Position numbers and translations under genes: made by a program
Shown here: piece by piece, positions 1-64,000 of the stretch
Numbering within the stretch: position 1 is the stretch's first letter
Layout: every line of letters starts with the position of its first letter
From: an uncultured Spirochaetota bacterium
Lineage (GTDB): Bacteria; Spirochaetota; Spirochaetia; SZUA-6; CAVTHK01
NCBI GenBank assembly: GCA_963734495.1
Contig: CAVTHK010000009.1
Coordinates: 224,001 to 288,000 of the forward strand
Direction: 5' to 3'
Length of the DNA: 64,000 nt
The notes under the pieces: model-generated
Told to the model about the DNA's origin: nothing
Seen by the model: only the letters and a program-made list of their open reading frames with translations
Databases searched by the model: none

Positions 1-5
1 TCGGC

Positions 6-869
6 GTGCTCGCGGGCTCGACGTCGGTGATCTTCAACAAGCTTTCGGCCGAGCACCCGTTGCTGCTCGCGGGCTGGAGGCAGCTCATCGCCGCGCTGGT
101 CCTGCTTCCGCTCGCGCTGCGCGACAGGCGCGCGAGCGGCCTCACTCTGGCCGCCGCTTTGCGGCGCGCCGCGCTGCCCGGACTGGTGCTGGCCGTCCAC
201 TTCATCACGTGGATCGCGGGAAGCCGGCAGACGCTGGCCGCCAACGCCGCGCTGATCGTGAACCTGGTCCCCGTCGTGATGCCCTTCCTGCTCGCGGTCG
301 CCGTGGGCGAGCGCGTGAGCGGCGGCGAGATCGGCGGCTCGCTTCTGGCTCTCGCCGGCGTCGCCGTCCTCGCCGCGTCGGACCTCAGGCTGGGACCCAC
401 GACCTGGGAAGGCGACCTGCTCTGCCTGCTCTCGATGCTGATGTACGCCGTGTACCTGGTGCTCGCCAGGCGCAACCGGTCCGGGGGCAGCGTGTGGACC
501 TACGTCGTGCCTCTCTACGCGGTCGGAGGCCTCACCTGCCTCGCCCTCGCCGTGCCCTGGGCGAGCCCCTTCAAGGCGTACGCGCCGCGGGAGGCGCTCT
601 ACATCCTCGGCCTCGCTCTCGTGCCGACCGTGATCGGGCACACGGTGCTCAATGCTTCCATGAGACGGCTGAGGGGACAGGTCGTGCCCGTGATCGGCAT
701 GGGCGAGTTCGTGTTCTCGGGGATTCTCGCCTTCTTCATCCTGGGAGAGACGCCCTCGCGAATGTTCTATGCGGCCGCGGCCCTCGTGGTCCTCGGGGCG
801 GTGATGACGGCCGTTGCCGGCGGCTCCGTGCAGGGCGCCGCCGGCGCGCCGCGCGGCTCGGGCTCGTAG
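6..869 (+). CDS. DMT/EamA family transporter (5'-truncated by window edge)
   Basis: About 10 hydrophobic segments and a two-repeat EamA pattern (LLAGWRQLIAA, GERVS, GDLLCLLS, ILGETPS). Confidence 0.85.
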   Translation: MLAGSTSVIFNKLSAEHPLLLAGWRQLIAALVLLPLALRDRRASGLTLAAALRRAALPGLVLAVHFITWIAGSRQTLAANAALIVNLVPVVMPFLLAVAVGERVSGGEIGGSLLALAGVAVLAASDLRLGPTTWEGDLLCLLSMLMYAVYLVLARRNRSGGSVWTYVVPLYAVGGLTCLALAVPWASPFKAYAPREALYILGLALVPTVIGHTVLNASMRRLRGQVVPVIGMGEFVFSGILAFFILGETPSRMFYAAAALVVLGAVMTAVAGGSVQGAAGAPRGSGS

Positions 870-893
870 AGGAGGAGGGCGCGGCCCGCTCCC

Positions 894-1721
894 ATGACGG
901 AGTTCCTGATCAAGCTCGCCGTCACGATCTTTATCGTGCTCGCCCTCGCGGAGGTATCGCGTCGCGTGAGCCCGGGGCTCGCGGGGATCCTCTCGGGGCT
1001 GCCGCTGGGCGCGGGCCTCACCATGTACTTCGTGGCGCGGGAGCAGGGGAGCGCCTTCGCCCTTGCGGCCGTGCCGTGGGGGATCCTCGGCCTCTCATCG
1101 TCGATCGTCTTTTCGCTGGCCTACCTGCTCGTCGGCCGTGTCTTGCCCGCCGACGCGCGGCGCGGGCGGCTGCCCGCGGTGCTCGCCTGCACCGCGGCGT
1201 CGCTCGCCGCGTTCTTCGTCACCGCGGCTCTCTTTCGACGGCTCGCCGTGACGCTCGCGGCGAGCCTCGCGATCACGCTCGCGGTCGGGGCCGCGAACAT
1301 GATCGTGCTCCGCAGGCTCGGCATCGCCGATTCAGGCGGCGCCGGCAAGCCCTCCGGCTATCGCTCCCTGCTCCTGCGCGCCGTGGTCGCCGGCGCCATC
1401 GTGTGCGCGATCACCGGCGCGGCTCGCGCGGTGGGCAGCGCGTGGACCGGGCTCTTCAGCGGGTTCCCCGCGATGCTCATGCCGCTCTACATCGTGCTCC
1501 ACTATGAAGACGGCGACCGCCTCTACCCGGGAATCATCCACGGCTTCGCCTGGAGCGTCAGCAACCTGGTGCTCTTCTACCTCTCGATACTGCTCTTCGT
1601 GCCCCGGCTCGGGCTGGGTCTGAGCTTCGTGGCGATCTACGCGCTGTCCGGGCTGTACCTCTGGGCACTGAACGGGTTGAGGAGGCGCGTGACGCAGGGC
1701 ACGCGGCTCGGGCGCGGGTAG
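894..1721 (+). CDS. Integral membrane protein of unknown function with internal duplication
   Basis: Hydrophobic throughout; halves share a motif (VSPGLAGILSGLP / VGSAWTGLFSGFP); AGGAGG upstream. Confidence 0.75.
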   Translation: MTEFLIKLAVTIFIVLALAEVSRRVSPGLAGILSGLPLGAGLTMYFVAREQGSAFALAAVPWGILGLSSSIVFSLAYLLVGRVLPADARRGRLPAVLACTAASLAAFFVTAALFRRLAVTLAASLAITLAVGAANMIVLRRLGIADSGGAGKPSGYRSLLLRAVVAGAIVCAITGAARAVGSAWTGLFSGFPAMLMPLYIVLHYEDGDRLYPGIIHGFAWSVSNLVLFYLSILLFVPRLGLGLSFVAIYALSGLYLWALNGLRRRVTQGTRLGRG

Positions 1722-1740
1722 CGGCCGAGCTCGCAGCCGC

Positions 1741-1773
1741 GGCCCGGCGCGGGCCCGGCGCGGGCCCGGCGCA
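1741..1773. repeat. Intergenic tandem repeat, 3 x 11 bp GGCCCGGCGC(G/A)
   Basis: Read directly: ggcccggcgcg ggcccggcgcg ggcccggcgca. Confidence 0.7.
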
Positions 1774-1811
1774 GTTGACAGGTGCGCCGCCGCGACGCAG
1801 GCTCTCGTCCC

Positions 1812-2276
1812 GTGAAGCCCATCAGAAACTCCCTCAAGGCGATCGTCATCCGCGACGGGAAGCTGCTGGTCATCGGCAAGGAAGACACGAACGGCATGTA
1901 CTATCTGCTGCCGGGCGGCGGGCAGCTGCCGGGCGAGTGCTTCCGCGAGACGCTGGAGCGCGAGTGCCGCGAGGAGATCGGGGCCTCGGTGACCATGGGC
2001 CCGCTTCGATTCATCCGCGAGTACATCGGCAGGAACCACGAGTTCGCGGCCTTCGATGGCGACGTCCACCAGGTTGACCTGATGTTCGCCTGCGACCTTG
2101 TCGGCGACTACGCGGAACCCGCGAGCGGGCACGAGCCGGACACAGGTCAGGTGGGCGTCTACTGGCTGGAGCTCGAAAGGCTCATGGACTATCGGCTGTA
2201 CCCGATGGCGCTGCGGCCTCTCCTGATGGACAGGGAAGGGCCCGCGCCTCCCATCTATCTCGGCGACGTGAACTGA
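1812..2276 (+). CDS. NUDIX hydrolase
   Basis: Nudix box GGGQLPGECFRETLERECREEIG; GTG start at 1812 inferred. Confidence 0.9.
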   Translation: MKPIRNSLKAIVIRDGKLLVIGKEDTNGMYYLLPGGGQLPGECFRETLERECREEIGASVTMGPLRFIREYIGRNHEFAAFDGDVHQVDLMFACDLVGDYAEPASGHEPDTGQVGVYWLELERLMDYRLYPMALRPLLMDREGPAPPIYLGDVN

Positions 2277-2303
2277 GGGAGCGCGGCCTTCCGGCCCTGC
2301 CCC

Positions 2304-3438
2304 TTACAGCCAGCCGGTGGCGCGCGCGAGCAGTCCCGTGTAGCGCACAAAGTCGGGCCAGGAGACGTCGGCCGGCACCCCGTGGTCGCACGAGGGGATG
2401 TAGCCGCCGTCCCTGATGACCGGCTCGAGCCGGGCGATCTCGTCCTCGATCGCGCGGCCGCCCCTGGCCATGGCCCTCTTGTCGACGCCGCCCTTGTACG
2501 CGATGGCGCGTCCGAATCGGCGGCGCAGAGCCGGCAGATCGTTGCCGGCGGCCGCTTCCATGGGGTCGCAAGCGTTGAGCCCCGCCTCGATCCAGAGCGG
2601 GATGAGCTCGCCCACGAAGCCGTCGGAGTCCATCGAGTAGACCGGGACGCCGGCGCCGCGCACGATCTCGCCCCACCGCCGCCAGACCGGGAGCAGGAAC
2701 TCCCGGGCCATCGCGGGCGAGATCATCGAGAACGACTTGTAGGCCATGTCTTCGCTGAGGCCGATCTCGTCGGGCACGAAGACCGCGAGCGTGTTGCGCA
2801 GGAGGCGCGCGACGTAGTCCGCCCAGAAGTCGATCATCTCGTGGAGGAACGCGGGGTCGTCGTAGAAGAGCGTGCAGAGGCGCTCGAAGCCCAGCCACTC
2901 GCGCAGCTGCCAGAAGGGACCCGAAAATCGAAGGGCGACCCAGTGCGTGCGCCCCGCGAGTCGGGCACCCAGCCTCCGCGGCGCCGGCCGGCAGCCGCGA
3001 CGGATCGTCGGCATCGTACCGCCTGCGCATCTCCTTCCAGTCCGCGCGCGACTCGACGGGACACTTGATCCATCGGCGCGTCACGAAGTCGATGGCTTCG
3101 CGAAGGTATTCAGTCGTGAACTGCGACGAGATCTCGCAGACGTTGCCCTTCCAGTCCTGGACGATCTGGGTGTCGCCCCGCCGCTCGAGCACCTTCTCCT
3201 CGAACTGCGGGATCATGCGCTCGTTGACGCGGAAGCCCGGGCCGCCCTCGGGCCAGGCGAGCGTCCCGCCCGCGAGGCGATAGGCGCGCTCGGGGATCTG
3301 CTCCGGGGCCACGTCCCGCGGCAGGCCCTGGCGGTGCCAGGCCTCGCGCGTCGATTTGCGGCCCCAGCCCGGCTCGAGCGGGACCCTGTCCGGCGAGCCG
3401 AAGCTGAGCGTCGCGCCGGTCCGCTCTCTTGGCGTCAT
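2304..3438 (-). CDS. Uroporphyrinogen decarboxylase / MtaA-CmuA family protein (apparent frameshift ~2990)
   Basis: N-term MTPRER..PDRVP; C-term EDMAYK, DSDG, GGVDK, GGYIPSCDHGVP; split across ORFs 2182..3438 and 2304..3014. Confidence 0.85.
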
Positions 3439-3490
3439 GCCGGCGAGGCTAACATCCCGCGAGGAAGCGGCGCAACGGCCGGCAACCGGG

Positions 3491-4407
3491 TCATCGGACG
3501 ACCGCCGGCGCGATCTCCCGCGGTCCGCCGGCGTCGATCAGCGCGGCGGGCTTTGCGCGATCCGACGTGCTCGCGCACCAGGGCCGCTGATCGCGGTCGA
3601 TCGCGAGCACGGTGACCATGCTGCCGGGGAGGCGTCCGCTCTGCGGGCAGGTCGCGGAGGGCCCAGGCGCAGGCCTCCTCCACGCCGCGGCCCATCTCCA
3701 TCTGCAGCACGATGGCTCGCGCGGTGGAGGCGCGGATCGTGAGCTCCCCGTGGCCGACGCACGCCGCGGCGCCGAAGCGGTTGTCGCAGTAGTTGCCCGC
3801 GCCCGGCGATCGGCGAGTCGCCCACGCGGCCGGGATATTTCCACGCCCACCCGCTGGTGCTCACGGCGCTCGCAAAGTCGCCGCGAGCGTCGACGCCGAT
3901 CACGTCGACCGTTCCGGCGGCGCGCGACGCGTCCTCGAGCAGGAGCGCGTGCCGCGCCATCCGCTCGCGGGCGAGCAGAGCCGGGACCTCGCCTTCGGGT
4001 ACGGTCGCGGCGAGGCGCGCCTTCCATGCGGCGGCAGCTTCCGCGGTCAGCAGGTCTTCCTCAGCGAAGCCCATTTCGCGCGCGAAATCCTCGGCCCCCC
4101 TGCCCACGAGCAGGACGTGGGGCAGATGCTCCATGACGCGGCGCGCGACGGAGATCGGGTGGCCGTATCGTCGGACGGCGGCCACGGCCCCGCAGGCGCG
4201 GGTGCGGCCGTCCATGATGCTGGCGTCGAGCTCGACTTCGCCGGCGAGGTTCGGAAAGCCGCCGATGCCGACGCTGTGCTCGGCAAGGTCCGCCTCGACC
4301 TCGCGCGCGACCGCTTCGACCGCGTCGAGGGCCCTGCCGCCGCCGAGGAGGACGCGCCAGCCGGCCTGCAGGTAACCGCGCGCGTTGTGGGTGCCCGCTA
4401 TGATCAT
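3491..4407 (-). CDS. Isoaspartyl peptidase / N4-(beta-GlcNAc)-asparaginase family Ntn-hydrolase (two apparent frameshifts)
   Basis: ALDAVE, SVGIGGFPN, ELDASIMDG, nucleophile GTV, STSG..KYPGRVGDSPI; C-term continues in other frames. Confidence 0.85.
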
Positions 4408-4657
4408 CGCTGCCCTCCGGAGAGCGCACTCGATCATGCACGGAGCGCCCATGGCCGCCAAGCGGGTCGCTCCGGACGGGGGCGCGGCGCGGCCGGTGAG
4501 CCTTCACCATTTCACTTCACCATGGCCCCCTTGCCCCGCCCTGACGACATCCCTGTCTGGGCGGGGCCCGGGCCCTCCCTGGCCCTTGACTTGGCGGAGA
4601 AAGGCGTCGAGTATCGGGGCAGTCTTTGCGGTGCGCCGTCCGCTCAAGGAGGCTGTG

Positions 4658-5059
4658 ATGGGGGGTGAAGTCGTCGTCCATGCCCTCCTGTGCGCCGACC
4701 GGGTGATCGTCGAGAACAACGGGAAGAAGGGCGTCATCGGCGTCTTCGACCGCCTCGCCCTGCCCAAGCTTCCCGCGCAGTCGCCTCCCTGGTTCATCTT
4801 CGCCCAGCTCGCCAACATCACGGGAAAGCACTCCGTCGTGTTCAACCTCGTCAACGACGAGACGACCGAGGTGGCATTCTCGGTGTCCGGCGACGTCGAC
4901 GTGCCGGAGGACAAGGACACCGTCGACCTGCACATCATGGTGGGCGGGTTCCGGATCGCCCGCTACGGCAGGTACAACCTCCTGATGAACGTGGACGGCA
5001 GCATCGCGCACGGACGGACGCTCCACGTCGTCAATCCCGCCCCCGAAACGAGCCAGTGA
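4658..5059 (+). CDS. Small beta-rich hypothetical protein (DUF6941-like)
   Basis: AAGGAGG RBS; LLCADRVI..NGK..VIGVFD and GRYNLL pattern. Confidence 0.65.
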   Translation: MGGEVVVHALLCADRVIVENNGKKGVIGVFDRLALPKLPAQSPPWFIFAQLANITGKHSVVFNLVNDETTEVAFSVSGDVDVPEDKDTVDLHIMVGGFRIARYGRYNLLMNVDGSIAHGRTLHVVNPAPETSQ

Positions 5060-5143
5060 CCGTCGCGGCCGCCCGCGCCGCCTGATCCGCACAGTTCGAA
5101 GCGCCGGACGCCGCCGCGCCATTGAAACCGGTGGGAGGGTCGC

Positions 5144-5812
5144 GTGGCGGAGGCTCGCGCCTTTGTCCGGGACTTGCCGCGGGTCGACAGGCCGCGTGAG
5201 AAGCTGCTGGGACGCGGACCGGCGGCGCTGAGCAGCGCGGAGCTGATCGCCCTGATGCTGCGCTCGGGAAGCCGGGGGCAGGGCGTGCTCGCGGCGGCCG
5301 ACGCGGTCGCGGCGCTGCTGGACGGGCCGGAGCCGGTGGACGGCGCCAGGCTGCAGGCGATCCCCGGCGTCGGCGTTGCGGGAGCGTGCAGCGTGATGGC
5401 CGGGCTCGAGCTCGGCCGCCGGCTGGTCGCGAGCCGCGGCCCCAGGATGCGCCAGCCGGCCGACGTGGTGGCGCTGCTCGGCCGGTTGCGCTCGCTCAGG
5501 CAGGAGCAGTTCGTCGTGCTCACGGCGGACGGCGACGGGCACCTGCTGCGCAGGCAGACGGTGTTCGTCGGGACGCTCGATCGCTGCCTCGTGCATCCCC
5601 GCGAAGTCTTCGCCGAGGCGATCGCGGACAGGGCGGCGTCGCTGTTCCTCGCGCACAACCACCCGTCGGGCAACGAGCAGCCGAGCGACGACGATATCGC
5701 GGTGACGCGGCGGCTGGTCGAGGTCGGGGAGGTGATGGGGATCCAGGTGCGCGACCACCTGATCGTGACGCGGGGCTCCTACTACAGTTTCCGCGAGCAC
5801 GAGCTGCTGTAG
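5144..5812 (+). CDS. radC: RadC family JAB-domain protein
   Basis: RPREKLL..G..ALS..ELIA, VHPREVF, AHNHPSG, PSDDD, DHLIV. Confidence 0.95.
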   Translation: MAEARAFVRDLPRVDRPREKLLGRGPAALSSAELIALMLRSGSRGQGVLAAADAVAALLDGPEPVDGARLQAIPGVGVAGACSVMAGLELGRRLVASRGPRMRQPADVVALLGRLRSLRQEQFVVLTADGDGHLLRRQTVFVGTLDRCLVHPREVFAEAIADRAASLFLAHNHPSGNEQPSDDDIAVTRRLVEVGEVMGIQVRDHLIVTRGSYYSFREHELL

Positions 5813-5870
5813 CGGTGCCGCCCGGGCCTGCACCGCGGGCCGGCGGCGTGCTAAACTGCGTCGCAGCGTC

Positions 5871-6284
5871 ATGAACCGCACAGCGCTCGTGTCCGCGATC
5901 GAAGAAAGCGTCCGCCTCTCTTTTGCCCGCTCGGGCGGGCCCGGCGGGCAGAACGTCAACCGCCGCGCGACCAAGGCCACGGCGCGCCTCCGGGTAGGCA
6001 GCCTGGCCTTCCTGAGCGAGGAGCAGCGGGCCCGCGTCCGGGCCCGCCTCGCGTCACGCATCAACCTGGAGGACGAGATCGTCGTTCAGGTTTCGGAGGA
6101 GCGGCAGCAGCTCGCCAACCGCCGGACCGCCGTCGAACGGCTGGCGCAGCTGCTCGACGGCGCGCTGCGCGTGCCCCGCCGGCGCAAGCCGACTCGGCCG
6201 AGCATGGCGTCGCGCCGGCGGCGCCTCGAGGAGAAGAAGCGGCGAGGGGAAGCCAAGAGGCGACGCAGCGCCCTCGACGAGTAG
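5871..6284 (+). CDS. arfB: Alternative ribosome-rescue peptidyl-tRNA hydrolase ArfB
   Basis: RSGGPGGQNVN (GGQ motif), Q..NR and basic tail RKPTRPS...RRLEEKKRR. Confidence 0.93.
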   Translation: MNRTALVSAIEESVRLSFARSGGPGGQNVNRRATKATARLRVGSLAFLSEEQRARVRARLASRINLEDEIVVQVSEERQQLANRRTAVERLAQLLDGALRVPRRRKPTRPSMASRRRRLEEKKRRGEAKRRRSALDE

Positions 6285-6286
6285 GC

Positions 6287-6302
6287 CGGGCGCGGTCCGC
6301 CG
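6287..6302 (+). repeat. REP-like dispersed element CGGGCGCGGTCCGCCG, copy 1
   Basis: Identical 16-mer at 15274 and 56816; lies just after the arfB stop. Confidence 0.6.
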
Positions 6303-6320
6303 TACGCAGGCCGGGCGCGC

Positions 6321-7788
6321 CTACGAGACCTCGGGCAGCGTCGGCGGCTCCCGCCTGAGCGTCGCCTGCTCCAGGCCAAAGGCGAGGCGGATCAGCGTCG
6401 GCTCGCTCCACGCGGGACCGGTGAGCGTGACCCCGTAAGGGGCGCGCCCCCGCGGGCTGGCCCAGAATCCGGCCGGCACCGTGACGGAGGGATAGCCCGC
6501 CCTGGCCGCGATGGCGCACCCCTCGATGCCGGGAAAGAGCACCGCGTCCAGGTGGTGCGTCTCGAAGACCGCGTCCAGGCCGTGCGTGCGGCAGAGCCGA
6601 AGGTCGCGCAGCCGCGCCTCGATGTACTCGGGCTCGAGGAGGCTTCCCGACGTCAGCCTCTCGGCGCGGACGAGCACCGTCTGCCCGTAGCGCAGGCAGC
6701 GTCGCTTGTTCGCACGGTTGAAGGCGACGATGTCGGCGAGCGAGCGGACGGGCGCGGTCTCGCCGAGCTCCGCCAGGTAAGCGTTGATGGCGGACTTGAA
6801 CTCGTAGAGCATGACGTCCGGCCTCGTCCCCTGGGCCGCGGTCGGGATGTCCGCGGGGTCGACGACGATCGCGCCCTCGTCCCGCAGCGTCCCGACCATC
6901 TCTTCCACCAGCGCCCTCTGCCCGCTGGCGATCCGGTCGAAGAAGACCAGGCGCGGCACGCCGATGCGCGCGCCCGCCAGGCCGCCGGGGGCGCAGCAGC
7001 TCGCGTAGTCCTGCGGGATGAGCCCCTCGGCCGCGCCGGTGGCCGGGTCGCGCGGGTCGGGGCCGGCGAGGGCGCCGAGCAGCGCGGCCGCGTCCGCCGC
7101 GGTGCGCGCGATCGGGCCCGCCGTGTCCTGGCTGTAGGATATCGGGACGATCCCCGAACGGCTCACGAGCCCGACGGTCGGTTTGATGCCCACCACCGCG
7201 TTCGCGCACGCCGGGCTGAGGATCGATCCCGAGGTCTCGGTCCCCACCGCGGCGGCGCACAGGCTGGCGGCCGCGGCCACCGCGGACCCCGAGCTCGATC
7301 CGCCGGGGTCGAGCCGGCCCGGGCCGTAGGGGTTGAGCACCTGGCCCCCGCGCGAGCTGTAGCCGCCCGGCATGTCCTTCGCCATGAAGTTGGCGAGCTC
7401 CGTCAGGTTGGCCTTGGCGAGGATCACGGCGCCCGCGGCCCGCAGTCGGGCCACGAGACCCGCGTCGCGCCGCGCGTACGAGCCCGCCAGCGCGAGGGCG
7501 CCCGCGCTCGTGTGCATGCGGTCCGCGGTATCGATGTTGTCCTTGAGCACGACGGGGATTCCGTGCAGCGGTCCGCGCGTCCCGGCCGAGCGCGCGCTCG
7601 CGGTCGAGGGTGTCGGCGATCGCCGGCGCATCCGGGTTGAGCTCGATCAGCGAGCGCAGGCAGGGCCCGCCCCTGTCGAGGGCGGCGATGCGCCGCATGT
7701 AGCCGAGCACCAGCTCGCGCGAAGTGGTCTCCCCGGCAGCCATCGCCCGCGCCATCTCCGCGATGGTCGCCTCGTCGAGGCGGAACAT
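6321..7788 (-). CDS. Amidase signature family enzyme (apparent frameshift ~7600)
   Basis: [38 protein letters not shown]-term MFRLDEATI in another frame. Confidence 0.9.
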
Positions 7789-7983
7789 GGACCCTCCCGC
7801 GCGGTCAGGCCTTCCGCGGGCGCGTGGAACGATGCGGCGCCGGTTCGCGTGGCCCGAGGGCGTCGACTGACCGTACCGCAGCGGCCGCCGCCTGACAAGA
7901 CGCGCGCGTCAGGAGCCGGGGACCGCGCAGCCCCCTCGTGACAACAGGCGGCGTCGGGAGTAGAGTGGTGCGAGGAGGAGAGC

Positions 7984-8913
7984 TTGTCCACCGCGGCCCG
8001 CAGGGCGACCGGCGGCCTTTGGTCCAGGGTCTGGAAGGAGCGCTGGCTGTTCATCATGCTCCTGCCCGGCCTCTTGTACTTTGTCGTGTACAAGTACGTC
8101 CCCATGGCCGGCCTGGTCATGGCGTTCGAGAACTACCAGCCGCGCGCCGGCTTCTTCCGCAGCGAGTGGGTGGGCCTCAAGCACTTCGCGCGCCTGGTGG
8201 CAGAGCCGGAGTTCTGGCTGCTGTTCCGCAACACGATGCTCCTGGCCGTCTACAGCGTCGTCTTCTACTTCCCGATCCCGGTCGCGCTGGCGCTGCTGAT
8301 GAACGAGCTGCGGGTCACCGGTTTCAAGCGCCTGGTGCAGACGGTGACCTATCTCCCGCACTTCCTCTCGTGGGTCGTCGTCGTCGGGCTCACGCAGAAC
8401 CTGCTCTCCATCGATGACGGCCTGGTCAACCAGCTGTTCGCCGCCGTGGGCGGGCAGAAGATCAACTACCTCATGTCGCCCGCCTGGTTCCGGCCCGTCG
8501 TCGTGATGCAGGACGTCTGGAAGGACGCCGGCTGGGGCTCGATCATCTTTCTCGCCGCGCTCGCGGGGGTGGACGTCGAGCTCTATGAATCCGCGGTCAT
8601 CGAAGGCGCCAACCGCTGGAAGCAGCTGCTCTACATCACGCTGCCTTCGATCCAGAGCACGATCGTGATCATCCTGATCCTGCGTCTCGGCCGCTTTCTC
8701 GACGTGAGGCTCGAGCAGATCCTGCTCATGGTCAACCCGCTGAACCAGGAGGTGGGGGACGTCTTCGACACGTACGTCTACGTCGCGGGGATCCTGCAGG
8801 CGCAGTTCAGCTACAGCGCCGCCGTGGGGATGTTCAAGAGCGTCGTCGGCCTCGTGATGGTCCTGGGATCGAACTGGCTGGCGAGGCGTGTGGGCGAGGA
8901 AGGCGTGTTCTAG
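7984..8913 (+). CDS. Carbohydrate ABC transporter permease (LplB-type)
   Basis: YLPHFLSWVVV, GWGSIIFLAAL, EAA loop LYESAVIEGA. Confidence 0.92.
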   Translation: MSTAARRATGGLWSRVWKERWLFIMLLPGLLYFVVYKYVPMAGLVMAFENYQPRAGFFRSEWVGLKHFARLVAEPEFWLLFRNTMLLAVYSVVFYFPIPVALALLMNELRVTGFKRLVQTVTYLPHFLSWVVVVGLTQNLLSIDDGLVNQLFAAVGGQKINYLMSPAWFRPVVVMQDVWKDAGWGSIIFLAALAGVDVELYESAVIEGANRWKQLLYITLPSIQSTIVIILILRLGRFLDVRLEQILLMVNPLNQEVGDVFDTYVYVAGILQAQFSYSAAVGMFKSVVGLVMVLGSNWLARRVGEEGVF

Positions 8914-9025
8914 GGATGGACCGGCTGGATTTCGAAGCGGATCTCGCGGCCTGCGGGCCGGCTCGGGCGCGGTCCGGCCGAAGCGCCGCGCGATCGGCGG
9001 GGGAAGCCCGAGAGGCTGCCGGATC

Positions 9026-9885
9026 ATGAGCATCGTGCACGACCGCTCCGTCGCAAGCCGCGCCGCGGACATCCTCATCTGGCTCGTTCTGATCCTGACG
9101 ATCGTCGTCGTCGGGGTGCCGATCCTCTACGTGCTGCAGGCTTCGTTCTCGGACAGCACGGCGATCATCCCTCGGACTGGTCGCTGGCCGCCTACCGGTA
9201 CACCATCCAGTCGCAGGCGATCTGGCGCAGCCTCGGCGTGTCGGTCTACATCACGGTGCTCGGCACGCTCATCAGCCTGGTCCTCTCGTCGCTCACGGCG
9301 TACTCTCTTTCGCATCGGGCGCTGCCCGGCCGCCGCGGTTTCCTGGCGCTCGTCGTGTTCACGATGCTCTTCAACGGCGGCATCATCCCGACGTACTTCG
9401 TGGTGCGAGCCACCGGGCTGATGAACACCCTGTGGGCGATCATGATCCCCAACGCGATCAATGCCTTCAACATGATCGTGCTGCGCAACTTTTTCCAGAA
9501 CATCCCCGAGAGCCTGCGGGAGTCCGCCAAGATCGACGGCTGCCCCGAGCCTGTGATCCTCTGGCGGATCATCGCGCCGCTGGCGCTGCCGGCTCTCGCC
9601 GCCTTTGCGCTGTTCTACGCCGTGGAGAAGTGGAATATCTATTTCAACGCCCTGCTGTATCTCTCGGACTCGCGCAAGTGGCCGGTCCAGGTGCAGCTGA
9701 GGCAGATCCTGTTCGCTCAGACCGGGCTGCTGGGCGAGTCGAGGTCCGACGAGATGATCGCGCTCACGAGCCTCAGCATCCGCTCGGCCGTCATCGTCGT
9801 TTCGACCGTGCCGATCGTGCTGGTCTACCCCTTTCTCCAGAGGCACTTCGTCAAGGGCCTCCTCGTGGGATCGATCAAAGGTTGA
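9026..9885 (+). CDS. Carbohydrate ABC transporter permease (LplC-type; apparent frameshift ~9175)
   Basis: FNGGIIPTY, ESAKIDG, YPFLQRHFVKG..GSIKG. Confidence 0.9.
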
Positions 9886-9938
9886 AGGTTTGACGCGGTC
9901 GGTATGACCGCGCGATAACTGTGGCAGGAGGAGTTTCC

Positions 9939-11424
9939 ATGAAGAAGGTCTGCGTCATCGCGGTGGTGGCGCTGGCGGCTGCGGCCGCGGCGTTCGCGAG
10001 CGGAAAGCAGGAGGCGGGGGCCGCGGCGGGCGCGCCGCTCGAAATCCGCATCCTGACCAACTGGGACGGCGCCCAGGTCCAGCAAAAGGACAACGTCGCC
10101 GAGCAGTACATCGAAAAGTACACCAACACCAAGCTGGACATGGAGTGGGTGACCGGCGGAGTGTTCGAGAACGAGATCCTGCCGGTCAAGATCGCGAGCG
10201 GCGATCTTCCCGACATGGTCGGCTTCGGCGGCAGCATCCGCCTGTCCTACATGCTGCAGGCGTTCGCCGACGGGGTGTTCTGGGACATCACGGACCTGCA
10301 TCAAGGACACCAAGTACCTCTCGCAGCTCAGCCCGACCACGATTGCGAACGCGAAGATCGACGGCAAGCTGTACGGGGTCCCGCGCAGCCGGCCGGTGGC
10401 GCGCCGCGCGTTCCCGTACCGCCGCGACTGGGGGACCAAGTTCGGGCTGTCCGAGCCCAAGACCCTGGACGAGTTCTACCGCTACCTCAAGGCCGCCACG
10501 CTGCAGGACCCGGACGGCAACGGCCAGAACGACACCTACGGGATGATGTACTTCGAGGACGTCATGTTCGGCACGGCGTTCGGGGCGCCGAATAACTGGG
10601 GCGCGGGCGACGGCAAGTTCGTCAAGGCCGAGGACACCCCCGAGTACCTCGAGGCGCTCAAGTACCTGCGCAAGATGTACCAGGAAAAGATCATCCACCC
10701 CGAGTTCCCGATCAAGAAGCGCAACGACGCGGTCGACGCCTTTGCCGCCGGCAAGATCGCGACACTCGTCTACAACACGCAGGGCATCGCCCCCACGGTG
10801 AACGGGCTCACCAGGAAGGACCCCAAGGCCGACGGCTGGGGGTTCTCCCTGCTCTCCGGACCCAAGGGCAGCTTTATCCCCGGCGAGCGCGGCTTTAACG
10901 GGATTCTCGCGATCCCGAAGAACAGCGTAAAGAGCCTCGACAAGGTCAAGGCGATGCTCGCGTTCCTCGACAAGATGAACGACCCGACCATGTCGACGTT
11001 CCTGTACTGGGGCATCGAGGGCAAGCACTACAAGGTCGTCAACGGCAAGGCGGTCGGGATCCCCGAGGGCCGCGCCGAGTACGACGAGCTGGTCGGCTAC
11101 GCTTACAAGTCGCCCCTCAAGGCGCTCCTGCCCCAGACCAACGTGATGCCGAGCGAGTTCGACCCGCTGGTCCAGCTCGGCCTGGATCTCGAGCAGTCGA
11201 ACATCAAGTACGCGGTGCCGGATCCGGCCGAGCCGCTCAACTCCAAGACCTGGATGGAGAAGGGCTCCCAGCTTACCAAGATCCTCACCGATGCCAAGAC
11301 CAAGTTCATCACCGGGCAGATCGACGAGGCCGCGTGGGCCGATCAGGTCAAGCGTTTCCGCGACAGCGGCGGGGCCCAGGTGGCCGCCGAGCTCGCCGAC
11401 GCCTATGCGAAGATGAAGAAGTAG
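9939..11424 (+). CDS. ABC transporter extracellular solute-binding protein (LplA-type; apparent frameshift ~10300)
   Basis: Signal peptide MKKVCVIAVVALAAAAAFA, IASGDLPD, DPDGNGQNDTYG, WGIEGKHY. Confidence 0.9.
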
Positions 11425-11453
11425 CAGCGCGCCCCCGAGGTGCGCGTCGAACC

Positions 11454-11488
11454 GGGACCGTCCCCCCTGGGGGGACGGTCCTTTTTTT
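11454..11488 (+). terminator. Rho-independent terminator after ABC operon
   Basis: GGACCGTCCCCC / GGGGGACGGTCC stem followed by T7. Confidence 0.9.
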
Positions 11489-11547
11489 GCGCCGACGATC
11501 GCCGGCTTCTGTCGACCTGCCGGAGCCCCCGCGGGCTCCGGCCGTCA

Positions 11548-11577
11548 TTGACTTTCAGGCGGCCTTTCTCCTACTAT
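11548..11577 (+). promoter_or_regulatory. Putative sigma70 promoter for pcm operon
   Basis: TTGACT-18 nt-TACTAT in a GC-rich background. Confidence 0.55.
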
Positions 11578-11648
11578 CGCGAGCATGGCTTCGTGCCGCC
11601 GGCGCCGCCGGCGCCGGACGGGACGGAGCCTTGCCCAAGGAGGAAGCC

Positions 11649-12665
11649 TTGTCGACCGACACTTCGAGCTCAAAGCAGCGCAACTCGCCGCGGGTCGCGA
11701 CCATCGCCGCTGCCTCTGTGCTCGTCCTTGGGGTCGTGCTGCTCGCGATCTACTTCCTGGGGACCGGGCGCCCGGCGGCAGCCCGGCCGCAGGACCCGCC
11801 CGGCGCTGCGGCGGCGGCCGCGGCGGCTGCGGCGCAGCCGGCCGCCCCTCCGGCCGATGCGCCGGTCTACGACATACGCCAGCGCACGATCGCCCCTCCG
11901 ACCGACAGCTACGACGCCTACCTCGCCTGGATGCTGACCAACACCGACCAGAGCGAGTCGTTCTTGAGGTCGAAATGGCAGCGGGCCCAGAGCCTGCTTA
12001 CCTGGTCCAAGTACCCCGACATCACGCACAAGAAGGTGCTCGAGGCGTTCCTGCGCACACCCCGCGAGTACTTCTGCCGGTCCTACAACCGCGACCGCGC
12101 CTACGCCAACGCGGCCATGCCGATCGGTTTCGGGCAGACCATCTCCGGGCCTCACATGGTGTCGCGGATGACCAATTCGATCAACCCCGGGCCCGAGGAC
12201 AAGGTCCTCGAGATCGGCACGGGCAGCGGCTACCAGTCGGCCGTGCTCGCCGAGCTGACCAACAAGGTCTACACGATCGAGATCGTCGAGCAGCTCGCCG
12301 GCGAAACCGACCAGATCTACACGGATCTCGCCGCGCACTATCCGGAGTACCGCAACATCAAGCGCAAGGCCGACGACGGGTACTACGGCTGGGAGGAGTA
12401 CGCGCCCTTCGACCGCATCATCGTGACGGCGGGGATCGACCACATCCCGCCGCCCCTGCTGCAGCAGCTCGCGCCGAACGGAATCATGGTCATCCCCATC
12501 GGTCCGCCCGCCGGCCAGAAGCTGCTCAAGATCACCAAGCGCCTGGCACCGGACGGGACCATCACGCTCGAGCGCGAGGACATCTTTGCCGGAACCGGCG
12601 CTGACACCCACATCTTCGTGCCGTTCACGAAGAAGGGCGGCGGGACGCACACGCAGGGGCAGTAG
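11649..12665 (+). CDS. pcm: Protein-L-isoaspartate O-methyltransferase with N-terminal membrane anchor and Ala/Pro linker
   Basis: IGFGQTISGPHMV, VLEIGTGSGYQSAVLAEL, DGYYGWEEYAPFDRIIVTA, MVIPIG; TTG start after AAGGAGG. Confidence 0.88.
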   Translation: MSTDTSSSKQRNSPRVATIAAASVLVLGVVLLAIYFLGTGRPAAARPQDPPGAAAAAAAAAAQPAAPPADAPVYDIRQRTIAPPTDSYDAYLAWMLTNTDQSESFLRSKWQRAQSLLTWSKYPDITHKKVLEAFLRTPREYFCRSYNRDRAYANAAMPIGFGQTISGPHMVSRMTNSINPGPEDKVLEIGTGSGYQSAVLAELTNKVYTIEIVEQLAGETDQIYTDLAAHYPEYRNIKRKADDGYYGWEEYAPFDRIIVTAGIDHIPPPLLQQLAPNGIMVIPIGPPAGQKLLKITKRLAPDGTITLEREDIFAGTGADTHIFVPFTKKGGGTHTQGQ

Positions 12666-12679
12666 GCCCCGAGGAAAAC

Positions 12680-15271
12680 ATGGGCCCCCTCACCGAAGGG
12701 CGCACCGCGGGCCTGCGCTTCGCGGCGCTCTTTCTCCTTTCCGCGGCGTTGATCGGCTACGAGCTGGCCGTGATGCGCGTCTTCTCCGTCGGCAGCTGGT
12801 CGAACTTCGGCGCGATGGTCATCAGCATCGCGCTGCTCGGCTTCGGCCTGGCTGGCACCCTGCTCACGTTTATCCAGAAGTCGATCCGCAGCGCGCCCGA
12901 CCGCTGGCTGGCGGCGCTCGCGCTGGCGTTCATGCCCGCCATGGCCCTCGCCCACATGGCCGCGCAGGCCGTGCCGTTCAACCCGGTCATGATCGTCTCG
13001 GACCGGCGGCAGCTCCTCTGGATAGGCGCATACTACGTCATCTACGGAGTGCCCTTCTTTATCGGCGCCCTGTTCATCAACGCGAGCTTCGTCGTGCTCT
13101 CGAGCCGCGTGCACAGCCTCTACTTCTGGAACATGGCCGGGAGCGGCGTCGGGGGGCTCTTTATCCTGCTGTTCATGTACCTGCTGCCTCCCGACCAGCT
13201 CGCGATCCCCCTGATCGCGCTGTCCGGGGTGACGGCCGCCCTGTGCCTCATCGAGGAGGAAGGGGGCAGGCTGCGCCTGAGAGCCGAGCGCCTGATGGCG
13301 ACGGGGGGCACGCTCCTCGTTTCGGCGGCTCTCGTGCTCATGTTCGGGAAGATCTCGGTGTCGGAGTTCAAGGGCATCAGCTATGCCCGCAACTTCGCCG
13401 ACGCCACGCTGCACTATCACTCCTACAGCCCGCTCGGCGAGATGCACGTCTACGGCAGCTCTGCGTTCCACTTCGCTCCCGGGCTGAGCGACAACGCGGC
13501 ACTCAACCTGGCGACTATGCCCAGGAACGCCTACCGCGGCCTCTACATCGACGGCGGCGGCCCGATCGGCATCATGCGGCGCCTGCAGCCGTCGGAGCAG
13601 CGCTACATGGACTACCTGCCGATGTCGGCGCCTTACCTGGTGCTGGACCGGCCGCGGGTGCTGCTGGTGGGCCTCGGCGGCGGGATCGGCGCGTTCACCG
13701 CGCTCTACCACGGCGCCTCGCTCGTGCAGGTCGTCGAGCCGAACCCCGACCTGATTCACCTGCTCCGCGACGTTCCCGAGTTCCGCCGCTACACGGGCGA
13801 CCTGCTGCGCGATCCCCGCGTCAGGATCGCCGCGGCCGAGCCCCGCGCGTTCACCTCGCGGACCCGCGGCACGTACGACCTCGTCGAGATCAGCCTGATC
13901 GACTCCGTGGGCCTCTCGCAGGCCGGAGGCTATTCCGTAGACCCGAACTACACCTACACGGTCGAGGCGATCGAGGACTACATGAAGAGCCTCGACCGCA
14001 CCGGCGTCCTCTCGGTCACCGTGTGGAACAAGCTCAATCCGCCGCGCAACGTCCCCAAGCTCATCACCACCGTCGTCGAGTCCCTGCGCGAGCAGGGGGT
14101 CGAGAATCCGGGGCGCCGCGTCTTTGCCTTTCACCTGCTGCTGTCAACGGCGACCGTTCTCGTGAAGAACAGCGATTTCACCGACGCCGAGGTGGCGAAG
14201 CTGCGCGAGTTCTGCAGACGACTCTCGTTCCAGGTGATCGCGTACCCGGGGATGCCCGCGCCCGAGGGCAGCTTCCAGGCGATGCTGCGGGCCTACTGGG
14301 ACCTGTTCGCGCTGCCGCCTCAGACCCAGGACGCGGGCGACGCCCCCGCGCCGGTGCCGCAGGCATCCGACTCCGCGTCCCCCGTGCCGGACTCCGGCGA
14401 CTTCTACCGCGCCATGACGCGCTGGCTCCTCGACGGCCGCGCCCGGGATCTCTACACGGGCTACCTGTTCAACATCCTCCCGGCCACCGACCTGCGGCCG
14501 TTCTACACCGCGTACATCAAGCCGAGCACGATCCCGATGTTCCTCGATCAGCTCGGCAACGTCTCGGAGGAGTGGGGCTACCTGCTGCTGCTCGGGACCC
14601 TGCTGCAGTCGATCCTGTTCGGGCTGCTGATCGTGCTCGTTCCGCTGGCCGGCCGTTGGCGCGAGCTGTTCGCAGGGTACCGCGGGACCGCCGGAATCAT
14701 CGTCTACTACGCGTGCCTCGGCCTCGCCTACATGCTCGTCGAGATCTTCCTGATCCAGAAGCTGTCGTTCTTCGTCGCCGACCCGATCTTCGCGGTCTCG
14801 ATCGTGATCACGAGCATGCTGATCATCTCCGGCATCGGCAGCCTCTCGAGCGGGCGCCTCGCCCGGCTGTTCCGCGGCGCCGGCGGGACGCCGCAGTTCG
14901 CGGTGCGGGTCGCCGTCGCCGGCATCGCCGTCTCGCTGCTCTTCTACATCTTCGGGCTCTCGCCGTTGATCCGCGCCGCGCTCGGGCTGCCGTTCCTGGT
15001 GAGGGCGCTGATCGCGGTCGTGGTCGTGGCGCCGGCGGCCTTTTTCATGGGCATGCCGTTCCCGACCGGCCTCTCGTCGCTGGAAAAGAGCCACGAGCGG
15101 CTCATCCCCTGGGCCATGGGCATGAACGGGGCCCTCTCGGTGACCGGCAGCGTGACCGCCAAGCTGGTGTCGATCGAGTGGGGCTTCCCGGCGGTCCTCG
15201 CCCTCGCGGTTGCGCTGTATCTTGTCGTAGGGCTGGTGTTCCCGGCCAACCTGGCCGCGGAGCGGCGGTAG
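12680..15271 (+). CDS. Polytopic membrane protein with central spermidine-synthase-like SAM-binding domain
   Basis: N- and C-terminal TM clusters (YEL..R.F; FFMGMPFPTGL..WAMGMNGALSV); central LYIDG, VLLVGLGGG, VVEPNP, YDLV, YTVEA. Confidence 0.8.
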   Translation: MGPLTEGRTAGLRFAALFLLSAALIGYELAVMRVFSVGSWSNFGAMVISIALLGFGLAGTLLTFIQKSIRSAPDRWLAALALAFMPAMALAHMAAQAVPFNPVMIVSDRRQLLWIGAYYVIYGVPFFIGALFINASFVVLSSRVHSLYFWNMAGSGVGGLFILLFMYLLPPDQLAIPLIALSGVTAALCLIEEEGGRLRLRAERLMATGGTLLVSAALVLMFGKISVSEFKGISYARNFADATLHYHSYSPLGEMHVYGSSAFHFAPGLSDNAALNLATMPRNAYRGLYIDGGGPIGIMRRLQPSEQRYMDYLPMSAPYLVLDRPRVLLVGLGGGIGAFTALYHGASLVQVVEPNPDLIHLLRDVPEFRRYTGDLLRDPRVRIAAAEPRAFTSRTRGTYDLVEISLIDSVGLSQAGGYSVDPNYTYTVEAIEDYMKSLDRTGVLSVTVWNKLNPPRNVPKLITTVVESLREQGVENPGRRVFAFHLLLSTATVLVKNSDFTDAEVAKLREFCRRLSFQVIAYPGMPAPEGSFQAMLRAYWDLFALPPQTQDAGDAPAPVPQASDSASPVPDSGDFYRAMTRWLLDGRARDLYTGYLFNILPATDLRPFYTAYIKPSTIPMFLDQLGNVSEEWGYLLLLGTLLQSILFGLLIVLVPLAGRWRELFAGYRGTAGIIVYYACLGLAYMLVEIFLIQKLSFFVADPIFAVSIVITSMLIISGIGSLSSGRLARLFRGAGGTPQFAVRVAVAGIAVSLLFYIFGLSPLIRAALGLPFLVRALIAVVVVAPAAFFMGMPFPTGLSSLEKSHERLIPWAMGMNGALSVTGSVTAKLVSIEWGFPAVLALAVALYLVVGLVFPANLAAERR

Positions 15272-15273
15272 CC

Positions 15274-15293
15274 CGGGCGCGGTCCGCCGCGCC
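15274..15293 (+). repeat. REP-like dispersed element, copy 2
   Basis: CGGGCGCGGTCCGCCGCGCC, identical 20-mer at 56816. Confidence 0.6.
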
Positions 15294-15323
15294 GCAGGCC
15301 GACGCAGGGGAGGGGTTCGAGCC

Positions 15324-16277
15324 GTGGACAAGGTGGCCGCCTGGGCGCGCGGGGTGCGCGCCTCCGTAGAGAGGGTATTCTACGGCAAGAGCGAAGTCAT
15401 CGACCGGCTCCTGGTCACCCTTCTCTGCCGTGGCCACGCGCTGATCGAGGACGTCCCGGGCGTCGGCAAGACGATCCTGTCGCGCGCGCTGGCGCGCAGC
15501 CTCGGCGGCGAGTTCAAGCGCATCCAGTGCACGCCCGACTTGCTGCCGGCCGACGTGCTCGGCGTCTCCGTCTACAGCCCGAAGACCGGCGAGTTCCAGT
15601 TCAAGCAGGGCCCGATCCTCACCAACATCCTCCTGGTCGACGAGGTCAACCGCGCGACGCCGAGGACGCAGTCGGCGCTGCTCGAGGCGATGGGCGAGGG
15701 CCAGATCAGCATGGACGGCAGGGTGATCCCGCTGCCGGAGCCCTTCTTCATGATGGCGACCGAGAACCCGGTCGAGTTCGAGGGGACGTTCCCGCTGCCG
15801 GAGGCGCAGAAGGATCGCTTCTTGATGACGGTGCAGGTGGGCTACCCTCCCCGCGACGCGGAGCTCATGATGCTGGAGAGCCAGCGTCGTCTCACGCACC
15901 CCGTCGTGGACCTGGAGCCGATGACCGACCTCGGCACCGTGCGGGAGATGCAGGAGGCGATCCTGCAGGTCCACGTGGCGCCGTCGCTGCAGGGCTACCT
16001 GCTCGACCTGGTCGACGAGACGCGCCGCGACCCGCGTCTCGCGCTGGGGGTCTCGCCGCGCGGCTCCCTCGCGCTGTTCCGGGGATCGCAGGCGCTCGCG
16101 GCCCTCGACGGCCGCGCGTACGTCGTGCCCGAGGACATCAAGTCCCTCGCGCTCCCCGTGCTCAAGAAGCGGATGATCCTCAAGCCCGAGCAGGTGATGC
16201 GCGGGGTGGACGAGGTGCAGGTCATCCGCGACGTGCTCGATCGGGTCGAGGTGCCCGTGTTCAAGGCAGAGGAGTGA
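15324..16277 (+). CDS. MoxR family AAA+ ATPase
   Basis: EDVPGVGKT, RIQCTPDLLPAD, DEVNRATPRTQSALLEAM, EGTFPLPEAQ.DRF, GVSPRG. Confidence 0.95.
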   Translation: MDKVAAWARGVRASVERVFYGKSEVIDRLLVTLLCRGHALIEDVPGVGKTILSRALARSLGGEFKRIQCTPDLLPADVLGVSVYSPKTGEFQFKQGPILTNILLVDEVNRATPRTQSALLEAMGEGQISMDGRVIPLPEPFFMMATENPVEFEGTFPLPEAQKDRFLMTVQVGYPPRDAELMMLESQRRLTHPVVDLEPMTDLGTVREMQEAILQVHVAPSLQGYLLDLVDETRRDPRLALGVSPRGSLALFRGSQALAALDGRAYVVPEDIKSLALPVLKKRMILKPEQVMRGVDEVQVIRDVLDRVEVPVFKAEE

Positions 16278-17431
16278 AAGCCGCTCTTCTCGTCGCGCTC
16301 GCGTTCGTCGCCCTGTTCTTCCCCGCCTGGGGGCTGCAGGCGGCGTCGATCTTCGTGTTCTGCGTGGTGCTGCTCGCCTGGGCCTACGCGCGGCTCACGC
16401 GCCGCTTCCTGACCGCCTGGCGCAAGGACCCGGTCCTGCGGGGCCACAGGCAGCAGGTGATGGCGGTGCGCCTCGCGTTCCAGAACCGGGGACCGCTGCC
16501 GGTGCATTTCTTCTTCGCGCGCGACGCCGACGCCGGGCTCGCGATCGACAAGCGGCCGCAGGTCTTCCAGGGGCTCGGGCCGTGGCAGAAGGCGGACTAC
16601 GAGTACGCCATCGAGAGCATGCGCCGCGGCGAGTTCACCCTCGGCCCGCTGGTGCTGCGGGGAGGCGACCCGCTCGGGTTCTTCCGGTGGGAGAAGCGCA
16701 TCGCCGGAACGCAGCGGGTGATCGTGTACCCGCGCGTGCTGCGCGTCGAGGTGCCGGCGGACCGCGGCCTGCCCGCGGGCAACATCCACACGCCCGACCG
16801 GACCTACGAGGACGTGACCCGCTACCGCTCGCTCCGCGAGTACGTGCCCGGCGACGACATGCGCCGCATCGCGTGGAAGGCCTCCGCGCGCCTCGGGAGC
16901 CTTCACACGGTCGAGTATCTCTCCACGCTGTCGTTCCCGACGCTGATCCTCCTGGACCTCTCCATCGAGGACTACCCGGAGCGCGGCCGCTACTCGATGA
17001 TGGAGCGGGCCATCGAGGTCGCCGCCTCTCTCGTCGGTCACCTCGCGTCGCTGTCGCAGGATGTCGGGCTGGTCTCCAGCGGCCACCTGGAAGATCCGGG
17101 CCGCGCCGTCGTCGTCCCGATCAAGGCCGGGGCGGCCCAGGCCGTGGTGCAGCTGGAAGCCCTCGCGAGGATCGCCCCCTCGGCCGGCGAGGCCGACTTT
17201 GCCGGCATGGTGCTCGGCCGCAACCTCAGGCTGCCCGCCGGGGGGCGGCTCTGCGTCGTCGCCCCGGCGCTCAAGCCGGCGCAGGGGGCCTTTGTCGCGG
17301 CGGCCCGGGCTCGCGGCCAGAACGTGGAGCTGTACCTGCTCGGCGCGGGCGCCGGGGCGCTGCGCCTGCCCCGCGGCGTGAGGGGCTGGCGGGTGCGGGA
17401 CTACGGGGAGGACCTCCTTGAGCGCGCCTGA
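16274..17431 (+). CDS. DUF58 domain protein (MoxR partner)
   Basis: N-terminal TM, RRGEF.LGP, DPLGFF, VYP, LREYVPGDDMRRIAWKASAR; GTGA overlap with moxR. Confidence 0.9.
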   Translation: MKAALLVALAFVALFFPAWGLQAASIFVFCVVLLAWAYARLTRRFLTAWRKDPVLRGHRQQVMAVRLAFQNRGPLPVHFFFARDADAGLAIDKRPQVFQGLGPWQKADYEYAIESMRRGEFTLGPLVLRGGDPLGFFRWEKRIAGTQRVIVYPRVLRVEVPADRGLPAGNIHTPDRTYEDVTRYRSLREYVPGDDMRRIAWKASARLGSLHTVEYLSTLSFPTLILLDLSIEDYPERGRYSMMERAIEVAASLVGHLASLSQDVGLVSSGHLEDPGRAVVVPIKAGAAQAVVQLEALARIAPSAGEADFAGMVLGRNLRLPAGGRLCVVAPALKPAQGAFVAAARARGQNVELYLLGAGAGALRLPRGVRGWRVRDYGEDLLERA

Positions 17432-18955
17432 GCGCAGCGGCCGCCTCGCGTACCTGCGCAACGTGCTGCACCCGGCCCTCGCGATCTCCGTGCCGCTGCT
17501 CTTTCTGGTGCTCGCGACCGAGCTCGCGCGGTCGGTGCTCCGCATCCCGCTGTCGCCCTTCGCCTACCTGTTCCTGCTTCTGGCGGGGATCGAGGAGGTG
17601 GTGGCGGGCAACATCCTCCTCGAAGAGAGGGTGGGGTCGTTCGAGCGGGTCCGCGAGCCCGTCTATCTCCTCGCCGCCGTGGGGCTCGTGCTGCTCCTGT
17701 TCGAGCGGGGGCCCCTCGCCGCCAGGCCGCGCGGGCTCCTCAGGCCGGAGATCATCTACCTCGGCCTGCTCGTGCTGCTCGAATGGCTGATCTGCTGGCG
17801 CATTCACCAGGGGCTCCGCGAGCGCGAGCTGCTGGAGGCGAGCTTCGAAGGCAAGGACGGGCCCGCTCTCCAGATCGCCATCCGCGACAACGCGGAGCTC
17901 GCCCGGATCGCCATCGGGGCGATCCCGCGGGTCAAGGGCATGATCGTTCTGTTCCAGGTCGCCGCGTTCGCCGCGGTGATCGCGCTGTTCGCGGCGGGCG
18001 TGCGCGTCCCGTGGCCGGCGACGCTGCTCTTTGTCGTCCACGCGCTGGCCGGCGTCGCCGCGTCGGCCCTGCTGAACAACGCCGCGGAGGACCAGCTCCT
18101 GTCCGCCGAAGGGGTCACCCTCTCGCCGTTCTACCGCCGCAGGCGCCAGATCTACGTGATCGCGATCTTCTGCGCGAGCCTCGCGCTGGTGCTGCTGTAC
18201 GCGAGGCGCACCTCGCTGCTCCCGCTCGCGGCGTTTCAGCCGCTGCTCGACTGGCTCGCCCGGCTGCTCAACCGCAAGCGCGAGATGCCGCCGCTGCGCT
18301 ACCCGATGACGGGCATGGCCCCCCCGGACATCGACCTGCTGCGGCAGCTGCAGGGCGAGGCCGCCGGACCCGGTCCGCTTCGCCCTGCTGATCGCGTTTC
18401 TACTGCGCGTCGTGTGGAACGTCGTCAGGCTCGGCCTGGTTCGTCCTGCTGGCCTACTTCCTGATCGCGCCCCTGGTTTCGCGCGGCTTCCGCCGGCGCC
18501 TCCGCAGTCTGAGGCCCCTCCACTTCGCGGGCGAGCAGCTGCTGCGCTTTGCCCGCGCGCTGCGCCAGATGCTGGACGACGTCCTCGCCTGGCTGCGCAG
18601 GACCCCGGGCAGCCGCGACCGCAGCGCACGACGCCGGCGCGCGGGGCGCTCCTGGCGGGGGCGGCTGCGCGTCCGCGGCCACGGCCTCTTCAAGCTCTGG
18701 GAGATGGGGACGGTGCTCCGGGCCTACGCGCGGTTGATCCGCTGGGGGGAGAGGCAGGGGGTGCCGTTCCGCCTGCCCATCGCGCCGCGCGAGTACCTTG
18801 CGCTGCTGGCGGAGCGCAGGCCCGCGCAGGCGTTCCCGCTGGTCGAGGCGGGCGAGATCCTGGAGGAATCGCTGTATTCCCCCCTGCGCTCGCGCAGGGA
18901 GCGCCTCCAGCGCTACCTCAGGATCGTGAAAGACGTGGTGCGAGCGAAGTCGTGA
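17418..18955 (+). CDS. Membrane protein with C-terminal DUF4129-like domain (two apparent frameshifts ~18380-18440)
   Basis: Multiple TMs; C-term RAYARLIRWGERQG..APREY..LEESLYS pattern; typical third gene of MoxR-DUF58 operons. Confidence 0.7.
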
Positions 18956-19000
18956 CGCGCCCGGGATCGCGGCCCCGGCCTTTCGGCCGGCGCCGGCCGG

Positions 19001-19543
19001 TCACGGATTCTCTTCGAGCTTCTTGAGCTCGTCGCGCAGCTTGGCCGCCTCTTCGTAGTTCTCTTCCTCGACCGCGCGATCCAGCCGGTCCTTGAGGGAC
19101 TGCACTTCCTCATCGCGCGAAGCGCTGCTGGCGACCTCGTTGATGATGTTGACCGAGATGCCGGCCTCGTCGACCACGAGCTCGTCGATGTAGATGGGGC
19201 ACTTGACCCGCACCGCCAGCGCGATGCAGTCGGAAGGTCGGCTGTCGATGCTGACGTCCTTGCCGCCCTGGTTGAGGACGAGCCTTCCATAGAAGGTGCC
19301 GTTCTTGAGCTCCGTGATCTCGATGCGGCTGATCGGCGCATTGATCTGCTTGAGGACCGAGATCAGGAGGTCGTGGGTGAGCGGCCGGGGCATGGTGTGA
19401 TTGGCCAGGCCGATCATGATCGCCTGGGCCTCGGGCTGGCCGATCATGATGGGGACCGCGACCTCGGAGCCGACCGGCCGTATGAGGACCGCGCTCCCCT
19501 GTTCAGCCTTGGCGACCGTCCATACCTCAGCAGGTACCAGCAT
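19001..19543 (-). CDS. Bifunctional nuclease (DUF151) protein with C-terminal UvrB/UvrC coiled-coil
   Basis: PIMIG..EA.AI, PRPLTHDL, DSRPSDCIALA, AVEEENYEEAAKLRDEL. Confidence 0.92.
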   Translation of the reverse strand: MLVPAEVWTVAKAEQGSAVLIRPVGSEVAVPIMIGQPEAQAIMIGLANHTMPRPLTHDLLISVLKQINAPISRIEITELKNGTFYGRLVLNQGGKDVSIDSRPSDCIALAVRVKCPIYIDELVVDEAGISVNIINEVASSASRDEEVQSLKDRLDRAVEEENYEEAAKLRDELKKLEENP

Positions 19544-19600
19544 GAAACGTAACCCTCGCGCGACGCGGCGCCGGACGACCGGGACCCGATTCCCGCCTCA

Positions 19601-19628
19601 AGGATAGATAATAGTACCGGAAAGTCAA
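19601..19628 (-). promoter_or_regulatory. Putative sigma70 promoter for DUF151 gene
   Basis: Minus strand TTGACT-16 nt-TATCCT in an AT-rich patch. Confidence 0.55.
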
Positions 19629-19675
19629 GTTTCAAAGGGCCGGCGCGCGCCGGCCCGCCTCTCCCCCGCGTCGCC

Positions 19676-20894
19676 TCAAAACCGCCGCCTCACCGCGGCG
19701 TCGAGCTCGTCGCGCGTGAGGCGAAGGCGCGCGACCCCGGTCTCAGTGGCCGCAATTCCCGTAGCCACGGCCACCTGGCGGCCGACTTCGCGCTCCAGCG
19801 GGGAGGGGACGATCTTGCCCGCGGCGATCTCGGCCGTCGTCACGCACCCGGCGATAGCGCCGGCCGCCGCGAGCTTCATCTGTTCGTTGATGTGGGTGGC
19901 GCGCACGTCGAGGGCGCCGCGGAAGATGCCCGGAAAGGCCAGCACGTTGTTGATCTGGTTGGGGAAGTCCGACCGTCCGGTCGCGACCACCCTGGCCCCG
20001 CCCGCGAGCGCCTCTTCGGGCATGATCTCCGGGTCCGGGTTGGCCATCGCGAAGACGATCGCGTCGCGGGCCATGGTGCGGACCATGGCGGCACTGACCA
20101 GGCCGGGGGCCGAGACGCCGAGGAACACGTCGGCCCCTTCGAGGGCCTCCGCCAGGCCGCCGTGCCGCCCGTCGGCCTCGGCACGGCGGGCGATCTCCTG
20201 CTTGTACGTGTTGATCTCGGGGCGGTCCGCCCACACGATCCCTTTCGAGTCGCACAGGATCAGCCTGCGTACTCCCCAGTCCAGGATGATGCGGGAGCAG
20301 GCGATGCCCGCGGCCCCGGCGCCGCTGATGACGACGCGGAGGTCTTCCTTGCGCTTGCCGACGATGCGCACCGCGTTCATGAGCGCGGCCAGCGTCACGA
20401 TCGCGGTCCCGTGCTGATCGTCGTGGAACACGGGGATATCGAGCCTGCGCCGCAGCTCCTCCTCGACGTAGAAGCAGCGCGGGGCCGAGATGTCTTCCAG
20501 GTTGATGCCGCCGAACGACGGGCGCGAGGTGGACCACGGTCTGGATAAAGGCAGCGGGCGCCTGCGTGTCGAGGCAGAGCGGGAACGCCTCGACGCCGCC
20601 GAAGTCGCGGAAGAGCACGCACTTGCCTTCCATGACCGGCAGGCCCGCCTCGGGTCCGATGTTGCCGAGGCCGAGCACGGCGCTCCCGTCGGAGACCACG
20701 GCGACCATGTTTCCCTTCTGCGTGTAGTCGTAGACCAGAACCTTGTTCTTCGCGATCTCGCGGCACGGCTCCGCTACGCCGGGGGTGTAGAGGAGCGAAA
20801 GGTCCCGCGCGGTCTCTATATGGCGCTTGGGCATTGTGAAAAGCTTGCCGCGCAGCTCGCGGTGCAGCGCGAGGGCGTCTTCTTTCAGGCTCAT
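19676..20894 (-). CDS. NAD(P)-dependent malic enzyme (apparent frameshift ~20525)
   Basis: YTPGVAEPC, SDGSAVLGLGNIG, MEGK, FHDDQHGTA, GAGAAG, MANPDPEI, ATGRSDFPNQINNVLAFPG. Confidence 0.93.
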
Positions 20895-21030
20895 GGGGGC
20901 ACTATAGCTCAAAAACCGGCACCCGGTGAAGGCGGGCACGCGGGCCCCCCTGCGAGCGCCGCGCGGCGCGGGAGCCGGGTGCGCCCCGATCGCTTGCGGG
21001 AGGGGACTCGCGGGTTTAGAGTCGACGCCG

Positions 21031-21678
21031 ATGCCCTTCACCATCCTCGTGGCGGACGACCACAAGATCTTTCGCGAGGGTCTGCGGGCGCTGATCGAGC
21101 GGCAGGACGGGATGCGGGTCGTCGCCGAGGCCGAAGACGGCCGGCGGGCCGTCCGCCTCGCCGAAGAGCTGGAGCCCGACGTCGTCGTGATGGACATCTC
21201 GATGCCGCAGCTCAACGGGTTCGAGGCCACGCGGCAGATCGTGGAGCGCATCCCCCGCGTCAAGGTGCTGGCCCTCTCGATGCACTCCGAAGAGCCCTAC
21301 GTCGGCGAGATGCTCAGCGCGGGGGCGAGCGGCTACCTTCTCAAGGACTGCGCCTTCGAGGAGCTGGCCGGCGCCATCGACACGGTGATGTCCGGCCGGG
21401 TCTACCTGAGCCCCGACATCGCCGCTCGGGTGGTCGAGGACTACGTGCGCCAGTACGCGGGACCCCGCTCCGCCGCGCCTTCGCGCCTGAGCGGGCGGGA
21501 GCGCGAGGTCGTTCAGCTCCTGGCCGAAGGGAGGGCGATCAAGGAGATCGGCGACCTCCTGCACGTGAGCGCCAAGACGGTCGAGACTCACAAGAACAGG
21601 ATCATGAAGAAGCTCGGCCTCGCGAGCATCGCCGAGCTGACCAAGTGGGCGATCCGCGCCGGCCTGACCACTCTCTGA
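21031..21678 (+). CDS. NarL/LuxR family response regulator
   Basis: ADDH, MDISMP, GYLLK, LSGREREV..LAEG..KEI..L..SAKTVETH. Confidence 0.95.
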   Translation: MPFTILVADDHKIFREGLRALIERQDGMRVVAEAEDGRRAVRLAEELEPDVVVMDISMPQLNGFEATRQIVERIPRVKVLALSMHSEEPYVGEMLSAGASGYLLKDCAFEELAGAIDTVMSGRVYLSPDIAARVVEDYVRQYAGPRSAAPSRLSGREREVVQLLAEGRAIKEIGDLLHVSAKTVETHKNRIMKKLGLASIAELTKWAIRAGLTTL

Positions 21679-21714
21679 CGGCCCCAGACGCTTGCGAACG
21701 CTTGCGCGTGGAAT

Positions 21715-21744
21715 TTGACAACACTCGCGGCGCTTCGTTATGCT
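21715..21744 (+). promoter_or_regulatory. Putative sigma70 promoter
   Basis: TTGACA-18 nt-TATGCT upstream of the receiver gene. Confidence 0.6.
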
Positions 21745-21767
21745 TGAGTGCAACCTGGGAGGGGAGT

Positions 21768-22127
21768 GTGAGCAGAAAGTACAAAATCCTGCTCGCGGAG
21801 GACGAGCTTCTCGTAAGCAGGCTCCTGCAGCGCTACCTGCAGAGCATCGGCTTCGAGGTGGTCGCGGCCGCCAACGGCCGCGAGGCGCTCGACCTCTACC
21901 GCACGGAGGCGCCGGACCTCCTGGTGTCGGACATCGACATGCCGGAAATGGACGGCCTGGAGCTGCTGTCCAGCATCAGGGAGACCGACCGGACGCTGCC
22001 GGCGATCCTCGTTTCCGGGAAGGGCGACCCCGCGGCGGGCCGCGGCAAGCGCGACTACCGATTCCTCCCCAAGCCGCTGGCGCTGGCCGAGCTGCGGGAG
22101 CAGATCGCTCTCGCCATGGTCTCCTGA
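21768..22127 (+). CDS. Single-domain response regulator (CheY-like receiver)
   Basis: ILLAEDE, SDIDMPEMDG, FLPKP; GGAGG RBS and GTG start. Confidence 0.88.
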   Translation: MSRKYKILLAEDELLVSRLLQRYLQSIGFEVVAAANGREALDLYRTEAPDLLVSDIDMPEMDGLELLSSIRETDRTLPAILVSGKGDPAAGRGKRDYRFLPKPLALAELREQIALAMVS

Positions 22128-22151
22128 CGCCGGCGCGGCCCGTCCCACGGG

Positions 22152-22179
22152 TTGACACGCCGACGCCCATCGGTATCCT
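22152..22179 (+). promoter_or_regulatory. Putative sigma70 promoter of tRNA gene
   Basis: TTGACA-16 nt-TATCCT. Confidence 0.65.
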
Positions 22180-22203
22180 AAGCCTTCACCTGTCACTTCT
22201 TCC

Positions 22204-22277
22204 GGGCCCATAGCTCAGTTGGTCAGAGCGGCGGACTCATAATCCGTTGGTCGCAGGTTCAAGTCCTGCTGGGCCCA
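22204..22277 (+). tRNA. tRNA with CAT anticodon, most likely tRNA-Ile2 (lysidine-modified); CCA not encoded
   Basis: Acceptor GGGCCCA/TGGGCCC, D-arm TAGCTCAGTTGGTCAGAGC, anticodon arm GCGGA-CTCATAA-TCCGT, T-arm GCAGG-TTCAAGT-CCTGC; paired 1:72 and no triple G-C anticodon stem argue against fMet. Confidence 0.93.
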
Positions 22278-22323
22278 CAGATCTTCCGGCGCGGCGCCGG
22301 GCCCGCAGCGGCGGGGTCGCCGC

Positions 22324-23747
22324 CTACGAGAGGTAGGCGTCGACCGCGGCCGCGGCGCGGCGGCCATGGTTGATCGCGCGCACCACGAGCGAGGCTCCCG
22401 AGTGCGCGTCGCCGGCGGCGAAGACCCCCGGAACGGTCGTCATGTAGCCCGCGTCCACCTGGATGTTGCCCCTCGAGTCGAGCCCGACACCGAGGTCCTC
22501 GATCAGCCTGCCGTGCTCCACGTGCACGAAGCCCATGGCGAGCAGCACGAGGTCCACGTCGAGAGCGAACTCGCTTCCGGGCACGTCGACCGGCTCCGGC
22601 CGCTTGCCGGGGGCCGTCTTCCACTCCACCCGCGTGCAGTGCGCCTTCTGCACCTTCGCGTCGTAGCCGCCGCTGAACCGCGCCGCGGTCACGGACCACT
22701 GGCGCTCGCAGCCCTCCTCGTGCGAGGAGGATGTGCGCAGGATGTTGGGCCAGAAGGGCCACTCCGGGTTGGTCGGCTGCTCCCAGACCGGCGGCTTGGG
22801 GAGGATCTCGATCTGTGTGATCTTGCGCGCGCCCTGCCGCACCGCCGTGCCCACGCAGTCGGCGCCGGTGTCCCCGCCCCCGATCACGAGGACCCGCTTG
22901 TCGCGCGCCGAGATCGCCTGGGTGTCCTCGATCTCCCCGTTGATGAGCGCGTTCGAGCGCGTCAGGAACTCCATGGCAAAGGCGATGCCTTCGTAGCCGC
23001 GGCCCGGGACCTGCAGGTCGCGCGGCTGGCCGGCTCCCATCGCGAGCACGACCACGTCGAACTTGCGCCTGAGGTAGCGCGCGGAGACGTCTTCGCCGAT
23101 GACGAGGCCGGTCTCGAACTCGACCCCTTCGCCCGCCATCTGGGCGAGCCTGCGGTCGAGCACGGACTTCTCCATCTTGAAATCCGGAATTCCATAGCGA
23201 AGAAGGCCGCCGATCCGGCCGGCCTTCTCGAAGAGCGACACGGAGTGGCCGCTGCGACGCAGCTGCTGCGCCGCGGCGAGGCCCGCGGGCCCGCTTCCGA
23301 TCACCGCGACCCGGCGTCCGCTTTCGCGCCGCGGCGGCCGCGGCACCACCCAGCCCTCCGCGAAAGCCTTCTCGATGATGGCCCGTTCGATGTTCTTGAT
23401 GGAGACCGGGCTCGCGTTGATCGAAAGGGTGCACGAGGCTTCGCAGGGAGCGGGGCAGACCCTCCCGGTGGCCTCGGGGAAGTTGTTGGTCATCTCGAGG
23501 CGCTCCCAGGCTTCGCGCCAGTTGCCCCTGTAGATCGCGTCGTTCCACTCCGGGATCAGGTTGACGACCGGGCACCCGAGCGAATGGCAGAAGGGGACGC
23601 CGCAGTCCATGCAGCGCGCGCCCTCGCGGACCAGGTCCGCATCGGCGACCGGCAGGACCACTTCGCGCCAGTCGCGCGCGCGCTCCTCGACGCCGCGGTA
23701 CGCCGTCTTGACCCTGGCGAACTCGATGAAACCCGTGGGCTTTCCCA

Positions 23748-23748
<1 letters not shown>
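22324..23748 (-). CDS. gltD: Glutamate synthase small subunit
   Basis: MGKPTGF, RCMDCGVPFC, GRVCPAPCE, GSGPAGLAAA, GGGDTGADC, SLVVRAINHGR. Confidence 0.97.
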
Positions 23749-28286
<4,538 letters not shown>

Positions 28287-28309
28287 ATTCCCTACTCGAA
28301 TAGAAGGAT

Positions 28310-28339
28310 TTTATAGACCGGGCACGGGGTGCGTGACAA
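28310..28339 (-). promoter_or_regulatory. Putative sigma70 promoter of gltBD
   Basis: Minus strand TTGTCA-18 nt-TATAAA. Confidence 0.5.
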
Positions 28340-28455
28340 CCTGCAGCCCCGGGGGTGCAGCCCCGGGCGGCGGCCGCGCCGGCCGCGCCGGGCGGGCCCG
28401 TCCGCCCCCTTGCGCCTCGCGCGCCGGCGTGGTCTCCTTTTCGCGGGAGCCGTCG

Positions 28456-29022
28456 ATGGAAGAGGACATAGTCGCCGTGGCGAGAGCGCTGCATTTCTCC
28501 GCGCGGAAGCACGCGGCGCAGCGCCGCAAGGGGAAGGACGCGGAACCGTACGTCAACCACCTCGCCGAGGTGGCCGTGCTGCTCGCCGAGGCCACCGAGG
28601 GAGCGGACGTCACGCTCGTCGTCGCCGGCCTGCTGCACGACACGATCGAGGACACCGAAACCGCCGCCGACGAGCTCCGCAGGGAGTTCGGCGCGGAGGT
28701 GGCCGCGGTCGTGGCGGAGGTGACCGACGACAAGAGACTGCCGAAGCAGCGGCGCAAGGACCTGCAGGTGGAGACCGCGGCCTCCAAGTCGCCGCGCGCG
28801 AGGCTCATCAAGATCGCGGACAAGATCAGCAACCTGCGCTCCATAGTGGGGAGCCCTCCCGAAGGGTGGAACGTCGAGCGCAAGCTCGCCTACTTCGAGT
28901 GGGCAAAGGCAGTCGTGGACGGCTGCCGCGGGATCAACCCCCGCCTGGATGCTCTCTTCGACGAGACGTACACGCTGGGCAAGGCCGCGATCGAGGCGAA
29001 AAAGCAGCCCTCGGCCGGCTGA
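28456..29022 (+). CDS. Stand-alone HD-domain (p)ppGpp hydrolase-like protein (Mesh1/SAH type)
   Basis: KHAAQRRK, PYVNH, LLHDTIEDT, V.EVTDDK, IKIADKISN. Confidence 0.88.
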   Translation: MEEDIVAVARALHFSARKHAAQRRKGKDAEPYVNHLAEVAVLLAEATEGADVTLVVAGLLHDTIEDTETAADELRREFGAEVAAVVAEVTDDKRLPKQRRKDLQVETAASKSPRARLIKIADKISNLRSIVGSPPEGWNVERKLAYFEWAKAVVDGCRGINPRLDALFDETYTLGKAAIEAKKQPSAG

Positions 29023-29065
29023 AGCCGCCGCCGAGGCGCGGTGCGGGCCGCGAGCGGGCGGGCGC

Positions 29066-30192
29066 TCAGGCGAGAGCCTTCTCGTAGACCCGGTAGATCT
29101 TGGTCTGCTCCAGCTCGAGCTTTTCGAGCGCGTTGCGGATGCGCAGATTGTCCTCCAGGATGTAGTTGGCCTCCAGGCGCACGCCGCGCGGCGCGAGCGC
29201 TTCGTAGCAGGCTCATGTACAGCAGCACGTCCAGCCCGAGGTTGTGGTAGGCCGGGAGCACCGCCAGGCCGAACAGCCGGTAGTCCCGCACCCGCCGCAG
29301 GCCGGTGAGCAGCGTTACGAAGCCGAACGGGAAGAGCCGGCCGCGCGATGCGGGCGAGGATCCCGTTGAGGTCGGGAAAGCCGAGGGCGTATCCGACCGG
29401 GACGCCCGAGTCCTCGACCATCCAGATGGCGTCCGGGCTCGCGAGCGGCTTGAGCCTGCGGAGCATCGACTCGAGCTCCGATCGGTCCAGCGGGACGTAG
29501 CCCCAGTTGCTGCGCACCGCCTCGTTGGTGATGCGCCAGATGTGCTCGGCCTCCGAGGCGATCCGGCGCAGGTCGATCGTGCGCACGGAGAAGCGGGGGC
29601 GCCGGCTGCGCATGCGGTCGCGAAAGCGCTCGAAGCGCGCCGGGATGCGGTAGCCTCGGCGGGCGTCGGCCTCGTACACGAGGAGGTCCTTGACCTTCGC
29701 GTAGCCTCGCGAGGTCACAAGATCGTTGTAGAAGGGCGGGTTGTACGGGGCGAGGAACACCGGCGGGCTCTCGAAGCCGCGCAGCAGAAAGCCCCAGCAC
29801 TCGGAGATCGGGTTGATGGGCCCGCGCACCCGGTCCATGCCGGCCGCGGCGAGCCAGCATTCGGCTTCGTCGAGCAGAGCGGCCGCTACGGCCCCGTCTT
29901 CGACGCACTCGAAGGAGCCGAAGAACCCGGTGCGCGAGCCATAAAACTTGTTGAAGGCATGGTCCACGTAGGCCACGACGCGGCCGCAGGCGCTGCCGTT
30001 GCGCCGGGCGAGCAGCAGCCGGTAGTCGGAGTGGGCGAGGATCGGGTTGCGCCGCGTGTAGGTGAGCCTCTCGTCGATCCACAGCGGCGGCCGCCACACG
30101 GGGTCGTTGCTGTAGAGGCGCTCGGGGAGGAAGACGAACTCCCGCAGGGCCCCGGCGCCGTCGACGTCCTCGACGCGGATGACGGCGTTCAC
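29066..30192 (-). CDS. GNAT family acyltransferase (YghO-like; two apparent frameshifts ~29340 and ~29210)
   Basis: FV.LP..LY..DP.W.PPL, GFFGSFEC, RGPINP, PYNPPFY, NWGYVP, ILEDN, K.YRVYEK. Confidence 0.8.
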
Positions 30193-30286
30193 GGCGGGGC
30201 GAGCATAGCACCGCGCGGGCGGCGGCGCCAGCGCGCGAGCGGGCTCTCCCGGCTTCTCCTTGCGGGCGCCCGCTCGGACAGATAGA

Positions 30287-31882
30287 GTGCAGGCGTTGGC
30301 ACACAACGCATCGTTGCCCACGTTCGCCGACGTACTGAGAGAAGAGGCCTCGCGCCGCGGGCTGCCTCCCTGGCCTCGGCATCACCTCGAGCCTCTCGCC
30401 GGCCTCGCCTACCCGCGGGAGCTGGAGCTCAAGGAGGTGGCGCTGGCCGCGTTTCTGCGGCAGGTGCGGCTTCCGCTCGAGCCGCAGGCGGTGAGGCCTT
30501 CGCCCGTACCGAGGGGCTATCGCTCGACGTCCAAGCGCAGGGTGCTCCTGCGCGGAGGCAGGATCGCGCTCGCGGTCAACCGCGACGACCCGGCGCGCGG
30601 GGGGTTCACGCCTTCGGCCCTCGAGCCCGAAGCCCACGCGCGCCTCTTCCGTCACCTGGCCGCGGCGCTGAGCGAGCCGGCGCTCGGCCGGACCGCCGCG
30701 CGCCTCTCGTGGGTCATCCTCCGCGCGTCGGTCGAGGGAAACGCGGTGATCTTTAACGCGGCCCGTTCCGACGAGCGGATCGTCGCCGGCCTCTCGCGCG
30801 TCGGGCAGGAGGCGGCAGCCGCACGGCTCGCGGTGTGCGGCGCCTGGCTGTTCGTGGACCCCTCGCGCTCGGACTACTACCTCGAGTCGGGATCGACCGG
30901 GACCGTCGCCCTGCAGCGTCTCTTCGGGCCCGACCGGCTCACCGCGAGATTCGGCGGGGCGGATTACGTCTTTCGGCCCGGCGTCTTTTCGCAGGTGAAC
31001 GCTTCCGTCGTCCCGCCGATCCTCGCCGAGGCGCGGCGGATGCTCGGCCGCGGCGGCCGCCTCTGGGACCTCTACTGCGGCTACGGGCTCTTCGCGCTGG
31101 CGCTCTGCGGCGGCTTCGCCTCGGTCGTCGGCGTCGAGGCTTCGGCCGATGCCGCGGCCTGCGCGCGCCTCAACGCGGAGCGGGTGCGCCCGCGGCCGGC
31201 CGCCGCCGAGTTCTGCGAGGCGCGCATCACCGGGCCGGCGCTGCAGGAGCTCTTCGCCGCGCACCCGGCGGCCGCGGAAGAGGTGCTCGTGCTCGACCCG
31301 CCGTACGGCGGCGCCCCGGCGCCGGTGCTGCTCACGGCCGCGCGCCGCCGGCCGGCTCGCGTGCTCCACGTGTTCTGCAACACGAGCCGCATCCCCGTGG
31401 ATGCGGCGATCTGGCGCAAGGCGGGGTACCGGATCAGCGAGCTCGTGCCGTTCGACATGTTTCCCGGCACGCCCGAGCTCGAGACCCTCGCGCTCCTGGA
31501 GCCGGCGGGGGCGGCGGGCTCGACGGGCGCGGGCGCGGCGGGCGCCGCCGCCGGCGAGAGGCGCGACAAGGGGCACGGGCGCGGCGGCTCCGCTGCGTTG
31601 ACTTTTTTGCGGCGCCGTGCCCTGCTGATCGTACCATGCGTGAAGTCACCTTCCAGCGCGGCTACATCGAGCACCCGGCGGGCTCCTGCCTCGCCTGCTT
31701 CGGCCGCACGCGCGTCATCTGCACGGCGTCGGTCCAGGCGGAGGTGCCCCGCTTTCTCGTCGGCAGCGGCCGCGGCTGGATCACGGCCGAGTACGCGATG
31801 CTGCCGGGCAGCACCGCCGGCGGCCGCAAGCCGCGCGACCTCCTCAAGCGCGACAGCCGCAACGTCGAGATCAGCCGCCTGA
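30287..31882 (+). CDS. RlmD/TrmA family RNA uracil-5-methyltransferase (true end probably ~31500-31600)
   Basis: FSQVN, DLYCGYGLFAL, VVGVE, VLDPP, HVFCN, FDMFPGTPELE; the ORF runs ~250 nt into rph, suggesting a lost stop. Confidence 0.75.
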   Translation: MQALAHNASLPTFADVLREEASRRGLPPWPRHHLEPLAGLAYPRELELKEVALAAFLRQVRLPLEPQAVRPSPVPRGYRSTSKRRVLLRGGRIALAVNRDDPARGGFTPSALEPEAHARLFRHLAAALSEPALGRTAARLSWVILRASVEGNAVIFNAARSDERIVAGLSRVGQEAAAARLAVCGAWLFVDPSRSDYYLESGSTGTVALQRLFGPDRLTARFGGADYVFRPGVFSQVNASVVPPILAEARRMLGRGGRLWDLYCGYGLFALALCGGFASVVGVEASADAAACARLNAERVRPRPAAAEFCEARITGPALQELFAAHPAAAEEVLVLDPPYGGAPAPVLLTAARRRPARVLHVFCNTSRIPVDAAIWRKAGYRISELVPFDMFPGTPELETLALLEPAGAAGSTGAGAAGAAAGERRDKGHGRGGSAALTFLRRRALLIVPCVKSPSSAATSSTRRAPASPASAARASSARRRSRRRCPAFSSAAAAAGSRPSTRCCRAAPPAAASRATSSSATAATSRSAA

Positions 31883-32349
31883 TCGGCCGCAGCCTCCGCG
31901 CCGCCGTCGACCTGGCAAAGCTCGGCGAGATCACCATCGTCATCGACTGCGACGTGCTGCAGGCGGACGGCGGGACCCGGACGGCCGCGATCTCCGGCGG
32001 CTGGGTCGCGCTTCACGACGCGCTGCGCACCCTTGCAGCGCCGGTCGTGGGACCCGACAGCGCTCACGCCGGCGCTCCCGCCGGACCCGAGGCCTTCCTC
32101 CTGGGCCAGGTGGCGGCCGTAAGCGTGGGCCTCCTGGACGGGCGCGTCGTGTGCGACCTCGATTACGAGCAGGATTCCGCGGCGACCGTCGACATGAACG
32201 TCGTCCAACGCGACGGCGCCCTCGTCGAGGTGCAGGGTACCGGGGAGCAGGGCGTCTTCGACCGCGCGCAGCTTGACGCCCTGCTCGACGCCGCGGACTC
32301 CGGGATCCGCGAGATCTACCGGGCGCAGCGCGCGGCGCTTGGCTTGTAG
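31636..32349 (+). CDS. rph: Ribonuclease PH
   Basis: GWITAEYAMLP, EISRLIGRSLRA, DCDVLQADGGTRTAAI, DLDYEQDS.A.VDMNVV, EVQGTGE. Confidence 0.95.
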   Translation: MREVTFQRGYIEHPAGSCLACFGRTRVICTASVQAEVPRFLVGSGRGWITAEYAMLPGSTAGGRKPRDLLKRDSRNVEISRLIGRSLRAAVDLAKLGEITIVIDCDVLQADGGTRTAAISGGWVALHDALRTLAAPVVGPDSAHAGAPAGPEAFLLGQVAAVSVGLLDGRVVCDLDYEQDSAATVDMNVVQRDGALVEVQGTGEQGVFDRAQLDALLDAADSGIREIYRAQRAALGL

Positions 32350-32513
32350 GGTCGCACTCCAGGCGCCTCGTGTCGACGCGCTGCCGCGAGGGCGCCTTCA
32401 ATTTCAAATAGAAGCGCACGTCCCTTGGCAGGCGCGCCCCTTTTCGCTACTCTGTCCGCGACTCCGCGACTCCGCGGTCAGGCGGAGTCCCATCAAGCTC
32501 CACGGGGAATGCC

Positions 32514-33764
32514 ATGCACAACACGCTCGTGACGGAGGGCATCTACAGGCTCTCCGCCGAAGTCCGTGACACGCTCTTCGAGGGCATCTGGCCGATCCCT
32601 CACGGGGTCTCGCTGAGCTCCTACATCGTCAAGGGCGACGAGGTCGCCGTCGTCGACGGCTTGTGCGGGTGGGACGGAACGCGCGAGACGCTGTCCGCGC
32701 AGCTCGCGCAGATGGGCATCAACGTCAAGGACATCCGCTACGTGATCCTCAACCACCTCGAGCCCGACCACAGCGCCTGGCTCGAGCCCTTCAAGAAGCT
32801 CACCGGCGACGTCGAGATCGTCGCGAGCGCCAGGGGCGTCGAGGTGGCAAACGCCTTCTACGGCCTCGACAGCCGTTACCGCTGCCGGGCGGTCAAGTCC
32901 GGCGACACGATCGACCTCGGGGGCGGCAGGAAGCTCGTCTTCGAGGAGATCCCGAACGTCCACTGGCCCGACACCATCGCGACCTACGAGACGAGCACCG
33001 GGACGCTCCTCCCCTGCGACGCCTTCGGATCGTTCGGCACGATCGCGGACGATGCGCCCTTCGACGACCAGCTCTCCGAGGAGCAGCTCGCGTTCTTCGA
33101 GACCGAGGCGCTCCGCTACTACGCCAACATCGTCGCCGGCTTCTCGCTCCCCGTGCAGAAGGCCATCGCGAAGCTCGCCCCGGTCGACGTCCGCATCATC
33201 GCGCCGGGCCACGGCATCGTGTGGCGCAGGGACCCCGGCCGCATCGTGCGGTTGTACGAGAAGCTCTCGAGCTACGGCGCCGGTCCCGCGGAGCCGGAGG
33301 TGACCGTGATCTGGGGGAGCATGTACGGGATGACCGCGCGGGGAGTCGAGCCCGTCGTCGAAGGAATAAAAGCTGAAGGTATCCAGGCCCACGTCCACCG
33401 CGTGCCCGACACTCACGTCTCGTACGTGCTGGCCTCGGCGCTGCGCTCGGGGGGCATCGTGCTCGGGATGCCCACCTACGAGTACAAGATGTTCCCTCCG
33501 ATGGCGCACGCGCTCGACGACCTCGGGCGCAAGAAGATCGCGAACCGCAAGGCGTTCCGCTTCGGCAGCTACAGCTGGTCCGGCGGCGCGCAGAAGGAGC
33601 TCGACGCTCTGATGCAGAGCCACCGCATGGGGTGGGACTTCCTCGAGCCCGTCGAGTACAGGGGCGCGCCCACGGCCGCCGACCTGGAGGCGATCCACGC
33701 GAGGGGCCGCGAGCTCGCCCGCGCCGTAAAGGCCGCCTGCGCGGCGAAGCCCGCGGGCTGCTAG
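32514..33764 (+). CDS. fprA: FprA family flavodiiron protein (O2/NO reductase)
   Basis: NHLEPDHS, HWPD, CDAFG, RYYANI, APGHG; flavodoxin SMYGMT and FGSYSWSGG. Confidence 0.93.
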   Translation: MHNTLVTEGIYRLSAEVRDTLFEGIWPIPHGVSLSSYIVKGDEVAVVDGLCGWDGTRETLSAQLAQMGINVKDIRYVILNHLEPDHSAWLEPFKKLTGDVEIVASARGVEVANAFYGLDSRYRCRAVKSGDTIDLGGGRKLVFEEIPNVHWPDTIATYETSTGTLLPCDAFGSFGTIADDAPFDDQLSEEQLAFFETEALRYYANIVAGFSLPVQKAIAKLAPVDVRIIAPGHGIVWRRDPGRIVRLYEKLSSYGAGPAEPEVTVIWGSMYGMTARGVEPVVEGIKAEGIQAHVHRVPDTHVSYVLASALRSGGIVLGMPTYEYKMFPPMAHALDDLGRKKIANRKAFRFGSYSWSGGAQKELDALMQSHRMGWDFLEPVEYRGAPTAADLEAIHARGRELARAVKAACAAKPAGC

Positions 33765-35090
33765 CGCCGGCGGCCGGGCGCGCGGCGCGAGGTCCACGCC
33801 CATGGCCGTGAGCTCGCGCTGCACCTCGCGCACGTCGAGCGACCGCGGCGTGCGGCCGAGCCGGCAGCAGAGCGCGGCGGCGACGCCCGCGGCCTGGCCG
33901 AGGGCCATCATGTTGCCCATGCTCTTGCCCGCCGCGTGGCCGAGAAACGTCGCCGACGCGCAGCGGCCGGCCACGAGCAGGTTCTCCACTCCCTTCGGCA
34001 CGAGGCTGCGGTAGGGGTAGGCGAAGCCCGATGCCATCTCGCCGATAAAGAGCTGGTTCGCGTCGATGGCGCCGTACTTGCGGGCGATCACGTCCTCGAA
34101 TTCCGCGCCGCCGCGCGCGTCCTCGACGGTCTGCACGTATTCGCCCACGATGCGGCGCGTGTCGCGCACGCCGACGACGGCCCCGGTGCGCACGAGCGCG
34201 CAGGTCTCGAGGCCGGGGATCGCCTTTGCGCGGGCGAGGCGCACGAAGTCCACGGCGACAAGGGCGCCGAAGCGCTCCGCGAGCGTGAGGTCCTGCGCGC
34301 GGCTCGCGTCGAGGCTTCCGATGCCGCGCAGCGCGCCGTTGTTCACGGAGATGACGCCGGGCACGGTCGCGCGGTCGAAGCCGTACCAGGCGGCGACCGC
34401 GTATCCCTCGGCGGCCGCCGCGTCGAAGACGGCGTCGAGCTCCGCGCGGTGCGCCCCCGCGTAGGCGAAGAAACGCTCCACGTCGGCGTTCCCGATCGCG
34501 AACACGAGCGAGACCGGCATGTGGATCCCGTCCTCCTCGCGCCCCTCCATGACCTCGGCTCCCGCGCGGAAGGCCACGTCGCCGTCGCCCGTAGCGTCCA
34601 CCACGATGCGGGCCTCGAAGCGCTCGTCGCCGCCCTTGGCCGAGACGACGACGCCGCGCAGCGTTCGGCCGTCCATGACGACACCCGTCACCGGGCTGTA
34701 GAGCCGGTAGTGGCAGCCCGCTTCCTCGAGCATCTCGAAGGCGGCGAGGCGCAGGTAGTCGGGGTGGATGTCCAGGCCGTCGGCGTTGATGGAGTCGTGC
34801 TTGCCGGGCGCCGAAGCGTCCGGCCCGTGCCGCCTGACGGCCCGCACGAACATGTCGTGGGCGCCGCCGCGCGGCCGGCCGTCGACCAGCAGCCGGTTGA
34901 CGGGCATCCACAGAGCTGCGCTCGCGACGCCGCCGAACACGCTGCGCGCCTCCAGCAGCAGGGTGCGCGCGCCCAGCCGCGCGGCGGCGAGCGCGGCGCC
35001 CAGCCCCGCGGGCCCGCCCCCGGCCACGACCACGTCGTATGCGGCGCCCGCCGCGGGCACGCGGCTCTCCACGAAGCTTCGGCTCACCAT
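33761..35090 (-). CDS. FAD-dependent oxidoreductase (FAD_oxidored/PF12831-like), copy 1; 3' end approximate
   Basis: YDVVVAGGGPAG, DATGDGDVA..AG, GVRDTRRIVGEY, PYRSLVP, NLLVAGRC, GQAAGVAAAL. Confidence 0.85.
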
Positions 35091-35116
35091 GCTGCTGCTC
35101 CTCGTGCTGCGCCGCG

Positions 35117-36514
35117 CTATGCGCCGAGCGTCTTGAGCGCGTCGCCGACTCCTGCGAGATTCGCGAGGCGCATCTCGGAGTATTTGCGCGAGAGCACCAC
35201 GCCCTGCGCCCCCGCCTCGAACGCCGCGATGACCGCGGCCTTGACGTCGGCGGGGCTCTCGTCGCGCGCCTTCCCCAGCTCCTTCTCCACCGGGATGTCG
35301 ATGTCGATCCCCGGCCAGACCTCGCACTTCCCCGCCACCCCCGCCAGCGCCCGCTTCGTCTCCCGAGAGACGTAGTCGGCGGAGAAGCCCGCCAGCGGCA
35401 GATCCTTCCAGGCCGCCTCCTCGATGTCGAGGATGCGGTAGAGGAAGCGGTAGCTCTCCTCGGGGGAGGCGTCGCGGAAGATGGTCTGGTGCAGGCTCTC
35501 GACGAAGCGCTGGTAGCGGGAGCCGGCGCAGTTGTGGTACATGACGCTCTTGATGAAGTCGGCGTAGTCGGCGAGCTCGGCAAAGTCGGTCTCGGCGCGG
35601 TAGAAGGGGGAAAAGGACTGCAGGTGCATGACGTGCCAGCCGACCTTGACGGCGGGGGTGATGGCCTTCACGGTGCCGTAGAGCTCGGCGTACATCTCCT
35701 TCAGGCCTGCGGTCCAGAACTGCTCGACTGCGAGGATCTCGGGGTGCTTGAGCAGCAGCCGCCAGAAGGTGACGAAGTAGCCGTCGGGGGGACGGACGGC
35801 GTTGCGGGCGGCCTCGAAGAAGGCGGCGAGTTCCTTGTAGCCGAGCTTCGCCCGCTCGACGTTGATGCCCTCGCGGTGCATCCGCTCGCTGCAGTGCGGG
35901 CAGAAGCAGCCGATCCCGCGCGTGTTCCAGCCGCCGCCCAGCAGATTCCCGAGCGGTCCCTGCCGTTCCGAAGCCCACGCGATGCCCTGGATCCGGTACG
36001 ACTTGACGTAGTCTTCCACCAGCGAGAGGTGCCAGTTGCGGTAGGCGGGGTTGCGGAAGCAGGGGGTTCCCGTGCGCCGGCCCCAGGGGTCGATCTCGCT
36101 CACCTGCATGTAGTTGGCCAGCATCTGCGGCTGCGGACCGTACGGGTTCTCGTTGATCCAGCAGAAGACGTCGATGCCGCGCTTCGCGGCGGCGGGGAGC
36201 ACCTTCTCCAGTATGTCCCATCCTCCGGTGTCTTCGGACGGAGCGGCGAAGTCGCGGATAAAGGTGTTGTTGTAGAACCGGGGATGGACCGTGGCGAAGT
36301 TGCCGCCGCGGAAGTCGAGGTCGTACTCCTGGCTGCCGTGGTCGGGCAGGGGGTAGCCGGGGATCTGCCGGCCGCCGGTGCCGCGGTCGAAGGTGTGTGA
36401 GGCGAGGAAGAGGTTGTTGACGCCGGCCTTTTCCTGGAACAGGTCGAGCACCGGCTCGACGCCTTCGTCGATGAACGAGATCGCTCCCACCTGGATCGCC
36501 ACAGTGCGCTTCAT
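35117..36514 (-). CDS. Uncharacterised TIM-barrel-like protein with CFCxxC motif, paralog A
   Basis: Intact 465 aa ORF with RBS; strong similarity to 40732..42123; layout resembles GH-A/GHL10-type barrels. Confidence 0.75.
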   Translation of the reverse strand: MKRTVAIQVGAISFIDEGVEPVLDLFQEKAGVNNLFLASHTFDRGTGGRQIPGYPLPDHGSQEYDLDFRGGNFATVHPRFYNNTFIRDFAAPSEDTGGWDILEKVLPAAAKRGIDVFCWINENPYGPQPQMLANYMQVSEIDPWGRRTGTPCFRNPAYRNWHLSLVEDYVKSYRIQGIAWASERQGPLGNLLGGGWNTRGIGCFCPHCSERMHREGINVERAKLGYKELAAFFEAARNAVRPPDGYFVTFWRLLLKHPEILAVEQFWTAGLKEMYAELYGTVKAITPAVKVGWHVMHLQSFSPFYRAETDFAELADYADFIKSVMYHNCAGSRYQRFVESLHQTIFRDASPEESYRFLYRILDIEEAAWKDLPLAGFSADYVSRETKRALAGVAGKCEVWPGIDIDIPVEKELGKARDESPADVKAAVIAAFEAGAQGVVLSRKYSEMRLANLAGVGDALKTLGA

Positions 36515-36594
36515 GGATCATCTCCCCTGCCGGTCGCCGGCGACGAGCCGCTATTCTTGAGCATCCCCGCGGATCTGTAAAGTGGGCGCCGACG

Positions 36595-36623
36595 TTGACC
36601 GGCCACGGTGGCGCAGCTACGAT
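36595..36623 (+). promoter_or_regulatory. Putative sigma70 promoter for SDR gene
   Basis: TTGACC-17 nt-TACGAT. Confidence 0.55.
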
Positions 36624-36670
36624 GCATGACTTGCCGGGCAGGCGAGGGTCGGCAAGGCGGGAGGTTGCGC

Positions 36671-37420
36671 GTGGGCAGGCTCGAGGGAAAGGTCGCGATC
36701 GTCACGGGGGCGAGCAGCGGCATGGGCTGGGCGACGGCAGTGGCTTTCGCCCGCGAGGGGGCGAAGGTGGTGGCGACAGCCCGCAGGCGCGGCCGGCTGG
36801 ACGAGCTGGTCGCCCTCATCGCAGGAGAGCGGGGAGACGCCGTCGCCGTCGCCGGCGACATAGCGAAGCGGGACCAGGTCGATGCCGTCGTTCATGCGGC
36901 AGCGCAACGGTTCGGGCGCGTGGACATCCTGGCGAATATCGCGGGCATCAACACCACCAACCATGAGCTCGCGACAGTGACCCAGCGGGATTGGGACGAG
37001 ACGATCGCCATCAACCTGACAGGGGCTTTCAATTGCACGCAGGCGGTCCTTCCCGTAATGCGGCGCCAGCGGGACGGCCTCATCGTCCACGTCAGCTCGG
37101 TCTCGGGCAAATGGGGGGATGTCTCCGGGGCGGCATACCAGGCCAGCAAGCATGGGCTCGCCGGCCTGGCCTACGCCACGATGTTCGAGGAGCGGCTCAA
37201 CGGCGTCCGCGTGACCCTGATTTTTCCGGGCCTGTGCGACACGCCGATTCTCGCGACTCGCCCCGTTCCGGACAGCCGGGAGCGGCTGGATGCGATGATG
37301 AAACCCGAGGACATCGCCGAGACCTGCGTCTACGTGGCGAGTCTCCCGGCCCGCGCCTACGTTGCCGAGCTGGTGATGATGCCAGGTCGTCTGCAGTGCG
37401 TCGGGCAGGCGGCGGTGTAG
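36671..37420 (+). CDS. Short-chain dehydrogenase/reductase
   Basis: TGASSGMG, NIAG, VSSVSG, YQASK, PG..DT. Confidence 0.93.
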   Translation: MGRLEGKVAIVTGASSGMGWATAVAFAREGAKVVATARRRGRLDELVALIAGERGDAVAVAGDIAKRDQVDAVVHAAAQRFGRVDILANIAGINTTNHELATVTQRDWDETIAINLTGAFNCTQAVLPVMRRQRDGLIVHVSSVSGKWGDVSGAAYQASKHGLAGLAYATMFEERLNGVRVTLIFPGLCDTPILATRPVPDSRERLDAMMKPEDIAETCVYVASLPARAYVAELVMMPGRLQCVGQAAV

Positions 37421-37454
37421 CCCGGAGGCGCGTGACCACGCGTGACGATTTCTC

Positions 37455-37482
37455 TTGACATCATCCGCCCATAGGATACCAT
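37455..37482 (+). promoter_or_regulatory. Putative sigma70 promoter for ABC operon
   Basis: TTGACA-16 nt-TACCAT, followed by GGAGGT RBS. Confidence 0.55.
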
Positions 37483-37513
37483 GCAGGCAACTCTCTTCGA
37501 ACGGAGGTGACTG

Positions 37514-38819
37514 ATGAGGAAATGCACTCGCTGTCCTCGCGGCCCTGTTGCTGATGGCGCTGCCCGTTGTGGGCCAGCGGAGGGCAGGAGTCGTCCGGGA
37601 CCGCCCTGTCCAAGAGCTCCGGTGACGCTCGCCTTCTGGGCGATTGGCGGCCGGGACCAGGCGGACGTGCTGAACCAGATGTTCGCGGACTTCAAGAAGG
37701 AGTATCCGAACATCACGACCGAGCTCACCATGAACGGCGAGTGGGAGGAGCACTTCCAGAAGATCCTGGTGGCGGTGGCCGGCGGCAGCCCGCCCGACCT
37801 GGTGCGCTCCAAGGACTTCTGGGTCGCCGAGTTCGCGTCGCGCAACGCGATCGAGGACCTCGGCCCGTGGGTCGCCCGGGAGAAGGGCAAGAACATCTCG
37901 ATCGAGAAGGAGAAGTTCGTCCCGATCCGCTGGCAGCAGTCGCTGTACCAGGGAAAGCTCTACAGCCTGGTGTGGACGACGTTCACCGAGCTCTTTCTCT
38001 ACAACAAGAAGCTCCTCCGCGACGCGGGCATCAACCGCGGCCCGGACACGTGGGCGGAGTACAGGGACTTCGCGAAGAAGACGACCGACGCCGACAAGAA
38101 GCAGTGGGGCTCGATCCTCTACACCTACAACCGCGTGAGCCCGGCCATGACCGAGTACTGGGAGGTCCTCATGCTGCAGGCCGGCGGCCCGGGGATCATG
38201 AACAAGGACATGACCGCGTTCACGCCGAACACCCCCGCGGGCCTCGAGGCGCTGCAGCTCCAGCTCGACATGATCTACAAGGACAAGAGCATCCTGCCGC
38301 CCGAGTTCGCTTCGCTCACGCAGCCGGTGGAGCGGGGCCAGATCGCCATGTGGTACGCGGGCCCGTGGCAGTTCACCGGGCTCCCCAAGAGCTTCCCGAA
38401 CCTGGAGTTCGCGCCGCTGCTCGCGCCGCAGAACAAGAACCGCGCGATGTACTCTGTCGGCAACAACCTGGTCATGTTCAAGGACAGCAAGCACAAGCCC
38501 GAGACCTGGGAGCTGCTCAAGTTCATGTTCCGCGAGGACGAACGACCTCCGGTGGAACTCGCTCGGCGGCTACCTGCCGTCGCGCGTCGAGAACCTCGAC
38601 AGGGAGCCCTACAAGTCCGACCCGATGTGGAAGGTGCAGGTCGAGCAGTTCAAGAGGCCGGACACGGCGGACCGCCCGTACCCGCTCGGGTTCAACGAGA
38701 TCCACACGGCCATGGCGGGCTGGCTGCAGAAGGCCTACTTCGGCAAGATCGGCGCAGCCGAGGCGCTCAAGGGCGCCGAGGAAGAGGCCAACGCCATGCT
38801 GAAGAAGCTCAGCAAGTAG
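37514..38819 (+). CDS. Sugar ABC transporter solute-binding protein (apparent frameshifts near N-term and ~38540)
   Basis: Signal peptide in shifted frame (..LWASGGQES), GGSPPDL, YQGKLY, LYNKKLL, F..GQIAM..GPW. Confidence 0.85.
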
Positions 38820-38889
38820 GCGGCGGACGATCGCGCTGCATCCGGGGCGGGGCCGGACGGGCCCCGCCCGTCGATCTTGGGGAGCAGGC

Positions 38890-39785
38890 ATGGCGCTGAG
38901 CAAGAAGAGCCCGCAGGAACATCGAAGGCTACCTGTACATCATGCCGTGGCTGGTGGGGCTGGCCGTCTTCTTCGCCTTTCCCATGCTCGCCTCCGCGGG
39001 CCTGAGCTTTACCCGCTACGAGATCCTCACCCCGATGAAGTGGCTCGGGCTCGAGAACTACCAGGCCCTCTTCAAGGACCCGAAGTTCTACAAGTCCCTG
39101 TCGAACACCTTCTACTACGTCGTGGGCGTGGTGCCGCTGCGCATCGCGCTGGGGCTGTTCCTGGCCGTGCTGCTCAACAGCAAGCTGCCCGGGATGCGTC
39201 TCTACCGGACCGCGTTCTACATCCCCTCGGTGACCGCGGGCGTCGCCGTCGCGCTGCTCTGGACCTGGATCTTCGAGCCGCTCTACGGCGTGCTGAACAA
39301 CCTCCTCGCCGTGTTCGGGATCAAGGGACCCGCCGTGGCTGGGCAGCGAGGCGTGGGCGATGCCCGCCCTGATCATCATGGGCACGTGGCACACGGGACG
39401 GAGCATGCTCGTGTCGCTCGCGGGGCTGCAGAGCGTGCCGCCTCACCTCTACGAGGTGGTGGATCTCGACGGGGGCGGGGGCTGGCACAAGTTCTGGTTC
39501 GTGACCTTGCCGCTGATGACGCCGATCATCTTTTTCAACATCATCGTGGAGACGATCGCGACCTTCCAGGTGTTCGCCAACGCGTTCATCATGACGGCGG
39601 GAGGGCCGAACAACGCCACGCTGGTCTACATCCTCTACCTGTACTACACGGCGTTCCAGTTCCTCCACATGGGGTACGCGTCGGCGATGGCCTGGATCCT
39701 GTTCTTCATCGTCTTCGGCCTGACGCTTCTCCAGGTCTGGGGCTCGCGGCGGTGGGTCTACTACGAGGGCGTGAAAGCGCGTTGA
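38890..39785 (+). CDS. Sugar ABC transporter permease (MalF-type; two apparent frameshifts)
   Basis: WLGLENY, FYIPSV, GLQSVP..LYE..LDG, VTLPLMTP, MGYASAMAW. Confidence 0.88.
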
Positions 39786-39801
39786 ATCCGGGGGAGGTGC
39801 G

Positions 39802-40692
39802 ATGAGCGGCTCGAGGGCAACGTGTTCGGCCAGGGCCTGCGCTGCGGCGTGGCGCAGCAAGCGGACGAGGCGGGTCGTGAACGCCGTCCTCGTCTACCTC
39901 GTCCTCACGTGCGGGGCTGTCGTCTTCCTGATCCCGTTCTTCTGGCAGCTCACGAGCGCCCTCAAGACCAACGCGCAGATCTTTGTCTACCCGATCGAGT
40001 GGGTGCCGAAGCCCTGGGTGTTCGACAACTTCCCGCAGGTCTGGAGGGTGCTGCCGTTCGGGCTGTTCTTCCGAAACACCGTCTTCGTGACCGCGTGCGT
40101 GATCACGGCCCGGCTGCTCGTCAACACCGTCGTGGCCTACGGGTTCGCGCGCAAGGAGTTCTGGGGCAGGAACGTGCTGTTCATGATCCTGCTGGGGACG
40201 ATGATGATCCCCTACCAGGTGACGATGATCCCGCTGTTCATCATCTTCCGCTCGCTCAAGTGGATCAACACCTTCGCGCCTCTGACGGTGCCGGAGTTCT
40301 TCGCCCACGACGCGTTCTCCATCTTCCTGATGCGGCAGTTCTTCCTCACGATCCCGAACGAGCTCGAGGAGTCGGCCGTCCTCGACGGCGCGCGCTCGTT
40401 CCTCGTGTTCCGCAGGATCTACCTGCCGCTCTCCAAGCCGGCGCTGGTCAGCGTGGGGATCTTCGCCTTCATCAACACCTGGAACGAGTTCATCCAGCCG
40501 CTCATCTACATCAACTCGCCGAAGAAGTACACGCTGACGCTCGGCCTGCGCCTGTTCCGCGGCGAGTACACGACCGACTGGAACCTGCTCATGTCGGCGA
40601 GCGTGCAGGTGATCATCCCGTGCCTGATCGTCTTCTTCCTCACGCAGCGCTACTTCGTCGAAGGCATCGCGCTCACGGGCATGAAGTCGTAG
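39802..40692 (+). CDS. Sugar ABC transporter permease (MalG-type)
   Basis: AYGFAR, MMIP.QVT, IFLMRQFF.TIP.ELEESA.LDGA, WNEF, QRYFVEGI..TGMK. Confidence 0.93.
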   Translation: MSGSRATCSARACAAAWRSKRTRRVVNAVLVYLVLTCGAVVFLIPFFWQLTSALKTNAQIFVYPIEWVPKPWVFDNFPQVWRVLPFGLFFRNTVFVTACVITARLLVNTVVAYGFARKEFWGRNVLFMILLGTMMIPYQVTMIPLFIIFRSLKWINTFAPLTVPEFFAHDAFSIFLMRQFFLTIPNELEESAVLDGARSFLVFRRIYLPLSKPALVSVGIFAFINTWNEFIQPLIYINSPKKYTLTLGLRLFRGEYTTDWNLLMSASVQVIIPCLIVFFLTQRYFVEGIALTGMKS

Positions 40693-40731
40693 CTCCTGCG
40701 TCCAGCACGACAACGCTCGGGGGTAAGCAAC

Positions 40732-42123
40732 GTGGCAGAGGCATTCATCGCGATCCAGGTCGGAGCCGTCTCTTTCGTCGACGAGGGGGTGGACCCGCTG
40801 CTCGACCTGCTGCGGGAAAAGGGCAGGGTGAACGCCCTGTTTCTCGCGACCCACTCCTTCGACCCCGGGCACCGCGTCGCGGCAGCTGCGCGGGCCACCC
40901 GCTGCCGGACCATGGAGCGCAGGAGTACGACGACCTCGATCGGCGGCAACTTCGCGACGACCCACCCGCAGTACTACGGCGGCACGTTCATCAAGGACTT
41001 CGCGGCGCCGGACTACGGCCCGGCTTCGACATCCTGGAAAAGGTGCTTCCGGGGACGCGGGCGAGGGGCATGAAGGTCTACTGCTGGGTGACGGAAAGCC
41101 CGAACTACAACCTCGCGAAGATCCTGCCGGGCTTCGTCCACATCGCGGAGATCGACGCGCGCGGCCGGCGGAATACCAAGCCGTGCCTGAACAACCCCGA
41201 CTACCGCAACCTGTACCTGGGGCTCTACGAGGACTACGTCAAGTCGTACCCCGTGGACGGCCTCGCGCTCTGCTCGGAGCGGATGGGCGTGCTCGGCCGG
41301 CTGATGTCGGGAAGCTGGGGCGACTCCGACGCCCTGACCTGCTTCTGCCCGCACTGCCGCGAGCAGGGCAGGGCGATGGGGATCGACCCGGAGCGCGCCC
41401 GCCGCGGGTGCCTCGCGATCGGTGACCTGTTCGCCCGCGGCGAGCGGGGTGAACGCGTGCCGGACGGCGGGTTCGTCTCGTTCTGGCGCACGCTGCTGGA
41501 GTATCCCGAGATCCTCGGCTGGGACTCCATGTTCGCGAAGAGCCAGTTCCGCCTCTACCGCGACCTCTACAGCACCGTGAAGACCGCGAGGCCCGAGGTG
41601 CAGGTCGGCTGGCACGTGATGCACCTCAACTCCTTCAGCCCCTTCTACAGGGCGGCGCAGGACTATGCGGTCTACGCGGAGCTCTCGGATTTCCTCAAGC
41701 TCGCCCTCTACCAGCACTGCGCGGGCCCGCGGTTCGCGCGCTTCGTGGACCTGCTGGAAAAGAGGGTCTTCCGCGGCGCGAGCAAGGACACGATCGTCCG
41801 CCTGCTCTACGAGACGCAGGGCCTGCGACGAGGCGCCGTACGACAAGCTGCGGGTCTCCGCATTCGGCCGCGAATACGTGCGCGGCGAGACGGCGCGCGC
41901 GATCGAAGGCACCGCCGGCCGCGTCCCCATCTACCCGGGCATCGGGATCGACGTGCCGACGGGGCCCGACGAGCGCAAGACCGAGCCCCGCGACGTCGAG
42001 GAGGGGATCCGCGGCGCCTTCGAGGGCGGCGCGAAGGGGATCATCCTGTCGCGGAAGTACAGCGAGATGAGGCTGACGAACCTCGAGGCCGCGGGCCGGA
42101 CCCTGCGCGACCTCGGCTGCTAG
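40732..42123 (+). CDS. Uncharacterised TIM-barrel-like protein with CFCxxC motif, paralog B (several apparent frameshifts)
   Basis: Shares IQVGA.SF.DEGV, GGNFAT.HP, EDYVKSY, CFCPHC, VGWHVMHL.SFSPFYRA and LSRKYSEMRL.NL with 35117..36514. Confidence 0.75.
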
Positions 42124-42140
42124 GACGAAGGCGAGGCGAC

Positions 42141-43508
42141 ATGAGCATCCGCGTCAGCCCGTGCGGTCATTTCTTCCAGAAGGCGGATGGTGAGCCTTTC
42201 TTCTACCTGGGCGACACGGTCTGGATGCTCTTCAACAAGCTCAAGGAAGAAGAAGCCCGCGAGCTCTTCGCGGACCGGAGCCGGAAGGGGTACACCGTGA
42301 TCCAGTCGGTGGTCTTCCGTGACCTGTTCACGCCGAACACGCCGAACGCCTACGGGGACACGCCCTTTGCCGACGAGAAGGACATGGTTGCGGTCAGGAT
42401 GAATCCCCGGTGGATCGCCCACGTCAGGAAGATCACCTCGATCGCCGCCGAGTACGGGCTGATCATGGGGATCCTGCCGACCTGGGGAGACAAGTGGAAC
42501 GAGGCCTCCAACTCCGCCGGTCCCGTCATCATGGACCAGGATTCGGCGCGGGCCTATGGACGCACCCTTTCGGACGAGCTGGCAGACCACGAGAACGTCA
42601 TCTGGATCCTCGGCGGCGACAGCCCGATCCTGAATCAGAAGCACGCCGACATCATCAGCGCGATGGCCGGCGGCATCCGCTCCGGCGGCAGCGCGGGCCG
42701 GCTGATGACCTTCCATCCCTCCGGCATGGGCTCGTCGGAGATCTTCCACGCCGCGCCGTGGCTCGACTTCAACGCGCTGCAGACCAGCCATCACAAGCCG
42801 AACATCCCGGGCTACTTCCACATCGAGCGGCTGTACTGGAACAGGCTGGCAAAGCCGTGCCTCGACATGGAGCCCAACTACGAGGCCAGCCCGATGTTCG
42901 TCATGCGGGGCACCGAGCCGCACCCGAACGTCGAGCCCCTCTTCAGCGCCTACGACGTGCGCAAGAGCCTGTACCGCACGGTCCTTGCGGGCGCCGCGGG
43001 CTTTACGTACGGCTGCGAGCCGATCCGTCAGCTCTATCGGCGCGGCGACCGGGTACACATCTTCAGCGACTACGCGATGCCGACATGGAGGGAGGCGCTC
43101 TCGTCTCCGGGCTCGTCCCAGCTTGGCTTTCTCGTCAAGCTCCTGACGGAGCGGAGCTATTTCACGCGCGTCCCGGCGCAGGAGCTGTTCCTGCCCCTGC
43201 GGCGCCATGGCGCGTGGGCCGACAGTATGGCCACGGGGATGAGCTTTGCGGGGCAGGAGAACACCGATCCGGTCTCCCATATACGGGTGGCGCGGTGCTC
43301 CAGGGGCACCTACCTTCTCGCGTACACGCCGGTGAGGCAGGTCGTGACGCTCGACACGTCGGGTCTGAACGGCAGCGCAGTCACGATCTCGCTCTACGAC
43401 CCGGAACGCTGCGAGCTGACCGATCGCTATGGCGGCCCGAACAAGGGGCGCTGCACCATCGTCCCTCAGCGGGACCTCGACACGCTGATCGTCGTCGACG
43501 CTCGTTAG
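42141..43508 (+). CDS. DUF4038 / apiosidase-like (GH140-like) glycoside hydrolase
   Basis: DGEPFFYLGDT.W, R..KGYTVIQ, LPTWGDKW, NVIWILGGD, LMTFHP, WLDFN..Q.SH, KP.LDMEPNYE, GAAG.TYG. Confidence 0.85.
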   Translation: MSIRVSPCGHFFQKADGEPFFYLGDTVWMLFNKLKEEEARELFADRSRKGYTVIQSVVFRDLFTPNTPNAYGDTPFADEKDMVAVRMNPRWIAHVRKITSIAAEYGLIMGILPTWGDKWNEASNSAGPVIMDQDSARAYGRTLSDELADHENVIWILGGDSPILNQKHADIISAMAGGIRSGGSAGRLMTFHPSGMGSSEIFHAAPWLDFNALQTSHHKPNIPGYFHIERLYWNRLAKPCLDMEPNYEASPMFVMRGTEPHPNVEPLFSAYDVRKSLYRTVLAGAAGFTYGCEPIRQLYRRGDRVHIFSDYAMPTWREALSSPGSSQLGFLVKLLTERSYFTRVPAQELFLPLRRHGAWADSMATGMSFAGQENTDPVSHIRVARCSRGTYLLAYTPVRQVVTLDTSGLNGSAVTISLYDPERCELTDRYGGPNKGRCTIVPQRDLDTLIVVDAR

Positions 43509-43605
43509 CCGCCCGTCGGACTTTCGGCAAGCCGACCGCGGCCGTTCAAGCCGCGACGCCCCGGCCCACGCCGGGCCCATCGCGCCCCGGGCGCCCGAGG
43601 CCGCC

Positions 43606-44496
43606 CTATCCCTTGATCGAGCCGATCATCACGCCCTTGACGAAGAAGCGCTGCAGGAACGGGTACGCTGACAGGATCGGCAGAGTCGCGACCACGACAG
43701 TGGCGTACTTGATCGACTCGGCGATCGAAGCCTTGTCGGACATCTCCACGCTCGTGAGCATGTCATTCAGGGTGTTCGCGAGGACGATCTCGCGCAGCAC
43801 CAGCTGGAGCGGCCAGAGCGACCGCTCTTTGAGGTAGATCATGGCGGGGAACCAGGCGTTCCACTGCTCCACGCCGTAGAAGAGCACCATCACGGCGACT
43901 GCCGACAGGGAGACGGGAAGGGCGATCCTGAGGAGAACCACAAAGTCATTCGCGCCGTCGATGCGCGCCGATTCGAAGAGGCTTTCCGGGACGCTCTCGA
44001 AAGCCGTCTTCATGATGATCAGGTTGTAGGCGCTGACGGCCGTGGGAAAGATGAGCGCCCAGCGCGTGTTGGTGATGCCGAGCCCCTTGACGAGCAGGTA
44101 CAGCGGGATGAGCCCGCCGGAGAAGACCATGGTGAAGGTGATGAGAATCATGAGGGGCCGTCCGAAGAGCAGGTCCCTCCGCGACAGGGCGAAGGCGCCG
44201 AGCGTCGTGAGCCCCACGTTCAGCACGATCGTGAGCGCCACGTTGATGAGGGTGTTGGCGTAGCCGGTGGCAAAGATCCTGTTCTGGAAGACGGCGGTGT
44301 AGGCGGCCGTGGTGAAGCCGTAGGGTCGCAGCACGAGCCCGGTGTGGCTCATCAGGCGGTTCGAGTCGCTGACCGATGAGAAGATCACGTGCATCAGCGG
44401 GTAGAGCATGACGAACATCAGCAATACCATGAGGACGATGTTCACCCAGTCGAACACCCGCTCGGCCCGCGGGGCGCGGATGGCTGCGCGCGTCAC
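43606..44496 (-). CDS. Carbohydrate ABC permease (LplC-type)
   Basis: FSGGLIPLY, ESARIDGAND, WNAWF, YPFLQRFFVKG.MIGSIKG. Confidence 0.92.
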   Translation of the reverse strand: MTRAAIRAPRAERVFDWVNIVLMVLLMFVMLYPLMHVIFSSVSDSNRLMSHTGLVLRPYGFTTAAYTAVFQNRIFATGYANTLINVALTIVLNVGLTTLGAFALSRRDLLFGRPLMILITFTMVFSGGLIPLYLLVKGLGITNTRWALIFPTAVSAYNLIIMKTAFESVPESLFESARIDGANDFVVLLRIALPVSLSAVAVMVLFYGVEQWNAWFPAMIYLKERSLWPLQLVLREIVLANTLNDMLTSVEMSDKASIAESIKYATVVVATLPILSAYPFLQRFFVKGVMIGSIKG

Positions 44497-45470
44497 CACA
44501 GGCTCGTCTCCGAAACGGAGCGGCTCGCCTTGTTCATGACCATGATGATGACGAAGTTCACCAGTGAGTTGAACAGCCCGACGGCGGCGGCGTAGCTGTA
44601 GTTCGCCTCCTCGAGCCCCTTGCGGTAGACGAAGGTCGAGATGATGTCGGAGTGCTCGTAGATCGTCGGGTTGTAGAGGAGCAGGACCTTCTCCGAGCCG
44701 ACGCTCAGCATCCTGCCCGTCCGCAGGATCAGAAGGATGATGATCGTCGCGAGGATCCCCGGGATCGTGATGCTCCAGATCTGGCGCAGCCGGCCGGCGC
44801 CGTCGATCCGCGCCGCCTCGTAGAGCTGGGGGTCGATCGTCGTGAGCGCCGCCAGGTAGATGATGGTGCCCCAGCCGAGATGCTGCCAGATGTTCGATCC
44901 CACGTAGATCGGCATGAACCACTGCCCCTCGGCGAAGAAGTTGACGGCCTTCCCGCCCAGGGAGACGATCAGCGTGTTCACCAGCCCGTTCAGCGAGAAG
45001 AAGTCCTTGATCATCCCGCACACGACCACCAGGGATATGAAGTGCGGCAGATAGGTGATGCTCTGCACCATCCGCTTGAACGGGTTCCCCTTGAGCTCGT
45101 TGATGAGCACTGCGAGGATGATCGGCGCCGGGAATCCCCAGATGATGTCATTGATGCTGAGGAAGAAGGTGTTCCGGAGCAGCCGGACAAAGTAGTAGCT
45201 CTCGAAGAAACCCCTGATGTTCTCGACGCCGACCCAGCGGCTGCCCCAGATGCCGGTCCTGAAGGAGAAGTCCCGAAAGGCGATCTGCAGCCCGTACATG
45301 GGCTGGTAATGGAAGATCGCGAAGTACGCGACGACGGGGGCGAGCATCAGGTACAGCAGGGAGTTTTTCCTGAAGTCCCTGCGCACCCGCTCGCCGAACG
45401 GCAGCCCGCCGGCCCCCGCGCCGCGCTTCCCGTGAGCCGCGGCGGCCTCGGCGGCCGCCGCGGTCTTGAC
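44493..45470 (-). CDS. Carbohydrate ABC permease (LplB-type); start uncertain
   Basis: FHYQPMYG, YLPHFIS, GWGTIIYLAAL, LYEAARIDGAGR, SETSLW. Confidence 0.9.
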   Translation of the reverse strand, partial: VKTAAAAEAAAAHGKRGAGAGGLPFGERVRRDFRKNSLLYLMLAPVVAYFAIFHYQPMYGLQIAFRDFSFRTGIWGSRWVGVENIRGFFESYYFVRLLRNTFFLSINDIIWGFPAPIILAVLINELKGNPFKRMVQSITYLPHFISLVVVCGMIKDFFSLNGLVNTLIVSLGGKAVNFFAEGQWFMPIYVGSNIWQHLGWGTIIYLAALTTIDPQLYEAARIDGAGRLRQIWSITIPGILATIIILLILRTGRMLSVGSEKVLLLYNPTIYEHSDIISTFVYRKGLEEANYSYAAAVGLFNSLVNFVIIMVMNKASRSVSETSLW

Positions 45471-45472
45471 CG

Positions 45473-47157
45473 CTAGTCCTTGAGCCACTGCTGGTAGGCG
45501 TCGTTGTAGTACTCGACGAGCTTCTCGACCTTCAGGCTCTTGAGGGTCTGGGTGAACTTGTCGAAGTTCTCCAGGGGCTCCTTGCCCATGACGAACTTGT
45601 TGGTCATCTCCAGCATGTAGGTCCTGACCTCGGTCATGATCGCCGCGGCTTCGCGCGTCCGGTCGGCCGGCATGAAGACCGTCGGCATGATCATCGAGGT
45701 GTCGAACCTGGCCCAGATGGCGGAGGCCTGCGCCTGCTGGGGATAGGCGTTCTTGATCTGGACGTTCACGGGCGACAGGTCGAAGCCCGGCATCTGCACG
45801 ATCGTACCGCCCGCGTACTTGGCTGCGGCCTCCTCGAGCGTGAGGCCGTTGGGGTTCTTCATGATGAGGTCGGTAAAGATCCTCTTGCCGTCCTTGACCG
45901 TGTGCGCCTTGCCTTCGATGCCGTAGTTGAGCAGGTTCGCCCCTTCGTCGGTATAGTGGTAGTCCATCCACTTGGTCGTCTCGACCATGTACTTGTTGTT
46001 CTTCCCGACCGCGGCGCCGTGGGGCACGAGGGCCTTGTATGCGCCGACGTTGATGTACATCTTGCCGTCCGGCGCCTTCGGGATCCCCACCGGGATGAGA
46101 TCGTAGGTCGAGCCGGGCTTGCGCGCGCTCAGGTACTTGCCCAGACCGCCGGACAGCGCGCCGTAGTAGGCGCCGCCCCTGTCGCCGGTCATCTTGGCGT
46201 CCATCATCTTGGTGTCCTGGGAGGCGAACTCGGGGTCGAGCAGCCCTTCGGCATACCACCTGGCCAGCGTGGAGAGGAAGGCCTTGAAGTTGGGATGGAG
46301 GCCCGGGAACTTGACCGTGTTCCCGTCGAGATACAGCAGGTTGTTGTTGTAGACAAAGCCGAAGGCGCCCGCGAAGGGCAGGATGCTCCAGGAATCCGAG
46401 GTCAGGGGCAGCGAGACGAACGGGATCTCGTCGGCCTTGCCGTTCCCGTTGGGGTCCTTCTCCCTGAATGCCTTGAGAACGACGTACCACTCGTCGATCG
46501 TCGCGGGCGGCTTCAGGCCGAGCTTGTCGAGCCAGTCCTTGCGCAGGACGGGGCCGGAGTTCGCCCGGGTCCAGGGGTCGAGCCGGATCTCGGGGAACAT
46601 GTAGATGCGGCCGTCGTCCAGCGAAATCTCCTTGAGCAGCGGCCGGTTCTCCGTCAGGAGCTTCTTCAGGTTCGGCGCGAACTTCTCGATGTACCAGTTG
46701 AGCGGAAGGATCAGGCCGTCGTCCATGACCTTCTTGGCGCCGCCCGCCGCGTGGAGGTGGGCATCCCAGATCACGTCCTCCACTTCGCCGGTGGAGAACA
46801 TCAGGTTCATCTTCGCCTTGGGGTCGGTGTAGGACTCCTCCCTCCACTTGATGGCCACGTTCGTGCGCTTCTCGAGCTCCTGGAAGACGTCCATGTCGGC
46901 GTAGCCCTTCATCTTGGAGACCACGTACAGCTCCGGCATGGCGAAGTAGCTGATGGTGACCTTGTCCTTGCTGACGGGCAGCACCAGTGCCTCGGCCGTC
47001 GCCGAGGTCAGCTTCATGGCGGCCTCGGCGGCGTGGCCGGCTTGCGCGCGGTGCCAGCCTGGGTCGCCTCCTTGCCTCCTTCGGCAAATGCCTGCGTGGC
47101 CACCGCCAGCAGGGCAATCGCCAGAATCAGGCAGCAGAATTTCCCGACAGACTTCAT
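45473..47157 (-). CDS. ABC solute-binding protein (LplA-type; apparent frameshift ~47020)
   Basis: Signal MKSVGKFCCLILAIALLAVATQAFA, EKYAPN-like motif, RKDWLDKLGL..P.TIDEW, DPNGNGKADEIP. Confidence 0.9.
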
Positions 47158-47186
47158 GCTTTGTTCCTCCTTTGAAAACTCCCGTG

Positions 47187-47215
47187 AGTATGATTCCGCC
47201 CGGTCCGAATGTCCA
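47187..47215 (-). promoter_or_regulatory. Putative internal sigma70 promoter for second Lpl-type cassette
   Basis: Minus strand TGGACA-17 nt-CATACT upstream of AAAGGAGG RBS. Confidence 0.5.
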
Positions 47216-47262
47216 GACGCGCTCGAACGCCGCGATGACCGCGGCCACGAAACGGGCCCGGG

Positions 47263-48147
47263 CTATCCCTTGACCGCGCCGATCATGATGCCTTTGACGA
47301 AGTAGCGCTGCACGAAGGGGTAGATGGCGAGGATGGGCACGGTCGCCACGATCGCGGTCGCGTACTTGATGGTCTCGCCCACCTGAATCTGCTCGCCCTG
47401 CGACACGTTGCCGCCCATCATGCCCGTCGTGTCGTTGAGGATCAGGATCTCGCGCAGGATCAGCTGCACCGGGAAGAGCCTGCGGTTGTTCAGGAAGATC
47501 ATGGCGTGGAACCAGGCGTTCCAGATGCCGACCGCGTAGAAGAGCGCGATGACCGAGACGACCGGGATCGCGAGCGGGACGATGATCCGCAGCATGATCG
47601 TGTAGTCGTTGGCCCCGTCGATCCTCGCCGATTCGTCGAGGCTGTCCGGGATGGTGCGGAAATACGACAGCGTCACGATGAGGTTGTACGTGCTGATCGC
47701 GTTGGGAAGGATCAGCGCGAAGCGGCTGTTGAGCAGCCCGAAGTCGCGCACGAGGAGGAACAGCGGGATGATTCCGCCGCTGAACCACATGGTGAAGACG
47801 ATGAAAAAGGTGATCGGCGCCCGCAGCAGCACGCCCTTGCGCGAAAGGCCGTAGGCGCCGCACACGGTCAGCGCCACGCTCAGGCTCGTCCCCGCGGTTA
47901 CGTAGATGATCGTGTTCATGTAGCTGGACAGCAGGACCGGGTTGTTGAAGACCATCCGGTAGGCCGCGGTCTCGAAGCCGAGCGTGCGCAGGAGCAGGCC
48001 GCGGTGCTTGAGCAGAAGGCCCGGGTCGCTGAAGGATGCGAACGCCACGTAGAGGAAGGGGTAGAGCGTCGCGAACGAGAGCGCGAGCATGGCGAGGACG
48101 TTCAGCGCGCCGAAGAGCCTCTCGCCTGTCGATCTCCTGTAGCTCAA
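47263..48147 (-). CDS. Carbohydrate ABC permease (LplC-type)
   Basis: FSGGIIPL, ESARIDGAND, YPFVQRYFVKG.MIGAVKG. Confidence 0.93.
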   Translation of the reverse strand: MSYRRSTGERLFGALNVLAMLALSFATLYPFLYVAFASFSDPGLLLKHRGLLLRTLGFETAAYRMVFNNPVLLSSYMNTIIYVTAGTSLSVALTVCGAYGLSRKGVLLRAPITFFIVFTMWFSGGIIPLFLLVRDFGLLNSRFALILPNAISTYNLIVTLSYFRTIPDSLDESARIDGANDYTIMLRIIVPLAIPVVSVIALFYAVGIWNAWFHAMIFLNNRRLFPVQLILREILILNDTTGMMGGNVSQGEQIQVGETIKYATAIVATVPILAIYPFVQRYFVKGIMIGAVKG

Positions 48148-48163
48148 CCCCCCACCCTCCCCA

Positions 48164-49109
48164 TCACCACAGGCTGTTCTCGGTCGTCCTGCGGCTGATG
48201 GCGTTGGCGCTGATCACCAGGATGCACGCTATCGTCGAGTTGAAGAGGCCGACCGCCGCCGAGTAGGCGTACTGCGCCTCGAGGATGCCGCGCCGGTAGA
48301 CGAACGTGGAGATGATGTCGGCGGTGTCGTAGATGCGCGGGTTGTAAAGCAGCATCACCTTCTCGAAGCCGACGTTCATGAGGTTCCCGATGTTGAGGAT
48401 CAGGAGGATCATGATCGTCGGCAGCAGGCCCGGCAGGGTGATGTGCCAGGTCTGCTTCCACCGCCCCGCGCCGTCCATGCGGGCGGCTTCGTAGAGCTCC
48501 TCGCTGATGCCCGAGAGGGCGGCAAGGTAGATGATCGAGCCCCAGCCGACCTGCTGCCAGATCCCCGAAATCACGTAGATCCCGCGGAAGTACTCCGGCT
48601 TGAGCAGGAGGTTCCCGCTGTAGCCGAGCAGCGGCGCGAGCGCGGCTGAGATGAGGCCGTCCTCCTTGACGAAGTCCACGATGATGCCGCTCACGACGAC
48701 GATCGAGATGAAGTGCGGGATATAGGTGATCGTCTGCACGGTCCGCTTGAACGCGGCGTTGACGACCTCGTTCAGGAGCAGGGCGAGGATGATGGGCGCG
48801 GGGAACCCGAGCACGATGTTGTAGACGCTCAGCAGCACCGTGTTGCGCAGCAGCTGCACGAAATAGAAGCTGCCGAAGAACTCCTTGAAGTTGGTGAGCC
48901 CGATGAACGGGCTGCTCCAGATGCCGAGGGCGGGGCGGAAGTCCTTGAACGCGATGATCGCCCCGTACATCGGCATGTAGTGGAAGAGCAGGTAGTACAG
49001 GACCACCGGCGCGAGGATGACGTAGATGTTGACGTTGCGGCGCGAGATCGCGCCTGAGGAGGGTGAGGAACCCCTCCTTGCGCCGTGCCTCGCCCTGTCG
49101 CTCAGACAT
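48164..49109 (-). CDS. Carbohydrate ABC permease (LplB-type; apparent frameshift ~49040)
   Basis: FHYMPMYG, YIPHFIS, GWGSIIYLAAL, LYEAARMDGAGR. Confidence 0.9.
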
Positions 49110-49195
49110 GTGCCGCCATGCCCTCGGGTGCAGAATCAGAGCGGGCCTGCCCGCGGCGGAACCGCAGGCAGGCCGCTCTGGAACCGTTCGAGCCG

Positions 49196-50832
49196 TCAGG
49201 GCCGCGCGTAGTACCTCTTGAGCTGCGCCCTCATGATCTCCTTGGCGCGATCGAGGTTCATCTTCTTGAGCGTCGCCTGGAAGTCGTCGAACTTGTCCAT
49301 CGGCTCCGCGCCCATGATGAACTTGACCATCATCTGGTCGGAGTAGGTGTTGATCTCGCTCATGAGCTTGGCGAACTCGCGGCTCTCGTCCGGGGTCGGG
49401 TAGACGGGCGGCAGCCACATCTCGTTGACGGTCTCCATCCAGAGGCCGCGGCCCTTGGGCCCGAGCTGCTCGGGGAGGCTGTCGCGCTGCTCGAGGAACT
49501 CGAGGCTCTTGATTCCGGCGGTGTCGCCGACGCGGGCGTAGACGCCGGTGGCCTGGTCGCGGGAGAGATCGGGGTTCTTCATGATGAGGTCCGAGTAGCG
49601 CGGATAGCCGTACTTCTCCAGACCGAACACAGGGTCCTTGTATCCCTGGACGCTCTTGTCCCAGTTGAACGTCTGCCCCTCGATGCCGAAGTTCGCGAGG
49701 ATGTAGCCGGCCTCGGAGTAGTCGTAGTTCAGCAGCCGGCATGCGGCCTCGACGTTCTTGGCCGCCGTCGTGATCGCGGCGCCGGAGCCGGTGAAGTCCG
49801 GGGTCATGTGGCCCAGCAGCGCCTTGTCGCCCTTCTTGAGCACCGGGTACCTCACGATGTTGATGAGGAAGTCCGGGTTCTTCGGCCGCGCGAGCCCCGT
49901 GTACCGGGTCACCTGGCCGCCCATGGCGCCTTCGAACAGGAGGACGCGGCCGTCGAGCACCTTCTCGTCGTACATCTTGGCGTTGTTGGCGGCGAACTCC
50001 GAGTCGAGCAGGCCATCCTTGAACCAGCGGTTCATCAGGACCAGGAAGTCCTTGAACTGCGGAGTCGACGGGCCGTAGACGGGCTCGTCCTTGATGTGGG
50101 TAAAGCGGGTCGAGATGCCCCAGGCGCCGATGATCTGCATGTCGGCCTGCAGCAGGTTCATCATGAAGCTGTACGGGATGAGGTCCTTGCCGCTGGAGCC
50201 CTTGAGCCCCGCTGCCTTGGCCGGCGCAGGAGCGCCTCCCACTCGTCGAGGGTCTCGAGGTTCCCCGGGAACTTGCTCACGTCGAAGCCCGGGATCTTGT
50301 TCAGAATATCCCGGCGGAGCATCGGTCCGTCGAAGTGGGCCAGGGCGGTGTCGGCGTATATCTGCGGGAACACGTACAGCGTCCCGTCGTCGAGCGTGGC
50401 CTGCCTCTTGGCAACCGGGAACTTGGCCAACGCCTTCTTGAAGTCCGGGGCCCACTTGTCGATCGGCTCGTTGAGCTTGATGATCACCTTGTCCGTGATG
50501 GACGCTGCCGGACCCCCGGGAACGGTCAGCCAGTTGTAGAAGATGATGTCCGGGAAGTTCCTGGAGGCCATCATCAGGTTGAACTGCTCCGCCTCGTTGC
50601 CCATCGCGGGTGTGAGGAAGTCGACCTGGACGTTGGTCCGCTTCTGCAGCTCGATCCAGCCGGGATGGTCCTTGAGCGAGGCCCACTTGCTGCCTGCGCG
50701 GGCGAGACCTGCCCAGTAGGTCACCTTGGCCGGCGCGCCCGTCACGGCCTTCGTCCCTTCGGTCTGCGGCGACGCGAATGCCAGCGACTCGAACAGAAGC
50801 GCCAGGCCGACGATCAGGATTGCTCTTTTCAC
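49196..50832 (-). CDS. ABC solute-binding protein (LplA-type; apparent frameshift ~50225)
   Basis: Signal VKRAILIVGLALLFESLAFA, FNLMMAS..PD, DKWAPD, NFGIEG, KFIMG.EP.DKFD. Confidence 0.88.
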
Positions 50833-50903
50833 TGCGTTCACCTCCTCGAGGGTTGTCGCCCGCGCGCGACTGCGTGGGGTCACTCTGCTCGCGGGCTCGC
50901 ACT

Positions 50904-50932
50904 ACTATAGCAGACCCGCGAGCCCAAGTCAA
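50904..50932 (-). promoter_or_regulatory. Sigma70 promoter with extended -10 for tandem ABC cassettes
   Basis: Minus strand TTGACT-17 nt-TATAGT with TG at -15/-14. Confidence 0.7.
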
Positions 50933-51098
50933 GTTGAGTCGTGCCTCTGCGCGCCCCCCGCGGGCACTGGTGGGCCGCGGCCCTTGTGCAAAGCGGCGAG
51001 CATCGCCATTGTAACAGCGCGGCGGAACGGCACGGGGGTTCGCCGGCCGCCGTTCGCGCGACAAACGGCGCTCCATGCATCACAAAGGAGGCATCCGG

Positions 51099-52384
51099 GT
51101 GAAGAGCATCGGCAGGTACGAAGAGCCCGCCAGGGAGATCAACGTCTACGGCGAGTACGACGTCGTGGTGGTCGGAGGAGGCTGCGCGGGCTTCGCCGCG
51201 GCCGTTGCCGCGGCGCGGAACGGAGCGCGCACCCTCATCATCGAGCGCTTCCCGTTTTTCGGCGGGCACCGCGACGGCGAGCCTGATGGCCAACATCGTC
51301 GGCTTCCGCAACCAGGTGGAGCCGGACTACCTGCAGACGACAAAGGGAATCGGCGAGGAGCTGATGCTGCGGCTGCTCGCCGACGGGGCGGCAGTCAAGT
51401 CCCGCAACGCCTACCCGTCGCGGCAGCGCAGCGATACCAGGGGCGACCTCTCGTACAACTACGCGTACGACACCGAGAAGTTCAAGTTCGCGACCCTCAG
51501 GATGGTGCGCGAGGCCGGGGTGGACATCCTGTTCCACACGTACTTCGCTGCCGTGGTCAAGGACGGCGAAAGCGCGGCTGCGCGGCGTGATCGTCGAGAA
51601 CAAGTCCGGCCGCCAGGCGATCTGGGCGAAGATCGTCATCGACGCTTCCGGCGACGGCGACGTGGCATTCCAGGCAGGCGTGCCGTACTGGCACACGAAG
51701 AAGGACGAGGCGCCGCGCCTGCTCGACTGCCTCATGTACAAGATCGGCGGGCTTCCCGAGGGACACCACCGCGCCCGGATGCCTCTACGGCGACACGATG
51801 GTGGTGTGGGGCCCGAACCCCGGACCCGCCAACGCGGCCGACGCGGACGAGCTCACCGAGGAGGAGATCAAGGTGCGCCTGGCCGTCTACGACGACCTCG
51901 AGCAGAAGAAGAGCGAAGCATCCCGGATCTCGCCGGCGCCTACGTGCTCGACACCGGCACGCTGATCGGCGTCAGGCAGACGCGCTTCTTCGAGGGAGAG
52001 TACGTCCTCACGGGGGACGACGTGCTCGAGGGCCGCGAGTTCGAGGACTCGATCGCCATGGCCGCCAACCCGATCATCCACTACTACGGCTACCGCAGGT
52101 TCCTCGAGCACGAGGGGTACCAGATCCCGTACCGGGCGATCGTCCCGAAGAAGATGGACAACCTCTACGTCATCGGCCGCTGCATGTCGTCGGACCAGCG
52201 GGCCTACGAGTCGTGGCGCGCGATGGCGCACGTGTTCGCGATCGGCGAGGCCTCCGGCGTCGCCGCGGCCCTGTGCGTCAGGACGAAGCGGGACCCGCGC
52301 GGGCTCGACGTCCGGCTCCTGCAGAAGACCCTCGTGGAGCAGGGCTGCGAGATCGGGCAGGGAAAGAACAAGAAGAAGAAGTAG
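51099..52384 (+). CDS. FAD-dependent oxidoreductase (PF12831-like), copy 2 (several apparent frameshifts)
   Basis: YDVVVVGGGCAG, DASGDGDVA..AG, GVRQTR..EGEY.LT, IPYRAIVP, NL.VIGRC, GEASGVAAAL. Confidence 0.85.
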
Positions 52385-52424
52385 GCGGCGGCGGCCCGCG
52401 CCGGATATAATCAAAGGAGCCGCG

Positions 52425-53493
52425 ATGGACGACGAGACACTGGCCCTGGTCTACAAACGGGCGGGATGCCTCGAGCCGATGACCGTGCCGATCCCCCGCA
52501 TTCCGGGGCCCTCGGTGCGCGTCGAGATGAAGGCCTGCGGCATCTGCGGCAGCGACGTCAAGTACTTCCGCGGCGACAACCCCTGGGCGCTGCACACGCT
52601 CGGCCGCAACATCCCGCCGCCTCCGAACATGATCCTCGGCCACGAGGTGTCGGGCGTCGAGGCCTCCAGCGGACAGCGCCGCCGCGTGGCGATCCTCGCG
52701 TTCAAGAGCTGCGGCCGCTGCGCGGCCTGCCGCGGCGGGCGCGAGAACCTGTGCGCCGACATGGAGCACTTTGGCCACAGCGCGGGGTGGGCGAAGATGG
52801 CCTACACCCCCGGGCGGCATGTCGCGGCAGTTCGACATCTGGCAGGGCTTCGACTACGAGATCCCCGACTCGGTCTCCCACGAGGCCGCGACGTTCCTGG
52901 ACGGCCTCGCGGTTGCGGTGCACGCCGTCGAGGTGGGCGGCGTCGGGCCGGGGCACTGGGTCGGGGTCGTCGGCCTCGGGCCGATCGGGATGCTGGCAGC
53001 CCAGGCCGCGCGGGCCGCCGGCGCGGAGCGGGTCTTCGCCACGGACGTGTACGACGTTCCCGTCCGGCTGGCGGCGAGGTGGGGCTCACGAACGTCGTGT
53101 CCGCCGAGGACACCGACCCCGTCGACTACATCCGCAGCCAGACCAGGGGGCGCTCCGGCCTCGACGTGGTTTTCGACACGGTGGGAACCGAGGGCTCGAT
53201 CACCGACGGGCCTCGGCCTGCTCGCGCCGGGCGGGGCGCTGGTGCTCCTTGCGATCAGCGAGAAGCCGGTGTCGTTCGCGACCATCGCGATCAGCGGCGA
53301 GAGGCGGATCCTTTCGTCCGCCAACAATCGCTACCCGGACTTTCCGAGGGCGATCGACCTGCTCGGCCGGGGCCTGGTGCGCGTCGAGCCGCTGATCACC
53401 CACCGCTTTCGCCTCGAAGACGGCGCGAAAGCCTTTGACGTCATGCTCCGAAAAAGAGAAGAGGGAGCCTACAAGGTCGTGCTTCTGCCGTAA
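52425..53493 (+). CDS. Zn-dependent (sugar/polyol) alcohol dehydrogenase, MDR family (apparent frameshifts)
   Basis: CGICGSD, GHEVSG, CGRCAAC..G.ENLC, GLGPIG, LITHRF.L. Confidence 0.88.
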
Positions 53494-53511
53494 AGGCGGG
53501 GAGGTGTCGTC

Positions 53512-54869
53512 ATAGCCGCGGAACGGACCGACCTGAGCTCCTACCTCACTCCTCGGCAGGTCGTCTTTCTGCGCAGCCGCTCGCGGCAGGGCGCCATCCG
53601 CGAGCTGGTGCAGGCGGCCTGCCGGACGGCCCCGTCGCTCGACCCCGAGGCGACGTTCACCGCCGTGTGGGAGCGGGAGTCGGTCGTGAGCTCCTGGATC
53701 GCGCCGGGGATCGCCATGCCCCACGCGCGCCTGAAGGGGTTCTCGGGGTTCCTGCTCGTCGTGGGCCGCAGCCGTCAAGGGCGTGGACTACGAGTCGCCC
53801 GACGGCGAGCCCGTCGAGATCCTCGCGCTCATCCTCGGCAACGCGGCCGAGGTCGACCGCCACATCGAGCTGCTCGCCGAGACCGCGCGGACGCTGCGGC
53901 CGCAGGAGGCGCGGCGCAGGATCGTCGAAGCGAAGACCAAGCGTGAAGTCTGGGCGGTCATGACCTCCCAGCTCGAGGAGCCGCCCGCGCGGGCGCCCAC
54001 CGTCGACCCGTCGCGGCTCATGGTCAACCACGCCCTCTGGCTGGCGAGGGAGATCCAGGCCGGCGCGGTGATCCTGCACCTCGAGGCGACCGACGACGTC
54101 GCCGCGCTCGCCGCGGTGGAGAGCGATCTGCCGGTGATCCTCGTGGTGCAGGACGCGAGCCGGCTGCCGCCGGAGCTGCGCGGCGACCACCCCGTGCTCG
54201 AGCTGCCGCTGGCCGGCCTCACGCGGGCGAACCACGTGGCCTTCACCCTGATCGTCGCCCTGTCCCGCGGCCTCATCGACAGAACCTCCCGGGTCGTGAG
54301 CCTCTTCGGCGTCCCCGGCTCCGGCCGCCTGGACACGCTGGCCGTGATCGACGTCGCGCGGGAGTTCCCGTCGGTGTTCGCGGCGTCGCCGGCCGGCCTG
54401 CTCGGCGACGTGCGCCTCGAGGTGCTGGAGCGCGTGCTGCAGCTCGCCGCTGAGCTCGGGCCGCGAGGGCCGCGAGGGCAAGCCGGTCGGCATGCTGTTC
54501 GTCCTCGGCGACCACGACAAGGTGCGCGGGTGGACGCACCAGATGGTGATGAACCCGTTCAAGGGGTACCGCGACGAGGAAAAGAACATCCTCGACCCGA
54601 GCCTCGCCGAGACGGTCAAGGAGTTCTCGACGATCGACGGGGCTTTCCTCGTGCGCGGCGACGGCGTCATCGAGGCCGCGGGCGCGTTCCTGCGCACGGG
54701 CAAGCAGGCCGCCGAGGCGGTCCCCGGCCTCGGCGCGCGCCACGCCGCGGCCGCCGGCGTGACCGCGCGGACGGCGGCCCTCGCCGTTGCGCTGTCCCAG
54801 TCGACGGGGAGGGTGAGCCTCTTCGCTGGGGGCAAGCTCGTGATGCAGCTCGACCGGTCCGGCGGATAG
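53512..54869 (+). CDS. Fusion of PTS EIIA (Ntr/Fru-type) domain and DacZ-type diadenylate cyclase (apparent frameshifts ~53780 and ~54460; start approximate)
   Basis: ERESVVSS.IAPGIAMPHAR (EIIA phospho-His motif); EGREGKPVG.LFVLGD, NPFKGY, KEFS.IDGAF, GLGARH, SQSTG (DAC domain). Confidence 0.82.
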
Positions 54870-54877
54870 CCTTCCGC

Positions 54878-56269
54878 ATGACCGACCTGACCAAAGGCAA
54901 CGAGACTCGGGCCATCATCGCGTTCGCCCTGCCCATGCTGCTGGGCAACGTCTTCCAGCAGCTCTACTCGACCGTCGATGGCATCGTCGTCGGACGGTTC
55001 GTGGGCAAGGAAGCGCTCGCGGCGGTGGGCGCGAGCTTTCCCGTCATGTTCCTCATGATCTCGCTCGTGATGGGCATCACGATGGGCGCGGGCATCATGC
55101 TGTCGCAGCTCTACGGCGCCGGCGACTTCGAGCGCCTCAGGCGCACGCGGGACACCGCGATCGTCTTCCTGTCGGTCGCCTCCCTGGCGGTCACCGCCCT
55201 CGGCCTCGCCGCCAGCGGCCCCATCCTGCGCCTGGTCCGGGTGCCGGAGCCCGTCTTCCCGATGGCGCTCTCCTACCTGCGGATCATGTTCGCCGGGATG
55301 GTCTTCACGTTCGGCTACAACGCCGTGGGGTCGATCCTGCGCGCTCTGGGGGACTCGAAGCGGCCTCTCTACTTCCTGATCGCGGCCACCCTCGCGAACG
55401 TCGTCCTCGACCTGCTCTTCGTGGTCGTGTTCCACTGGGGCATCGAGGGCGCCGCCTGGGCGACGGTGATCTCGCAGGCGCTCTCGTTCGCGCTCGGAGC
55501 GCGCCACATGCAGCGCACGGAGCTGCTGCGAGTGCGGCCGCGGCTCCTGGTCTTCGACCGCGGGCTCGCGGCGGGGATGGTGCGGATCGGGCTGCCGGCG
55601 GGGCTGCAGCACTCGCTGATCTCCCTCGCCTTCATCGCGCTCAACGGGATCGTGAACCCCTTTGGCACCGCCGTGATCGCCGGCTTCACGGCCGCCTCGC
55701 GCCTGGATTCATTTGCCGGCATGCCGGCCATGAACCTCTCGATGGCGGTCTCGACCTTCGTCGGCCAGAACCTGGGCGCCGGCAAGCCGGAGCGCCTGCG
55801 CAGGGGATTTGTCTCCGCGCTCGCCGTCGGAATCGCAATCTCCCTCGCGCTGACCGCGGTGATGATCTTCTTCAAGAGACCCTTGATCCGGCTCTTCAAC
55901 ACCGACGCGGAGGTCGTGCGGATCGGGGCCGAGTACCTGCTCACGGTGTCGTTCGTCTATCCCGTGTTCGCCTCGATGCTCATCACCGGCGGAGTGCTGC
56001 GAGGGGCGGGGGCCACGTTCGCGAACATGGTGATCAGCGTGGCGGCCCTCTGGGGCGTCCGCATCCCGGTCGCCGCTTTCCTCTCGAGCCGCATGGGGAC
56101 CCGAGGCATCTGGATGAGCGTCCCGGCGGAGTGGGTGTTCGCGTTCTCGGTGACTTTCCTCTACTACCTCACCGGACGATGGAAGAAGAAGGTCGTCGCG
56201 CGCCCCCGGCCCGCTCCCGTCGCGGCCGGATGCGCCGGGCCGAAGCGCGGCGAGGCATCGAAGCCGTGA
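54878..56269 (+). CDS. MATE family efflux transporter
   Basis: MTDLTKG, FALPMLLGNVFQQLY..VD..VVG, LRALGDSKRPL, GQNLGAG. Confidence 0.93.
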   Translation: MTDLTKGNETRAIIAFALPMLLGNVFQQLYSTVDGIVVGRFVGKEALAAVGASFPVMFLMISLVMGITMGAGIMLSQLYGAGDFERLRRTRDTAIVFLSVASLAVTALGLAASGPILRLVRVPEPVFPMALSYLRIMFAGMVFTFGYNAVGSILRALGDSKRPLYFLIAATLANVVLDLLFVVVFHWGIEGAAWATVISQALSFALGARHMQRTELLRVRPRLLVFDRGLAAGMVRIGLPAGLQHSLISLAFIALNGIVNPFGTAVIAGFTAASRLDSFAGMPAMNLSMAVSTFVGQNLGAGKPERLRRGFVSALAVGIAISLALTAVMIFFKRPLIRLFNTDAEVVRIGAEYLLTVSFVYPVFASMLITGGVLRGAGATFANMVISVAALWGVRIPVAAFLSSRMGTRGIWMSVPAEWVFAFSVTFLYYLTGRWKKKVVARPRPAPVAAGCAGPKRGEASKP

Positions 56270-57231
56270 AGACCCGCGCCGCCCCGGTCCTCGCCCCCAC
56301 GCTCGCCGCGCTCGCCGTCGTGCTGCTCTGGGGGATGTCTTTCGTCTCCTCGAAGGCGATTCTGAACACGGGGTTCCCGCCGCTCACGATGGCCTTTGCC
56401 CGCTTCGCCGTGGCGTCGCTCGCCCTCGCGCCGCTGCGCCGCGGGCTCGAGCCGGGCAGCCGCTTCGAGGCGAGGGAGCGGCCCCTGCTGGTCGTCACGG
56501 GACTTTTCGGCGTCACGGTCTACTTCTTCTTCGAGACGAGGGGCATCAAGCTGACGAGCGCCTCGAGCGCGGCCCTGATCATCGCGACCATCCCCGTGTT
56601 CACGGTCGCCGCGGAGTACCTGTTCTTCCGCACCCCGATCCGCTGGTATCAGGCCGCAGGGATCGCGCTCTCCGTCCTGGGCGTCTACCTGATCGCAGGC
56701 CGCGGCGGGGCGCGGCTGCCGCGGGCGCTCGAGGGGAACCTCTTCATGCTGGGCGCGTGCCTCTCGTGGGTCGCCTACGTCTCGCTGAGCCGCAGGCTCT
56801 ACGGGGGCGCGGGATCGGGCGCGGTCCGCCGCGCCCGGACGCGGCGAAGCGGCGGGGACGACGACCTGCCGCAAGTCCATCAGGCTGCGAGCCGGAGCCT
56901 GAGCCTGACGACGTGGCAGAACCTCATCGGCGCCGCCTTCCTGCTGCCCCTCGCGCTGACCGAGCTGCGCCAGTGGTTCGTCCCCGGCCCCGTCGTGTGG
57001 CTGAACATCCTGTACCTCGCCCTGTTCTGCTCGGCGCTCGGCTATTTCCTCTACCAGTTCGCCCTCTCGCGCCTCGGCCCCGTCGCGGTCGCGACCTTCG
57101 TGAACCTGATCCCGGTTGTCAGCGCCATGGGCGGCTTCGCGTTGCTCGGCGAGACGCTCGCAGCGCAGCAGATGATCGGCGGGCTCGTCGTGATAGCCGG
57201 GGTCTTCCTGGTCAACCTGCCGGTCCGCTAA
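56266..57231 (+). CDS. DMT/EamA family transporter with a hydrophilic in-frame insertion
   Basis: LLWGMSF, ARFAVA, GNLFMLGA..SW..Y, NLIPV, LGE.L; GTGA overlap with MATE gene. Confidence 0.88.
   Translation: MKTRAAPVLAPTLAALAVVLLWGMSFVSSKAILNTGFPPLTMAFARFAVASLALAPLRRGLEPGSRFEARERPLLVVTGLFGVTVYFFFETRGIKLTSASSAALIIATIPVFTVAAEYLFFRTPIRWYQAAGIALSVLGVYLIAGRGGARLPRALEGNLFMLGACLSWVAYVSLSRRLYGGAGSGAVRRARTRRSGGDDDLPQVHQAASRSLSLTTWQNLIGAAFLLPLALTELRQWFVPGPVVWLNILYLALFCSALGYFLYQFALSRLGPVAVATFVNLIPVVSAMGGFALLGETLAAQQMIGGLVVIAGVFLVNLPVR
56816..56837 (+). repeat. REP-like dispersed element, copy 3, inside the EamA coding sequence
   Basis: CGGGCGCGG-TCCG-CCGCGCCCG perfect 9-bp hairpin; first 20 nt identical to 15274..15293. 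Confidence 0.6.
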
Positions 57232-57305
57232 AGAGGCCGCGCATCCGCTCACCGCCCGCCGGCTGTATATTGCAGTCGCCGCGCGCGCGGACGGGGGCTC
57301 GAGCG

Positions 57306-58187
57306 TTGAAGACTCTCGTGATCGTCAACCCGAAGGCCGGACGCCGCTTCTTTCTCGGTCTCGTGCTCGCCCAGCTCACGGCGGCGCTGGCGCGCCGCGG
57401 CATCGAGCACGTCGTCGCCCGCACGCGGCACCCCGGCGACGCGATCTCGCTCGTGCGCCTCCACCGGCAGGGCGTCGACTTCGTCACGGTGGTCGGGGGG
57501 GACGGCACCATCAACGAGGTCGTGCGCGGGATGGGGGAGAAGCCCCTGCCGCTGGCCGTGATCCCGTTCGGCACGGCGAACGTGCTCGCGCTGGAGCTCG
57601 GCATCCCGACCAATCCGCTCGCCTCGATCGAGGTGGCGCTCGGCGGCGTCGAGCGCCTCATCGACGTCGGGACGATCAACGGGCGGCCCTTCGTGCTCAT
57701 GGTCTCGGCGGGCATAGACGCGTACGCCGTGCATCGTCTGGACGCCGGTCTCAAGCGCATCTCCGGCAAGCTCGCCTACATCGTCGCCGGGCTCGCGTCC
57801 GCGGTGCGCTTCCGGGCGCGGCGCATCCGCGTGAGCCTCCTCGGCAAGCGGATCAGCGACCGCGGCTACCTCGCGGTCGTGGCCAACTCGCGCTTTTACG
57901 GGGGACGTTTCCGCGTGACCCCCGGCGCCAGGATCGACGACGGCGAGCTGAGCGTGCTGCTGCTCAAGAAACGCTCGCTGCTCGACGTGTTCCGCCTTCT
58001 GTTCGCGGTGCTCACCGGCACCCTGCCGGCGATGCGGGACGTGGCCCTCTACCGCGACAAGGCGATCCGGCTCTCGTCGCCCCGCCGCATCTACATGCAG
58101 ACCGACGGCGACAAGATCAACGACCGCGAGGCCGACATCCGCGTGCGGCCGCGCTTTCTGCCCGTGCGCGTGCCCCGCGCCGGTTGA
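57306..58187 (+). CDS. Diacylglycerol/lipid kinase family (YegS/BmrU)
   Basis: VIVNPKAG, GGDGTINEV, PFGTANVLA, IDVG, YGG, DDGEL, QTDGD. Confidence 0.92.
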   Translation: MKTLVIVNPKAGRRFFLGLVLAQLTAALARRGIEHVVARTRHPGDAISLVRLHRQGVDFVTVVGGDGTINEVVRGMGEKPLPLAVIPFGTANVLALELGIPTNPLASIEVALGGVERLIDVGTINGRPFVLMVSAGIDAYAVHRLDAGLKRISGKLAYIVAGLASAVRFRARRIRVSLLGKRISDRGYLAVVANSRFYGGRFRVTPGARIDDGELSVLLLKKRSLLDVFRLLFAVLTGTLPAMRDVALYRDKAIRLSSPRRIYMQTDGDKINDREADIRVRPRFLPVRVPRAG

Positions 58188-58218
58188 GCCGCCGCGCGCA
58201 CCCGGGCGCCGGAGCCGT

Positions 58219-58809
58219 TCAGCCGCCGGACGCCCGCCGCGGCTTGGCGAGGATCTCGCGGATCTCGAGGTCCTCGAAGTTGCGGGAGTACGCGGGCTTG
58301 ATGACGATCGCCGTGTCCGCCCCGGCGCCCGTGCCCCCGATCGCGATCGCCTCCTCCTCCACTTCGAGCAGCCCGGCATCGGCAGCCATCAGCGCGACCT
58401 CGACGGCGACCTTCATCCCCTGACAGAACCGGTAGAGCGTCGTGCGGATCACGCGGTTGGGCGCCACAAAGCCGAGACCGTCGTTGACGTCGTCGCCGAG
58501 GGCGTGGATGCCGACGAGCGCCGGGATGCCCGCCTCTTCCAGGCGCGCCCTCTCCTCCGCGGTCATCGACCAGCCCACGCCGCGGTAGCTGGCGGAGATC
58601 GCGACGGCCACGATGCGCACGTCGAGGCCCGCGAACGCCGCGCGCGCCTGCAGCGCCGTGCCCCCGTGCGAAGAGGCGACCACGACCTGCCGGATGCGCA
58701 GCTCCTCGGCGCGCTGACGCGCGGCCCGCAGCGTCGCGGCCGTGTTCTCCTCTCCCCCACGGTCGAAAAGCAGTGTTCTGGTCTCCACGAAACTCTCCTT
58801 TTGCGTCAT
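58219..58809 (-). CDS. Stand-alone pyruvate kinase C-terminal-like alpha/beta protein
   Basis: F...GEENT..TL..A..RA, VVVASSHGGTA, TL..FCQGMKVAVEVALMAADAG, AIGGTGAGADTA, IREILAKP. Confidence 0.8.
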   Translation of the reverse strand: MTQKESFVETRTLLFDRGGEENTAATLRAARQRAEELRIRQVVVASSHGGTALQARAAFAGLDVRIVAVAISASYRGVGWSMTAEERARLEEAGIPALVGIHALGDDVNDGLGFVAPNRVIRTTLYRFCQGMKVAVEVALMAADAGLLEVEEEAIAIGGTGAGADTAIVIKPAYSRNFEDLEIREILAKPRRASGG

Positions 58810-58907
58810 AATGCCGCCGCGCGCCCGTTGCCCTGCGGCATCATACGGCCGCGCGCGCCGCGCGCGCAACCGCCCGCCCGTCGCCCCGCAAACAAAAAGG
58901 AGGCCCC

Positions 58908-60663
58908 ATGCAGGTCAACCGTATCGTCCCGGCGCGCGGGCTTCGTAGCGTCCGCGAGCTCATCGAATCCTTCGAGGGAGACAAGCTCGCCCTTCCCGCC
59001 CTGGCCATGAAGCTGCCCGACGGCTCCTACTGGCGCCTGTCCTACGGCGAGTTGCAGGAGCACGTCCGCGCGCTGGGCGAGGCCCTGCTCGCGCTCGGCG
59101 TCGGCAGGGGCGACCGCATCGGCCTGATCGCGGAGAACCGCAGCGAGTGGATCATCACGTACCTCGCGGTGACCGCGACCGGCGCCGTCATCGTTCCTTT
59201 CGACGTCCTGATCAAGCCCGAGGAGCTGGCGCCGATCGTGCGCTCGAGCGGCGCGCGCATCGTCTTTACGTCGGCCTCCTACCTCGATCGCCTCGCGGAG
59301 GTCCGCAGGCTCACGGCCTCGACGGCGAAGCCGGATGCCGTGGAGAAGGTCGTGCTCTTCGACGATCCCGGGGCGGGCACGCTCCCGTTCTCGATCGCGG
59401 CGTTCCGCGACGTGATCGCCCGCGGCCGCGAGCTGCTCGCGCAGCCGGCCCCCCGCTACCGTGCGATCCGCGTGCGCGCCCGAGGACCTCGCGGCCCTCA
59501 TCTACACCTCGGGGACGACGGGGGAGCCCAAGGGGGTCATGCTTTCGCACGAGAACATCATGACCAACGCCGACGGCGTGCAGATGACCACGAAGCTCGG
59601 GCCGGGCGATAACTGGATCGTGGTGCTCCCGCTCCACCACACCTACCCGACGCTGCTCGGGCTCCTGCTGCCGCTGCTGACCTACGGCATGATCACGCCG
59701 GTCGCTTCGCTCAAGAGCAACGTGCTCGTGCAGATCATGCGCGAGACGGGCGCCACCTGCATCCCCGCGGTCCCCGCCCTGGTCGAGCGCTTCTACAAGG
59801 GCATCTGGACCGCCGTGCGCGAGAAGCCGCTGCCCGTGCGCATCGTGTTCCGGGCGCTCTTCGGCCTGAGCGCGGCGCTGCGCGCCGCAGGCATCGATGC
59901 GGGGCGGCTGCTCTTCCGCAGCGTTGCCGATCAGCTCGGCGTGAGAAAGCTGCGCTTCTTTGTCTCGGGCGGCGGGCCCATCTCGCCGCAGATCATCGAC
60001 GGCATGCAGACGCTCGGGCTCACGACCTTCCAGGGCTACGGCCTCACCGAGGCGAGCCCCGTGGTCTCCACGACCTGCCCGGGCCGGGACAAGCCGGGCA
60101 CGGTCGGGCTCACTCTCTCGAACGTCGAGCTGCGGCTCGGCGATCCCGACGCGGACGGCAACGGCGAGATCCTGGTGCGCGGGCCGAACATCATGCAGGG
60201 GTACGAAGGCAGGCCGGACCTCACCGCCGAGGTGGTGGACGCGGATGGGTGGCTCCACACCGGCGACCTCGGCGCGATCGACCGTGACGGCTACCTCACG
60301 ATCACCGGCAGGATCAAGAACCTGATCGTCACGAGCGGCGGCAAGAACATCTACCCGGAAGAGATCGAGAATGCCCTCCTCGAGAGCCCCTACATTGCCG
60401 AGGCGGTCGTGATGGGCAGGGACGACCCCGAGCATGGAGAGCAGCCGTACGCGATCGTGCACCCGAACCTGGAGGCGCTCGCCGAGGCAGCCGGCGGCAG
60501 CGCGCCCTCGGGCGATGCGCTGCGCCGCGCGCTCGCGGGCGAAGTGCGGCGCACCACGCGCGGCCTGGCTGCCTACAAGGTGCCCGTCGGCTTCGACGTG
60601 AGCCTGGAGGAGCTGCCGAAGACGTCGTCGCGCAAGGTCAAGCGGTTTATGGTCAAGAGGTAG
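58908..60663 (+). CDS. Long-chain fatty acid-CoA ligase (apparent frameshift ~59470)
   Basis: YTSGTTGEPKGV, QGYGLTE, GWLHTGDLG, GRIKNLI..GGKNIYPEEIE, LPKT. Confidence 0.92.
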
Positions 60664-60773
60664 GACGCCGCAGTCCCCGCTCCCTCTCGCTCTCTGGCGC
60701 TTCGCGGGCCATCCGCGTACAATCCGGCCTCGGGCGGCGCGATGAAAAAAAAGGAGCCGCCGGGAGGCTGGGG

Positions 60774-62083
60774 TTGAATTACGCGCTCATCGGGACCGGG
60801 TCTCGCTCGTACATGTACACGGACGCGCTGCTCGGGGAGTTCAAGGACAGGCACAGCCTGGTCGCGCTCTGCGACGTGAACCAGGTCCGCATGGACGTGG
60901 CGAATCGCCGCTTCAAGGAGCGCCACGGGGCGGGTCCCCTGCGCACCTACAAGCCCGCGGACTTCGAGCGCATGATCCGCGAGAACAGGATCGACACCGT
61001 CATCGTGACGAGCATCGACCGCACGCACCACGAGTACATCGTCCGCGCCATGGAGGCGGGCTGCGACGTCATCAGCGAGAAGCCGATGACGATCGACGCG
61101 GACAAGTGCCGTTTCATCCTCGATGCGATCGAGCGCACGGGGAAGAAGCTCCGCGTCTGCTTCAACTACCGCTATGCGCCGCGCAACAGCCAGGTCAAGG
61201 AGCTGCTCATGCAGGGCGTGGTCGGGAAGATCACGAGCGTGCACTTCGAGTGGCTGCTCGACACCGTGCACGGCGCCGATTACTTCAGGCGCTGGCACCG
61301 GGACAAGCGCAACTCCGGCGGTCTCATGGTGCACAAGGCCACGCACCACTTCGACCTCGTCAACTGGTGGATCGACAGCGTCCCCTCGACGGTGTTCGGG
61401 ATCGGCGACCTCGTGTTCTACGGCCGCGCGAACGCCGAGTCGCGCGGCGTCACGAAGTTCTACGACCGCGCGACGGGCCATCCCAATGCCGTCGGGGACC
61501 CCTTCGCCCTCGATCTCTCCAAGGACACCAAGATGCGCGAGCTCTACCTCGAGGCCGAAAAGGAGGACGGCTACCGGCGCGACGAGAGCGTCTTCGGCCA
61601 CTACATCTCGATCGAGGACGACATGGCGCTGGTGGTGCGCTACAGGAGCGGCGCGGTCATGAGCTACCACCTGACCGCGTACTCGCCGTGGGAAGGCTAC
61701 CGCATCGCTTTCAACGGCACCAAGGGCAGGCTCGAGTACGAGGTCACGGAAAAGCCCTACGTCTCCGGCTCCGCCACGGACGCCAACCAGCCCGCGGTGC
61801 GCAAGGCGGCCGACTTCCAGATCGAAGAACCGGTGCGCATCATCCTGCGCCCGCACTGGCAGCCGCCGGTGCAGATCCCCTTCAACATGGGCAAGGAAGG
61901 CGGCCACGGCGGCGGCGACGCGCGCATGCTGCGCGACATCTTCGTCGGCGGCGAGCCCGACCCGCTGGGCCTTGCCGCGGACCACCGCGCCGGCGCCTGG
62001 TCGATCCTCACGGGCGATCGCCGCCAACAGGAGCTTCGCGAGCGGGCTGCCCGGTCCGCGTCGACGACCTGGTAAAGGTATAG
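60774..62083 (+). CDS. Gfo/Idh/MocA family NAD-dependent oxidoreductase (apparent frameshifts in last ~60 nt)
   Basis: YALIGTGSR, SEKPM, FNYRY, DYFRRWHR, GGLMVHKATHHFD, GHGGGD. Confidence 0.92.
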
Positions 62084-62097
62084 GAACCCTTCCTTGG

Positions 62098-62188
62098 AGG
62101 GGGAAAGCCTTCCCCCTGGGCGGAGCCCCTGCGGGTCTCCGCCCACCCCCTTCGCCTGGGGGCGCCTCACGGCGCCCCCAAACCCCCG
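62098..62188. repeat. Cluster of three GC-rich hairpins (REP-like structured intergenic element)
   Basis: AGGGGGAA/TTCCCCCT, GGGCGGAG/CTCCGCCC, TGGGGGCGCC/GGCGCCCCCA followed by AACCCCCG. Confidence 0.65.
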
Positions 62189-62259
62189 CCCGCGTGTTGT
62201 CGGTTCGCGATGTGATGGGGAGCCTTGTGCAGCGCGCCCGCAGCGAATACATTGACCAC

Positions 62260-62559
62260 ATGACTGCGCTCGAGGCCGTCAGGAAAGAGCTGCACGACCA
62301 CATGCCGGAGCTTCGCTCCCGATTCGGCGTGGTATCTCTAGGCGTATTCGGGTCCTATGCGCGAGCCGAACATGACGCAACGAGCGATATTGACATCCTT
62401 GCTGAGTTCGCGCCGGACGCGAGAGTCGGCTTCTTCGAGTTCCTCACGCTTCAGGAGCATCTTGCGAGCATTCTGGGCCGTCCGGTCGATCTGGTGACCC
62501 GGACTGCGCTCAAACCGTCCATGGGCGACCGCATACTCGACGAGCTCGTGCCAATATGA
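62260..62559 (+). CDS. Minimal nucleotidyltransferase (MNT/MntA-type antitoxin)
   Basis: FGV..LGVFGSYAR.E....SDIDIL.EF, L...LGRPVDLVT..ALKP; ~100 aa. Confidence 0.9.
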   Translation: MTALEAVRKELHDHMPELRSRFGVVSLGVFGSYARAEHDATSDIDILAEFAPDARVGFFEFLTLQEHLASILGRPVDLVTRTALKPSMGDRILDELVPI

Positions 62560-62642
62560 GGCGCGATCCCCGTGTTCGGCGGCCGGTCGTGAGTTTGTGG
62601 TGGCTCTCAGTTGTCTCGCATCGGTGGGACATTCGCCGCTGA
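62556..62642 (+). pseudogene. Probable remnant of HEPN/DUF86 toxin gene
   Basis: ATGA overlap with the MNT stop; begins MRRDPRVR like DUF86 N-termini, then diverges and stops after 28 codons. Confidence 0.45.
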
Positions 62643-62729
62643 GGGGCGCTGGCTTGGAGGTTTCACGACAGGGCCGCGGCCGGCCTGAGCAGTCTCGCCA
62701 ACACCAGCGCGATGAGCCACGCCTCCTGC

Positions 62730-63525
62730 CTAGCCCCCGCGATGTGCGATGTAACGGTCAGCCGACGACTCGACGGCGACTCTCGCCCCGTTCGGGATGA
62801 CGCGGTCCCACCAGCCGCCGTAGATGCAGTCCCAGGCATAGGGCCGGACCGCGGCGACGACGGCGCGCACCTCGGCCGCCGGAAGAGGCACGAGGTTCGG
62901 GTAGCTCCACATGAAGCTTACGTGCTTCCGGTCAGGCACGACCATGATCGTGTCGCCCGTGAACAGCGCGCCGCGGTCCCAGTGGAGGACGGAGCTTCCC
63001 GGAAAGTGGCCGCCGCAGCGGATCATGGTGACGCCGGGCAGGATCTGCCGCGTCTCGCCTTCCCAGAAGTCGATCACCGGGTCCGGCCGCATCACCCACT
63101 GGCGGTCCGCCGCCGGCAGATGGATCGGGACGCGACCGAACGCGTGGCTCCAGTCGACCATCGCGGCGTAGAAGTGCGGGTGCGAGATCGCGATGGCCGC
63201 GAGGCCGCCGAGCTCGCGCACGCGGCGCTCGATCTCATCGTCGAGGAGCGGGATGCAGTCCCAGAGCACGTTCCCCGCGGGCGTGCGCACCAGCAGCGCC
63301 CGCTGCCCGATGGCGAAGCCCGGCGCCTCCGCCGATGCCGTAGAGGTCCGGCTCCAGCTCCCGCACGTCGCCGCGGTGATTCTCCCGCAGCTCCTTCGGG
63401 GTCACCCAGCGCTGCCCGGCGGGAGGGACGTACTGCCGCTCGTCGTTGCAGATCGGGCAGGCATCCGGCGCCTTCTCCGAGGGGGCGAACTGCGCGCCGC
63501 ATGTGACGCAGATCCAGCATTCCAT
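62730..63525 (-). CDS. MBL-fold metallo-hydrolase with N-terminal Cys motif (apparent frameshift ~63330)
   Basis: ICVTCGAQF..CPICNDERQY, NVLWDC, AISHPHFY, GGHFPG, GD, SFMWSYPN. Confidence 0.85.
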
Positions 63526-63568
63526 GCTGCCCAAGCTACCGCCGCGCCGGGCGCGAGGCAATCGCCCT

Positions 63569-64000
63569 CTACATCAGCGGCTTGTAGCCCATCATCTTCG
63601 GTATCCAGAGGACCAGCTCGGGCACGTAGCGTGATGAGGAAGAGCACCCCGATGAAGAGCCAGATAAAAGGCAGCATCTCCCGGATCACGTCCTTGAGGT
63701 TCGCTCCCGTCGAGGCCGCAGACGACGAACAGCAGCATCCCGAACGGCGGCGTCGAAAGCCCGATCATCATGTTCAGCACGACCACGACGCCGAAGTGAA
63801 CGAGGTCGATCCCCATCTTGTTGATCACCGGAAGGATGATCGGGATGAACACGAGCGTGATGGTGCTCGTGTCCATCAGGCAGCCGAGGATGAGGAAGAC
63901 CACGTTCATGACCAGCAGCATGACGTACTTGTTGTCCGTGATCGACAGCAGGCTGTTCGCCACGACGTCCGGGATCTTCTCGATGGCGACGATGTAGGAG
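63569..64000 (-). CDS. dctM: TRAP transporter large permease DctM, 3' part (truncated by window; apparent frameshifts)
   Basis: LILGCLMD, PIILP..MGIDLVHFG, NMMIGL.TPPFG..LF, P.LVLWIP. Confidence 0.9.

Follow-up and report, generated by a model that had tools for sequence, protein, structure and literature searches.

A gene split by two single-base shifts encodes a predicted DacZ-type diadenylate cyclase with an EIIA(Ntr)-like domain in an uncultured Spirochaetota bacterium

The window, that is, the whole stretch of 64,000 nucleotides that was analysed, has a G+C content of 68% and carries, at 53512..54869 of its forward strand, a sequence that a preliminary description had interpreted as one frame of about 450 amino acids after repair of two single-base shifts. 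ORF analysis returned three consecutive frames, namely, 53506-53781, 53780-54460 and 54459-54866, and the whole gene is read from ATA 53512 to a TAG stop at 54867-54869, through two +1 shifts, for a total of about 451 codons. Comparison of these frames with Pfam profiles gave the following results. First, frame 1 matches positions 4-80 of PTS_EIIA_2 (E 1.1e-8, 35.6 bits). Second, frame 2 resumes the same profile at positions 82-142 (E 5.6e-6, 26.8 bits), so that the EIIA profile is continuous across the first shift, and then matches positions 4-120 of 125 of DacZ_P (PF21755), with 38.5 bits against a cut-off of 27.4. Third, frame 3 covers positions 5-119 of 119 of the DAC profile (PF02457; E 4.5e-21, 75.1 bits). 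The matches to PTS_EIIA_2 and DAC both exceed the gathering scores of these profiles. On the DNA, and always on the forward strand, the EIIA(Ntr)-like domain occupies 53548..53965, where it is split by the first shift; DacZ_P, a pyruvate-kinase C-terminal-like alpha/beta domain, occupies 54017..54364; and the DAC domain occupies 54465..54839. The motifs named beforehand can all be read in the sequence, that is, GIAMPHAR in the EIIA domain, DGA (54636-54644; DGAF at 54636-54647) and GLGARH in the DAC domain, with its RH pair at 54738-54743 followed by Ala, as well as the EGREGKPVG and NPFKGY signatures.

Intact full-length homologs were sought by using the middle piece as query for longer proteins. 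This search yielded 14 proteins of 434-462 amino acids (P0001-P0014), the closest of them 93% identical, and every one has the same three Pfam domains, with EIIA and DAC together. The three pieces tile these homologs without gap, overlap or missing residue; in a junction alignment of the pieces with nine of the 14, the breaks fall at GRSRQG/VDYES for the first shift and at AAELG/REGREG for the second. The pieces are 88, 93 and 98% identical to P0001 and contain no internal stops, a fit to one intact protein that is far beyond chance. Both the single repaired frame and the fusion of EIIA, middle alpha/beta and DAC domains, which intact relatives encode as one gene, are borne out by this comparison. 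The possibility of three separately translated ORFs was rejected because the breaks fall within the EIIA domain and at the first DAC strand.

Both shifts are of the +1 type, with one extra base each. A DNA alignment to the closest intact gene, which is 82% identical and was our reference for shift placement (L016), puts the net insertions at about 53775 and 54457. Taken with the homolog junctions, it locates the first shift, from frame 1 to 2, at 53774..53782, and the second, from frame 2 to 3 in GGGCCGCGAG, at 54457..54462 (both on the forward strand), in agreement with the sites near 53780 and 54460 pointed out previously. Programmed +1 frameshifting was also considered, and rejected because relatives encode the protein in a single frame.

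We then have to consider whether the extra bases belong to the organism or to its assembly. In a same-genus genome (G001) the protein is read from a single stop-free frame of 472 codons, and a 19 kb syntenic stretch of that genome allowed us to count frame changes, by tblastn of its frames against the window, for the 12 frames that we accepted as real genes. Six of the 12 window counterparts change frame, at least 13 times in total over 47266-63999 (about 17 kb). Four of these changes are in an FAD-dependent oxidoreductase, three in the zinc alcohol dehydrogenase just upstream, and two in the cyclase gene, with two, one and one in three further genes; nine of the total lie within 51084-54866, and the downstream MATE and EamA genes are unbroken. 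With five neighbouring genes of unrelated function frameshifted as well, the pattern fits sequencing error and not selective decay. The third-position GC signal, moreover, changes frame where the shifts lie, and the window's genome (G000) is 83% complete in 18 contigs versus 99% for G001.

Source-strain reads could not be recovered from public sequencing runs, of which the best contained 0.12 of the sampled words, and contigs of relatives from four runs, mostly less than 95% alike, were compared with the window instead. Three of these contigs, each from a different run, bridge the second shift, and each is one base shorter than the window (X1 and X2 at 54461; X4 at 54457), whereas none of the relatives' contigs listed from the four runs bridges the first. 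If both shifts were nonetheless real, the gene would be a pseudogene in this strain and c-di-AMP would come from the second cyclase of the genome, CdaA, alone. The assembled sequence does carry both extra bases, source-strain reads were missing from the public runs, and the CdaA-CdaR system could make the fusion gene dispensable; against this, the pieces show no stop or other lesion and remain 88-98% identical to an intact homolog, the GC signal tracks the shifted frames, unrelated neighbours are shifted too, and relatives carry the gene intact, both within the genus and in 17 of 40 other related genomes. We regard a pseudogene as very improbable, and the two shifts as almost certainly single-base insertion errors of an indel-prone assembly. 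This provides a lesson for the reading of this assembly, in which single-base indels are frequent and apparent pseudogenes are not to be trusted.

The 5' end of the gene is less conventional. The extent and the stop of the proposed span hold; its first codon at 53512, however, is ATA, not a canonical start. A GGAGG Shine-Dalgarno-like site (53500..53504, forward strand) can be read 7 nucleotides upstream of this ATA, and the arrangement of GGAGG, 7 nucleotides and ATA GCC is shared by G001 (locus L003). Between the upstream stop at 53491-53493 and a GTG at 53608 there is no in-frame ATG, GTG or TTG, and initiation at GTG 53608 would cost the EIIA domain its first strand and helix. An alternative start is the CTG at 53533, which reads TTG in one relative's contig, where 53533 is a T. 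More distant orthologs have an ATG three to four codons upstream of a conserved L-x-x-Y-L, and for P0001-P0005 the starts differ between gene callers. Going by these sequences, the start codon is unusual in this genus, and with no canonical start ahead of the EIIA domain, expression may be low or may begin at an unusual codon.

The EIIA domain is of the PtsN, or EIIA-Ntr, type, as judged from sequence and predicted fold. Its best matches among solved sequences are the PtsN proteins 3urr, 4gqx, 1a6j and 2a0j; the AlphaFold model of P0001, made with alignment A2 (mean pLDDT 81, pTM 0.62), matches 1a6j with a TM score of 0.91, normalised to the target, in Foldseek; and PTS_EIIA_2 matches intact P0001 with 71.7 bits, from position 3 to 142 of its 144. 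The His of GIAMPHAR, with its codon at 53722..53724 (forward strand), aligns with the GIAIPH His of E. coli IIA-Ntr (1a6j), the phosphorylation site, and is the predicted phospho-acceptor.

Conservation was evaluated in representative proteins of the family. A representative protein library contained 318 matches at E <= 1e-30, and 84 of the best 150 span the whole of P0001, in the sense of a single match reaching from P0001 residue 33 or earlier to residue 433 or later; these 84 make up our conservation set. A motif regex run over 80 loci used too narrow a pattern, leaving 32 without a His-loop match and eight without the anchor, and motif counts were taken from the alignment of the 84 representatives in its place. 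At the phospho-His position there are 80 His, three Gln and one Ser; E49 and P63 are kept in 84/84, R48 in 77/84, and the second active-site His, H110, in 56/84. This suggests that the domain is competent as a phospho-acceptor, with the proviso that the four representatives with Gln or Ser imply that the EIIA domain can also act without phosphorylation at that site.

The remainder of the protein resembles DacZ. Residues 177-440 of P0001 align with positions 16-266 of 270 of the haloarchaeal DacZ profile NF041371, in line with the earlier claim of a soluble DacZ-like cyclase, given that it is the last two domains that cover nearly the whole profile. The scores are 96.4 bits for the window's DAC piece, 122.5 for P0001 and 120 for the same-genus protein P0004, versus an equivalog cut-off of 430; since the body is collinear with DacZ but scores far under this cut-off, the protein is better described as EIIA plus a DacZ-like protein than as a DacZ ortholog. 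Other cyclase models, namely, CdaS, CdaA, CdaM and DisA, give the DAC piece at most 38 bits versus 96 for DacZ. For the middle domain, frame 2 also shows a weak match to PK_C (E 0.044) and one to DacZ_A (E 0.032), and in Foldseek the P0001 model matches pyruvate kinase chains as well as CdaA and DisA cyclases.

The DAC domain aligns to CdaA structures, but its motif is RHA and not RHR as in CdaA and DisA. Among the 84 representatives, RH is followed by Ala in 45 cases, by Thr in 13, and by Gln and Arg in eight each, whereas D368, G369, R402 and H403 are kept in 84/84, the GxG before RH likewise, and the A of DGA in 80/84. Across these aligned proteins, RHA is thus the family-wide norm, so that this copy is not defective in having it, and the remaining catalytic signature is strictly constrained. 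A homodimer prediction with two copies of P0001 and alignment A2 scored 0.37, the mark being 0.42. One may ask whether such a DAC domain is catalytically dead, in which case the protein would be a sensor of c-di-AMP or ATP instead of a synthase: RHR is replaced, the genome already carries CdaA, and NCBIfam cyclase models are matched only under their cut-offs. Yet DGA is invariant in its D and G, as are RH and the GxG ahead of it; variation is confined to the residue that follows RH, as would be seen at a position that tolerates change; and the module covers almost the full DacZ profile, whereby archaeal enzymes of the DacZ class make c-di-AMP in vitro (PMC6741144; PMC12699388). We find a dead domain unlikely; the DAC domain is probably competent, and we refer to it as a predicted cyclase.

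The preliminary description implied that this architecture was rare, which it is not. Full-length, stop-free matches occur in the 17 of 40 related genomes already referred to, with one more cut at a contig end, and in a collection of species-representative genomes 540 stretches encode a relative. Of the best 80 of these 540 loci, 70 span the whole protein, as do the 84 of the best 150 library proteins; the other ten, which match from about residue 150-163 onward, represent either two-domain forms or truncated genes. Locus titles include Spirochaetota, Kiritimatiellae, Pontiella, Planctomycetota, Verrucomicrobiota, Fibrobacterota, Chitinivibrionales, Hydrogenedentes and Nitrospiraceae.

The neighbourhood was surveyed as 111 flanking ORFs at 28 of the 80 loci, three chosen loci being left out after a simple gene caller missed the target, and no partner conserved across phyla was found among these ORFs. 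Local arrangements do occur: clpS-clpA lies divergently upstream in some Spirochaetota, the order acyltransferase-DAC-PGI-UPF0047 recurs in Fibrobacterota, and this genus has FAD-oxidoreductase-ADH-DAC-MATE-EamA. In this genus the dehydrogenase lies 18 nucleotides upstream and the MATE gene 8 nucleotides downstream on the same strand, and the gene is probably co-transcribed with both. Gene neighbourhood, in sum, gives no functional support.

Candidate phosphoryl donors are present in the genome, which has genes for a canonical EI and for a further, EI-like protein, an HPr gene adjoining a full-length HprK, and a DhaM-type EIIA-man/HPr/EI fusion beside a gene with a Dak2 domain (DhaL-like). With PF02378, PF13303, PF03609 and PF03611, no EIIC was found in this incomplete genome, PF13303 being a weak probe according to controls. 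Five more EIIA_2 domains are present. For two of them no other Pfam domain was detected in the open frame; of the rest, one is joined to an HTH_17 domain, another closes a CNNM-CBS transporter, and the last immediately follows a P-type cation ATPase. Five further EIIA_2 domains together with no EIIC found point to a regulatory phosphorelay that needs acceptors. On the side of c-di-AMP, a canonical cdaA and a gene with a YbbR domain (CdaR-like) follow folP on another contig (locus L001), and a further protein carries the 7TM-7TMR_HD domain known from PgpH-type phosphodiesterases; a search of the genome for c-di-AMP riboswitches found none. As far as gene content can tell, all this is consistent with a regulatory PTS that has its EIIA receivers incorporated in outputs of ion homeostasis, the cyclase among them.

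Based on these results we consider it likely that the locus is one gene of about 451 codons, interrupted by assembly errors, for a soluble enzyme in which an EIIA(Ntr)-like domain and DacZ_P precede a DacZ-type DAC domain and would gate it. The following sequence of events may be envisaged. Two DAC domains would meet face to face and condense two ATP into c-di-AMP, with the two N-terminal domains gating this activity. The conserved EIIA His would take its phosphoryl group from HPr~P, which EI and PEP would supply and HprK would modulate, with an effect on the cyclase that could be either activating or inhibiting. A metabolite may bind to the PK_C-like domain. The output of a second c-di-AMP source, beside the membrane-bound CdaA-CdaR, would in this way be set by a PTS in which no EIIC permease was detected.

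A cyclase gated by the PTS is plausible on this evidence, and it has to be weighed against an intact cyclase whose EIIA-like domain is a module for binding a ligand or a protein, independently of EI and HPr. The replacement of the His by Gln or Ser in 4/84 representatives, with Gln also seen at several loci of Chitinivibrionales and Chitinispirillaceae, the retention of the second active-site His in only 56/84, and the lack of PTS genes among conserved neighbours all speak for such a module. Nevertheless, the His is kept in its G-I-A-x-P-H setting here and in 80/84, E49 and P63 are invariant, and the genome encodes EI, HPr and HprK, along with the further EIIA_2 domains and no detected EIIC that suggest a relay in need of acceptors. 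We judge the binding module to be rather unlikely. The most specific version of the PTS-gated proposal is a permease-less signalling PTS with EIIA receivers in the cyclase, a CNNM/CorC-type transporter, an HTH regulator and perhaps the P-type ATPase, in which phosphorylation of the His would switch the DacZ-type cyclase directly; we advance it tentatively, as a serious possibility that falls somewhat short of probable. If true, PEP/HPr status would be wired directly to c-di-AMP, a link without precedent, and through it to ion and osmolyte balance, alongside CdaA.

By its sequence, then, the locus is a real single gene and a new member of a widespread and catalogued family of predicted EIIA-fused DacZ-type cyclases. 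Diadenylate cyclases have reportedly been sorted into 22 families (Galperin, 2023). Source databases name the members either 'diadenylate cyclase' or 'PTS sugar transporter subunit IIA', Pfam DacZ_P covers the middle domain, and we found no curated single model for the three-domain EIIA-DacZ_P-DAC family. Its taxonomic range can be set beside earlier classes: Braun et al. list DacD representatives from Verrucomicrobia and DacC ones from Deltaproteobacteria and a spirochaete (PMC6741144), classes that follow Corrigan and Gruendling 2013 (via PMC6741144). The claim that the architecture lacks biochemical characterisation agrees with a full-text literature search, which found no biochemical study of the fusion and whose scope takes in few subscription journals. 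This copy adds little beyond family membership, and the idea of PTS gating is reasonable, not special to this locus. The question at stake is whether carbon or energy status, as reflected in PEP-to-pyruvate and HPr~P, controls c-di-AMP directly, and a cyclase that contains its own PTS receiver lends itself to a clear-cut answer. With a family of this size, found in several phyla, a single sound biochemical study would serve to annotate many genomes.

Three known systems invite comparison. First, the protein is like archaeal DacZ/CdaZ (DacY), a class that includes Haloferax volcanii DacZ, Methanocaldococcus jannaschii CdaZ and Pyrococcus yayanosii PyaDAC, in that a PK_C-like N-terminal domain precedes the DAC domain and both are soluble. 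It differs in being bacterial, in having an extra N-terminal EIIA domain, in a middle domain that matches DacZ_P and reaches DacZ_A only at the E value of 0.032 given above, and, with respect to haloarchaeal DacZ, in a gene that is not beside mscS. Second, PtsN (EIIA-Ntr), which regulates K+ transport, is the best match of the EIIA domain both in solved sequence and in fold, and the GIA-x-PH motif is preserved, as is the R-E pair upstream; unlike free PtsN, the domain is fused here in cis to its presumed target, and P0001 reaches 58 bits, under the PtsN equivalog cut-off of 138.7. Third, the CdaA-CdaR system of the same genome resembles the fusion protein in having DGA and RH in its DAC domain. 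CdaA, however, has three transmembrane helices and a YbbR-type partner, CdaR, whereas the fusion protein is soluble, with EIIA and PK_C-like inputs and a DAC domain closer to DacZ than to CdaA.

By our own count against the intact frames of the same-genus genome, there are at least 13 frame changes between positions 47266 and 63999 of the window, affecting 6 of the 12 genes compared, and these are most crowded at 51084-54866. Frame-shifted with respect to the same-genus frames are an FAD oxidoreductase (51084-52363), a Zn-ADH (52401-53490), two others (49199-50871, 58878-60657), and the last gene of the window (63572-63999). The assembly is indel-prone, which makes any seeming pseudogene within it suspect.

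Ahead of the EIIA domain of the cyclase gene, no canonical start codon is present between 53491 and 53608. Since, in addition, a GGAGG motif followed by seven nucleotides and ATA lies upstream of this domain and is also kept in the same-genus genome, and since the CTG at 53533 would read TTG in the contig of one relative (T at 53533), these sequences suggest that the gene has a non-canonical start in this genus, either ATA or CTG.

Among the 84 aligned full-span representatives of the family, the phospho-His site is occupied by Gln in three and by Ser in one. Replacement of P-H by P-Q in this loop is found at several Chitinivibrionales, Chitinispirillaceae and Fibrobacter loci (L044, L048, L064, L078, L087, L089). 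The neighbourhood of the gene in Fibrobacterota and Chitinivibrionales is a conserved row, acyltransferase-DAC-PGI-UPF0047 (L049, L052, L057, L063, L064, L081), and one representative, P0068 (714 aa), carries acyltransferase, EIIA, DacZ_P and DAC all on a single protein. At L043, which comes from a Pontiellaceae record, two further EIIA_2 proteins are encoded at most two genes away on either side of the cyclase gene; one combines Zn_ribbon_9 with EIIA_2, and the other is an amino-acid permease whose C-terminal domain is EIIA_2. In one group of Spirochaetota MAGs, a divergent clpS lies directly upstream (L022, L027, L032, L034, and also L029 and L031), accompanied by clpA at four of these six loci.

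The genome of the window also encodes a second cyclase, a canonical CdaA (CdaA_N plus DAC), on contig C16 (L001, 234288-237638), preceded by a frameshifted folP and followed by a YbbR-domain (CdaR-like) gene, whose YbbR domain shares one open frame with an ACPS domain.

No EIIC was found in this genome with four Pfam models (PF02378, PF13303, PF03609, PF03611). EIIA_2 domains are carried at C9:336600-340600 (L103), C12:34600-38800 (L104) and C3:166900-170900 (L106). Among these, one is fused with an HTH_17 domain and another with a CNNM-CBS transporter; one immediately follows a P-type cation ATPase, and the two may form one fused protein if a frame shift separates them. Some 11-15 kb past the end of the window (L099, C9:299357-302719), a DhaM-type EIIA-man/HPr/EI fusion adjoins a Dak2-domain (DhaL-like) gene, an arrangement suggestive of a PTS-dependent dihydroxyacetone kinase system.
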